Positions 1 to 32,000 of a stretch of 32,000 bases of DNA are shown here, piece after piece. The position numbers and the translations under genes were made by a program. Below the pieces are notes generated by a model that did no database searches, was not told the DNA's origin, and saw only the letters and a list, made by a program, of their open reading frames with translations. Every line of letters begins with the position of its first letter. The stretch's first letter is position 1. Where the stretch lies: contig NC_010628.1 of assembly GCF_000020025.1 (NCBI RefSeq), positions 7,530,001 to 7,562,000 on the forward strand, given 5' to 3'. The stretch is from Nostoc punctiforme PCC 73102. Its GTDB lineage: Bacteria; Cyanobacteriota; Cyanobacteriia; Cyanobacteriales; Nostocaceae.

Positions 1-985
1 AGAAAGCTTGGCTAATTTGTCCATCGCGTAACTGTACAACTTCACCTACGACTGGAGAATTATCTACTTTTTTCCCAGGTTTTATCGCAGGTTTTAGTGC
101 TTTTTGGCGAATATTTTCAAGTCTAACTTCTATTTCAGTATTTTTATATTTGAGAATGGCTTCACGTTCAAAATTAATGGTTTCGGTTGATAACTTACAT
201 AATGCTTGCAAGGATATCTTCCCTTGAGCGTGTAGAGCTTCTAACCAATTTGATGCTGACTCTAAAATTTGTTTTCCATTTTTTATTTGGATGGTTAATT
301 TATCTTCAATAGCATCGAAGATAACGAAAAGCGATATTTTTCTCCAAAATTTTTGAGTTGGATTTAATACCTTATAAGAAGTAACGATTTTTCCCTCTTC
401 TGGGACATGAAGTGCTAAATCTGAAGCCTGAATACTTTTTTGGATTTCCTCAAGTTTTAAAGAAGAGATATCAGCAATTGCACGATCAATAGTTAAAAAG
501 TCTGCCAAGTCTGGCAAATTGATCGCTGTCTCGCTTAGTGATTCAGCTTGAAAGGTTATTTTGTCACTTAAAGGGTCTGTAATAGCATTAAGCTGTACAG
601 GATATGGGGGCTGTGGTACAGACCCTTTTTCATAAAATGAGCGACCTTCAGAAGTAACTGTAATTGGTGATGTTTCTGATAGAGTTTGTAATGAGCGAAG
701 AGTTGCAGTAGTAGTTTTGATAAATACAGAATCCAGTCCAAGTACAGAGGCTAATTCATCCTCTGTTGGCGGAGGTTGAAATTCAATCGCAGCGCGGATA
801 ATAAATTCTTCGAGTACGTTAAACTGACGGGGCTCTTTGATATTTACTTCTATAGTAGTTTGACGCAAACTATAACGAAATTGACGCGCTGCTAAAACTG
901 ATAAACTAGGACTTTGCGCTTCTATTTCGTCTACAAAATTTTTGAGATTGTCATCAATAGGTTTAGCAGAAGAGGCGAGAAACAT
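1..985 (-). CDS. Partial CDS (N-terminal ~328 aa; continues past the left edge): hypothetical protein, putative partner of the SF1 helicase
   Basis: My translation of the reverse strand from the ATG at 985-983 is open to position 1 (MFLASSAKPIDDNLKNFVDEIEAQSPSLSVLAARQFRYSL...VVQLRDGQISQAF). It is absent from the ORF track because no stop lies in the window. Its first ~16 codons are duplicated at the helicase 3' end (3148-3194). Confidence 0.6.
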   Translation of the reverse strand, partial: MFLASSAKPIDDNLKNFVDEIEAQSPSLSVLAARQFRYSLRQTTIEVNIKEPRQFNVLEEFIIRAAIEFQPPPTEDELASVLGLDSVFIKTTTATLRSLQTLSETSPITVTSEGRSFYEKGSVPQPPYPVQLNAITDPLSDKITFQAESLSETAINLPDLADFLTIDRAIADISSLKLEEIQKSIQASDLALHVPEEGKIVTSYKVLNPTQKFWRKISLFVIFDAIEDKLTIQIKNGKQILESASNWLEALHAQGKISLQALCKLSTETINFEREAILKYKNTEIEVRLENIRQKALKPAIKPGKKVDNSPVVGEVVQLRDGQISQAF

Positions 986-1180
986 CAAGGGAATAAGATT
1001 GGATAATTGAATTTGTACAAATACTTGTAACCCATGAGGCAAAGTACCTTTATGCTTTCAATAAGCTTTGGCGGCGACTAGCCAACCAAGCAAATCCAGC
1101 ACTAGTGACAAATATTAGCACACCATATAATTTTCCCAGGAATGGTCATTGTGGGACTATTCAGCAGCGTAGGGGTAGCA

Positions 1181-1209
1181 GCGATCGCGATGGGAGCATC
1201 CACTTTTGG
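1181..1209. repeat. IS terminal inverted repeat (left)
   Basis: It matches the reverse complement of 2347-2376, with one extra base and one mismatch. Confidence 0.7.
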
Positions 1210-1237
1210 CAGAAACACTCAAATAGCAAGTAAACCA

Positions 1238-2289
1238 TTAAGATAAGCTTAAGCGTTCAGAGAGAATTTGGTTGACACTCTCAACATTCCACTGTGCACC
1301 AGAAATTTTAATCCTGGCTCCAATCTGTTTAATTGCCGACTCGACTGCACCAGAACCGATAGAACAGAGTTCTTCAGCCTGGTAATAGCTGTAGTTGACA
1401 ATACGAGAACGATGTTTGTTGAGATAAGTAATGAAATTTTTCACCTGTTTACCTCGGCAATGAATAAACAAAGCCTGAGTATTATCTATTTGACCTTGCC
1501 ACAAAAAACTTTCAGCAGCTTTAAGCCGTTTTAAAGAACCACCAATTTTATAGAGATTTTCTTTGAGGTGATACCAGTCTAAAATTTCCCAACGCTCAAA
1601 ATTCTCACTTTTACCAAATTCTCTGACAAGATTCCACACACCATCATGACCATCTCCTAAGCAGACTAACGGGTTAACCAGAGGCTGAATATTGACATAA
1701 TCAACTAATGATTGGTTGTCATCAAAAAACGCACCATAGTAAATCCCTTGTAGACGAACGGTTTTATAGTCTCGCCAGTGACAGCCTGCTTTCGGTTTAC
1801 CTCTAAGTCGGACTTTTCCTCCATCTACATTGACTTCTGACACGACTTGTAATGCTACGGGCAGTTGAAAATCTTGTTCGAGAACTAGTTTTTGTTGCGT
1901 CGTGTGACCAACTTTCACTCCTGTTAATGCCTCAATTTCGATTTCTGCTTTTTGGTATGAAACATTTGCTGATAGTCGCAAACAGCACTTTTGAAGTAAT
2001 GGACTTAAACGGCTTCTTGGCTTCAAACCCAGTTTCTGTAACTGTTTGGCTTTTAATTTTAATTCTCCTACCAGGCTTTTGACTTTCCTGGTTTTACCTA
2101 CTTTTGTTTTGGTTGTTTGTTCGATAAAAAAAGGGCTATTTCTGGACCGACATATTCCAATATTTGGCTACGAACTGTTTTTTCTATACCTTCGAGGTCT
2201 ATTAACTGACTCTTATCAGCTTCCGAGTACAGTAATGTTGCCAGTTCTTCTAAGCAGGCTTTGATACGTTCTTGTTTCTCTTGGCTCAT
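1238..2289 (-). pseudogene. DDE transposase (ISKra4-family-like) interrupted by a 1-nt frameshift in a homopolymer
   Basis: The N-terminal ORF (2098-2304; likely ATG at 2289, MSQEKQERIKACLEEL...) and the C-terminal ORF (1238-2026; DGGKVRL, GDGHDGVW, LDWYHLKENLYKIGGS and SGAVES motifs) are parts of one protein. The downstream frame stays open upstream as ...FFIEQTTKTKVGKTRKVKSLVGELKLKAKQLQKLGLKPRSR. The two frames meet at the A7 run at 2126-2132. Confidence 0.7.
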
Positions 2290-2346
2290 AGTCAGCGATC
2301 GCACAGCGTTATTTCCTTCTACATTTTCTCAGAAATGGTAAATCTT

Positions 2347-2376
2347 CCAAAACTGGATGCTCCCGATCGCGATCGC
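2347..2376. repeat. IS terminal inverted repeat (right)
   Basis: Its reverse complement matches 1181-1209. Confidence 0.7.
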
Positions 2377-2462
2377 CAGTGTCGCATTTTGAATTCCTAC
2401 TTCTATTGTAATTGCCGTAATGCGTTTTTCTTCTAATTGGGTTAAAGTAGCGATCGCAAAAC

Positions 2463-2641
2463 CTTAGAGGTTATTTATAAAGTAAAAATAAGATTATTGT
2501 ACGGTGTGCTAGTCCCATATTTCTAGATGATTTGTCACAAAAAATTTTATCAAAGTGGTAACGCACCGCCATGTAATACGGTGCGTAATAGCGAAGCCGT
2601 AACCCGCCTTACTAAGATTTACTTTATAAATAGTCTCTAAG
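2463..2641. mobile_element. MITE-like non-autonomous element (~180 bp)
   Basis: It has 24 bp terminal inverted repeats: CTTAGAGGTTATTTATAAAGTAAA (2463-2486) against TTTACTTTATAAATAGTCTCTAAG (2618-2641), with 2 mismatches. There is an internal hairpin (ACGCACCG...CGGTGCGT) and no coding capacity. Confidence 0.45.
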
Positions 2642-2647
2642 CAGGCT

Positions 2648-2884
2648 TTATGAAATAGGAGTGGTTATATCTTCCTCCAAAGATGCTGGCAATTCAGAAG
2701 AACTAGCGCCACTTTGTGGTGTTGAAAGCTCATCACTTACCATTCCATCCCATGAATAGTTGCAGATTTTAGTGTGAAGCAATTTACCAAACGTCAGGTT
2801 AATTGCTAGGGCAAAAGAATCGATAAAAATTAGATTTACAAAACGATCAATCATTAGACCCCCTTGAGCTAAATTAAGCATCAA
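2648..2884 (-). CDS. Hypothetical 78 aa ORF (possibly a gene fragment)
   Basis: This rests on the ORF track only. I recognise no motif, and the ORF sits in a rearranged stretch between the MITE and the helicase. Confidence 0.15.
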   Translation of the reverse strand: MMLNLAQGGLMIDRFVNLIFIDSFALAINLTFGKLLHTKICNYSWDGMVSDELSTPQSGASSSELPASLEEDITTPIS

Positions 2885-3122
2885 GTGATATTTGATTTCT
2901 TACTACACATGCCATAATCTCTTTTCCAGAAATGTCTGGTATTTTAATAATTTTCAGTTGAAGGGGAAAGGGATAAAGCGATTGTGGATAAGGGAAACAG
3001 GAAAGAAAATATTATTTATCGCTTTAATTTTGAGAAGAAGTAACGCCAAATGAAAAACTTCGTTTTATCAGCATAACTGCTAAAGATGATACATCTGAAG
3101 GGATAAGCTATACCTATACAGG

Positions 3123-3191
3123 CTAATATGCCCAGTAGATATCCTTCTTGAGATTGTCATTAATAGGTTTAACTGAAAAGGCGAGAGACAT
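3123..3191 (-). pseudogene. 22-codon relic of the partner-gene 5' end, overlapping the helicase stop
   Basis: It reads ATG TCT CTC GCC TTT TCA GTT AAA CCT ATT AAT GAC AAT CTC AAG AAG... = [22 protein letters not shown]. This parallels MFLASSAKPIDDNLKN at the start of the CDS ending at 985. At the DNA level, 3148-3194 and 942-988 are 42/47 identical by hand alignment. Confidence 0.45.
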
Positions 3192-6100
3192 CAACGAAAC
3201 CTTCATGTGTACTGACAATATTTGAAACTTCTGAATACATACTTCCGACTTTACCTGATTGATGGGTAAACAATTTATGACAACCCACAATTATCAGCAG
3301 TTCTTGGGCGCGAGAAAATGCAACATTTACCCGTTCTGGCTTTTTAGCAAAACCCACATCTCCTTTGCTATTATTGCGAACCATACTTACAATTACAACA
3401 GGTCGCTCCATACCTTGAAATCTGTCTACAGTACCAGTACGAATCTCTAATGAAGGGAAAAGTTCAGATTGTAGGCGTTCATCAATTTTTCTTAATTGAG
3501 CGCCATAAAACGTAATTACGGCAATTTCTTTTTTTGGTTCAGCATTAGCAACTTTAGAAGCCCAAGTCGTCTCAAACTGTTGACATAGAAGTTCAATCGC
3601 ATCAATTTCTGGAGTATTAAAGTAAGAAGTTCCGTTTCTTTGCTCTAAAAACTGATTTTCGATAGGCGTTTTTACCCAAATAAGATGCTGAGATTCTTGG
3701 ATAATTTCGCCTGCTAAATGATGTGCGCGTTTTGTGTCCGGCTCCAAAATGCCAGATTCTAGTTTACCGTCATAAAACTGATTGATTGCACCCATAATAA
3801 ATGGGTGCATTCGATATTGTGTAGTTAGCATTTGTTTGATGCTTTCATCAGCAGATTCAAACTGACTTTTAAATAGTGATTCTTCTAAAAATTGTAGTTC
3901 GTCTCGTGTATTGCCAATTGTCTGAGCAACTTCTTCTAAAGTGCTAGTGTCAAGCATGGGTGGTAATTGCCGATGATCGCCTACCATGACTAACTTTTTA
4001 CCTTTTAAAGCAGGGATTAGTAACTCTGGTGGAGTACACTTACTAACCTCATCAATAATGACAACATCAAAGGATTTGAATTCTTCCGAAAAACCTCTAC
4101 TTGCAGCTTGAACGCAGGTGATACCAACGACGTTAGCATTATCTAAATATATGCGCCTTAAATCGTCGCGATCGCGCTCATTTGGCTGTCTTAATTTTCC
4201 AATCCAATCTTGGACAAAATTCTGATATTTTTTGAGATAATTTTCTTCTTTTTCGAGTTCCTTCTGCCAAGATTCAAACTGAATATTGATACCGCGCAAT
4301 AACTCTATATTAAACAAGTCAGCAGGATAATTTTCTGGCTTAAACTTATCCGGGGTTCTTTGCCATTCTGTCAACCACCAGTTTCTTTCTTCTATTAATC
4401 TATCTGATGGCTGTGGTTGTAACTTTTCTTCTATTTCACGTAAGCTAATTTGTAATTTTTGAAGTTGCTGTAGAGCAGTTTCAGTTTCTTCTTGTAGTTT
4501 TGATAAATGCTCGTGTAGAGAATTTTTAATTATCTCTAATACCGCAAAAGGTTCTAAGGATGAAATTAAATTTTCAAGCTGACTAATGGAAGTTACCCAA
4601 GAATTCACTTGATTTGAGAATTCTTGTGGATGCTCCCAAATATTTGATTGTGTCGCAAGATATTTCTCCGTTAAAGTGCGTAATTGAGTAGGTATATTTT
4701 GTTGATTAAGTTCTTGCAAGATATTAATAACTCTGCCAAGTTGTAAATTAGCGTCTTGTTGCGCTTTTTCTACCTCAGCTTGAGTAATAGATATTTGCTG
4801 TTGGCTAATTTCATTTTTCTGAAGTTCATTTAATTGTCTTTGTAAATACTGAAGCTGTTGTTCAGTTTCGGTTTTGACTTTTAAAACGCATTGACGTGCA
4901 TTTACAAGAATAGTATCTAACAATTCTTGGGTAAGTTTGGTGAGAGTAGAATCGATATTATTCCATTCCCATGATGCGCCATAAGTCCGTTGCATTCTAA
5001 TTAAAAAAACTTGGGTATTTTCGACCAGTAATTTTCGCTGTTTGGGATTGAGTAGCTGATAATTGCTAAACTGTTGATAGGTTTCTTGCCATTGGGTGCG
5101 ATCGCCCTTTGATAGCACCATTGGAATCTGACTAAAATTTTCTTGCAAGAAATAGCTGAAATTATGCTGTTTTCCCCGTCTATCAGTAAAACCTCCGTCT
5201 ATTTCATAAGCGATCGCTTTTGTCAATAGCTCCCATTCTGGCAAATTAATTTTGTAAATTTTTGGTACTATTGCTAATTTTAATGTATTAGCAAACATCA
5301 ATAAACCTAGTGGTAAGTCCACTAAATTTTCTGTTAGTGGTAAACCTGATTGCTGACAATCTTTTAAAGTTTGATAAAGATGAGAAGGTGCTGTAGACTT
5401 CCATTCTTTTACTGCTGAGATAATATAATCAATTTCACGTTGCCGATTTTCCCAAATCTGGATTGTTTGCTGTAGTTTTTGCAGTTTAGCAAGATATTTC
5501 TGATAATCTGGTTGTACTTGATTTAATAATGCAAAATTCTGTTTGACAACCTCAACTGATGCTGCAACTTCTAAGATGGCTTGACTAGCCTCTTGAGCAG
5601 AAGTAAAAGCAGATTTAAATCCAGAAATTTCTGTTGCTACAGTTTCACGCAACCAAACCGCTAAACCAAAAGCGCCAAGTGCCGGACGCGCCAAGCCAAG
5701 TTCATCAGTATATTTGATGGTTTGACGAACATTTGCTAAAAATTCTTCTACTAAACTATTACCTTCTGTGTATGGTTTCAGAAGTGGCAAAAAATCTGTA
5801 ACTTCTGGAGATTCCCAATTTATAGGTGCAGTGTTTAGTATATTTTCTAGACCTGCAATTAGAGATTCAACATTGTTTTGTTTTTCTACGGTTTCATTGT
5901 AAGATTTTTCTTGATTTTTAAAGTTTGTCTCTACTTTTAACTTATTTTTATTAAATTTTGTTTGCTGCTGGCTAAATTCTTCCTCTGCTTGTAAGTAGGG
6001 TGTAAATCTTTGTGATGATGCCAGTAATTGACTGAAAATTTTGATATTTTCGAGACGTTGTGTAATATTATTTTCGCAGTCATAAGCTGTATTTTCTAGC

Positions 6101-7644
6101 CATCTGCCAATCACTTGGTCTTCTAAAAATGGCTGTCCTTCTTCCCCAACTTTTTCGGCTCGACCCTTGCGTACTGCCCGAATTACTGAGTTGTGAACTA
6201 ATCTACTCAGGGCGTTATCTACTGCTAAATTGGCTTGTGAAGCGATTAAGGTACGCCCACCTCGAAGGGCAATTTGATAGCAAATTTCAGCAATTACAGT
6301 AGTTTTCCCAGTACCTGGTGGCCCTTGGATGAGAACAAGATCCTTGGCGGCAAGTACCTTTTCTACTGCAGCTTTTTGTCCAGGATTAGCGGAAGATAAT
6401 AATAAATCTTGTGGTTGAAGTTCAACAGTTGTTTTGATTTGTCTAGCCTGAGAAGCATCGAATAAAAAGTTACCTAAATAAGGATTCTGGGTGTAACCAT
6501 TATTCAAATCATCTAACGCTTTCTTCTTACGCTGAATCTGCTGAATATCTCCAACTGCCTCGAAACATAAGAATCCGGTAGCTGGTAATTTATAGCGCTC
6601 TGTTGCCATGAATTCAGCTAAGTCGCGTTCTAGCCGGAGGCTGATAATACAACGGTTGGTATCAACTTCTTCAACAGTTCCTAATTGACGACCGCTAATC
6701 CAATTTTTCCCGACAGGAGCAGTTTCAAAAAGTTTTAAATCTTCGTTTTTTGTGCGTCTTGCTCGTTCCCAAAAATTATCTACTTCGAGGGAATTTTGAT
6801 AAAAACCGTCAAGGGTGGCTGAGTTTACATCAATTTCAAAACTAATCCGCCTTTTGAAGTTATAGTTATGGCTTACGTAACGCACACAAAATTGACGTGC
6901 TTTAGCAATTTTTTCCTCAATTTGCAAAAACGCTTTCCAAGCTTTCAGCTGATCTTCTGTAGGTACATTTTCGCCACAAACTGGCGCGGTGGCGATGCGC
7001 TTCAATGTCGCTGGCGGAATATCGAGATGATGCTGATGATTAGCCAGTAAACGCAAGCGACAAGGCATAGCGTAGCTGTCGGCGTGTCCGCGTGAGGGTT
7101 GTAGCAACTGAGCCGACAGTACTTTTATACCGTCGCGTCCATCTTTTTGTACAGCTGCTCTAAATCCTAATGTTTTTCTGAGCTTCTCAAGTCTTGCAGG
7201 CAATGGAAAATCATCGGAGTCTGTCGCTATTGTCAAATCCCAAATTTCCTCTCTTGCTTCTTTCCCTGCACCCTTGCGACGCACATAAAATAAAGAAGGC
7301 TTTTTGCCGACACATTCATACATTAACTCATTGGCGCGATCGCGCCGCTCCCTAAAATCGGAATATGATTTCAAGGCAGCCTCACCTTCAAGATGGCGGA
7401 TAAAACTATCAATTGCTGAAGCTATAAACGTATAGCCCCAATCTTCAGAGGTTGTTTTAGTTTTTGACGATTTTGCTGTTAGTTTACTTATCGCTAAACG
7501 AATACGTTCTGCATCGGATTCTGGTATTGCACTGGTATGGCTTTTGACTGCAATCTTGAGCTTTTCACAAATTGCTAATAGCTTCTTGCTATCTAAATTT
7601 AATTCTTTTGCTAGTTCGTAGATTCTGAGTTTACCGTTGTTCAT
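3169..7644 (-). CDS. IF2_N-domain-containing Upf1-like superfamily 1 helicase (AAA_11/AAA_12 type) with a very long coiled-coil insertion
   Basis: The 1506 aa ORF has a TTG start; the likely ATG start is M16 (7644), [49 protein letters not shown], which is an IF-2 N-terminal-type domain. SF1 motifs seen are [12 protein letters not shown] (I, ~6300-6330), [11 protein letters not shown] (Ia), VVIIDEVSK (II, ~4045-4075), GDHRQLPP (III), TTQYRMHP (IV), [16 protein letters not shown] (V) and VNVAFSRAQ (VI). Motifs I and II are ~750 aa apart, separated by Q/E/L/K-rich heptad-like sequence. Confidence 0.9.
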
Positions 7645-7674
7645 CCAGTTAACAATTGAGGGTTTAGATTTAAA

Positions 7675-7713
7675 CGCAGAGGGGCGCAAAGGTAAGCGCA
7701 GAGGGGCGCAAAG
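7675..7713. repeat. Two copies of a 17 bp direct repeat, CGCAGAGGGGCGCAAAG, at 22 bp period in the helicase 5' region
   Basis: The copies at 7675-7691 and 7697-7713 are identical. They lie 30-70 nt upstream of the probable helicase ATG (7644). A partial third copy (CTGCGTTT) sits near 7768. Confidence 0.8.
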
Positions 7714-7788
7714 TATTATTTTAGTGCGATTTGCTACGAATTAGATTTGGCAACACTCTACGTTCTTCTGCGTTTAAAAACTTTATGA

Positions 7789-8706
7789 CTATAGTTTGTA
7801 CTGTTGGTAAACTTCACTGGCGGCGCGATGCAGTAGGGAATGCCGCCAAACTAAAGATTTCATATCATCAGCATAACCGCCGCCGATGACGCAGGCCACA
7901 GGATAACCGCTACTCATACAAGTACTTAAAACCTGCATTTCACGGCGAAAAATGCCCGCATCGGTTAAGGCTAATTTGCCCAAGCGATCGCCTATATGAG
8001 GGTCAACACCAGCATCATAAAATACTAAGTCTGGCTTGACTTTAGACAACAAATCTGATAAATAATTCGCCAAGGTTTGTAAATAAGCGTCATCTTCCAT
8101 TCCCACCGGCAAAGGAACATCCAAATCACTGTTTTGTTTTGTACCGGGAAAATTGACTTCGCAGTGCATGGAGAAAGTAAAAACGCTATCGTCGTCTTGG
8201 AAGATAAAAGCGGTACCGTCTCCTTGATGAACATCCAAATCGACAATCAGGATTTTTTGGACGAGTCCGAATTTTTGTAAAACGCGACAAGCGATCGCTA
8301 AATCGTTGAAAATACAAAAACCAGACCCATAACTGGGAAAGGCGTGATGAGTTCCACCAGCCGTATTACAAGCTAAACCATGACTTAATGCCAGTTTTGC
8401 AGTGAGTATCGTACCACCTACCGCTACACAGGTACGATTCGCTAATGCTGGACTCCAAGGCAAACCAATACGTCGCTGTAATTTGGGGTCTAGGGTTCCT
8501 TCGCAATAAGCTTGAACATAGCTTGGAGTATGGACTAACTCTATCAATTCTGGCGGCGGACGTTCGGGGGTATGAAATTGTTCTTGATTAGCCACACCAT
8601 CAGCTAACAGCAATTCGTAGAGTTGTCGGAACTTAGACATTGGGAAGCGATGTCCTTCAGGCAGGGGAGCAATGTAATCTGGGTGGTAAATAATTGGCAA
8701 GTCCAT
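7789..8706 (-). CDS. Histone deacetylase-family (arginase/deacetylase fold) amidohydrolase
   Basis: The 305 aa protein carries GGTHHAFPSYGSGFCIFNDLAIA and DLDVHQGDGT, the catalytic/Zn motifs of the HDAC/AcuC/AphA family. Confidence 0.9.
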   Translation of the reverse strand: MDLPIIYHPDYIAPLPEGHRFPMSKFRQLYELLLADGVANQEQFHTPERPPPELIELVHTPSYVQAYCEGTLDPKLQRRIGLPWSPALANRTCVAVGGTILTAKLALSHGLACNTAGGTHHAFPSYGSGFCIFNDLAIACRVLQKFGLVQKILIVDLDVHQGDGTAFIFQDDDSVFTFSMHCEVNFPGTKQNSDLDVPLPVGMEDDAYLQTLANYLSDLLSKVKPDLVFYDAGVDPHIGDRLGKLALTDAGIFRREMQVLSTCMSSGYPVACVIGGGYADDMKSLVWRHSLLHRAASEVYQQYKL

Positions 8707-8811
8707 AATCCAGAAAATCTCAAGCAGCTAATCCGGCAACTAAACAAGGTAAAATTTAGCCATAATCACAGCAACAATGCTGTTATCCTAAATCTAAAAC
8801 TTAAAATTTAT

Positions 8812-9837
8812 ATGATGGAATGGATTCCGCCGATAGTGTTTATTCTAGCTGGCTTACTGGCTGGAATAATTGGTGAAAAAGTTATCTTTAAAAAGCTCGA
8901 AATCTTCATTACTAATAGACGAATTGCCGGGAGTAAAATTATATTTCACTCTCTGCACCGGATGACTTTTATTTGGTTTGTCATTTGCGGTTTTTTTTGG
9001 GCAATTCTGAGCGCACCTCTGAAACCGGATATTGCCATCGTACTACAAAAAATTCTAACGATCGCACTGCTGTATTCAGTTACCCTAGTTTTAGCCAGAT
9101 TGACTGCTGGTTTTGTGAATTTATTTATTCGCAGAGCAGAAGGGGTTCCCACATCGCTAATTTCTAACCTTGCTAAAATTACTGTTTTAGTTTTGGGAAC
9201 ATTAATCATACTGCAAACGGTAGGTGTTCAAATTACCCCGATTATTACAACTTTAGGAATTGGTGGTATAGCAGTTGGTTTGGCACTTCAAGACACACTA
9301 GCAAATTTATTTTCTGGTTTCTACTTAATTATTTCTAAGCAAGTTAGAACCGGAGACTATGTAAAATTAGATGCTGGACATGAAGGATATGTTATAGATA
9401 TTTCTTGGCGCAATACGACAATTAAAGAAATTTCCAATAATGTTGTCATTGTTCCCAATTCTAAATTGTCTTCGGCAATTTTCACCAATTATCATTTACC
9501 CGCAAAAGAAATTACTTTAACAATGGATGTGGGCGTAAGTTATGATAGCGATTTAGAACAAGTTGAAAAAGTGACTGTAGAAGTGGCTAAAGAAGTTATG
9601 CAAGAAATTGCACCAGAATTAAAAGACAATGAACCATATATTAGATTTCATACTTTTAATGATTTTAGTATAGATTTTACGCTTTATATGCGGGTAAGTG
9701 AATACTTCGATCAACGGATTGGAAAACATTTATTTGTGAAAAAATTACACAAACGCTATCAGCAAGCAGGAATTCAAATTCCTTTTCCGGTTAGAGAAGT
9801 ATATATGCAAAATAATTTAGATATAGAACGAAATTAG
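8812..9837 (+). CDS. Mechanosensitive ion channel, MscS family
   Basis: It has N-terminal TM helices followed by GIGGIAVGLALQDTLANLFSGFYLIISKQVRTGDYV and a beta-domain. I chose the ATG at 8812 (MMEWIPPIVF) because the longer ORF start overlaps the converging HDAC gene. Confidence 0.85.
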   Translation: MMEWIPPIVFILAGLLAGIIGEKVIFKKLEIFITNRRIAGSKIIFHSLHRMTFIWFVICGFFWAILSAPLKPDIAIVLQKILTIALLYSVTLVLARLTAGFVNLFIRRAEGVPTSLISNLAKITVLVLGTLIILQTVGVQITPIITTLGIGGIAVGLALQDTLANLFSGFYLIISKQVRTGDYVKLDAGHEGYVIDISWRNTTIKEISNNVVIVPNSKLSSAIFTNYHLPAKEITLTMDVGVSYDSDLEQVEKVTVEVAKEVMQEIAPELKDNEPYIRFHTFNDFSIDFTLYMRVSEYFDQRIGKHLFVKKLHKRYQQAGIQIPFPVREVYMQNNLDIERN

Positions 9838-9840
9838 CTT

Positions 9841-9859
9841 AGGCGACTAGAAGTCGCCT
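9841..9859. terminator. Hairpin between convergent genes
   Basis: AGGCGAC-TAGAA-GTCGCCT is a 7 bp stem between the MscS stop (9837) and the MBL-hydrolase stop (9880). There is no U-tract. Confidence 0.3.
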
Positions 9860-9879
9860 GGTGCAAGACGTGAGCTAAC

Positions 9880-10659
9880 TTAAATTGCTAATGCTCGTTT
9901 TTCTAATGGTAGTTCAAAGCGATCGCCTGGTTTCGGCTCAAGTACCCGCGTCGCAAGATTGTTTTTCTCAAGTAACGAGCGAAATTCTTCAGCACTTCCT
10001 TTAGTTTGAATAAATTTCATCAGCAATCCTTCAAACGTCACATCTCCACCAGCCGCAGTAGGTATTATTACTTGAGGCTGTAATGATTTTACTACTTCTA
10101 AAGCACTATTTTGTCCTTTAATAATCGGCCCAAGCAAAGGTAGCGTCATATCAATAAACGGTGTAATCACTAGATCAATAGGTGCAGCTTGCTTAACTTC
10201 TGGAGAATGATACCCGTGAGGCTCGTAGTATACAGTTAAATCACTCTCCAACTCTTTGAGGAGATAACTATTTTCTACCAGAGTGGGGCCAATTGGAGAG
10301 CCTGGAAAAGCCTTGATTTCTACTTGATTATTTAAAGTGAAAGTTTCACCATGAGCCAGAGTTGTTACTTGGGTATAACCTAACTGCTGTACTACTTTGG
10401 CTGCATTGGGAGAAGCTACGACCTTGATGTTGTGATCCAGCAGCTTGAGCGTTGGTGGGTGAGTATGGTCTTCTAAACCCTGAGACAGCAGGATCAGATC
10501 AATATTATCTGGTATTGGGCGATTTTGCGATCGCGAACCTTTAAATAACCAATCCAAATTGCTGAAAATTAACGAACCAACCAGCCAAGGGTCAATCAGT
10601 ATTCTTTTCCCACCAATTTCCAGTAACCAAGAGTTGCTGTCGAACCAAGTTAAAAACAT
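9880..10659 (-). CDS. MBL-fold metallo-hydrolase
   Basis: The ORF contains a metallo-beta-lactamase-type histidine cluster (LSQGLEDHTHPPTL) and overall beta-lactamase-fold-like sequence. The start is uncertain: the ORF opens at 10695, and MFLTWFDSNSW at 10659 looks like the conserved start. Confidence 0.7.
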   Translation of the reverse strand: MFLTWFDSNSWLLEIGGKRILIDPWLVGSLIFSNLDWLFKGSRSQNRPIPDNIDLILLSQGLEDHTHPPTLKLLDHNIKVVASPNAAKVVQQLGYTQVTTLAHGETFTLNNQVEIKAFPGSPIGPTLVENSYLLKELESDLTVYYEPHGYHSPEVKQAAPIDLVITPFIDMTLPLLGPIIKGQNSALEVVKSLQPQVIIPTAAGGDVTFEGLLMKFIQTKGSAEEFRSLLEKNNLATRVLEPKPGDRFELPLEKRALAI

Positions 10660-10770
10660 AAATTTTGTGAAGATAACGCCTACCTTCATTATCAATCGTG
10701 TCAGCTTTCTTAGTAAGCACTGAGGCCAATACCTACATTCGTCCGGTTAAGTCTACACACGGGTTTTGTT

Positions 10771-11208
10771 ATGTCTGATCTTGGTTTTACTCACATTGCA
10801 CTTGCAGTTACTAATATTGATGCAAGTATCTCATTTTATGCAAAGTATGCTCAGATGAAAGTTGTGCATCGTCGCACCGATCAAACTACTCACGTAGATG
10901 TTGCTTGGATTAGTGACCTGACCAGACCTTTTGTAATTGTCCTAATTAAAGCAGCTAAAGTAGAAGGCTCACTGTCACCACAATCCCATCTTGGGGTAGC
11001 TTATCAGAATTGTGAGGCAATTGATTGCCTGTGCAATGAGGCACGCGCTGAGGAAATACTGCTAGATGGCCCAAATGACTGGGGTTTTCCGGTTGGTTAC
11101 TGGGCTTATATTCGAGACCCTGATGGTCATACACTGGAAATTTCCTATGGTCAGGAAATTAGTTTTACAGTTGAGCAAGCTAGAGACGCGATTAATCGCG
11201 TCTCTTAA
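10771..11208 (+). CDS. VOC (glyoxalase/bleomycin-resistance/dioxygenase) family protein
   Basis: The 145 aa protein has FTHIALAVTNIDASISFY...DPDGHTLEISYG, typical of the paired beta-alpha-beta-beta-beta VOC fold. Its last 8 codons are supplied by a palindromic repeat. Confidence 0.75.
   Translation: MSDLGFTHIALAVTNIDASISFYAKYAQMKVVHRRTDQTTHVDVAWISDLTRPFVIVLIKAAKVEGSLSPQSHLGVAYQNCEAIDCLCNEARAEEILLDGPNDWGFPVGYWAYIRDPDGHTLEISYGQEISFTVEQARDAINRVS
11182..11205. repeat. Perfect 24 bp palindrome, AGAGACGCGATTAATCGCGTCTCT (small dispersed repeat type)
   Basis: It is self-complementary by inspection and lies at the junction of convergent genes. Its outer arms (TAGAGACG/CGTCTCTA) recur at 29205-29231. 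Confidence 0.9.
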
Positions 11209-11218
11209 AAAAATAGTA

Positions 11219-12916
11219 TTACTTTTTACCAGGGGTGCGTCCACCTTCGTCGTTACTGCCACCGTGAGGATGGGAATTGCCTGGGTCACATCCCTCAGAA
11301 CCATTACCAATTCCTTGGTTACAGTGGCGACGTGGTTTTACCCCCTCTGTTGAAGTTTCAGTCTGCTCCTCCACTGCAACTTGTTGTTGTTGTTGTCCAA
11401 CGACATACTGCGAGGAGATATTTGCTACTTGTCCAGTGCTAGATAGAGCTTGGTATAGCAAAGCAGACACTTCAGATCTGGTTGCTACTCGTTCAACATT
11501 TAGCAAGTTCACATTGGGATAGTTGACGACTATACCGCGTTGTGTCAAAGCTGCAATCAGACTGCGATATTCACTACGAATACTAGTTGCATCGCTGTAA
11601 ACAGATAAAATTGTATCCGTTGAACCACTGCTTTGATAATTTAATCCCCGCGCTAATGCTACCAAAATGTCAACGCGAGAAAGGCTTTGGCTGGGGTTGA
11701 AATCCTTACCAATAACAGCGTTTAAAAAGCCCATTTGATAAACTTCGCTGATGGCATTGTAAGCCCAATATTGAGTTGAGACATCCTTAAATGCGATCGC
11801 TTGGCGAATTTTCCCCTTGGCAAAGGCTTTCCGCAGCATTGCCGCAAATTGGGCACGAGTTACTGGTGCATCCGGGCGGAAAGTCCCATCAGGAAAACCT
11901 TCAAGAATTTCCATTGAGGCCAATTCGGCAATAAAATCTTTAGCCCAGTAGTTTGTGGAAACATCAGAAAATCCAACCTGGAGAGCGCGAGACATCCCAA
12001 CTTGGCGATAATTCATCAGCATTTGGCTGATATCGTAGCTAGAGTTATCGCTGACTTCAATCACTTGCACCAAGCTGCCAGGAGTAGCTTGCAAAGCCTC
12101 TGCTAAGTCGGAACTAAAGACGCTCACGAACGACTGACGCACTAAAGCATATTCACCCTGAGTGAAAGAGACGGGATAAACGCTAGTACCTGGAATTGTT
12201 GATAAACCTTCTACTTGGAACTGACTACCTTGGAAGGTTTGGGAACTGCTGAGGAAACTAACACGCTGGTCGCTGACTTGGGTGAAGTAGTCGTAGGTGG
12301 TGGTACCTGCGTCAATAGTGCCGTCTTGGTCAGCATCAACACCATAAACAGTACGAACAACTTGGTATTCTGTAGGTTTGGCTGACAAAACCAGGTTAAC
12401 TGTGGTATTTGCCGACAAACATTCAAATTCGCTATAGCCAATAAAGCGGTTTTGAACATCATACAATCGCACGACGATGCGATCGCTAGCTTTTAACCCC
12501 TTAGCAAATTTTGCTTTTTGCTTAATCTTGTACTTGTAATCACCCAAAAAGCGCTCTTTTAAATAGCCCTTGCCACCTTTACTCTTGACAGAAATGCGAG
12601 CAATCACCTCTGACAAGTTCCCGGATGGTTCCCAAATGGCAAGGCTAAAACCTGTTTTTTTGCCTTTTGCAGAAACACTACTACTGCGGCTTTCTGTGGT
12701 GATAGTTTGCCGCTCAATAGTAGTACGACTCCTGGTTTCTACTTTTTTATCGGCTAAAAGTTGTTGACCTGTGGAATTATCAGATATTTGGGCGACGGTG
12801 GTAGAGAACCCTGAAGTTGCAGATGCAGAAGCTATTGGCGATAAGATTGCCACAGAGGTTGCAGCCAGAACAAACTTGCTCATTTGAGCAAAGTAACTTT
12901 GATTCATGTATTTCAT
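11219..12916 (-). CDS. S-layer homology (SLH) domain envelope protein
   Basis: There is a signal peptide (MSKFVLAATSVAILSPIASASA). Three SLH repeats follow in the C-terminal half (FSDVSTNYWAKDFIAELASMEILEGFPDGTFRPDAPVTRAQFAAML; FKDVSTQYWAYNAISEVYQMGFL; ...RVATRSEVSALLYQAL). The protein ends with a poly-Q linker and a Cys/Gly/His-rich tail. Confidence 0.85.
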   Translation of the reverse strand: MKYMNQSYFAQMSKFVLAATSVAILSPIASASATSGFSTTVAQISDNSTGQQLLADKKVETRSRTTIERQTITTESRSSSVSAKGKKTGFSLAIWEPSGNLSEVIARISVKSKGGKGYLKERFLGDYKYKIKQKAKFAKGLKASDRIVVRLYDVQNRFIGYSEFECLSANTTVNLVLSAKPTEYQVVRTVYGVDADQDGTIDAGTTTYDYFTQVSDQRVSFLSSSQTFQGSQFQVEGLSTIPGTSVYPVSFTQGEYALVRQSFVSVFSSDLAEALQATPGSLVQVIEVSDNSSYDISQMLMNYRQVGMSRALQVGFSDVSTNYWAKDFIAELASMEILEGFPDGTFRPDAPVTRAQFAAMLRKAFAKGKIRQAIAFKDVSTQYWAYNAISEVYQMGFLNAVIGKDFNPSQSLSRVDILVALARGLNYQSSGSTDTILSVYSDATSIRSEYRSLIAALTQRGIVVNYPNVNLLNVERVATRSEVSALLYQALSSTGQVANISSQYVVGQQQQQVAVEEQTETSTEGVKPRRHCNQGIGNGSEGCDPGNSHPHGGSNDEGGRTPGKK

Positions 12917-13071
12917 CTCACACTACCATTCGTCTAAAAAATCACAGGGGTATTTGGTATCCCTTGACTCATTAATCCCTTGGCGTGGATGAAACTAACA
13001 TCTAATCAGTGGCGAGTTATGAGGTCAGAGAACATTAATATATTTGAAGATACACTTTATGAATCTTATTA

Positions 13072-13965
13072 ATGACTGTAACTACACAGCAGCTTGCAAC
13101 CCAAGACGCTTTTGAAAAATTCTTTTGGACTTGGCAGGGTTACAAAATTCAGTACACTGTCATGGGTACTGGACGACCTCTGGTACTGGTTCACGGCTTC
13201 GGTGCTTCCATTGGACACTGGCGTAAAAATATCCCAGTTTTAGCTGATGCTGGCTACCAGGTATATGCCATAGACCTTTTAGGCTTTGGTGGTTCCGATA
13301 AAGCGCTTATTGATTACAGTGTGGAAGTTTGGATGGAACTGCTGAAAGATTTCTGTACAGCACATATACACGAACCTGCTGTATTTATTGGCAACTCCAT
13401 CGGCGCACTTTTGAGCTTGATTGTACTGGTAGAACATCCAGAAATTGCTGCTGGTGGTATTTTGATTAACTCTGCGGGTGGTTTAAGTCATCGTCCCCAC
13501 GAATTGAACCCGCCGCTACGGATGGTGATGGCAGCTTTTAATCGGTTTGTGCGATCGCCAATTACAGGTAAATTTGTCTATAACCGCATCCGGCAAAAAG
13601 CCCAGATTCGGCGCACTCTCTACCAAGTTTACCGCGATCGTCAAGCCGTCACCGATGAATTAGTTGATTTACTTTATACACCCTCTTGTGACCCAGGAGC
13701 GCAACAAGTCTTCGCCTCCATTCTCACAGCCCCTCCTGGTCCAAGTCCAGAGGAACTTTTGCCCAAAGTAGAACGTCCTCTATTAGTAATTTGGGGTGCT
13801 GATGATCCCTGGACACCAATTACCGGGGCAAAGATTTACGAAGAGGCGCGTGAGAATGGCAAAGAAATCAAAATAGTCCCCATTCCGAATGCCGGTCATT
13901 GTCCGCACGATGAAGTTCCAGATGTTGTCAATGCTCAGATTATCGATTGGCTAACGCAAAATTAG
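13072..13965 (+). CDS. Alpha/beta-fold hydrolase
   Basis: It has HGFGASIGHWRKN, the nucleophile elbow GNSIGA, and the C-terminal NAGHCPHDE (catalytic His). Confidence 0.9.
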   Translation: MTVTTQQLATQDAFEKFFWTWQGYKIQYTVMGTGRPLVLVHGFGASIGHWRKNIPVLADAGYQVYAIDLLGFGGSDKALIDYSVEVWMELLKDFCTAHIHEPAVFIGNSIGALLSLIVLVEHPEIAAGGILINSAGGLSHRPHELNPPLRMVMAAFNRFVRSPITGKFVYNRIRQKAQIRRTLYQVYRDRQAVTDELVDLLYTPSCDPGAQQVFASILTAPPGPSPEELLPKVERPLLVIWGADDPWTPITGAKIYEEARENGKEIKIVPIPNAGHCPHDEVPDVVNAQIIDWLTQN

Positions 13966-13974
13966 TAATTTTAT

Positions 13975-14019
13975 GCCAAGACGCAAATGCAAAGATATTT
14001 TCTGTCCATGCGTCTTGGC
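13975..14019 (+). terminator. Stem-loop after the hydrolase gene
   Basis: GCCAAGACGCA (13975-13985) pairs perfectly with TGCGTCTTGGC (14009-14019), giving an 11 bp stem and a 23 nt loop. No U-tract follows. Confidence 0.35.
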
Positions 14020-14112
14020 CTATGCAGAGTAGAAATGGAGCTAACAATCTGGGTGAGTGGCTCTTAATCTTTCTAATTGCATCTTGACAGAATCAAACTC
14101 GTATGGTGTGTA

Positions 14113-15171
14113 ATGGAGCTTGATGTGCGTAATGGACATAAAGAGGTAATTCCCTCAAATCACCATCTAGATTTTTCTCAACAAGGCTATCAAGTTATCA
14201 GCGAACTAGGACGCAACCGAGAAGGGGGAAGAATTACTTACTTAGCTAATGTTCTCAATTTTAAGCAACAGGTAGTGATTAAAGAGTTTTGTTTTGCTCG
14301 GGCCGATGCTGATTTGTCAGGTGTGAAAGCATATCAGCGCGAAATTGAAATTTTGCAGCAACTCAATCATTCTCGCATCCCTCGCTATATAGATTCTTTT
14401 GAAATACCAGGGGCTTTTTATCTGGTACAGGAACATAAAAATGCCCCATCTTTAGGCTTAAAAAACAGCTTTCATCCAGAAGAAATTAAGCAAATTGCTC
14501 TGTCAATTTTAGAGCTTTTAGTTTATCTACAAAAGCAAGTTCCGCCAATTATTCATCGGGATATCAAACCAGAAAATATTTTGGTTGATGAGCAACTAAA
14601 TGCTTATTTAGTTGATTTTGGATTAGCTAGGATACAGGGTGCAAAAATAGCTCTTAGCAGCTTTGTAGCAGGAACCCCAGGTTTTATGCCACCAGAAGAA
14701 CAGTTTGGTCATTCCTTGACTGAGGCATCAGATTTATATAGTTTGGGAGCAACACTAATTTGCTTACTCACTAATACCCGTTCTGTTGATATTGGAAAAT
14801 TAATTGATGATAACTACCGCTTTAATTTCCAGCAATTAGTTCCTCAAATCAGTCCGCGTTTTCGGTGGTGGTTAATGACAATGGTGGAACGTAACCGAAA
14901 CCGTCGCTATGCTAATGCGGCTATTGCTTTAAAAGCACTTGAGCCAATTGAGGTTGTTGGTACTGGCACTGGAATAGATAATTTCATCAGTACAATCAAA
15001 CCTATAAAACGAGCTACAGTGCTGGGACTAGCTACTGTTATTACACTAGCTGCTATGGGGGCAACTTTGATGAGTTGTCAGCCTGGTAGTGCGGTTAGGC
15101 AATTGCTGGAAGCAAGAGAATGTCAAAGCTTGGATTTCAAAGCAAGTTGTCAACAAAAAACCGGGAATTAA
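14113..15171 (+). CDS. Hanks-type Ser/Thr protein kinase with a C-terminal TM segment; the tail appears truncated
   Basis: It has VVIKEF (the VAIK lysine), HRDIKPENILV, DFGLAR and GTPGFMPPE, then a TM helix (ATVLGLATVITLAAMGATLM). The protein ends ...QLLEARECQSLDFKASCQQKTGN*. I prefer the ATG at 14113 to the TTG at 14077. Confidence 0.85.
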   Translation: MELDVRNGHKEVIPSNHHLDFSQQGYQVISELGRNREGGRITYLANVLNFKQQVVIKEFCFARADADLSGVKAYQREIEILQQLNHSRIPRYIDSFEIPGAFYLVQEHKNAPSLGLKNSFHPEEIKQIALSILELLVYLQKQVPPIIHRDIKPENILVDEQLNAYLVDFGLARIQGAKIALSSFVAGTPGFMPPEEQFGHSLTEASDLYSLGATLICLLTNTRSVDIGKLIDDNYRFNFQQLVPQISPRFRWWLMTMVERNRNRRYANAAIALKALEPIEVVGTGTGIDNFISTIKPIKRATVLGLATVITLAAMGATLMSCQPGSAVRQLLEARECQSLDFKASCQQKTGN

Positions 15172-15233
15172 GATTAATTAGGTTGCATCTGGCTAAGGAT
15201 TACAGTCGTTTCCAATTGAATAGACTACACGAG

Positions 15234-15259
15234 TAGGGGCGCAATATATTGTGCCCCTA
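15234..15259. repeat. Imperfect palindrome, TAGGGGCGCAATATATTGTGCCCCTA (dispersed repeat type)
   Basis: It is self-complementary apart from one mismatched pair. It shares the GGGGCGCAA core with the direct repeats at 7675-7713. Confidence 0.7.
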
Positions 15260-15299
15260 AAATTATATGTATTCCACCCTTGTGAAAATTGCTGTCATT

Positions 15300-15503
15300 T
15301 TCACGAGTATTAAAGACTTGTCAACGGAGTTCAAAGGTAGATGAATCCAGTTCAAATACTCGTCAGATGATGGCAAATCGCGCTGTGGATGTAGGCATAA
15401 CTGAAGCGTTTAAACTCCGCAGTATGGGGTTAGTTCAGTTTCAAGTCAATTAAGTAGTGCCACCGTGTAAATTATATCGTCATATTTTTGCATAGGCGTA
15501 GCC
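15300..15503 (+). pseudogene. C-terminal fragment of an AAA-like-domain protein gene with an in-frame stop
   Basis: It translates as ...DESSSNTRQMMANRAVDVGITEAFKLRSMGLVQFQVN*VVPPCKLYRHIFA*. This resembles the conserved C-terminus (xEAFKLxSMGLVxxxGNxVxPRCxLYRxYF) that I recall from cyanobacterial AAA-like proteins. There is no start codon or N-terminal part. Confidence 0.35.
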
Positions 15504-15601
15504 CGCCGCAGGCATCGCTTGGGAATTAAAAATTAAAAAAGTACATTAGGAGTGCAATAGGACTTTTATCTGCAATTACCATTTAACAAAAAGGATTAAC
15601 A

Positions 15602-16228
15602 ATGGTTCAATTTATTCAAGGAAGAGATATAACCTTAGCCCAACTCATCGATCAATTTGGGCTACAACGTGCAGACAACGAACAGTTTTTTTCAGAGTGG
15701 CAGCAAGATTTACCTGAGTTGAGTGATTTAGAAAAGCAATCTCTCAACGAAGTCAAGGCAGAATACTTGCATTTATCACGCTACCAAATTTTAGAACCTG
15801 TAGTCAAAATGGTGGTGCTATCTCCACTATTGCGTCTAGCAGGTTTTTATCAACCGCCTTTTTATATTGCGTCAGAAGAAGAGGTCAGGATTTCTTCTGA
15901 AGATGAAGGCACAATTATTAGAGGATGTATTGATATCTTGGTTTTTCATCCCCCATTTTGGGTTCTCGTTATTGAAGCCAAACGAGCAGAATATTCTTTA
16001 GAGGTAGCAATTTCTCAAGCATTAGCTTATATGTTGGCTAATCTTGGTAATGATAAACCTACGTTTGGTTTTGTAACCAATGGTCGAGAATTTCAATTTA
16101 TTAAGTTGACGAAAGAGGATACACCAAGATATGCATTATCTTACACACTGTCGCTCAATCGTGGAGATGACCTAGATACTGTGGTAAAAGTGTTAAAACG
16201 TCTAGCTTCTTTAGTCCATAATTCGTAG
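15602..16228 (+). CDS. PD-(D/E)xK-fold nuclease-like protein (HsdR-N-terminal-like family common in cyanobacteria)
   Basis: The 208 aa protein has GCIDILVFHPPFWVLVIEAKRAEYSL, a D...(E)xK core, followed by GFVTNGREFQFIKL. Confidence 0.7.
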   Translation: MVQFIQGRDITLAQLIDQFGLQRADNEQFFSEWQQDLPELSDLEKQSLNEVKAEYLHLSRYQILEPVVKMVVLSPLLRLAGFYQPPFYIASEEEVRISSEDEGTIIRGCIDILVFHPPFWVLVIEAKRAEYSLEVAISQALAYMLANLGNDKPTFGFVTNGREFQFIKLTKEDTPRYALSYTLSLNRGDDLDTVVKVLKRLASLVHNS

Positions 16229-16473
16229 TCTCCGTGCTAGCATACCCTACCAAATTTGTATTTCATAATTTTTAATTTTTAATTTTTACTTGATTGCGCC
16301 AAAGGGGAACGAGGTTTCAGGTTTTCAATGCGTAAGTCCTGACGAATAAAGCTGAAGAGATTACACAGTAAGCTTCTAAGTCATTGTACTTTAACCACCT
16401 CGCGGAGTTTAAATATAGAGGTGGAGCGATCGCTCGCTAAAAAAGAAATGCGATCGCACTTTAGAACTCGGTG

Positions 16474-16693
16474 TTTCAAGTTCCAAACACCAATGACCGA
16501 GCAAAAAGGTCGAACTTCCGAGTTCCGAACACCAATGACCGAGTAAAAAGGTCAAAGTTCCGAGTTCCGAACACCAATGTCCGAGCAAAAAGGTCAAAGT
16601 TCCGAGTTCCGAACACCAATGACCGAGCAAAAAGGTCGAACTTCCGAGTTCCGAACACCAATGACCGAGTAAAAAGGTCGAACTTCCGAGTTC
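16474..16693. repeat. Tandem array, 5.2 copies of a 42 bp unit (TTCCGAGTTCCGAACACCAATGACCGAGCAAAAAGGTCGAAC)
   Basis: Units fall at 16474, 16516, 16558, 16600 and 16642, plus a partial unit at 16684, with 1-4 substitutions per unit. There are no interspersed unique spacers. Confidence 0.95.
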
Positions 16694-16853
16694 AAAGCTT
16701 GAAGTTCCCAGTTAAGTCAGCAAATAGCCACTCTATATTCTGCTTAATTTCTACAATCCAGCCAAACTGTATGGTATTATTAGCAACTAGTCGTCCGTCA
16801 CTATCTAAGTAGATAGCCTCTGGCTGGGTCGGCGGTTGGATTTGCGATACCAT
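16692..16853 (-). pseudogene. N-terminal fragment of a Uma2-family (DUF820) endonuclease gene, truncated at the tandem array
   Basis: MVSQIQPPTQPEAIYLDSDGRLVANNTIQFGWIVEIKQNIEWLFAD... matches the characteristic Uma2 N-terminus (YPDSDGxPMADNTxQFxWIxxIKxNLExLFAD). The frame stops after ~53 aa exactly where the 42 bp repeats begin. Confidence 0.5.
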
Positions 16854-16950
16854 ATTCACCCTTAGAAGGATATTTAATCGGGATGCTTCCAAACTAGCCG
16901 ACTCTTAAGGATGTCTGCACCATGAATCTGAAACGATAACTAACTAAAAC

Positions 16951-16964
16951 AGTACGATTGTTCT
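16951..16964 (+). promoter_or_regulatory. Cyanobacterial LexA box upstream of uvrA
   Basis: AGTACGATTGTTCT fits every position of the Anabaena LexA consensus RGTACNNNDGTWCB as I recall it. It lies 70 nt upstream of the uvrA ATG and abuts a -10-like TACTAT (16964-16969). Confidence 0.55.
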
Positions 16965-17033
16965 ACTATAAACAAATTAAAGATAGTATTATTAAGGACT
17001 GTTTCATAAGAAACTCCTTCTTCGCCGCCCAAT

Positions 17034-19922
17034 ATGTCAGACAAACAGCTAGCAGCATCCTTGAATGGACATCTTCCGTACCCCAGCCACAACAGCCAGA
17101 ATACCATTCGGATTCGGGGTGCTAGGCAGCATAATCTGAAAAATATTGACTTGGAATTGCCACGCGATCGCCTAATCGTATTCACTGGCGTTTCTGGTTC
17201 TGGTAAGTCTTCCCTAGCATTTGATACCATTTTCGCTGAAGGGCAACGTCGCTATGTGGAATCCCTCAGCGCCTACGCACGGCAATTTTTAGGACAACTG
17301 GATAAGCCGGATGTAGAAGCCATTGAAGGCTTAAGTCCAGCAATTTCTATTGACCAAAAGTCAACGTCTCATAACCCCCGTTCCACTGTGGGTACGGTGA
17401 CGGAGATTTACGACTATTTGCGGCTGTTGTTTGGTCGCGCTGGCGAACCCCATTGTCCGATATGCGATCGCTGTATTGCACCCCAGACAATCGATGAGAT
17501 GTGCGATCGCATCATGGAATTACCAGATCGCACCCGCTTCCAAATTCTTGCACCCGTTGTCAGGGGGAAAAAAGGCACACACCGGAAGCTTTTGTCAAGT
17601 CTTGCTTCTCAAGGTTTTGTCCGCGTGCGGATCAATGGCGAGATCCGCGAACTGTCAGATTCCATTGAATTGGATAAAAACTTTACCCACACCATCGAAG
17701 TGGTAATTGACCGCTTGGTAAAAAAGGCTGATATTCAGGAGCGTTTGGTTGATTCCCTGTCTACGTGTCTCAAGCAATCCGGTGGGATTGCAGCCATTTT
17801 GGTAAGTTTGCTTGGTGACGACGGACAAGAAAAAGAAGAAGAGTTAGTATTTTCGGAAAACTTTGCCTGTCCAGAACATGGCGCAGTAATGGAGGAACTA
17901 TCACCGCGATTGTTCTCCTTTAACTCGCCTTATGGCGCTTGTCCGCACTGTCATGGAATCGGGACTTTAAGAAGATTTGCGCCAGACTTGATTGTACCTG
18001 ACTGGGAAGCGCCAGTTTATGCTGCGATCGCGCCTTGGTCAGAAAAAGATAATTCTTATTACTTGGAATTACTCTATAGCGTCGGACAGATTTATGGGTT
18101 TGAGTTACAGACAAATTGGAGCAAGCTGACAGAAGAACAGCAGCAAATTATTTTATTTGGAGAGAAAGATGAACGAGCCGCAGAGGCACAAAAAAAGCAG
18201 AGTTTTAAAGGTGCTATTCCAATTTTGCAACGGCAGTATGAGGGTGGTTCTGAATTAATTAAACAAAAATTAGAGCAGTATTTAATCGATCAACCGTGTG
18301 AAGTTTGTCAGGGAAAACGGTTAAAACCAGAAGCCTTGGCGGTGAAGTTGGGACAATATGGAATTTTAGAATTAACTACCGTATCAATTCGGGATTGTCG
18401 AGAGAGAATTGAGCAATTTAAGTTGAGCGATCGCCAATTACAAATTGCTGATTTAGTTCTGAGAGAAATCAAAGCTAGATTACAATTTTTGTTGGATGTC
18501 GGTTTAGATTATCTCACTCTTGACCGTCCCGCCATGACTCTTTCCGGTGGCGAAGCCCAACGAATTCGTCTAGCAACGCAAATTGGTTCTGGCTTAACAG
18601 GAGTTCTCTACGTTTTAGATGAACCGAGTATTGGTTTGCATCAACGAGATAATGGCAGATTGCTCAAAACCTTAACGAAATTGCGCGATTTGGGTAATAC
18701 ATTAATTGTCGTTGAACATGATGAAGAAACAATTCGCGCAGCTAACCATATAGTTGATATTGGGCCTGGTGCAGGAATTCACGGCGGAAATATTATCGCC
18801 CAAGGTGATTTTGAGACGTTATTAGCAGCAGAAGATTCCTTGACAGGTGCGTATTTATCAGGAAGACGGGTAATTACCACACCAGCAGAACGCCGAGAAG
18901 GAAATGGGCGTAGTTTGGGAATTAAAAATGCCCATCGCAATAATCTACAAAATATAGATGTAGACATTCCGCTAGGTAAACTCGTCTCCATTACTGGTGT
19001 GTCTGGTTCTGGCAAATCTACACTGATTAACGAATTACTATATCCATCTCTGCAACACCATTTAACTAAGAAAGTTCCCTTACCGAGACATTTGGATAAA
19101 ATCCAGGGATTAAACGCGATTGATAAAGCGATCGTTATCGATCAATCTCCCATTGGACGAACACCACGTTCCAACCCTGCAACTTACACAGGAATTTTCG
19201 ATGCCATTCGAGATGTATTTTCCCAAACAGTAGAAGCCAAAGCTAGGGGTTACAAACCCGGACAATTTTCCTTCAACGTTAAAGGTGGACGTTGCGAAGC
19301 TTGTAGCGGACAGGGTGTGAATGTGATTGAAATGAACTTTCTCCCGGATGTTTACGTGCAATGCGAAATTTGTAAAGGTGCTAGATACAACCGCGAGACT
19401 TTGCAGGTGAAGTACAAAGATAAGTCTATCTCTGATGTACTGAGAATGACAGTTGAAGAGAGTTTAGACTTTTTCCAGAATATACCCAAAGCGATCGCGC
19501 GTTTGCAAACTTTATTTGATGTCGGGTTGGGTTATGTCCAGCTAGGACAACCTGCAACTACCTTATCTGGTGGTGAAGCGCAACGGGTAAAATTAGCAAC
19601 CGAATTATCTCGACGCGCCACAGGGAAGACACTGTATTTAATAGATGAACCGACCACAGGGTTATCTTTTTACGATGTCCACAAATTGTTAGATGTATTG
19701 CAAAGATTGGTAGATAAAGGTAATTCCATATTAGTAATTGAACATAACTTAGATGTAATTCGCTGTTCTGATTGGGTGATAGATTTGGGGCCAGAAGGTG
19801 GCGACAAAGGTGGAGAATTAATTGCTGTGGGGACACCAGAGGAAGTTGCAAAAAATCCTAGGTCTTATACTGGGCAATATTTAAAGCAGGTGTTGAAACA
19901 GTATCCAGCTAGGAAATCTTAG
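17034..19922 (+). CDS. uvrA: Excinuclease ABC subunit A
   Basis: The 962 aa protein has two ABC modules (GVSGSGKSSLAFDT / GVSGSGKSTLINE Walker A; LSGGEAQR twice) and Zn-finger CxxC pairs. It is collinear with UvrA throughout. Confidence 0.97.
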   Translation: MSDKQLAASLNGHLPYPSHNSQNTIRIRGARQHNLKNIDLELPRDRLIVFTGVSGSGKSSLAFDTIFAEGQRRYVESLSAYARQFLGQLDKPDVEAIEGLSPAISIDQKSTSHNPRSTVGTVTEIYDYLRLLFGRAGEPHCPICDRCIAPQTIDEMCDRIMELPDRTRFQILAPVVRGKKGTHRKLLSSLASQGFVRVRINGEIRELSDSIELDKNFTHTIEVVIDRLVKKADIQERLVDSLSTCLKQSGGIAAILVSLLGDDGQEKEEELVFSENFACPEHGAVMEELSPRLFSFNSPYGACPHCHGIGTLRRFAPDLIVPDWEAPVYAAIAPWSEKDNSYYLELLYSVGQIYGFELQTNWSKLTEEQQQIILFGEKDERAAEAQKKQSFKGAIPILQRQYEGGSELIKQKLEQYLIDQPCEVCQGKRLKPEALAVKLGQYGILELTTVSIRDCRERIEQFKLSDRQLQIADLVLREIKARLQFLLDVGLDYLTLDRPAMTLSGGEAQRIRLATQIGSGLTGVLYVLDEPSIGLHQRDNGRLLKTLTKLRDLGNTLIVVEHDEETIRAANHIVDIGPGAGIHGGNIIAQGDFETLLAAEDSLTGAYLSGRRVITTPAERREGNGRSLGIKNAHRNNLQNIDVDIPLGKLVSITGVSGSGKSTLINELLYPSLQHHLTKKVPLPRHLDKIQGLNAIDKAIVIDQSPIGRTPRSNPATYTGIFDAIRDVFSQTVEAKARGYKPGQFSFNVKGGRCEACSGQGVNVIEMNFLPDVYVQCEICKGARYNRETLQVKYKDKSISDVLRMTVEESLDFFQNIPKAIARLQTLFDVGLGYVQLGQPATTLSGGEAQRVKLATELSRRATGKTLYLIDEPTTGLSFYDVHKLLDVLQRLVDKGNSILVIEHNLDVIRCSDWVIDLGPEGGDKGGELIAVGTPEEVAKNPRSYTGQYLKQVLKQYPARKS

Positions 19923-19984
19923 TCTTTTCCAAGTAGAGGTTCATATCCAGGCAAAAAAGCAAAGAAGGTTGTAGCAAACCTATC

Positions 19985-20317
19985 ATGAAACTTCCTAACC
20001 CTGAATGCGCGATCGTTGAAATAGATAAAATCGCGGGTTACTGTCTCAACCCAGAACATCCAGAGGGAAAACACAAAGCTCGTGTATTTAAATCTGCACT
20101 AGACTTAGATTTAGATGATGCAGAAGAATTGCAAGCGATCCTTTTACAAGCAGTAGTAAATTATGATGCTATCCCTGGAAAAAGAAATCCATACGGTCAA
20201 AAATATATCATTGATTTTCCCCTAAATCGTTCAGATAAACAAGCAATTATTCAAAGCGTTTGGATAGTGCTTAATAATGAAGGCTTTCCACGCCTAGTCA
20301 CCTGTTATGTAATCTAA
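19985..20317 (+). CDS. DUF6883-like small protein (first gene of a two-gene cassette)
   Basis: The 110 aa protein has the KIAGYCLNPEHPEGKHKARVFKSALDLD motif that I associate with DUF6883. It lies 17 nt upstream of the next ORF. Confidence 0.65.
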   Translation: MKLPNPECAIVEIDKIAGYCLNPEHPEGKHKARVFKSALDLDLDDAEELQAILLQAVVNYDAIPGKRNPYGQKYIIDFPLNRSDKQAIIQSVWIVLNNEGFPRLVTCYVI

Positions 20318-20334
20318 ACAATGAGGTAATACCA

Positions 20335-20553
20335 ATGAAATTATTAGATGTAGTTGCTCTAACCGAAGACTTACCAGAATCGGGATTGCATCGCGGTCAA
20401 GTAGGAACGATTGTAGAAGCTTATGAACCTGGAGTTTTTGAAGTAGAATTCAGCGACTTAACAGGAAAAGCTTATGCCATAGAAACTTTAAATGCTAGCC
20501 AGCTAATGACTTTATATCATCAACCAATTGGTGAGAAAACATTATTGGTTTAA
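20335..20553 (+). CDS. DUF4926-like small protein (second gene of the cassette)
   Basis: The 72 aa protein has LHRGQVGTIVEAYEPGVFEVEFSDLTGKAYAIETL, an SH3-like small beta protein pattern typical of DUF4926. Confidence 0.65.
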   Translation: MKLLDVVALTEDLPESGLHRGQVGTIVEAYEPGVFEVEFSDLTGKAYAIETLNASQLMTLYHQPIGEKTLLV

Positions 20554-20852
20554 CTTCCCTCCCTACAATACTTTTGAGATCGGCTCAACACCCACAACAC
20601 ATCCATTTATAAGGGAGCGCAACAGCTTAACTTTTAAGTTAGTATTTTTCACATAACAAAAACCCTCAGAGTGCTTAGTCTTTTAGGGTTTTGTCGAGAT
20701 TTGGTGGTATTGGGAAAAGTTAAAGAAGGCTATCGCGCACTAAATAAAAACAACACCCGAATAGCGTCCCACAATCACTATTTAAACTTCATTCTTGATT
20801 TTGAGGAGTTAAGGGGAGTATAAAGGTTACTATCCCATTTTTTTACCAATAA

Positions 20853-21011
20853 TTATAACAAAGCATCTTCTTCAGGAGTCAGATGTGAACGGGAAAGCAG
20901 TTCTTCAACAGTTTCTAAAAACTTCTCGTTTTCCTCTTCTGTTTTAATAATCCAAGGTTGATGTTGAGATAGCAATTGGCTGTAAATGTCTGAGTTAAAA
21001 GTTAGGGTCAT
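20853..21011 (-). CDS. 52 aa ORF resembling the N-terminal part of HigA/XRE-type antitoxins (truncated?)
   Basis: My translation is MTLTFNSDIYSQLLSQHQPWIIKTEEENEKFLETVEELLSRSHLTPEEDALL*. It is below the ORF-track size cutoff. Homologues I recall continue into an HTH domain, which is absent here. Confidence 0.3.
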   Translation of the reverse strand: MTLTFNSDIYSQLLSQHQPWIIKTEEENEKFLETVEELLSRSHLTPEEDALL

Positions 21012-21022
21012 TTTTACAATAG

Positions 21023-21460
21023 CTAATTAGCCATCTCTCCCCTTTGCCAAAACTGTTTTAAAATCTCGCCAGGTTTACGATCCCAAGTGTCAATATGCTC
21101 GTATATCAAATTATCTTGATTTAGTTTATACGTTGAATAGCCATTAAAAAGCAACCCTGCTTTCCAGGGAACGCGCAACACTCCCCGCACCGTCCACTTT
21201 GCTAAAATAGTCTCTTCGGCTGACTGAGATACTTCATGTACATCAAAGTAAATTTGGGTAAAAAATAGCCGAGCATGAAATCGCAATGTCCAAAATATAA
21301 TCCGATAGTTAAATTTGTATTTGAATGTATTCACCGGATCTTTAAAGTAGATATCGTCTGTATAAATGTCATAAGAAATATCTTTTTCAAAAAGTGTTGG
21401 TAAATCCTCTTTTAAAGTTTTAATTACCTGTTTCACCGATAATTGAGATTCCACACGCAT
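21023..21460 (-). CDS. DUF2358 (NTF2/SnoaL-like) protein
   Basis: The 145 aa protein has YTDDIYFKDPVNTFKYKFNYRIIFWTLRFHARLFF, characteristic of DUF2358. Confidence 0.7.
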   Translation of the reverse strand: MRVESQLSVKQVIKTLKEDLPTLFEKDISYDIYTDDIYFKDPVNTFKYKFNYRIIFWTLRFHARLFFTQIYFDVHEVSQSAEETILAKWTVRGVLRVPWKAGLLFNGYSTYKLNQDNLIYEHIDTWDRKPGEILKQFWQRGEMAN

Positions 21461-21466
21461 TTTTCC

Positions 21467-22612
21467 TTAAAAAATCTTTTTTAACAACCTTTGCCAAGTA
21501 GAAGATGTCTTCTTGTTACTCACACCACTCACACTCAAATCTGACAGAGTGGGAAATGATGCAGACTTAGCATAGGGGCCATTTCGTAAAACTTTAGCTA
21601 GGGTATTGTTATTTTCGCGCAAACCTTCGTAAAAAAAGAATACTTCTCCTTGAATACCAAGTTGGCGATTGTATTCAATTGCCTGCACCAGATATTCTGG
21701 ACTAATACAATAACTACCAAGCTTCATAAGTATTCCCGGTGCTAACCGGGGCAACGTCGCATCTGTAAACTGCTGGCTTACTAGTTTATCAGCGATCGCA
21801 CAATAACTCCCAAAGTCACGGCGATAAATCTGCGGCTGAATCATATCAACTATTCCCCGCTTCAGCCATGTGGGGGAGTCTTGCAGATATTCCTGGAATG
21901 CCCAATCATGGATATTAGGTGCGATCGCTACTAGCAAATTAGGATTAACTGCTTTTACCTCCCCGTAGAGACGCGCTAAAAAATCAGTGAGAATATCTGC
22001 ACGCCACTGTAACCATTGCCTATCCTTGGGGTTCTGTGGCGGATTGCGATCGTATTCCTGGCGATAGCGGCTGACAGTTCCCTCATCATAGCCACCTTCA
22101 CAGGGGAATGCTGGCAAGCGATCGTCTCCTTGAACACCATCCACATCATAATTCTTTACAACTTCCAGCACCAAGTTCAAGAAGAATTCCTGCACCTGTG
22201 AGTCGAGGGCATTCAACCACTCAAAGCCATTTTTATTTAGTAAGTTGCCGTTAAAATCACGCGCAGCCCATTCCGGTTTTTTCTGTAAAAGTACACCACC
22301 ATTCAAATTGTAGGAACTGGCAAAACCATATTCAAACCAAGGAATAACTTTTAACCCAACTCGCCGCGCCTCAACTACCACCTCTTCTAAAGGGTCACGG
22401 CCTACAGACATAGGGTCAATTTCGACTCCAAATGTCTCCTGCATTGTTTGACTGGGATACAGAGTTACCGCCTTATTCCAAACAACGGGAAACACCACAT
22501 TAAATCCTGTCTCGGCAAGCAAATCCATCGCCTCAGCAATGCGTTGCTTTGACCTGAGAACCTTACTATCAGTAGTGGTCAGCCAGATACCACGGGTTTC
22601 TATTATTGCCAT
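21467..22612 (-). CDS. Glycoside hydrolase-like GHL10 (DUF187/YngK-type) protein
   Basis: The 381 aa protein has a TIM-barrel-like pattern (RGIWLTT..., FNVVFPVVWN, IPWFEYGF, DGVQGDDRLP). Confidence 0.75.
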   Translation of the reverse strand: MAIIETRGIWLTTTDSKVLRSKQRIAEAMDLLAETGFNVVFPVVWNKAVTLYPSQTMQETFGVEIDPMSVGRDPLEEVVVEARRVGLKVIPWFEYGFASSYNLNGGVLLQKKPEWAARDFNGNLLNKNGFEWLNALDSQVQEFFLNLVLEVVKNYDVDGVQGDDRLPAFPCEGGYDEGTVSRYRQEYDRNPPQNPKDRQWLQWRADILTDFLARLYGEVKAVNPNLLVAIAPNIHDWAFQEYLQDSPTWLKRGIVDMIQPQIYRRDFGSYCAIADKLVSQQFTDATLPRLAPGILMKLGSYCISPEYLVQAIEYNRQLGIQGEVFFFYEGLRENNNTLAKVLRNGPYAKSASFPTLSDLSVSGVSNKKTSSTWQRLLKKIF

Positions 22613-22645
22613 TTCTATAAATTGAAATTCTCAGCACCGCACCAT

Positions 22646-23464
22646 CTAAACATTGACTAGCCGACGATACCGTGCCTGTATTATTGTGTAAATTCCATAG
22701 GCAACCAAACCTAGTGCCACAATACCCAAAAGCCATGCTCCATAGGGCTGTTGCGCTAAAGTCTGTAATACTTCATCCAAACCTTCTGCGGTCGCGGCGT
22801 TTGATTGCCTTGCAGCTTCAATTAAAAACCAACCGATAATACAAAATACTATACCCCGTGCCGCTAAACCAAATCTGGAAATCCTCATTATCCATTGGGC
22901 TTGTATGTTGCTTAACTCAGTTAAATTGAGTTCTTTACGAAATTTGCCACTACAAGCTTGATAAAACTGATAGAAACCTAGAGCAATTACAAACACCCCC
23001 ACAGTTGCAACTAACCATTCACCAAAGGGTTGAGAAAGCAAACGTGCTGTCGAATCTTCAGTAGAATCACTACTATTTTTACCACCGCCTGTACCCGTAA
23101 CGATTTTCACAGCACTTAAGGCTAAACTTGCATAAATCAAGCCATTAACTGCGTAACCAATTTGCACTGCCAAACCTTTGGCATCATTACCTTTATTTTC
23201 TGGGTCTTTAATTGCCTGTATAAAACGCCAGATTACATATCCGATCAAGCCAATTGCAACTAAAGCCAGCAAAAATTTACCAAATGGCTGGTTGACGATT
23301 GTTTGGAGAGCGCCTTGGGTATCAGTTGTTTTACCACCCCTGCCAAAAGCTGTCTGTGCTGCCAGTAGTCCAACTATACCGTAAACTACTCCCTTGGAAA
23401 CATAGCCAAATCGTCCCAGTCGCTCAACCCACAATGAAGCATGGTTTGTCAACTGTTGTGTCAT
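22646..23464 (-). CDS. DUF1206 membrane protein
   Basis: The 272 aa protein has three repeats of a two-helix unit (RxGYxxKGVVYxxxGxLA...), as in DUF1206. Confidence 0.8.
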   Translation of the reverse strand: MTQQLTNHASLWVERLGRFGYVSKGVVYGIVGLLAAQTAFGRGGKTTDTQGALQTIVNQPFGKFLLALVAIGLIGYVIWRFIQAIKDPENKGNDAKGLAVQIGYAVNGLIYASLALSAVKIVTGTGGGKNSSDSTEDSTARLLSQPFGEWLVATVGVFVIALGFYQFYQACSGKFRKELNLTELSNIQAQWIMRISRFGLAARGIVFCIIGWFLIEAARQSNAATAEGLDEVLQTLAQQPYGAWLLGIVALGLVAYGIYTIIQARYRRLVNV

Positions 23465-23672
23465 GGTATTTGGGAAGAATTATTATATCTATCCTTTACC
23501 AAAATTTACCCAACATTCGCATCTATCCCAGGGCAAATTGTCTAATATTTTTGCAAAAAATTATTATTGTAATACTATCTTTTAATAGATGTGAGACTTC
23601 TCAAAAGAATATTACATTTATTAAGTACAGTATTATTATTTAGTACTTTTTAATCCTGAATTTTGATTAATT

Positions 23673-24542
23673 ATGTCTCTAATAGAAACTTCTTGGAAAC
23701 ATGAATATATAACTACCAATGGGGTAAAACTACACTACGTTACTCAAGGGGAAGGGCCATTAATGTTGATGTTGCATGGGTTTCCTGAATTTTGGTACTC
23801 TTGGCGACATCAAATACCAGAATTTGCCCAAAATTTTAAAGTCGTCGCCCTTGACTTGCGTGGTTACAACGATAGTGATAAACCAAATGAGCAATCAGCT
23901 TATGTCATGGATGAGTTTATCAAAGATGTTGAGGGAGTAATTAAAGGATTAGGATACCAAAAGTGTGTTTTAGTTGGACATGATTGGGGAGGTGCGATCG
24001 CTTGGAATTTTGCATACAGTCACCCTGAAATGTTAGAACAATTAATTATTCTTAACCTGCCTCATCCTGCCAAATTTGCCCAAGGGTTACGCACTCCCCA
24101 ACAGTTGCTACGCAGCAACTATATATTCCTCTTTCAACTACCGTGGGTACCAGAATTAATTTTACAATCTTCCGACTACCAAGCTATTGAAACAGCTTTT
24201 AAAGGTACAGCAGTTAACAAGAGTGCTTTCACACAAGCCGATATTGATGCATATAAAAATGCTGCTGCAAAACGCGGTGCCCTCACAGCAATGTTGAACT
24301 ATTACCGCAATATTTTTCAGCAGAGAATGCTAAATCCAAACTGGGGCGTTCTGGAAGTACCAACACTGATGATTTGGGGAGAAAATGACACCGCACTCGG
24401 CAAGGAACTAACCTATGACACCGCAGCTTATGTCCGAAACTTTCAAATCAAGTATATTCCTGATTGTGGTCATTGGGTGCAGCAAGAACAGCCGGAATTG
24501 GTTAATCAGTATATGCGAGAATTTCTAATAGACTTAACCTAA
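23673..24542 (+). CDS. Alpha/beta hydrolase, epoxide-hydrolase/haloalkane-dehalogenase-like
   Basis: It has the HGFPEFWYSWRHQ oxyanion motif, GHDWGGAIAW (Asp nucleophile) and the C-terminal GHWVQQE. Confidence 0.9.
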   Translation: MSLIETSWKHEYITTNGVKLHYVTQGEGPLMLMLHGFPEFWYSWRHQIPEFAQNFKVVALDLRGYNDSDKPNEQSAYVMDEFIKDVEGVIKGLGYQKCVLVGHDWGGAIAWNFAYSHPEMLEQLIILNLPHPAKFAQGLRTPQQLLRSNYIFLFQLPWVPELILQSSDYQAIETAFKGTAVNKSAFTQADIDAYKNAAAKRGALTAMLNYYRNIFQQRMLNPNWGVLEVPTLMIWGENDTALGKELTYDTAAYVRNFQIKYIPDCGHWVQQEQPELVNQYMREFLIDLT

Positions 24543-24848
24543 TTTGTGAATTTGCGAGCAAATCAATTAATAAAGTATAAATACTTATCAAAAGGCCAAA
24601 TTATGGCAAGTAGTGCAAGCCTTTAAAAAGATTTAACAGAGATTTAACACTGGCAGCTTTTTAGGGTTTATCGGGTAAAAATCGACCAGAAACAGGATAT
24701 ATGGAATTTTTTATCTCGATATTATAGCAAGTTCATATCATAACCAACTTGTTAACGCATAGGATACATTGACCTCACGAAGTTTAGTGAGATAATAGAG
24801 TTGTGAGGGACAGAACGGACGCAACTTGATTATTAAGGGGGAAAATAT

Positions 24849-25304
24849 ATGAAACTTCAGCTATTAGCGGCCATGGCCTTAGCAACTCCCCTATTTTTCG
24901 CTAGCTCGGTGAGAGCCGAAAATCCGCAGGATTTACAAAAGCTGCTTTCAACTGGGGAATGTATCCAGTGTAATTTGTCGGGGGCTAACCTCAGTGGCGC
25001 TCATTTAATTGGTGCTGACTTGAGAGGCTCGAAGCTTGAAGGAGCAAACCTTGTAGGAGCTAACCTCGAAGGTGCTGACTTAACAGGTGCTAACTTGGCA
25101 GGTGCTAACCTAACATCAGCTTATGTAAGCAATGTTAATTTGAAGCAAACCAATCTTAACAGAGTAAATTTTACCGGCGCGACAATTCACGATTCTAATG
25201 TCTATAAAGCATCAATGAACGATCTAAATCTCACTGATGCCGAAATATTTAACACTGGAATTGGGATTGGTGGAGAAGATGCCGAAATTCCCGATTGGAA
25301 ATAG
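24849..25304 (+). CDS. Secreted pentapeptide-repeat protein
   Basis: A signal peptide is followed by CNLSGANLSGAHLIGADLRGSKLEGANLVGANLEGADLTGANLAGANL. Confidence 0.9.
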   Translation: MKLQLLAAMALATPLFFASSVRAENPQDLQKLLSTGECIQCNLSGANLSGAHLIGADLRGSKLEGANLVGANLEGADLTGANLAGANLTSAYVSNVNLKQTNLNRVNFTGATIHDSNVYKASMNDLNLTDAEIFNTGIGIGGEDAEIPDWK

Positions 25305-25403
25305 GCTGAACTGAGTAGGCAGGTGAAAATAAACACAACATCAGAGAAACTGGTTTTTTGCCAGCATTATCTTTAAAATCTGCCTATACAAAAATAAACA
25401 ATG

Positions 25404-25457
25404 AAACCCCTCTTGCTTGTAATCACTTTACTATGACGCAAGCTGAGGGGGTTTTTT
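25404..25457 (+). terminator. Rho-independent terminator candidate
   Basis: AAACCCCTCTTGCTTG...CAAGCTGAGGGGGTTT forms a stem and is followed by a T6 run. Confidence 0.55.
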
Positions 25458-25628
25458 ATTGGGATTGAGCCGATTTGTCTTGGTGCTATTTTGAAAGCAC
25501 ATAATCAATGATGCTACTTACTACAGGGAAAACTCACTATCAAATTCGGAAAGTGAGGATGAAAACGATTATCACACCGTAGCAATCTCAAACCCTTCCC
25601 ACTTCTTTACTCAGAACTGTTTCGCTGA

Positions 25629-26345
25629 CTATAGCCCTGCAAACCACTCATAGCCCTGATCTTCCCAATAGCCTTTAAGAGGTAACAAACTGCTGACAAA
25701 TGTAATTTGAGTCACCCACTTACTTTGCTTGTAGCCCAGTTTAATTGGGGATGCTAGACGTATGGGCGCACCATTATTAACTGATAATGGTTGTCCATTC
25801 TTTTGATAAGCCATCAGGGTTTGGGGATGTACAGCAGAGGCAAGATCCCAGCTTTCATAATAGCCATCAGCAGATTTAAAGTAGACATAACGAACGTTTG
25901 ACTTCGGCTGTACCAGCGCTACTAAGTCTCGCAATCGCACACCTCCCCATTGAACGATCGCAGCCCAACCTTCAACACAGACATGGCGGATTACCATTGA
26001 AGTCAAGGGAAGTTTTTCAATATCCCCCATACTCAATTGCATCGGGTTACTAACCTCGCCATCAATCTTCAGGCGAAACTGCGCCGGATCAATTTGCGGT
26101 GTGAAATCAAAGGAATTGATGAGCAATTTGTCTGCTTCTATGGCACTAACAGGAAATTCTGGAACTGATTTCTGACTTAACAGGAGTGCTTCTAGACGTT
26201 GGTTTAGTGGTTCAGATATTTGCCGCAGATTATCTGAGAACAAATTTGTCCCACAGCCACCTAAAAGAAAGCCTACCCCTGAAAGTCCAGATAGTTGCAG
26301 TAATTGGCGACGGGATAAGGTGCGTTTGGGAAGAATCAGACTCAT
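25629..26345 (-). CDS. Molybdopterin-dependent oxidoreductase, MsrP/YedY-like (sulfite-oxidase fold), Tat-exported
   Basis: It has a twin-arginine signal (LSRRQLLQLSGLSGVGFLLGGC) and the Mo-ligand cysteine context RHVCVEGWAAIVQWGGV. At 238 aa it has the catalytic domain only. Confidence 0.8.
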   Translation of the reverse strand: MSLILPKRTLSRRQLLQLSGLSGVGFLLGGCGTNLFSDNLRQISEPLNQRLEALLLSQKSVPEFPVSAIEADKLLINSFDFTPQIDPAQFRLKIDGEVSNPMQLSMGDIEKLPLTSMVIRHVCVEGWAAIVQWGGVRLRDLVALVQPKSNVRYVYFKSADGYYESWDLASAVHPQTLMAYQKNGQPLSVNNGAPIRLASPIKLGYKQSKWVTQITFVSSLLPLKGYWEDQGYEWFAGL

Positions 26346-26352
26346 AAGACCT

Positions 26353-26949
26353 CTACAGGAACATAGACTTAACTAGACGGATACTTCCTACCTTCAGGGC
26401 AAGTAAGGAATGAGCAATTGTAAACAGTATGACTGTGGGAACAGTGATAAAGTGAACAGTGCGTAGAGTTTGCCAACTACCAAACAGCCCTGAAAGCCAA
26501 TGCAGTTGGGCAGGTTTGTACATCGCCAGACCACTCAAGATTGCCAGCAGTAGCACTGGAATGATAGCAGTATAAACTAGCCGATGCCATGCGTAGTTCT
26601 TACGCTTTGGGTTCTGGCTGACTTGCAATGCTTTTAAGTCACCGCCATCGGCAAAGCGACGCTGCCAACGCCGAGTTACAAAGATATAAAGCCCATACCA
26701 AAGTAAATTTAGTGAAAACAGCCACATAGCAGCAAAATGCCAGTGTCTGCCACCGCCTAGCCAACCTCCCAGCAAGATAAAGTCAGGAAAATGCCAACCT
26801 TCACGCCCGCCAAATACTGGATTAGCATTATATATTTGCAATCCGCTAGTAATCATCAACATGAGACTGATGATATTAATCCAGTGAAAGGTCTTTGATA
26901 GAAAAGTCTGACTTGGTGTTGAGCGGACTTTGCGTTTAGATGAGATCAT
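26353..26949 (-). CDS. Membrane b-type cytochrome (cytochrome b561 / Ni-hydrogenase CytB-like)
   Basis: The 198 aa protein has four TM helices with conserved His residues (HWINI..., HWHFAAMW, HRLVY, HFITV...AH). It lies 7 nt upstream of the Mo-oxidoreductase gene. Confidence 0.75.
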   Translation of the reverse strand: MISSKRKVRSTPSQTFLSKTFHWINIISLMLMITSGLQIYNANPVFGGREGWHFPDFILLGGWLGGGRHWHFAAMWLFSLNLLWYGLYIFVTRRWQRRFADGGDLKALQVSQNPKRKNYAWHRLVYTAIIPVLLLAILSGLAMYKPAQLHWLSGLFGSWQTLRTVHFITVPTVILFTIAHSLLALKVGSIRLVKSMFL

Positions 26950-27060
26950 ACCAATTTTGGATTTTGAATTTTGGATCTTAGATTTTTAGATTGTTCCCAG
27001 TCAGACTTTTGGATTGGGTCTTCTAATCCAAAATCTAAAATTGGCACGCTTATGGCTGTC

Positions 27061-27753
27061 TCATAGAGGTTGAGTAGGAAAAAACGGAGCCAGCCAAAGT
27101 TGTATCTGGACATCCCAACCGAGAAGAATAGCAATTGCTGTTGCTGCGATCGCTACGCCACCAACGCGCTGCAACACTGCACTATGGGGGCGAAGATTGA
27201 GGATTCGTTGGCTGAATACTCGTCCACCGTAGGCGATCGCTAATAAAGGTAAACCTGCTCCGATTCCATAAACAACCAATAGCCAAAATGCACCTGCGAC
27301 TTGATGATTAACTGCCGCTAGAACTAAAATTCCTCCCAAAACCGGCCCAGCACAGGGAGTCCACAAAAGCCCCAACTGAGTTCCTAGCCAAAACTCACCC
27401 ATGAGTCCGATTCGTGTGGGTTTCTTAGCCAAATTGCCGACTGGAATATAAGTAAATATTCGGTAACTCCAGGTAGGAAAAATTGCAATTAATCCCAAAA
27501 ATAAAATAAGTGCGATCGCGCCACTCCTTAATAAATTAGCCAAACCCGTAAACCAGGCTGATGTTACACCAAGTAAGCTACCTGCCAGGGCAAAACTAGC
27601 AATTAATCCCCCTACCAGTGCTACTGGCCCGTAAGTATGCGATTGGAGCGATCGGCCTAATAGCACAGGCAAAATCGGTAAAACACAGGGTGAAAGGACG
27701 TTCAAAACTCCCCCCAATAAAGCCAGACTAATTGATAAAGTAGAAGTCGTCAT
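27061..27753 (-). CDS. ccdA: Cytochrome c biogenesis / thiol-disulfide transporter CcdA (DsbD family)
   Basis: The two signature cysteines sit in LSPCVLPILP and WTPCAGPVLG, within six TM helices. Confidence 0.88.
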   Translation of the reverse strand: MTTSTLSISLALLGGVLNVLSPCVLPILPVLLGRSLQSHTYGPVALVGGLIASFALAGSLLGVTSAWFTGLANLLRSGAIALILFLGLIAIFPTWSYRIFTYIPVGNLAKKPTRIGLMGEFWLGTQLGLLWTPCAGPVLGGILVLAAVNHQVAGAFWLLVVYGIGAGLPLLAIAYGGRVFSQRILNLRPHSAVLQRVGGVAIAATAIAILLGWDVQIQLWLAPFFPTQPL

Positions 27754-27761
27754 AATTCCTT

Positions 27762-28367
27762 CTACCCCAATAGCTGGCGGATAGTTTGCTCTATTTTTTC
27801 GTATGCCCCTTCACCAATATGGTCATATTGTAGTAAGCCCTGGCGATCGGCTAAAAATATATGTGGCCAATACTGATTTTCGTAAGCGTTCCAAGTTTTA
27901 TATTCGTTATCAACCGGAACCGGATAAGTAATTTTGTGTTGTTGTAACGCCTTTTTTATATTGTTTGGATCTCGCTCAAAAGCAAACTCTGGTGTATGGA
28001 TACCAATCACCTTGAGTCCCTGCGACTCATACTGCTGATGCCATTTAGTGATGTAGGGCAGAGTACGCTGACAGTTAATACAAGCAAAAGTCCAAAACTG
28101 TATTAAGATAACACTGCCTTTGAGGTCAGCGATCGCTAAAGGGCTAGAATTAAGCCACTGACTGATACCCTGAAACTCTGGTAAACTCTTACCTGCCGGA
28201 GTTTTCACAGTAGTTTCTAAGTCTTGCGTATTGTTACTTTTTGCAGGAGAAATAGAAGGGGCATTCACTTTTCTAAAGTTGGAAAATGTTGTAGCTGCAC
28301 CGATTCCGACAACCCCTAAGCCAAGATAAAAAAGTAACTGACGGCGGTAAAGTAGGTTGTGATTCAT
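27762..28367 (-). CDS. Periplasmic thioredoxin-like (TlpA/ResA/DipZ-C-type) protein
   Basis: FWTFACINCQRTLP is a CxxC redox motif in a redoxin fold. I chose the ATG at 28367 (MNHNLLYRRQLLFYLGLG...), which follows AGGAG; the ORF-track start at 28418 is TTG. Confidence 0.82.
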   Translation of the reverse strand: MNHNLLYRRQLLFYLGLGVVGIGAATTFSNFRKVNAPSISPAKSNNTQDLETTVKTPAGKSLPEFQGISQWLNSSPLAIADLKGSVILIQFWTFACINCQRTLPYITKWHQQYESQGLKVIGIHTPEFAFERDPNNIKKALQQHKITYPVPVDNEYKTWNAYENQYWPHIFLADRQGLLQYDHIGEGAYEKIEQTIRQLLG

Positions 28368-28478
28368 CAGAATTTCTCCTGTTGAGGTAAAAGCACCAAA
28401 GTATAGGGATTGGCTCAAAATTTTCCTGATAAGCAGCCCCTAATCTTAGTACAAAAAAAGTGAGATGCAAGGCTGTGG

Positions 28479-28874
28479 CTAGGGCTTGGTGGAAGCCGGG
28501 GATTGCTTCATAGCATCGCCAGCCTTATCTTTACCCATCGCATCTTTGCCCATAGCACCGCCAGCTTTATCTTTACTCATCGCATCGCCAGCTTTGTCTT
28601 TGCCCATCGCATCTTTGCCCATTGCATCGCCAGCTTTGTCTTTACCCATCGCATCTTTGCCCATTGCACCGCCAGCTTTGTCTTTACCCATCACATCTTT
28701 GCCCATAGCATCGCCAGCTTTATCTTTGCCCATAGCATCGCCAGCTTTATCTTTACTCATTGCAGGAGAGGCTTCAGGGGCAATTTGATTGTTGCTTGCA
28801 GGACTGCTAGAGCAAGCAGTGAGACTGGCGGTTAAGCTTAAACCAGCAATTAAACAAAGTATTTTCCAGTTCAT
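28479..28874 (-). CDS. Met-rich repeat lipoprotein (pentapeptide MXKDX-repeat type)
   Basis: It has a signal peptide and lipobox (LSLTASLTAC). About 12 repeats of M-G/S-K-D-(A/V or KAGDA) follow (AMGKDKAGDAMGKDVMGKDKAGGAMGKDAMGKD...). The repeat units are visible at DNA level from 28500 to 28760. Confidence 0.8.
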   Translation of the reverse strand: MNWKILCLIAGLSLTASLTACSSSPASNNQIAPEASPAMSKDKAGDAMGKDKAGDAMGKDVMGKDKAGGAMGKDAMGKDKAGDAMGKDAMGKDKAGDAMSKDKAGGAMGKDAMGKDKAGDAMKQSPASTKP

Positions 28875-29204
28875 AGTCTTCTTTCGTCCTTTGGATAGTT
28901 CTTTTTGTATTGATTGACTCAGAGGAAATTAAGCTAAAAGCAGATTCATAAAGGCTATTGAGATAAAGAAGATGCCTTCTTGTAGAGGATTTCATCAGAC
29001 ATTTACTACTGATGTTTGATTTATCCCGAACATCTAAAGTATCTCTATAATGGCTGAGAGCTTATTGAAACTAAGCCATAATTTTCATAAATTTATCCCT
29101 TGAGAAAATTTAGTTAATTCTCAGCATTTTCTCAGGTATTCATGGTAGCTCAAAGCCAAAATCTAATTTAGGTATTATTTCAGCAAAATCTCATACTGAA
29201 GAAT

Positions 29205-29231
29205 GTAGAGATGTAGCTGCTACGTCTCTAC
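29205..29231. repeat. Palindromic small dispersed repeat, GTAGAGATGTAGC-T-GCTACGTCTCTAC
   Basis: It has 13 bp arms with one mismatch. The outer arms match the palindrome at 11182-11205. Confidence 0.8.
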
Positions 29232-29531
29232 AAGGGTTGTCGATAACACACATCTAATTTTTGGAGATGTTTAATCCTAAGAGTTTCAGAACAAACCTAT
29301 CTCTGGCTGGCTATCCTGAACTTTGGAACATCCAAAAAATTGGTGCTTAAGACTTGATATGCGATGCCTACGGCAGCAAGCTACGCAACCCAATTTTCTT
29401 GTGTAATATTTTGTTAGTGAAGAATATCTGCGCTTTGATGATCCTGATACTAACCTATGGACAACAGAGGAACAAAGCGACTTTTAGAATATTTATGCAA
29501 ATCTGACCATCATACCAGCGCTAACTAGCGA

Positions 29532-29559
29532 TTAGGGCGGGCAGTATTACCCACCCTAA
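29532..29559 (-). terminator. Hairpin immediately downstream of rpmA
   Basis: TTAGGGCGGG (29532-29541) pairs with CCCACCCTAA (29550-29559) in a 10 bp stem with one G-U pair, 5 nt after the rpmA stop. There is no clear U-tract. Confidence 0.35.
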
Positions 29560-29563
29560 GACT

Positions 29564-29860
29564 TTAACTTGCTACTGCTTCAGCAGGGGCTGTCTCAACA
29601 GCAGTTAAAGGTAAATAAACACTAACTTTTTTACGGGTTTTGCCCTTTCTCTCAAACATTACAACACCGTCGATTAAGGCGAATAGAGTGTCATCGCTAC
29701 CAATACCGACGTTGTTACCAGGATGAAATTTGGTACCGCGCTGACGCACGAGAATGTTTCCTGCACGCACAACTTGACCGCCATAACGCTTGACACCCAG
29801 ACGTTGGGCATTAGAATCACGACCGTTGCGTGTACTACCTGTTCCTTTCTTATGAGCCAT
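29564..29860 (-). CDS. rpmA: 50S ribosomal protein L27
   Basis: It begins [29 protein letters not shown]..., and an AAGAGGAAA Shine-Dalgarno sequence lies upstream. Confidence 0.97.
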
Positions 29861-29890
29861 GATTTCCTCTTAATGTATCTACTTTTTTTA

Positions 29891-30298
29891 TTATTCAGCA
29901 GCGGTTTCAACTTCTTCGGCAGGAGTCTCATCTAAAACGGGGGTTTCCTTCTCCGCTTCTCCTTGGGCAACAAATACTTCACCGTTAAGGGTGATGGAGT
30001 CAATCATAAGTCTGGTAATTTCCTGACGATGCCCCCGTTTTTTGCGGGTTTTCTTTTTCGGCTTCATCTTGTATACCAAGACTTTACGACCTCTGTAATG
30101 TCGCATTACAGTCCCTTCTACAGTTGCACCTGTCACTAGTGGCTGTCCAATGCTGACTGCGCCATCGTGCTGCACGAGTAATACGGAGTCTATTGTAACT
30201 TTTTCATCTGGTTCGGTGGGAAGCAGTTCAATGTCATAAAACCGCCCTGGCTCTACTCGTATTTGTTTGCCGCCAGTTTCAATAATCGCGTAAGTCAT
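29891..30298 (-). CDS. rplU: 50S ribosomal protein L21 (with an acidic C-terminal extension)
   Basis: MTYAIIETGGKQIRVEPGRFYD is the canonical start at 30298, preceded by AAGGA. The 40 upstream codons in the ORF track are unlikely to be translated. Confidence 0.95.
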   Translation of the reverse strand: MTYAIIETGGKQIRVEPGRFYDIELLPTEPDEKVTIDSVLLVQHDGAVSIGQPLVTGATVEGTVMRHYRGRKVLVYKMKPKKKTRKKRGHRQEITRLMIDSITLNGEVFVAQGEAEKETPVLDETPAEEVETAAE

Positions 30299-30731
30299 GG
30301 AATTGTCCTTGAGGTTGCCGTACAGGTAGCTGGTTTTTATCTCGTTTAGAGAGGTTTTTGCCAGCTTTTGTAATATGTCTACCTGATCCGAGCAGGAATT
30401 AGACAGACAATCTAACATATTATTTTATCCACAGGTGCTAAGTCAAGCTTCCATTTGCCAAAATTCGTGATGGCGATCGCTTACCCAAAAATCAGAATTG
30501 ATACTTTTTATTGAAATACAGCTTCTATCTTAAGAGTGATTTTTACAAACTACTAGAAATATTTTAGATTCAAACTTATAGTTTCTTATCAAAATCTCCA
30601 CATTTCTCTTACTTATTTTAAAATTAAAATTACACAGCTTAATCTAATAGTTCTTTACAGAATTTAGTGAATCGAAAAAAATCAAATTACTACATTCAAA
30701 CCTGATATTGAAAACAGGAGATGGATTTGTC

Positions 30732-30965
30732 ATGACACAGCAAAATGCTACCCGACTTTTTCAAGCCGTAAAAAAAGATCAAGCATTGCAGCAAAAGCTT
30801 AAAGCAACAGCTGATCCAGAAGCTTTCATCAAGATTGCTAAAGAGCGTGGTTATGACTTCACAACTGATGAACTGGAAAATGAAATCAACAAGTTATCAG
30901 AAGAAGATTTAGCCGCCATTGTCAATCCAGGATGGGGAACTAGACGGCACATTCTTCCTAGATAA
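30732..30965 (+). CDS. Nif11-like leader peptide family protein (possible RiPP precursor)
   Basis: MTQQNATRLFQAVKKDQALQQKLKATADPEAFIKIAKERGYDFTTDELENEINKLSEEDLAAIV matches the Nif11-type leader. It is followed by the short tail NPGWGTRRHILPR. AGGAG lies 10 nt upstream of the ATG at 30732. Confidence 0.7.
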   Translation: MTQQNATRLFQAVKKDQALQQKLKATADPEAFIKIAKERGYDFTTDELENEINKLSEEDLAAIVNPGWGTRRHILPR

Positions 30966-31099
30966 TTCCTATTCTAGGAAACTGAAAATATAGGAACAAC
31001 TGAATTGACAAGTTTTGCTCCTCAAGGGGATACCGTTGCATCATCTCTTTTAGGGGCATTTCTGTGAAATTAAGCAACTCTGCTTCCCATCTCCCCACC

Positions 31100-31207
31100 C
31101 AATACTTTTCGGTTAAACCCAATAATCTCTCTTTTGGTCTGGGGAAAGGGAAATTCAAACCCTTTCCGTTTCCCCTTTCCCCCTTCCCCCTTAACCGAAA
31201 AGTATTG
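31100..31207. mobile_element. 108 bp MITE with perfect 17 bp TIRs and a 10 bp target-site duplication
   Basis: CAATACTTTTCGGTTAA (31100-31116) is the exact reverse complement of TTAACCGAAAAGTATTG (31191-31207). The element is flanked by identical TCTCCCCACC at 31090-31099 and 31208-31217. Confidence 0.6.
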
Positions 31208-31261
31208 TCTCCCCACCTGCCTAACTCATGAGTTAGGATGGCTATATTTTAATCAGGTGAT

Positions 31262-32000
31262 ATGGAAAGAATAGAAGTTGAGCAAAGAACTATTTTAATT
31301 GGTTTGGCAGGTAGCCACGGCTATGGTTTAAATCGTCCTGATTCAGACTTTGATTATCGGGGAGTATTTATCGCGCCCAAAAGGTACTACTTGGGATTTG
31401 ATCGTATAGAACAAAAAGATACTGGTTGGGATGAACCAGGAATATTTTCATTTTTGAATGGTAACAAAGACACAGTTATATATGAATTAAGAAAAATCCT
31501 CCTGTTATTAGCGGGTGCAAACCCCAATGTTTTAGAATTGCTCTGGTTAAATAACTATCCTTTTGTAAGCGCAGTCGGACAGCATTTAATTAATCATAAG
31601 CAGCTATTTTTGAGTAAGAAGGTAAAACATACTTACACTGGTTATGCCTTTGCTCAAATCAAAAAGATGGAAACTCATCGTAAATGGTTGTTAAAGCCAC
31701 CGCAAAAAAAACCAATACCATCTGACTTCGCCATAGAAGACGAAGCCCCCCTCAGCAAAGATGAGTTAAATGCTTTTCTGGAGTATCTTTATAACTTAAT
31801 CAGAGGACGAATTGAGTTTTTGGAAGAAGCGGAACAGTTATACAAATTGCTGACGGCAGATATTGATTTTAAAGGAGTGTTAAAACAATATACTTTACCC
31901 GATGAAACTTTAGAATATACTCAAAATTTAACCAATAGCCGTAAAGATTTTATCCGTCTGCTTCAAAAAAGCCAAAATTATCAAATAGCTTTAAGAGAAT
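31262..32000 (+). CDS. Partial CDS (runs off the right edge): nucleotidyltransferase, RlaP/Pol-beta-superfamily type
   Basis: My translation from the ATG at 31262 is MERIEVEQRTILIGLAGSHGYGLNRPDSDFDYRGVFIAP..., and it stays open to 32000. The GSxxYGxxxxxSDxDxRGV motif is typical of PF10127-type nucleotidyltransferases. Confidence 0.7.
   Translation, partial: MERIEVEQRTILIGLAGSHGYGLNRPDSDFDYRGVFIAPKRYYLGFDRIEQKDTGWDEPGIFSFLNGNKDTVIYELRKILLLLAGANPNVLELLWLNNYPFVSAVGQHLINHKQLFLSKKVKHTYTGYAFAQIKKMETHRKWLLKPPQKKPIPSDFAIEDEAPLSKDELNAFLEYLYNLIRGRIEFLEEAEQLYKLLTADIDFKGVLKQYTLPDETLEYTQNLTNSRKDFIRLLQKSQNYQIALRE

What the first reader, a model, noticed from the sequence alone, without database searches (positions are those of the whole stretch)
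1..985. Helicase partner gene: unknown wHTH-like N-terminal region, effector domain possibly beyond the window edge
The open frame running off the left edge (328 codons seen) starts with the peptide whose relic overlaps the helicase stop, so it is the helicase's cognate downstream gene. The visible part has no catalytic motif I recognise. Segments such as EEFIIRAAIEFQPPPTEDELASVLGLDSVFIKTTTATLRSL look like winged-helix units. The last visible residues (VVQLRDGQISQAF) resemble the entry into PLD-type nuclease domains in other proteins, but that is a guess. If a PLD or other nuclease follows, the pair would be a divergent Mokosh type I; if not, the effector is new.
Basis: inference. Interest (0 to 1): 0.65.

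Follow-up and report, generated by a model that had tools for sequence, protein, structure and literature searches.

The report
Front half of Mokosh nuclease MkoB
The open frame at the left edge is the first 328 codons of MkoB, the nuclease subunit of a known two-gene anti-phage system (Mokosh type I) in a Nostoc cyanobacterium; its catalytic domain starts at the window edge, so this is an ordinary member of a known family.

Summary
Window 985..2 (- strand) is a 328-codon frame, open at the left edge. It is under purifying selection (dN/dS 0.17-0.28) and has hundreds of Nostocales homologues.

Orthologues 91-94% identical (Nostoc LEGE 12447, NMS2, P8256) continue for about 285 more residues. 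They run through a PLD domain with an intact HxK(x)4D(x)6GSxN motif, which starts 87 residues past the window edge. These orthologues match the PADLOC MkoB model at E 6e-28 to 9e-31. The upstream 1491-aa helicase matches MkoA at E 5e-114.

The "unknown" N-terminal region is the normal MkoB N-terminal module: 40 of 49 N-module-only relatives hit the MkoB model. The AlphaFold model (pLDDT 82) shows one winged helix (residues ~55-125) followed by a beta-rich domain with no PDB match.

Local peculiarities:
- The two genes are uncoupled by a 964-bp spacer plus a 1172-bp ISKra4 insertion.
- A 50-bp relic of the mkoB start overlaps the helicase stop.
- The helicase has no kinase domain and carries an IF2_N domain instead.
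- Related genomes often carry a second, paralogous helicase, or PLD-less or PLD-dead partners.

Whether the PLD domain is intact in this strain cannot be seen. Verdict: a new member of a known kind, of low to moderate interest.

The parts
2..985 (-). mkoB, first 328 codons (ATG at 985). The ORF runs off the left edge. By homology, about 285 codons are missing.
   Evidence: ORF; homologues; dN/dS 0.17-0.28; MkoB model hits in orthologues.
611..823 (-). Winged helix-turn-helix, residues ~55-125 of MkoB.
   Evidence: AF2 model with pLDDT >90 here. Foldseek matches MarR/DtxR/CggR wHTH domains over 65-75 columns at rmsd ~2 A, probability ~1 but E 0.1-0.5. 15 of 49 relatives hit the PADLOC WH_III-A model.
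89..610 (-). Beta-rich domain plus helical bundle (residues ~126-299). Fold without a PDB match.
41..88 (-). Predicted disordered, poorly conserved linker (residues ~300-315).
   Evidence: pLDDT about 30. Variable and gapped columns in alignment A1.
2..40 (-). Entry into the PLD domain (VVQLRDGQISQAF): first beta strand and start of the first helix.
   Evidence: P0004 model has strand 316-319 and helix 321-333. Pfam PLDc_2 and PADLOC MkoC/DrmC matches begin at residues ~312-333 in full-length homologues. The motif HIKEIIVDQEIHLCGSHN is at residue 415 in L012.
986..1191 (-). Proximal part of the spacer ('block B') directly upstream of the mkoB start. It includes one copy of the 10-bp target duplication (1182-1191).
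   Evidence: Block B lies upstream of the second helicase H2 in two-helicase genomes.
1192..2363 (-). ISKra4-family insertion sequence (1172 bp). It has imperfect terminal inverted repeats GGGAGCATCCA[G/C]TTTTGG and a 10-bp direct repeat ATCGCGATCG at 1182-1191 and 2364-2373. The transposase is split into two ORFs, 2304-2098 and 2026-1238.
   Evidence: Empty site in L005, L012 and L013. NCBIfam ISKra4 at E 8e-69. Copies on Nostoc plasmids at 82-95% identity. Sequence read.
2364..3144 (-). Distal part of the spacer (block A and the start of block B) between the relic and the IS. It is conserved at 86-93% in the nearest relatives.
3145..3194 (-). Relic of an mkoB start, overlapping the helicase stop codon (3171-3169).
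   Evidence: 44 of 50 bases identical to 988..939.
3169..7644 (-). mkoA: 1491-aa Upf1-like SF1 helicase. It has IF2_N at residues 4-50, the Walker A region at about 420-475, a ~550-aa insertion, and then AAA_11/AAA_12. It has no kinase domain.
   Evidence: MkoA E 5e-114; exact protein in 29 collection blocks; Upf1, IGHMBP2, Sen1 at E 1e-36.

Best explanation
Window 985..2 (-) is the 5' 54% of mkoB, the PLD-family nuclease gene of a type I Mokosh anti-phage system. Its helicase partner mkoA is window 7644..3169 (-).

Shown here:
- The frame is a constrained gene.
- Its full-length orthologues are ~610-aa proteins with this layout: N-terminal wHTH, beta-rich domain, helical bundle, flexible linker, single-HKD PLD domain, C-terminal helices.
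- They match the MkoB profile.
- They sit directly downstream of, and usually overlap by 16-19 nt, a Upf1-like AAA_11/AAA_12 helicase. This holds in Nostocales, in Clostridium next to BREX genes, and in metagenomes.

Inferred by homology: this strain's protein continues for ~285 residues past the edge, with the catalytic HxK(x)4D(x)6GSxN about 87 residues beyond it.

Inferred from what is published on the family (Millman et al. 2022 preprint): defence needs both the helicase ATP site and the PLD active site. [quoted passage not shown]

My own inference:
- Like other single-HKD nucleases (Nuc, NucT, Zucchini), MkoB probably dimerises to form one active site.
- The wHTH/beta module binds nucleic acid or docks the nuclease onto MkoA.

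In this strain the pair has lost its translational coupling. A 964-bp spacer and a recent 1172-bp ISKra4 insertion, 196 bp upstream of the ATG, separate the genes. mkoB must therefore be expressed from its own upstream block or from the IS, if it is expressed at all.
For: - ORF and peptides.
- Purifying selection.
- Long homologues with PLDc_2 and the HKD motif.
- 76 of 80 Nostoc loci are full length and 71 of 80 have the strict motif; the nearest three (91-94% identity) are intact at 612-617 aa.
- PADLOC MkoB at E 6e-28 to 9e-31 for the nearest orthologues and 1e-25 to 1e-37 for other long forms.
- 40 of 49 N-module-only proteins hit MkoB.
- A second MkoB model (PDLC03923) hits the wHTH region of distant members.
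- Helicase matches MkoA at E 5e-114 and Upf1/IGHMBP2 at 1e-36.
- PLD fold of the C-terminal half (PLD3, NucT with TM 0.64 on the target, Zucchini).
- wHTH.
- Co-occurrence with the helicase outside cyanobacteria.
- The N-module profile finds only 160 representative clusters among 1.84 billion proteins. They are mostly 550-690 aa, and 8 of the 10 sampled are MkoB-positive.
Against: - The PLD domain of this strain is outside the window and could not be recovered.
- The window fragment on its own hits no MkoB, Pfam or NCBIfam model.
- Relatives show that the PLD can be lost or inactivated: an in-frame stop right at the PLD entry in L006/L007, PLD-less 277-286-aa forms, and H->Y or K->R substitutions.
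- MkoA lacks the Ser/Thr-kinase domain described for type I Mokosh.
- The genes are 2.2 kb apart with an IS between them.
- The locus is syntenic across Nostocales among housekeeping genes rather than in a defence island.
- No anti-phage activity has been shown for any cyanobacterial member.
Confidence: 0.82

Rival explanations
1. In this strain the gene is a PLD-less or PLD-dead derivative, through a stop, frameshift or catalytic substitution just beyond the edge. The visible N-terminal module would then act without nuclease activity, for example as a nucleic-acid-binding accessory or regulator of the helicase.
For: L006/L007 have an in-frame stop immediately after QLRDGQISQTFS, one residue past the window's last codon. 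PLD-less forms of 277-286 aa are common in other Nostocales and still overlap the helicase. Their N-module is constrained, with dN/dS 0.16-0.35. Catalytic H->Y and K->R variants exist. The operon here is already disrupted by an IS.
Against: The three closest orthologues (91-94% aa identity, same spacer) are all intact with a canonical motif. 76 of 80 Nostoc loci are full length. The 94%-identical contig L005 carries PLD coding sequence beyond the point that corresponds to the window edge.
Confidence: 0.12
2. The helicase/partner pair is not primarily an anti-phage system in Nostocales. It is a vertically inherited RNA-surveillance or RNA-processing module: a Upf1-like helicase with an IF2_N domain, working with a nucleic-acid-binding partner. 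The PLD would be an optional nuclease.
For: Conserved synteny (MS channel, histone-deacetylase-like gene, helicase, partner) holds in Nostoc, Anabaena and Okeanomitos. The neighbours are housekeeping-type genes. IF2_N sits on the helicase. The PLD has been lost repeatedly while the helicase and N-module are retained under constraint.
Against: Profile matches to MkoA and MkoB are strong. The Clostridium homologue pair sits next to BREX genes. The locus is highly plastic, with helicase duplication, Uma2, HTH_3 and IS insertions, and nonsense mutations, which is typical of defence loci. No functional data exist either way.
Confidence: 0.05
3. It is a stand-alone winged-helix transcription factor, functionally unrelated to the helicase and lying near it by chance.
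For: Foldseek matches are to MarR/DtxR-type regulators. A 2.2-kb gap separates it from the helicase in this window. One source names a homologue 'DNA-binding protein'.
Against: Homologues overlap the helicase stop by 16-19 nt in dozens of genomes and in other phyla. Full-length forms carry a PLD domain. A relic of the gene's start overlaps this helicase's stop.
Confidence: 0.01

Closest known systems
Mokosh type I (MkoA + MkoB; Millman et al. 2022, preprint 10.1101/2022.05.11.491447)
   Same: It is a two-gene system on one strand: a Upf1-like COG1112/AAA_11-AAA_12 helicase followed by a PLD-family protein. PADLOC MkoA scores E 5e-114. Full-length orthologues score MkoB at E ~1e-28 to 1e-37, with the alignment covering the N-terminal module as well as the PLD.
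   Different: The helicase has no Ser/Thr-kinase domain; it carries IF2_N and a ~550-aa insertion. Only the C-terminal core of the MkoA models is matched. The genes are uncoupled here by a spacer and an IS. The locus is chromosomal and syntenic across Nostocales. The window fragment itself falls below the MkoB model threshold.
Mokosh type II (MkoC; E. coli YjhR-type fusion)
   Same: It has the same two activities. The PLD part of the orthologues matches the C-terminal ~140 positions of the MkoC model at E 1e-9 to 1e-13, and the helicase matches MkoC at 6e-35.
   Different: Here the helicase and the PLD are separate genes, and the PLD protein has its own ~300-aa wHTH/beta N-terminal module.
Animal piRNA biogenesis pair MOV10L1/Armitage + Zucchini/PLD6
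   Same: It pairs a Upf1-like helicase with a single-HKD PLD nuclease. Zucchini is among the Foldseek matches of the PLD half (TM 0.49 on the target). The relationship was proposed in preprint 10.1101/2022.12.12.520048.
   Different: Similarity is at domain level only. There is no wHTH module in Zucchini, no membrane anchor here, and no evidence of small-RNA production.
Archaeal TrmB/TrmBL2 regulators
   Same: These are the best Foldseek matches of the full-length model (E 6.5e-5, 200-246 columns). Both have an N-terminal wHTH followed by a PLD-like fold. From memory, the TrmB C-terminal domain belongs to the PLD clan.
   Different: No sequence or Pfam match to TrmB families was found. The rmsd is high (11-17 A), so the domain arrangement differs. 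TrmB proteins lack the HKD catalytic motif, which is intact here in orthologues.
Single-HKD bacterial nucleases NucT/Nuc and DISARM DrmC
   Same: The PLD fold and the HxK(x)4D(x)6GSxN motif are shared. NucT has TM 0.64 on the target. There are weak DrmC and NucT profile hits.
   Different: Those proteins are small (150-240 aa) and lack the N-terminal module. No DISARM genes are present nearby.

Membership tests
Mokosh type I | MkoA: Upf1-like SF1 helicase (COG1112; AAA_11 + AAA_12) with a Walker A motif | tested here: met
   Pfam AAA_12 at 1e-47 and AAA_11 at 2e-43. PADLOC MkoA at 5e-114 and 1e-108. PDB Upf1 and IGHMBP2 at ~1e-36.
Mokosh type I | The MkoA gene additionally carries a Ser/Thr-kinase domain (as described by Millman et al.) | tested here: not met
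   No Pkinase hit was found in the whole protein, or in residues 1-430 at E<=5. Only IF2_N was found. Current HMM-based detection may not require this feature.
Mokosh type I | MkoB: PLD-family domain with the catalytic HxK(x)4D motif, in this window's protein | not testable with these tools
   The motif would lie ~87 codons beyond the window edge. The strain's own sequence was not found.
Mokosh type I | MkoB: PLD domain with an intact motif in the orthologues of this gene | tested here: met
   71 of 80 Nostoc loci have the strict HxK(x)4D(x)6GSxN. L012, L013 and L014 (91-94% identity) are intact. PLDc_2 hits. PLD fold.
Mokosh type I | Match to the MkoB profile (PADLOC PDLC03922) | tested here: inconclusive
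   The window fragment alone gives no hit, even at E<=10. Full-length orthologues score 6e-28 to 9e-31. 40 of 49 N-module-only relatives hit, with a best E of 3.9e-11.
Mokosh type I | The two genes are adjacent on the same strand | tested here: met
   Both genes are on the - strand with the helicase upstream. The gap is 2183 bp, of which 1172 bp is an IS. In 30+ relatives the genes overlap by 16-19 nt.
Mokosh type I | Protects against phage, dependent on the ATPase and the PLD | not testable with these tools
   Requires an experiment.
Mokosh type II (MkoC) | Helicase and PLD fused in one polypeptide | tested here: not met
   The ORFs are separate, with a helicase stop at 3171-3169.
TrmB family regulators | TrmB-type HTH and Regulator_TrmB domain detectable by sequence | tested here: not met
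   No Pfam hit was found in the window fragment or in long homologues. The only resemblance is at fold level.
DISARM (DrmC) | A DrmC PLD protein together with DrmA/DrmB and a methylase | tested here: not met
   Only weak DrmC hits were found (E 1e-2 to 9e-7), far below the MkoB scores. NCBIfam DrmC scored 18 bits against a cut-off of 133. No DISARM genes lie in the neighbourhood.

The most novel reading that the evidence does not exclude
In Nostocales this Mokosh-like pair may be a vertically inherited, near-core locus whose essential unit is the IF2_N-bearing Upf1-like helicase plus the wHTH/beta N-terminal module of the partner. The PLD nuclease would be dispensable: it has been repeatedly deleted, truncated or catalytically killed, while the N-module stays under purifying selection and stays translationally coupled to the helicase. 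That would point to a nuclease-independent activity of the MkoA-MkoB(N) complex, for example translation- or RNA-linked sensing or blocking. The window's gene would be one snapshot of that process.
Probability: 0.1. Interest if true: 0.6.

Novelty: new member of a known kind. Interest (0 to 1): 0.3.

Why it matters
This settles an apparent "unknown effector" as a known one. The gene is mkoB, and the unseen effector is almost certainly the standard PLD nuclease.

The modest added value lies in three points:
- The ~300-aa wHTH/beta module is a conserved, defining part of MkoB with no solved structure. Type I Mokosh has not been purified, so its mechanism is still open.
- Cyanobacterial MkoA is a kinase-less, IF2_N-bearing variant.
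- The Nostocales locus offers a natural series of intact, PLD-dead and PLD-less pairs, and of one- and two-helicase arrangements. This series could be used to ask what the N-terminal module does on its own.

Tried and rejected
- **Recovering the sequence left of the window.** An exact look-up of the helicase found only short-read contigs that stop inside the IS. The genome-contig scan found no 100% match; the best was 94%. A 49-nt exact scan of metagenome contigs found nothing.
- **Direct annotation of the 328-aa fragment.** There were no hits in Pfam, in PADLOC (also at E<=10) or in NCBIfam.
- **PDB searches.** A family-profile sequence search returned only noise. Foldseek of the N-terminal model found nothing beyond the ~70-residue wHTH.
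- **"Several winged-helix units".** Only one is supported.
- **"The effector is new".** Rejected, because orthologues carry a canonical PLD.
- **A simple target-site duplication as the origin of the relic.** Rejected. The two copies differ at 6 of 50 positions. The relic-plus-spacer arrangement is shared with L005 and L012-L014, which lack the IS. The IS has its own 10-bp duplication.
- **Helicase H2 remnants in the spacer.** blastx found none, and there is no second helicase in the window.
- **Promoter and terminator scan of the spacer.** Counts were at or below shuffle expectation, so it was uninformative.
- **DISARM DrmC and TrmB membership.** Both rejected (see the membership tests).

Full report
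**Observation**

On the minus strand an ATG at 985, preceded in frame by a TTG at 988, opens a frame that runs 328 codons to position 2 with no stop.

The frame is a real gene:
- It has 382 database homologues at E<=1e-3.
- Its dN/dS against the three nearest orthologues is 0.17-0.28.

On its own the fragment matches nothing in Pfam, PADLOC or NCBIfam.

**Surroundings in the window**

Upstream on the same strand lies a 1491-aa protein (7644..3169). It has:
- an IF2_N domain at residues 4-50;
- a Walker A region near residue 435;
- a ~550-residue insertion;
- AAA_11 and AAA_12 domains.

It matches the PADLOC MkoA models at E 5e-114 and 1e-108. It matches Upf1, IGHMBP2 and Sen1 structures at about 1e-36. 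No kinase domain is detectable.

The helicase stop codon is overlapped by a 50-bp relic (3194..3145) that is 88% identical to the start of the partner gene (988..939). The relic reads [15 protein letters not shown] and then terminates.

Between the relic and the partner ATG lie two elements:
- A 964-bp spacer.
- A 1172-bp ISKra4-family insertion sequence (1192..2363). It has inverted repeats and a 10-bp duplication, ATCGCGATCG. The empty site is seen in L005, L012 and L013.

**What follows the window edge**

I could not recover this strain's own sequence. Exact-protein look-up of the helicase returned only contigs that break in the IS. The species-representative genome scan had a best match of 94%. 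An exact 49-mer scan of metagenomes found nothing.

Homology is nevertheless clear:
- Long homologues (P0004, P0008, P0050, P0070 and others) continue from QLRDGQI... into a PLDc_2 domain carrying HxK(x)4D(x)6GSxN.
- Among the 80 closest Nostoc genome loci, 76 have a 587-625-aa ORF, and 71 have the strict motif.
- The three nearest are all intact at 612-617 aa: Nostoc sp. LEGE 12447 (94%), NMS2 (93%) and P8256 (91%). They share the window's spacer architecture. In L012 the motif is HIKEIIVDQEIHLCGSHN at residue 415, which is 87 residues past the window's last codon.
- The 94%-identical but error-rich contig L005 also carries PLD coding sequence beyond the corresponding point.

**Identity**

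The full-length orthologues match PADLOC MkoB (PDLC03922) at E 6e-28 to 9e-31. The alignment runs from residue 43 to about 440-480, so it covers the N-terminal module as well as the PLD. Other long forms score 1e-25 to 1e-37.

The N-terminal module alone is recognised as MkoB:
- 40 of 49 N-module-only proteins hit the model, with a best E of 3.9e-11.
- A second MkoB model (PDLC03923) hits the wHTH region of distant members.

A profile of the N-module, searched against 1.84 billion representative proteins, finds only 160 clusters. They are mostly 550-690 aa with the module at the N-terminus, and 8 of 10 sampled are MkoB-positive.

Distant members also lie directly downstream of an AAA_11/AAA_12 helicase. 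In Clostridium tarantellae the pair sits next to BREX PglZ/BrxL. The same arrangement is seen in a metagenome contig.

The pair is therefore Mokosh type I. That system is described as a COG1112 helicase plus a PLD nuclease, both of whose active sites are needed for defence.

**Structure**

AlphaFold2 on the window fragment with 49 sequences gives pLDDT 82. The predicted layout is:
- a helix and a long beta hairpin (residues 12-50);
- a winged helix (55-125);
- a beta-rich domain (128-236);
- a helical bundle (242-297);
- a disordered linker (300-315).

Foldseek against the PDB matches only the wHTH, to MarR, DtxR and CggR domains. These matches span 65-75 columns at rmsd ~2 A, with E 0.1-0.5. 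The rest has no structural match.

The model of the 84%-identical P0004 (pLDDT 81.6) shows that the window's last residues form the first strand and helix of the PLD domain. Its Foldseek matches are TrmBL2/TrmB (wHTH plus PLD-like architecture), PLD3, NucT (TM 0.64 on the target), PLD1/2 and Zucchini. No solved structure is related by sequence.

**How it most likely works**

[quoted passage not shown] Type I Mokosh has resisted purification, so its mechanism is open.

My inference:
- MkoA senses or unwinds.
- MkoB, probably as a dimer that builds one HKD site as in Nuc and Zucchini, cleaves.
- The wHTH/beta module binds nucleic acid or docks MkoB on MkoA.

In this strain the usual 16-19-nt overlap, and so the translational coupling, is gone. 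An IS sits 196 bp upstream of the ATG, so expression of mkoB is uncertain.

**Locus history**

The locus is syntenic across Nostoc, Anabaena and Okeanomitos: MS channel, histone-deacetylase-like gene, helicase, partner.

Two helicase paralogues occur:
- H1 is the window type, at 88-96% identity.
- H2 is 54-64% identical.

About 20 of the 80 loci carry H1 followed by H2, with H2 overlapping the partner. In L011, L040, L042 and L065, H1 itself overlaps the partner.

The proximal spacer block of the window lies upstream of H2 in two-helicase genomes, and directly upstream of the partner in window-type genomes. The relic and spacer therefore reflect older rearrangement of a duplicated or expanded locus, not the recent IS event. 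'Cognate' is a reasonable description, but it is not a simple one-to-one relation.

**Erosion of the PLD elsewhere**

Several relatives have lost or inactivated the PLD:
- L006/L007 have an in-frame stop immediately after QLRDGQISQTFS.
- L082 and L087 have H->Y. L032 has K->R. L058 and L070 alter GSxN.
- Many Nostocales have 277-286-aa PLD-less forms that still overlap the helicase. Their N-module is constrained, with dN/dS 0.16-0.35.

This keeps open a small probability that this strain's copy is also defective. It also supports a speculative PLD-independent role for the N-module.

**Verdict**

The 'new effector' alternative is rejected. This is a new member of a known kind with some variant features: a kinase-less, IF2_N-bearing MkoA, uncoupled genes, and an IS insertion. 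Interest is low to moderate.

Noticed in passing
window 1192-2363: This is an ISKra4-family insertion sequence of 1172 bp. It has 18-bp imperfect inverted repeats and a 10-bp direct repeat, ATCGCGATCG, that contains a HIP1 site. It is inserted 196 bp upstream of the mkoB ATG. The transposase is split into two ORFs (2304-2098 and 2026-1238). Copies at 82-95% identity occur on Nostoc plasmids.
   Followed up: yes
L006, L015, L035, L052, L075, L078 and others (about 20 of 80 Nostoc loci): These loci carry two paralogous MkoA-type helicases in tandem (H1 and H2, 54-64% aa identity). Uma2 or other small genes sometimes lie between them. Only the downstream helicase overlaps mkoB. L048 shows three helicase ends.
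   Followed up: partly
L008 8001-8861; L092 8001-8843; L093 5891-6724; L083, L084, L089, L090: These are PLD-less partner proteins (277-319 aa). In L092 and L093 they still overlap the helicase, and no PLD remnant is detectable. The N-module is under purifying selection (dN/dS 0.16-0.35), which suggests a nuclease-independent role.
   Followed up: partly
L006 10988-10990 (also L007); L032, L058, L070, L082, L087 near residue 415: An in-frame stop lies exactly at the PLD entry in L006/L007. In the other loci the ORFs are full length but carry catalytic-motif substitutions: H->Y, K->R, G->V or N->H.
   Followed up: partly
window 7495-7635 (helicase residues 4-50) and about 4500-6200: MkoA starts with an IF2_N domain (Pfam E 1.5e-9; it also matches IF2 structures). 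It has a ~550-residue insertion, probably helical, between Walker A and the rest of the AAA_11 domain. There is no Ser/Thr kinase domain, unlike the published type I description.
   Followed up: partly
window 2374-3144 and 989-1181 (spacer): The spacer consists of two noncoding blocks conserved at 82-93% across many Nostoc genomes. Block A follows the H1 stop. Block B precedes H2 in some genomes and mkoB in others. Their function (promoter, sRNA or other) was not examined beyond an uninformative consensus scan.
   Followed up: partly
model m25c16dce179c (P0004): The best PDB fold matches of full-length MkoB are the archaeal chromatin protein and regulator TrmBL2/TrmB, which also combine a wHTH with a PLD-like domain.
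   Followed up: no
L008 7567-7875: In Nostoc sp. DSM 114161 an HTH_3 (Xre-type) gene lies between the helicase and the PLD-less partner.
   Followed up: no
P0150 (1212 aa): This is a distant MkoB-like protein fused to a C-terminal region that hits a HEAT/ARM repeat model (PADLOC HEAT-ARM_XIII).
   Followed up: no

Follow-up and report, generated by a model that had tools for sequence, protein, structure and literature searches.

The window analysed here is the whole stretch of 32,000 nucleotides from Nostoc punctiforme PCC 73102. Near its beginning it carries, on the reverse strand, the gene of a giant helicase of the Upf1 type and, downstream of it, a partner gene that runs off the window at codon 328 (Table 1). 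The helicase open reading frame occupies 3169..7689 (-). Read from the ATG at 7644, it encodes a protein of 1491 aa that is identical to ACC84380.1/WP_012412321.1 of Nostoc punctiforme. It was found that this protein matches the PADLOC MkoA profile PDLC03920 with an E of 4.8e-114 (380.8 bits) and, more weakly, the MkoC profile (118 bits). Pfam finds AAA_11 split and AAA_12 intact. With a GC content of 0.379 the gene lies slightly below the window (0.404), and the low value comes mainly from a long insert (0.347); GC3 is 0.278 for the helicase, 0.229 for the partner and 0.285-0.42 for the neighbours. The AT-richness relative to the neighbours, pointed out in a first-pass annotation of the sequence, is modest.

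Table 1. Features at the helicase locus, in window coordinates
Feature	Position	Strand	Evidence or content
MkoB-like partner, N-terminal 328 codons within window	1..985	(-)	ATG at 985; orthologue identity
55-nt repeat, copy 2	939..993		overlaps partner start
Helicase-partner spacer, 2.2 kb, mosaic with ISKra4-family IS	994..3144		blastn among spacers
ISKra4-family insertion sequence	1192..2364	(-)	inverted repeats; NCBIfam transpos_ISKra4
55-nt imperfect direct repeat, copy 1	3145..3199		helicase 3' end, stop codon, first ~27 nt of partner 5' coding sequence
MkoA-like giant Upf1-type SF1 helicase CDS, 1491 aa	3169..7644	(-)	ORF and translation, PADLOC, Pfam
RecA1 C-terminal part (DE box), RecA2 (motifs III-VI), stop codon	3169..4104	(-)	Pfam AAA_11 second stretch, AAA_12; motifs
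~650-aa all-helical insert, 1C/'prong' position	4105..6054	(-)	AF2 helices up to 87 residues, pLDDT 80-88
RecA1 N-terminal part, Walker A and motif Ia	6055..6399	(-)	motifs; Pfam AAA_30, AAA_19, AAA_11 first stretch
Putative Upf1-type beta-barrel (1B) and stalk helices, aa 229-415	6400..6960	(-)	Foldseek
Alpha/beta domain, aa 64-228	6961..7455	(-)	AF2 pLDDT ~88
IF2_N domain, aa 4-50	7495..7635	(-)	Pfam PF04760, phmmer vs PDB

The helicase core is complete. All SF1 motifs had been read as intact with Walker A far from the DE box, and this reading holds: Walker A (GPPGTGKT) lies at aa 441 (nt 6301-6324), in a part of RecA1 that holds invariant alignment columns, and the DE box at aa 1198 (nt 4048-4053), which gives a gap of 757 aa; the motifs GDHRQ, TVDRFQG and VAFSRA are also present. 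Foldseek with the C-terminal helicase part returned IGHMBP2, SETX, Dna2 and Upf1 at E 1e-11 to 7e-14, and with both structural models IGHMBP2, Upf1, SETX, Sen1 and Dna2 were recovered, in agreement with membership in the Upf1-like SF1B helicases. The IGHMBP2-family profile NCBIfam TIGR00376 gave 231 bits, below its cut-off of 349, and the helicase is therefore not an orthologue. Other helicase-based defence proteins (Hhe, ProA, PLuB, DpdJ) gave no whole-protein match at the NCBIfam curated cut-off, the bits against cut-off being 153/999 for PLuB_AAA, 36/1500 for ProA and 26/2000 for Hhe. No motif had been recognised at aa 70-470. The model of aa 1-535 aligned over 300-315 columns with IGHMBP2 (4b3g) and Upf1 (2gk6) in Foldseek, and the length of these alignments suggests that aa ~229-415 form a Upf1-type barrel and stalk before Walker A, a region present in 94 of 102 relatives. 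Only aa 64-228 thus stay unassigned. This domain gave no significant fold match of its own in Foldseek against the PDB; it is conserved in closer MkoA-like relatives and was detected in their kinase, X220 and S1 types.

The insert that parts Walker A from the DE box is almost wholly alpha-helical, with helices of 47-87 residues in an AlphaFold2 model of pLDDT 78.7. The model shows a long antiparallel coiled-coil-like arm, in which aa ~770-890 fold into a small helical globule. A coiled coil of ~700 aa had been proposed; the long helical arm stands, and the length comes down to ~650-660 aa. The insert is the fastest-evolving segment of the helicase (Ka/Ks 0.15-0.26). It is not peculiar to this gene; long inserts are found family-wide, the median gap from Walker A to DE box being 522 aa in the 102 relatives. 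The arm has weak Foldseek matches (E 4e-5 to 5e-4) to cohesin, condensin, MukB and the dynein stalk. A coiled-coil ATPase of the SMC/Rad50 type was considered and rejected: such proteins have an ABC-type head, whereas the motor here is of the SF1 helicase kind, and SMC_N reaches 14 bits (cut-off 40).

The N-terminus resembles that of IF-2, as the first-pass annotation had noted, and profile, sequence and fold tests all uphold it. Pfam PF04760 (IF2_N) matches aa 4-50 with an E of 1.5e-9 and 38 bits (cut-off 25.3), the sole match of phmmer against the PDB was the Thermus IF2 N-domain (aa 2-52, E 2e-8), and Foldseek likewise recovers IF2. A low-confidence linker, seen as a dip in pLDDT, follows at aa 57-63. 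The protein is not itself a translation initiation factor IF-2, as PF04760 was the only such domain that Pfam found, with no GTP_EFTU or IF-2 domains. A Pfam search of the 1491-aa protein for a Ser/Thr kinase gave no Pkinase, and IF2_N was found in its place. Among MkoA-like relatives these heads are exchanged: a kinase (for example in P0147, Pkinase 199 bits), IF2_N, S1, X220 or none. The architecture had been thought undescribed; the NCBI name 'IF-2 N-terminal domain-containing protein' is already carried by more than 100 Nostocales clusters.

The PLD part of the partner lies beyond the window, and the partner was read through its orthologues. It is 83-85% identical to proteins of 586-606 aa from Nostoc C052 and Desmonostoc, which match MkoB (E 1e-29 to 1e-30, 100-105 bits) and PLDc_2. 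Partner orthologues of 586-611 aa match MkoB, the scores reaching 93-120 bits; partners of relatives match it as well, and MkoC is matched more weakly (38-48 bits). The orthologues keep the HxK(x4)D motif of PLD proteins (HVKEVIVD...G(S/A)HNWL), and the homology to MkoB makes the partner a predicted PLD-family nuclease with a single HKD motif. In Cylindrospermum, with identical flanks, partner and helicase overlap by 26 nt, and in related Nostocales the partner extends over the stop codon of the helicase. Abutting or overlapping pairs were likewise seen in Trichormus, Microcoleus, Thermoflexales, Bacteroidota and Actinomycetota, and an S1-type relative has an overlapping PLD partner too. The helicase-plus-partner pair is conserved across phyla, and the former translational coupling to the downstream gene, also proposed earlier, is real. 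The overlap in Cylindrospermum and Trichormus is what marks the two genes as a pair of the Mokosh type I kind.

In N. punctiforme this pair has been interrupted. The two copies of the 55-nt repeat are 85% identical with a spacing of 2206. Copy 2 is what remains of a second helicase paralogue, now lost, of which it represents the 3' end; in Desmonostoc a full pseudogenised helicase paralogue stands at its position. A rearrangement, with the 55-nt vestige as its trace, has separated the two genes in Nostoc and Desmonostoc, and in N. punctiforme the gap has also received the ISKra4 element. The remainder of the spacer is a mosaic common to other Nostoc, including a conserved ORF of 78 aa (2648-2884). 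The presence of mobile elements beside the helicase, noticed at first reading, is confirmed by this element, which has 22-nt inverted repeats, a flanking 9-bp duplication (ATCGCGATC), a transposase split into two ORFs (2098-2304 and 1238-2026) and 232.7 bits with NCBIfam transpos_ISKra4 against a cut-off of 205. It should be noted that the publicly available contigs for this strain are interrupted at the element. The helicase-partner junction has repeatedly accepted insertions, and the spacers of the Nostoc clade reach 4-9 kb. An uninformative search for a promoter upstream of the partner found no convincing signal.

Our data make it fairly probable, as a reading of sequence, that the gene encodes the MkoA-like helicase subunit of a two-gene system resembling Mokosh type I. 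The guess of a 'Mokosh-like' module proved apt, since the helicase matches MkoA and the partner orthologues match MkoB and carry the PLD HKD motif; the gene belongs, as a variant, to a system already described and is not the core of an undescribed one. The exchange of heads among relatives, the defence-island setting of distant relatives and the low Ka/Ks of both genes also speak for this reading. From published type I the predicted system is distinct in having IF2_N for the Ser/Thr kinase and a very long helicase insert. Against the Mokosh reading stand the missing kinase domain, originally described as part of type I MkoA, the distance of 2.2 kb between the genes with an IS between them and the partner's PLD part beyond the window, and a Nostocales locus that is syntenic, has housekeeping genes (HDAC-family, MscS, GCS2 and SpoU) as flanks and appears to have been passed on by vertical descent, a pattern uncommon among defence systems.

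If the gene is such a subunit, the helicase would scan nucleic acid, probably RNA; an RNA substrate is likely because of its core, which resembles Upf1, IGHMBP2 and SETX, and the RNA-associated heads of the family. On engaging a foreign or aberrant substrate it could license the PLD partner to cleave, in parallel to other nuclease-NTPase defence complexes; nuclease-NTPase systems are reported to form complexes (10.1101/2025.07.10.664194). The N-terminal head could be an exchangeable targeting or regulatory module, in which IF2_N on a flexible linker replaces the canonical MkoA kinase. The N1 domain of E. coli IF2 binds NusA (PMC12297416), a link known from E. coli only; according to those authors the IF2 N-terminus and the NusA C-terminus are both non-conserved. 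By analogy, IF2_N might keep the helicase close to the transcription-translation machinery, the first place at which phage transcripts show up. A tether to the translation apparatus, a sensor or a decoy, as suggested in the first-pass annotation, would be candidate roles for this domain. Docking or dimerisation could be the task of the coiled-coil arm and its globular tip. The heads IF2_N and S1 hint that Mokosh helicases could work at the interface of transcription and translation.

The main rival, which we consider rather unlikely, is that the Nostocales pair is a domesticated housekeeping machine for RNA surveillance or decay, no longer or never immune. IF2_N would then recruit a Upf1-like helicase to initiating ribosomes or to NusA-RNAP, and a Zucchini-like nuclease would act with it on the cell's own transcripts. 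The remaining genes of the window are housekeeping genes in conserved synteny, and the same chromosomal site (STK, abhydrolase, SLH, MscS, HDAC, helicase, partner, GCS2, SpoU, LysM/M23) is kept from Cylindrospermum to Nostoc. More than 100 Nostoc clusters hold a helicase orthologue of the same length, identity drops roughly with taxonomic distance from 95% to 54%, and every segment is under purifying selection. On the other hand the profile matches are to defence families, occurrence across phyla is patchy, and the N-terminus varies even within Nostocales, Trichormus, Stigonema, Tolypothrix VBCCA and Scytonema hofmannii being without IF2_N. Moreover one paralogue is pseudogenised and the junction repeatedly takes insertions. 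Distant relatives also lie in bona fide defence islands: one of the IF2_N+X220 type sits between a DrmD-like helicase, a type IIG R-M enzyme, HEC-09 and a DruE-like helicase, and one of the kinase type is 5 kb from brxL and pglZ. An association with defence islands holds for the distant relatives of both types and fails for the Nostocales locus itself.

It is quite improbable, in our judgement, that the pair is directed at DNA, as a Dna2-like helicase-nuclease on ssDNA or on the intermediates that arise when phages, plasmids or transposons replicate or recombine, with IF2_N as a generic small head for binding nucleic acid or protein. Dna2 ranks with the top fold matches (Foldseek E 6e-12), and the IF2_N model also resembles the small DNA-binding domain 8csh in Foldseek (TM 0.77 over 51 residues, E 0.83). 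DNA is the substrate of some PLD nucleases, for instance Nuc and BfiI. Type II Mokosh acted only on an ssDNA phage (10.1101/2025.07.10.664194). However, sequence and fold both come closest to RNA helicases, IGHMBP2 (at its sub-threshold score) being followed by Upf1 and SETX; S1 RNA-binding domains occur in sister architectures, and the Mokosh authors favour RNA or RNA/DNA hybrids as the substrate (10.1101/2022.05.11.491447). Very improbable, finally, is an uncoupled or decaying system in this strain, with the partner silent or independent and the helicase an orphan heading for loss: the spacer with its IS, the long spacers of the Nostoc clade and the pseudogenised Desmonostoc paralogue would fit it, but both ORFs are intact within the window, the helicase has a Ka/Ks of 0.10-0.20 and the partner one of ~0.2 in Nostoc-clade genomes that all have the split, and in the duplicated 55 nt the C-terminus of the helicase is preserved along with the start of the partner.

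The Mokosh type I-like reading offers a lead on how Mokosh senses infection. One core appears with kinase, IF2_N or S1 heads, so the head could decide where the helicase patrols, and two of these heads (IF2_N and S1) point to mRNA and the translation-transcription machinery. A bolder idea, which we think decidedly unlikely, is that IF2_N and S1 heads deliver Mokosh-family helicases to the meeting point of nascent mRNA and the initiating ribosome, the Nostocales version being a resident, possibly domesticated, RNA surveillance system of the Upf1-plus-Zucchini kind. If true, it would be a bacterial counterpart or forerunner of quality control of the NMD or piRNA type and not a disposable defence cassette. 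Retention at one locus throughout Nostocales would present a case of an immune module turning into a stable resident gene. N. punctiforme is a genetically tractable model cyanobacterium, and Cylindrospermum NIES-4074 offers an intact, overlapping gene pair.

Mokosh type I consists of MkoA and MkoB (Millman et al. 2022, 10.1101/2022.05.11.491447), and its protein has not been purified to date (10.1101/2025.07.10.664194). As here, a gene for a Upf1-like COG1112 helicase is followed by a separate gene for a PLD-family nuclease; both PADLOC profiles are matched, with the ATP-binding motifs intact and the HKD motif intact in partner orthologues. [quoted passage not shown] Type I MkoA has a Ser/Thr kinase where the N. 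punctiforme helicase has IF2_N, and profile coordinates suggest ~420 extra residues within RecA1 relative to the MkoA profile of 1112 positions. Type I genes are adjacent, whereas here 2.2 kb and ISKra4 separate them at a conserved chromosomal site and not in a mobile island. Mokosh type II (MkoC; a single protein like E. coli YjhR) uses the same helicase and PLD domain families in a one-polypeptide fusion; here there are two polypeptides, and additional domains at the N-terminus together with the long helical insert make the helicase a much larger protein. An assignment to type II was rejected, as the helicase stops at 3169 and Pfam finds no PLD domain within it. With the N-terminal domain (IF2N/N1) of bacterial IF-2 the helicase has sequence and fold in common over aa 4-54. 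According to work cited in PMC12297416, a flexible linker joins this domain to the rest of IF2, as in the helicase, which in contrast is without the GTPase or any further IF2 domain. Upf1, IGHMBP2, Senataxin/Sen1, ZNFX1, Aquarius and Dna2 have the RecA1/RecA2 fold, barrel and stalk in common with it (best Foldseek matches at E 7e-14 to 1e-9), and the motif order suggests that the eukaryotic Upf1-like helicases carry their accessory insertion at the same 1C/'prong' position. That insertion is tens of residues long in them and ~650 aa here; identity is 22-27%, the N. punctiforme protein is without CH, R3H or other eukaryotic accessory domains, and it differs from them in having a PLD protein as partner. 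A similar logic is found in the processing of piRNA precursors by MOV10L1 and Zucchini/PLD6, where a Upf1-like RNA helicase works with a single-HKD PLD nuclease, a parallel already drawn in 10.1101/2022.12.12.520048. The homology is at the level of domains only, small-RNA production, membrane anchoring and Argonaute being features of the piRNA side.

The MkoA-like helicase gene is a single long ORF, the product of which is identical to Nostoc punctiforme PCC 73102 ACC84380.1 / WP_012412321.1, annotated as 'translation initiation factor IF-2 N-terminal domain-containing protein'. PADLOC MkoA matches it with 381 and 363 bits. Motifs III, V and VI were all found in addition to the Walker A motif and the DE box, and from its motifs the ATPase site is predicted to be competent. 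When aa 1-70 were compared by sequence with every PDB chain, the sole match was the N-domain of IF2 from Thermus thermophilus (aa 2-52, E 2e-8). An IF2_N-type N-terminus, intact SF1 motifs and a DE box distant from Walker A had been described in a first-pass annotation made from the sequence alone, and Pfam, the motifs and the PDB search show that it was correct in all essentials.

Features of the helicase, its partner and other parts of the window (nucleotide positions are those of the window)
Feature	Position	Strand	Basis or remark
Helicase ORF	3169-7689	-	ATG at 7644, 1491 aa
IF2_N	helicase aa 4-50		Pfam, E 1.5e-9, 38 bits (gathering score 25.3 bits)
Small alpha/beta IF2_N unit	helicase N-terminus		AlphaFold2, aa 1-535
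Low-confidence linker	helicase aa 57-63		AlphaFold2
Confident alpha/beta domain	helicase aa 64-228		AlphaFold2
Beta-rich unit and flanking helices	helicase aa 229-381		AlphaFold2
AAA_11, two pieces	helicase around aa 419-477 and aa 1040-1231		Pfam
Walker A GPPGTGKT	helicase aa 441		motif reading
Short globular helical part of the insert	near helicase aa 770-890		AlphaFold2, aa 400-1491
DE box	helicase aa 1198		motif reading; 757 residues from Walker A
AAA_12	helicase aa 1253-1456		Pfam
55-nt repeat, copies 1 and 2	3145-3199 and 939-993		85% identical, 2206 nt apart
Partner ORF	1-985	-	328 codons from ATG (nt 985) to left window edge
ISKra4-family IS	1192-2364		in spacer 994-3144; 22-nt inverted repeats; transposase 232.7 bits (cut-off 205)
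Conserved spacer segment	2466-2940		~470 nt
78-aa ORF	2648-2884	-	in conserved segment
24-nt inverted repeat	2463-2486 / 2618-2641
Tandem 21-nt repeat	7671-7713		two copies, just 5' of helicase start
Inverted partner of 21-nt repeat	7756-7778		64 nt away
Ser/Thr kinase, stand-alone	14077-15171	+
HSDR_N / PD-(D/E)xK-like protein	15602-16228	+	208 aa
DUF6883 protein	19985-20317	+	directly after uvrA
Nif11-domain peptide	30708-30965	+	near right window end

Two AlphaFold2 models were built from an alignment of 43 sequences, down to ~33% identity, one of aa 1-535 (mean pLDDT 75.9) and one of aa 400-1491 (pLDDT 78.7). Foldseek matched the first to IGHMBP2 (4b3g; E 1e-6, 315 aligned columns), Upf1 and SETX/Sen1 in the PDB, and its N-terminus also to IF2 entries. 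Since this model holds only ~120 RecA1 residues, such long alignments must cover the region before Walker A, and we infer that aa ~229-415 form a Upf1-type 1B barrel with its stalk. The region aa 70-470, in which no motif had been recognised earlier, is thereby reduced: aa 64-228 stay without a fold assignment, and the part after them is probably the barrel and stalk. The core of the second model resembles IGHMBP2 (E 7e-14), SETX, Dna2, Upf1, Sen1, ZNFX1 and Aquarius. The insert, which separates motif Ia from motif II, is predicted to consist almost wholly of helices, individual ones running over 47-87 residues, and weakly resembles the arms of cohesin, condensin, MukB and Smc5/6 and the dynein stalk (E 4e-5 to 5e-4). 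In Upf1-like helicases subdomain 1C forms the 'prong', and by motif order and established structural knowledge the insert would occupy this position.

A full-library search with helicase aa 1-1190 found 6517 relatives with E<=1e-3, 260 of them with E<=1e-30; with a kinase-type query, unrelated kinases dominate past the first 18 matches. Among 102 near-full-length representatives the gap from the Walker A block to the C-terminal helicase half is 179-1071 aa (median 522), so the giant insert is a family trait and not a peculiarity of this gene. The 1112-position MkoA profile has about 420 residues fewer at this region, judged by profile coordinates. The heads of these proteins are exchangeable, and 66 of those classified fall under 'other/unknown'. 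P0123, P0128 and P0130 have none, P0171 and P0185 have an S1 RNA-binding head, and the more distant helicase P0218 has IF2_N. An unannotated domain of ~220 aa (X220), with the motif G.YKGPF...DEPA...GVR.ENL.I.R and no Pfam match, is found repeatedly among MkoA-like helicases, either as the only head or following IF2_N or a kinase. It lies at aa 1-220 in P0122 (Argonema), P0125, P0126, P0138 and P0148, at aa 85-300 behind IF2_N in P0139, and at aa 285-520 in P0147 of Ktedonobacteria, which has a Pkinase head. Within Nostocales, IF2_N is found in Nostoc, Desmonostoc, Cylindrospermum, Heteroscytonema, Kalymmatonema, Mojavia, Goleter and some Scytonema and Tolypothrix; the helicases of Trichormus, Stigonema, Tolypothrix VBCCA, Scytonema hofmannii and others are without it. 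Scytonema hofmannii PCC 7110 has a 1506-aa relative without IF2_N and no MkoB-like gene within 10 kb, an apparent orphan.

A 55-nt imperfect direct repeat contains the end of the helicase coding sequence with its stop codon, and an ATG in the +1 frame; in the distal copy this ATG starts the partner ORF. The part of the partner inside the window has no Pfam or PADLOC match of its own. With proteins of 586-606 aa from Nostoc sp. C052 and Desmonostoc muscorum it shares 83-85% identity over their N-terminal half. These proteins match PADLOC MkoB with 100-105 bits (E 1e-29 to 1e-30) over profile positions 17-455 of 610, score 25 bits against Pfam PLDc_2, slightly below the 27-bit cut-off, and have an intact HxK(x4)D...GSHNWL motif. 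Judged from sequence, helicase and partner are a Mokosh type I-like pair. The proposal of an undescribed module does not stand, as Mokosh is already known and NCBI labels the combination of IF2_N and helicase by name; a literature search found no paper on the helicase accessions, on IF2_N outside IF2 or on Mokosh in Nostoc. A local partner profile places the partner directly 3' of the helicase in Cyanobacteria, Chloroflexota, Bacteroidota and Actinomycetota. In Bacillaceae/Planococcaceae (L018-L022, L031, L035-L037, L042) the gene 3' of the MkoA-like helicase codes for only ~250 aa, which align to the MkoB-like protein in its N-terminal region, outside the PLD part, and are without the HKD motif; this short form may be a differently built subtype.

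The pair is split in the other Nostoc-clade genomes examined too, by 4.1 kb in Nostoc C052 (including a PPC/HemolysinCabind gene), 6.8 kb in Desmonostoc and 6-9 kb in Nostoc NMS9 and ATCC 43529. Cylindrospermum sp. NIES-4074 has, in this order, STK, abhydrolase, SLH, MscS, HDAC, IF2_N-helicase, 611-aa partner, GCS2, SpoU and LysM/M23, with a helicase/partner overlap of 26 nt; one flank is as in N. punctiforme, the other as in Nostoc C052. Trichormus has an adjacent pair behind MscS-HDAC. From this overlap between the same flanks and the adjacent Trichormus pair we conclude that in the ancestor of Nostocales the two genes were translationally coupled at the same site, which bears out the original coupling proposed by the first-pass annotation. 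The Desmonostoc muscorum spacer ends in a pseudogenised second helicase paralogue (L009 16455-21257), broken into at least 3 ORFs, covering aa 61-1484 at about 57% identity and without IF2_N. It lies directly upstream of the MkoB-like gene, its 3' end overlapping the partner start; the intact IF2_N copy is found farther upstream, 6.8 kb from the partner. Because the 3' end of this paralogue occupies the same place, the distal 55-nt repeat in the window is the last vestige of a second helicase copy. That the repeat is a target-site duplication of one large insertion was rejected: its copies are too diverged, the Desmonostoc pseudogene lies at copy 2, and the IS has its own 9-bp duplication.

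This duplication, ATCGCGATC, contains a HIP1 octamer; the transposase frame of the IS is split into 68-aa and 262-aa ORFs, and all public short-read contigs of N. punctiforme PCC 73102 stop at this element. Outside it the spacer is a mosaic common to other Nostoc genomes, and a promoter/terminator scan gave fewer promoter-like sites than shuffles. One spacer segment, followed by a 24-nt inverted repeat, is 91% identical in Nostoc C052 and 87% in Nostoc NMS9, about as conserved as neighbouring coding DNA; it has no match in Pfam, PADLOC or Rfam, and could be a small gene, an RNA or a MITE. An Rfam scan of the whole window gave no matches. The 21-nt repeat TAAACGCAGAGGGGCGCAAAG, with zero chance matches in shuffles, has one opposite-orientation copy just downstream of the helicase in Nostoc C052 (L007 14570-14589); this orientation speaks against a tandem-duplication junction, and a small dispersed repeat is more likely.

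Other genes of the window were weighed as components. The HDAC-family gene lies next to the helicase in Nostocales only; Rhizonema, Microcoleus, Thermoflexales and others lack it, and its adjacency is synteny. The stand-alone Ser/Thr kinase, adjoined by the HSDR_N-type protein, fits PD-T4-6 (130 bits) better than MkoA, where it scores 83 bits against the kinase part of the profile, and six unrelated genes on both strands lie between it and the helicase; the idea that it is an MkoA kinase that became detached was rejected. Across Nostocales it keeps its place with respect to the helicase, probably as coincidental synteny. The Nif11-domain peptide is a possible RiPP precursor leader.

Whether the pair serves defence or housekeeping, the evidence points both ways. 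The Nostocales copy could have a resident function, as it lies in a conserved housekeeping neighbourhood (the window also has uvrA, rplU/rpmA and redox genes), a constant-length orthologue exists in more than 100 Nostoc clusters, and Ka/Ks indicates purifying selection on all helicase segments and the partner. The RecA core gives 0.006-0.08, leaving aside Cylindrospermum, where the comparison is saturated and RecA2 reaches 0.16; the insert is at 0.15-0.26 and IF2_N at 0.08-0.32, and the partner, although split from the helicase, is at ~0.2. The local context is not a defence island, whereas pairing of helicase and partner holds outside Nostoc in several phyla, with some relatives beside defence genes. 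In the IF2_N and X220 relative (L093) the helicase gene overlaps an MkoB-like one (120 bits, HAKEVVVD), and the pair is flanked by a DrmD-like SNF2 helicase, a type IIG R-M enzyme (884 bits), a HEC-09 NYN protein and a DruE-like helicase. The Ktedonosporobacter kinase type is 5 kb from brxL and pglZ, and an S1-type relative too has an overlapping PLD partner. These observations count for defence, as do the swapping of heads, the decayed paralogue and the repeated insertions at the helicase-partner junction. The AT-richness noticed at first holds in that GC3 is 0.28 in the helicase and 0.23 in the partner against 0.29-0.42 in the neighbours; the deviation is small, and the lowest GC lies within the Q/E/K/N/L-rich insert.

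The partner is homologous to MkoB, its orthologues have an intact HKD motif, the pair was ancestrally coupled in translation, and heads have been exchanged. Most likely the helicase engages foreign nucleic acid and licenses the PLD nuclease, a step drawn from the model proposed for Mokosh (10.1101/2022.05.11.491447) and from the complex formation seen in nuclease-NTPase defence systems generally (10.1101/2025.07.10.664194). The head would target or regulate this machine. For an IF2_N head the only functional precedent, by analogy, is E. coli IF2, the N1 domain of which (aa 1-50), with the following strands, binds NusA KH2/AR1, placing IF2 at transcribing RNAP; by the authors' own remark the interacting regions of NusA and IF2 are poorly conserved between species (PMC12297416). 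N1 of E. coli IF2 sits on a flexible linker, and the model suggests the same for IF2_N of the helicase. Because of the IF2-NusA precedent and the S1-type relatives, the most economical hypothesis is that the IF2_N-headed helicase would patrol nascent mRNA at the transcription-translation interface. The series of kinase, IF2_N, S1 and other heads gives a handle on the sensing step of Mokosh. Mokosh type I combines a COG1112/Upf1-like helicase gene having a Ser/Thr kinase domain with a PLD nuclease gene (10.1101/2022.05.11.491447); in comparison, the N. punctiforme helicase is kinase-less, IF2_N-headed, long-armed and chromosomally resident.

Follow-up and report, generated by a model that had tools for sequence, protein, structure and literature searches.

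Sacrificial methionine scavenging coupled to repair has already been published as a concept in Proteobacteria. In Azospira, hypochlorite sacrificially oxidises MrpX of the MrpX-YedYZ system, and the authors proposed that MrpX is regenerated by YedY (2015; PMC4436054). For Brucella, the label 'MXKDX repeat protein' was given to BcrX, whose operon, bcrXQP, was found to be induced by HOCl and protective (2021; PMC8315932). The c3566-c3568 genes of UPEC are under OrhK/OrhR two-component control, and c3566/c3567 deletion mutants are sensitive to peroxide and grow more poorly with tert-butyl hydroperoxide (2021; PMC8550376). CcdA-thioredoxin pathways, for their part, supply exported MsrAB in several bacteria (review, PMC13488963). 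The DNA analysed here is a 32,000-nt stretch of the Nostoc punctiforme PCC 73102 genome (hereafter the window), in which a first-pass annotation had described a Met-rich MXKDX-repeat lipoprotein encoded next to redox genes. It was aware of no experimental work on such proteins or on this linkage, which the first three of these papers contradict. Its suggestion, a sacrificial sink of methionines that the reductase encoded next to it recycles, agrees with the evidence and is not new, and the Nostoc cluster is a cyanobacterial variant of the published concept.

The cluster consists of five genes, all on the minus strand (25629-28874), in the order repeat lipoprotein, DipZ-like thioredoxin, CcdA, PF01292 cytochrome b and Mo enzyme, with intergenic gaps of 111, 8, 111 and 7 nt. 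The open reading frames and gaps agree with the first-pass description of five co-oriented genes spaced by 7-111 nt, and the family assignments of all five were upheld. Upstream of the first gene, a block of ~130 nt (28875-29010, minus strand) was found to be conserved in Nostocales when upstream regions were aligned with MAFFT, and this is presumed to be the cluster promoter and 5′ UTR. On the minus strand the block contained no consensus sigma-70 match and no Rfam family match, and its RNA fold was unremarkable (z +1.5). The only strong hairpin followed by a U-rich tract in the cluster region lies 3′ of the Mo gene (25391-25455, minus strand; -21.8 kcal/mol, z -4.0), and is likely the terminator of the cluster and of the convergent pentapeptide-repeat gene too. 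The five genes are probably co-transcribed, and internal promoters could be present inside the two 111-nt gaps. None of the window ORFs examined proved to be a regulator gene.

A species-level census of 80 cyanobacterial loci demonstrated that the linkage of the repeat-lipoprotein gene (rep) to the cytochrome b (cytb) and Mo-enzyme (mo) genes is kept in 31 of them: 26 with the five-gene form, two with a six-gene form that includes msrA, and three with rep-cytb-mo. The linkage is conserved across cyanobacterial orders, and in differing flanking contexts, the upstream neighbour being rplU-rpmA in Nostoc and a DUF4079 gene at loci L067 and L082. Because the same order recurs, the five-gene arrangement is more than chance. 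Three Nostoc loci retain rep-cytb-mo with trx and ccdA absent, and there was not one case of rep without intact cytb and Mo genes in the cyanobacterial census. Since every cyanobacterial rep locus has both genes intact, gene content supports a functional tie between the repeat lipoprotein and the cytochrome b/Mo-enzyme pair. At L083-L085, trx-ccdA is inverted yet adjacent, and its companions there are two Met-rich proteins, an ECF sigma/anti-sigma pair and an MsrA that is exported; an ECF sigma gene with an RskA_C anti-sigma gene adjoins the cluster at these loci and at L095. The same cytb-Mo pair also occurs in Acaryochloris, preceded there by a Met-rich but dissimilar protein (MMKKDD type).

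The second gene (27762-28367, minus strand) encodes a DipZ-type thioredoxin-like protein of 201 aa, with Pfam matches to AhpC-TSA, Redoxin and Thioredoxin_8, a hydrophobic N-terminus, an RRQLL motif and a CxxC in the form C-I-N-C. The start codon favoured for it is the ATG at 28367, which is preceded by AGGAG and agrees with orthologue N-termini, making a TTG at 28418 the less likely choice. Its Trx domain is further similar to the Trx-like domain of plant SOQ1, which lies in the lumen (80 bits). The third gene, ccdA (27061-27753, minus strand; 230 aa, PF02683 DsbD_TM), encodes a CcdA/DsbD-type transmembrane thiol-electron conduit with conserved Cys in LSPCVLP and WTPCAGP. Together, the DsbD_TM protein with its two Cys and the Trx partner with its CxxC have the make-up of a DipZ/CcdA-thioredoxin pathway.

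Neither an MsrA-like sequence nor an msrA remnant was found in the 32-kb window. In Stenomitos, Leptolyngbya, Kovacikia and one Elainellales genome, an exported MsrA gene lies between ccdA and cytb, and the resulting order rep-trx-ccdA-msrA-cytb-mo is found at L077 (gaps 3-46 nt), L079, L096 and L098; at L083, msrA is near the cluster and not in it. The site filled by msrA corresponds in the window to the 111-nt ccdA-cytb spacer (26950-27060, minus strand), which carries a long inverted repeat (RNA fold z -2.15). Because msrA occupies this site in four lineages, the CcdA-thioredoxin arm most likely feeds a second, thiol-dependent reductase (MsrA) rather than the Mo enzyme, which it probably does not supply. 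The earlier idea of two independent electron inputs, quinol via cytochrome b and thiol via CcdA-Trx, therefore needs modifying, with the thiol arm most plausibly serving MsrA, as happens in CcdA-Trx-MsrAB pathways already known.

CcdA/ResA-type pairs have their classic role in cytochrome c biogenesis, and the five genes might accordingly be two or three independent neighbouring units, in which the role of trx-ccdA lies in cytochrome c maturation, or in general disulfide reduction, and has no bearing on methionine. The two 111-nt gaps, an NCBIfam match to ResA, the dispensability of trx-ccdA at L016, L058 and L059 and its inversion at L083 all favour such a division. It is nevertheless unlikely, since in all orientations and contexts seen the trx-ccdA pair keeps its place next to rep and cytb-mo, and it immediately precedes an exported msrA in four lineages. 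Moreover, the Trx domain is of the DipZ type, scoring 152 bits (E 1e-43) with the M. tuberculosis DipZ Trx domain (PDB 5cyy, 2hyx), CINC aligned, compared with 53 bits for ResA. Neither gap has terminator-like structure; in the rep-trx spacer (28368-28478, minus strand; 111 nt, RNA fold z +0.40) a terminator-like site or structure was looked for and none was found.

The fourth gene (26353-26949, minus strand) encodes a membrane cytochrome b of 198 aa in family PF01292 (b561/Ni-hydrogenase cytochrome b), with NCBIfam matches to the cytochrome b subunits of hydrogenases and formate dehydrogenases. Four His are invariant in the alignment (H22, H71, H166 and H180), and are read from it as the haem ligands of a di-haem protein. 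The protein is 33% identical (E 2e-28) to a 'cytochrome b/b6 domain' protein of E. coli p666. Its identification as MsrQ (PF01794, a ferric-reductase-like haem protein) was rejected: only PF01292 matched, and BLAST against K-12 MsrQ was empty.

The fifth gene (25629-26345, minus strand) encodes a short SUOX-fold molybdoenzyme of 238 aa (PF00174, 120 bits, E 7e-35). Its N-terminus carries a twin-arginine motif, SRRQLL (RR at residues 12-13), followed by a lipobox-like L-G-G-C, and the enzyme would be Tat-exported and probably lipid-anchored. The Mo-ligand Cys123 lies in R-x-x-C-[VI]-E-x-W and is invariant across nine aligned enzymes including MsrP. With its Oxidored_molyb domain, Mo-ligand Cys and Tat signal, the protein has the features of MsrP-like SUOX-fold enzymes, and the first-pass label 'MsrP-like' stands in so far as MsrP/YedY is the closest match, both among NCBIfam models and in the PDB (1xdq, E 1e-19). 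As a closer assignment it fails: the MsrP equivalog NF003767 has a cut-off of 207 bits and describes a full-length architecture of ~320-334 aa, the window enzyme reached 98.3 bits over model positions 94-248 only, and its partner is not PF01794. The pair was thus rejected as MsrQ/MsrP orthologues and placed instead in the short E. coli c3566/c3567 clade. The Mo enzyme is 35-37% identical to E. coli c3567-type enzymes (35%, E 2e-40, for c3567) versus 29% to MsrP. Both window proteins are similar to the c3567/c3566-type pair over their full length, and share with it the RR motif with GC lipobox, the four His and the cytb-then-Mo order. Natural cytb-Mo fusion proteins also occur (P0191 and P0281). 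We know of no biochemical activity for this short clade; MetSO reduction is the activity that we would expect of it.

In 38 of the 80 species the Mo gene is present alone, under purifying selection (dN/dS 0.08), and in many Nostoc species the four genes upstream of it are deleted and the Mo enzyme is kept. Since the gene is kept alone, the enzyme is independent of an adjacent cytochrome b and repeat protein. This retention would also suit a role of the cytb/Mo pair as a small-molecule enzyme, either oxidising sulfite with electrons passed to quinone or reducing free sulfoxides or N-oxides, with the repeat protein as a disordered lipoprotein of the envelope that is unrelated to it. The enzyme has a sulfite-oxidase-family fold, and PF01292 cytochromes normally carry electrons from periplasmic dehydrogenases to quinone; the direction of flow towards the Mo enzyme is therefore assumed here. 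We regard a small-molecule role as quite unlikely: the nearest models and structures are MsrP/YedY (98 vs 56 bits for SoxC; 74 vs 34 bits for sulfite oxidase), the enzyme is without a dimerisation domain such as sulfite oxidases have, it recurs in association with MsrA and, in two phyla, with Met-rich proteins, and the E. coli homologue protects against peroxide.

The first gene of the cluster (28479-28874, minus strand) encodes the Met-rich repeat lipoprotein of 131 aa, which was characterised by its ORF, composition and repeat parse. A signal peptide with the lipobox L-T-A-C precedes a mature part in which, as the first-pass annotation had indicated, Met is abundant (12 of 111 residues, 10.8%, versus 1.4% in 15 other window ORFs); K and D make up 32%. 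Its 11 M-x-K-D motifs are set in units that are either 5 (MGKDA) or 9 residues long (MGKDKAGDA), and it ends in MKQSPASTKP. Tandem Repeats Finder located the DNA repeat coding the Met-rich core at 28508-28764, with periods of 15, 27 and 42 nt, and the number of M.KD copies differs among Nostoc species (3 to 12). Against the NCBIfam model TIGR02953 (penta_MxKDx; curated cut-off 41 bits) the protein scored 27.6 bits (E 2e-6), under the cut-off, as did UPEC c3568 (35 bits); the cut-off was passed by the positional orthologues at L066 (89 bits) and L096 (53 bits) and by the Rahnella protein (91 bits). On sequence grounds, the window protein is a divergent TIGR02953 relative that mixes units of 5 and 9 residues. 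Its sequence homologues number only 42, cyanobacterial almost throughout, and for low-complexity Met-rich proteins homology and convergence are inseparable. The setting is of the MrpX type, a small exported Met- and charge-rich protein being encoded beside a Mo reductase and a membrane haem partner.

Met-rich motifs of known periplasmic copper proteins bind Cu(I), and a Rhizobium cytb-Mo locus (L086) adjoins a 'heavy metal sensor histidine kinase / response regulator' pair, but a Met-based envelope buffer for Cu(I) or other soft metals, an alternative already raised in the first-pass annotation, is very unlikely, and with it a copper/metal stress regulon as the reason for the redox neighbours, as the repeats are without His and Cys, their Met spacing (5 or 9 residues) varies among orthologues, a copper ATPase, multicopper oxidase or CusF/CopC gene lies beside the cluster in 0 of the ~95 loci examined whereas MsrA occurs inside it, and the 'heavy metal' label on CusS/HprS-like kinases is a generic annotation.

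We consider it reasonably probable that the cluster works outside the cytoplasm as a unit for methionine-sulfoxide (MetSO) defence and repair. The lipoprotein would show ~12 exposed Met on a disordered, charged repeat tail and would act as a sacrificial scavenger of hypochlorite or other reactive oxygen and chlorine species, its Met being converted to MetSO. Electrons from the membrane quinol pool would pass through the di-haem cytochrome b to the Mo enzyme, which would reduce the MetSO of the repeat protein as well as that of further envelope proteins. CcdA would move electrons from cytoplasmic thioredoxin through the membrane and on to the thioredoxin-like protein of DipZ type, which would most likely reduce an exported thiol-dependent MsrA, encoded in-cluster elsewhere in cyanobacteria and not in the window.

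Cyanobacterial Tat substrates and lipoproteins are destined for both the periplasm and the thylakoid lumen, so that the sequence does not tell these compartments apart, and the unit may reside in either. That it acts in the thylakoid lumen, instead of or besides the periplasm, seems on the unlikely side. There, a plastoquinol-driven Mo reductase and the CcdA/DipZ-type arm, with its SOQ1-like Trx domain, would keep the Met-rich lipoprotein and lumenal photosystem proteins reduced. If true, it would be the photosynthetic lumen's first dedicated system of MetSO scavenging and repair.

A quinol-driven Mo reductase, a thiol arm and a Met-rich sink in one cluster were not found in the literature searched. 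The closest sequence-level relatives of the window genes are the trios of cytochrome b, short Mo enzyme and small Met-rich gene in UPEC CFT073 (c3566-c3567-c3568), on the ETEC plasmid p666 and on a Rahnella plasmid. In PGAP annotation, Rahnella and some E. coli plasmids have the last of these as a 'pentapeptide MXKDX repeat protein'; p666 and CFT073 have it as a 'hypothetical protein'. These trios share with the window a PF01292-type cytochrome (33-37% identical to that of the window), a short Mo enzyme (247-267 aa; 35-38% identical to that of the window over the full length of the latter) that bears a twin-arginine motif and GC lipobox, and a small Met-rich protein of the MXKDX type that is secreted. 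They differ in that the Met-rich gene comes last in Proteobacteria and first in the Nostoc window, where its product is a lipoprotein with 9-residue units. The proteobacterial trio has a two-component regulator, whereas none adjoins the Nostoc cluster, and the trx-ccdA module is absent from the proteobacterial loci examined. The hosts also differ, enterobacterial there and a phototroph here.

MrpX-YedY1Z1 of Azospira suillum and BcrXQP of Brucella melitensis resemble the proposed unit in having a secreted Met-rich peptide that is oxidised by hypochlorite, with re-reduction proposed to come from a periplasmic Mo reductase that is co-transcribed and has a haem partner in the membrane. Their reductases are YedYZ/MsrPQ homologues according to the papers, whereas the window pair falls under the MsrP cut-off and has a PF01292 cytochrome. 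Their regulators are ECF sigma SigF/NrsF or BcrS/AbcS; a dedicated regulator was not found beside the Nostoc cluster. With E. coli MsrPQ (YedYZ), the window pair shares the SUOX-fold Mo domain, the conserved Mo-ligand Cys and the Tat signal, 1xdq being the best solved structure. The window enzyme is 29% identical to MsrP, carries a lipobox and lacks a 19-residue insertion and a ~50-residue C-terminal extension of MsrP, and its partner cytochrome is unrelated to MsrQ, with no BLAST match. The thiol arm, finally, resembles the CcdA-Etrx-MsrAB2 pathway of S. pneumoniae and the pathways of H. influenzae and F. nucleatum in its CcdA-type conduit and exported Trx-like protein. In M. tuberculosis DipZ these two parts are fused, whereas in the Nostoc window they are separate genes. 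Unlike those pathways, the window has no Msr gene, but in sister cyanobacteria an exported MsrA is encoded directly next to the pair.

The first-pass annotation had proposed a five-gene envelope cluster on the minus strand of the window (25629-28874), and this was borne out, as five ORFs were found at these coordinates with the expected families. In order of transcription, all on the minus strand, rep (28874-28479) encodes a 131-residue protein whose signal peptide has the lipobox L-T-A-C at its end, trx a thioredoxin-fold protein (AhpC-TSA/Redoxin) whose CxxC motif is CINC, ccdA a DsbD_TM/CcdA protein, cytb a PF01292 cytochrome b, and mo a PF00174 molybdoenzyme of 238 residues. ATG 28367 was taken as the trx start because it is favored by orthologue N-termini and an upstream AGGAG, and the intergenic gaps are then 111, 8, 111, and 7 nt. 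Behind the lipobox, the tail of the rep protein is made of MGKDA and MGKDKAGDA units, with 12 Met in the 111 residues of the mature protein, compared to a mean of 1.4% Met in the 15 other ORFs of the window. The underlying DNA repeats in tandem, at periods of 15, 27, and 42 nt, and two overlapping plus-strand ORFs (28486-28788 and 28503-28835) were dismissed as by-products of these repeats. The proteins of the window are 92-98% identical to Nostoc homologues, and HIP1 sites (GCGATCGC) are frequent. A small plus-strand ORF (30708-30965), located upstream of rplU, which is on the other strand, has a Nif11 domain (E 8e-20), which is a leader domain in some cyanobacterial peptide precursors.

No terminator-like sites were found between the cluster genes, and the strong hairpin with U-tract (25455-25391, fold z -4.0) was noted only 3' of mo; we therefore infer that the five genes would be carried on one transcript. 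A promoter and terminator scan of the coding strand gave nothing in the intergenic gaps of the cluster, the promoter consensus scan returned fewer promoter-like matches than shuffled sequence, and the rep-trx gap had no unusual RNA structure (fold z +0.40). Rfam gave zero matches over the entire window, and thus no Moco or other riboswitch. Alignment of the upstream regions revealed a block conserved in Nostocales and no regulatory motif in common with the loci linked to an ECF sigma factor.

To follow the neighborhood of the repeat gene, as the first-pass annotation had proposed, species-representative genomes were scanned and the resulting 80 cyanobacterial loci encoding the Mo enzyme were classed by BLAST of all ORFs. 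The identical five genes in identical order were present in 26 loci and a six-gene form with msrA added in two, while three had rep-cytb-mo, five cytb-mo, and 38 the Mo gene alone; in the last six, upstream sequence was lost at a contig end. Linkage of the repeat gene was conserved, and rep was never seen without intact cytb and mo genes in these 80 loci. This linkage was independent of context: the cluster follows rplU-rpmA in Nostoc and a DUF4079 gene in two other loci (L067, L082), and in a metagenomic cyanobacterium (L083-L085) trx-ccdA is inverted, yet still lies between the Met-rich genes and cytb-mo. In several non-Nostoc cyanobacteria, a conserved secreted protein of ~125 aa (motif GGGDQLRRFF.GDLEP, no Pfam match) is encoded just upstream of the cluster (L096 2176-2553; L079 4087-4464; L082 4480-4860; L078 6851-7294), in L078 directly upstream of cytb-mo. 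One locus labelled 'uncultured Acetobacteraceae bacterium' (L006, CAZZZY010000117.1) has the Nostoc cluster with proteins 96% identical, and its label probably stems from faulty binning of a lichen metagenome.

The upstream four genes were deleted in 38 of the 80 species, 12 of which keep remnants of cytb or ccdA. The remnants differ in length, which suggests repeated independent deletions; examples of deletion loci are L001 (7790-7993), L020 (7467-7993), L010, and L012. Purifying selection has kept the Mo gene intact in these loci, as strongly as in complete loci (dN/dS 0.08 and 0.096, respectively). The Mo enzyme must therefore have tasks and a supply of electrons that do not depend on its neighbors. 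It does not require the repeat protein as a substrate, and the latter is an accessory. The presence/absence polymorphism among Nostoc species offers natural comparisons of tolerance to oxidants, high light, or desiccation.

The proposal of an MsrP-like Mo enzyme with a haem partner held in part. The best curated model was MsrP/YedY (98 bits; SoxC, 56) and the best solved structure 1xdq (E 1e-19; sulfite oxidases ~1e-7), but the score was far below the MsrP equivalog cut-off (98 vs 207 bits). The cytochrome was ruled out as MsrQ, as it matches only PF01292 and is dissimilar to E. coli MsrQ. Its four His residues H22, H71, H166, and H180 are invariant in cyanobacterial and proteobacterial homologues, which would fit two b-type haems. 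The Mo enzyme has a twin-arginine motif followed by a lipobox-like L-G-G-C, and the RR motif and the G-C lipobox column were common to all eight short Mo enzymes aligned. All eight are without the 19-residue insertion and the C-terminal extension of MsrP, and the Mo-ligand cysteine is invariant in the nine aligned sequences that include MsrP. This short clade is large, with 2225 cluster representatives at E<=1e-10, and contains natural PF01292-PF00174 fusions, which support the partnership of the cytochrome b and the Mo enzyme. Two such fusion proteins, P0191 (571 aa) and P0281 (476 aa), have the PF01292 cytochrome b N-terminally and Oxidored_molyb C-terminally; other long relatives (~350-430 aa) have N-terminal regions of ~200 aa without a Pfam match. 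An AlphaFold2 model of the Mo enzyme, from a 12-sequence alignment with members at least 77% identical, was unusable (mean pLDDT 31.5).

In direct comparison, the window Mo enzyme was 37% identical to the enzyme of the ETEC plasmid p666 (E 8e-48), 35% to c3567 of E. coli CFT073 (E 2e-40), and 29% to K-12 MsrP (E 2e-25), and the window cytochrome b was 33% identical to that of p666 (E 2e-28). These comparisons place the cyanobacterial reductase pair in a distinct, widespread clade (short enzyme, Tat signal, lipoprotein-type Cys, and b561-type cytochrome) and not MsrPQ. In Limnospira, an MsrP-like gene was noted and MsrQ was not recognisable (PMC8400943), consistent with a different reductase partner in cyanobacteria. 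We propose that the Mo enzyme would reduce Met-sulfoxide in proteins with electrons from quinol, delivered via cytochrome b. A role in the conversion of small molecules is weakened by the closer relation of the enzyme to MsrP, by its Met-rich and MsrA neighbors, and by the phenotype of the E. coli mutants.

The Trx-like protein matched the C-terminal Trx domain of M. tuberculosis DipZ (152 bits, E 1e-43) and, more weakly, the Trx-like domain of chloroplast SOQ1. Since DipZ is a CcdA-Trx fusion, trx and ccdA represent a split DipZ. The N-terminus of the Trx-like protein (window 28367-28270, and the orthologues in L077, L083, and L096) has a conserved twin-arginine-like motif (RRQLL, RRRQLL, RRREL) before a hydrophobic segment; as a Tat-type signal or anchor, this would be unusual for a Trx-fold protein. 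An msrA gene lies between ccdA and cytb in Stenomitos frigidus (L079), an Elainellales genome (L077, six genes with gaps of 3-46 nt), Leptolyngbya sp. BL-A-14 (L096), and on a Kovacikia minuta plasmid (L098). The in-cluster MsrA has an N-terminal hydrophobic anchor and the active-site motif GCFWG, with the PMSR domain at residues 68-220 in S. frigidus. In L083, MsrA is 3 kb off, with genes for an ECF sigma factor and an anti-sigma factor of the RskA_C type in between, and in Coleofasciculus (L095) such a pair is divergent from the repeat gene; these pairs (3596-4930 and 3770-5151, respectively) stand beside the Met-rich gene. In M. tuberculosis, SigK/RskA controls dipZ, and the link between a DipZ-type module and an RskA-type regulator may thus be conserved across phyla.

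A CcdA-fed Trx-like protein that reduces exported MsrA/B is well documented in other bacteria (PMC13488963). Together with the exported msrA found in the cluster of sister lineages, this makes it the simplest reading that CcdA and the DipZ-type Trx would have MsrA as their client instead of the Mo enzyme. The alternative of an unrelated function for trx-ccdA is weakened, since the two genes have remained in the cluster despite rearrangements and lie immediately 5' of msrA. Of the two electron inputs proposed earlier, the quinol arm can be retained as the likely supply of the Mo enzyme, and the thiol arm most likely feeds an exported MsrA, which the window does not encode: neither msrA nor a remnant was found in the window, including the ccdA-cytb spacer, and no Nostoc entry was among the best 120 exported MsrA homologues, which are dominated by Leptolyngbya-like genera. 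In this spacer (26950-27060, 111 nt), at the exact msrA position of other cyanobacteria, is a long, AT-rich inverted repeat, TTTTAGATTTTGGATT ... AATCCAAAATTGG (fold z -2.15), perhaps left by a deletion or else a copy of a dispersed Nostoc repeat. Action of the cluster in the thylakoid lumen seems unlikely.

Orthologues of the repeat protein keep the N-terminus, the lipobox, and the C-terminal '...TKP', and the repeats diverge widely (MGKDKAGDA, MSNDKMGKDKAGDA, or AMKGD in up to ~20 copies). In Acaryochloris, a dissimilar Met-rich protein with GMMKKDD units and an ordinary signal peptide precedes the cytb-Mo pair, and L083 has two adjoining Met-rich genes, one with AMSRPGT/AMSQTGT units. The latter (5252-5743) encodes a 163-aa protein without K-D units, in which the N-terminus resembles that of the repeat lipoprotein and the lipobox Cys is lost; the MKKDKAGDA-type gene follows directly downstream. 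Conservation thus lies not in any one repeat sequence but in the export of a chain with many Met and charged or polar residues, encoded beside the reductase. We suggest that the lipoprotein would be oxidized at Met and then re-reduced. Such sacrificial recycling, as first proposed for this cluster, is a reasonable idea and, in related systems, an established one. That the lipoprotein is instead a Cu(I) buffer is improbable, with repeats free of His and Cys and nothing in its favor in the gene context.

To date, the sacrificial-methionine and Mo-reductase concept had been described from Proteobacteria alone, chiefly pathogens and perchlorate reducers. Cyanobacteria, which produce their own oxidants, also have it built in. 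In the six-gene form, one operon joins the sink to both known envelope routes of Met-sulfoxide reduction, a thiol route through CcdA, Trx, and MsrA and a quinol route through cytochrome b and the Mo enzyme. The cluster does not overturn expectations; this dual-pathway operon is a compact, testable model that carries a known mechanism to oxygenic phototrophs.

Literature searches (DipZ with methionine sulfoxide; MsrP in cyanobacteria) gave no description of the five-gene cluster. The first-pass annotation knew of no experimental work on MXKDX-repeat proteins or their linkage; such work is, in fact, published. In Azospira suillum, the secreted Met-rich peptide MrpX is strongly induced and oxidized by hypochlorite, and the co-transcribed YedY1Z1 was proposed to regenerate it (PMC4436054). 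In Brucella melitensis, the gene of BcrX, described as an 'MXKDX repeat protein', shares a transcript with bcrQP and responds to HOCl by induction, and BcrX adds to resistance (PMC8315932). Uropathogenic E. coli CFT073 has three genes under the two-component system OrhK/OrhR, for a cytochrome b (c3566), an enzyme with 27.6% identity to MsrP (c3567), and a Met-rich peptide (c3568); deletion of c3566 or c3567 impaired growth with tert-butyl hydroperoxide (PMC8550376). RefSeq calls c3566 a frameshifted pseudogene (L091 15552-16150), with internal stops in the translation, although these phenotypes were published. At this locus and its plasmid relatives, PGAP names a 'cytochrome b/b6 domain-containing protein' and then a 'molybdopterin-dependent oxidoreductase'; for the small third gene, Rahnella and some E. 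coli plasmids have 'pentapeptide MXKDX repeat protein', and p666 and CFT073 'hypothetical protein'. On Rhizobium (L086 2503-3120) and Methylobacterium (L088 4618-5148) plasmids, the neighbor of cytb-Mo is a secreted protein of ~176-205 aa without a Pfam match that is not Met-rich, so the partners of the pair differ in some Proteobacteria. The window cytb-Mo pair is homologous to c3566/c3567, whose genetics are the sole evidence bearing on the function of the short clade. The cluster is accordingly a cyanobacterial, lipid-anchored system built on a c3566/c3567-type reductase pair and joined to a DipZ-like thiol arm.
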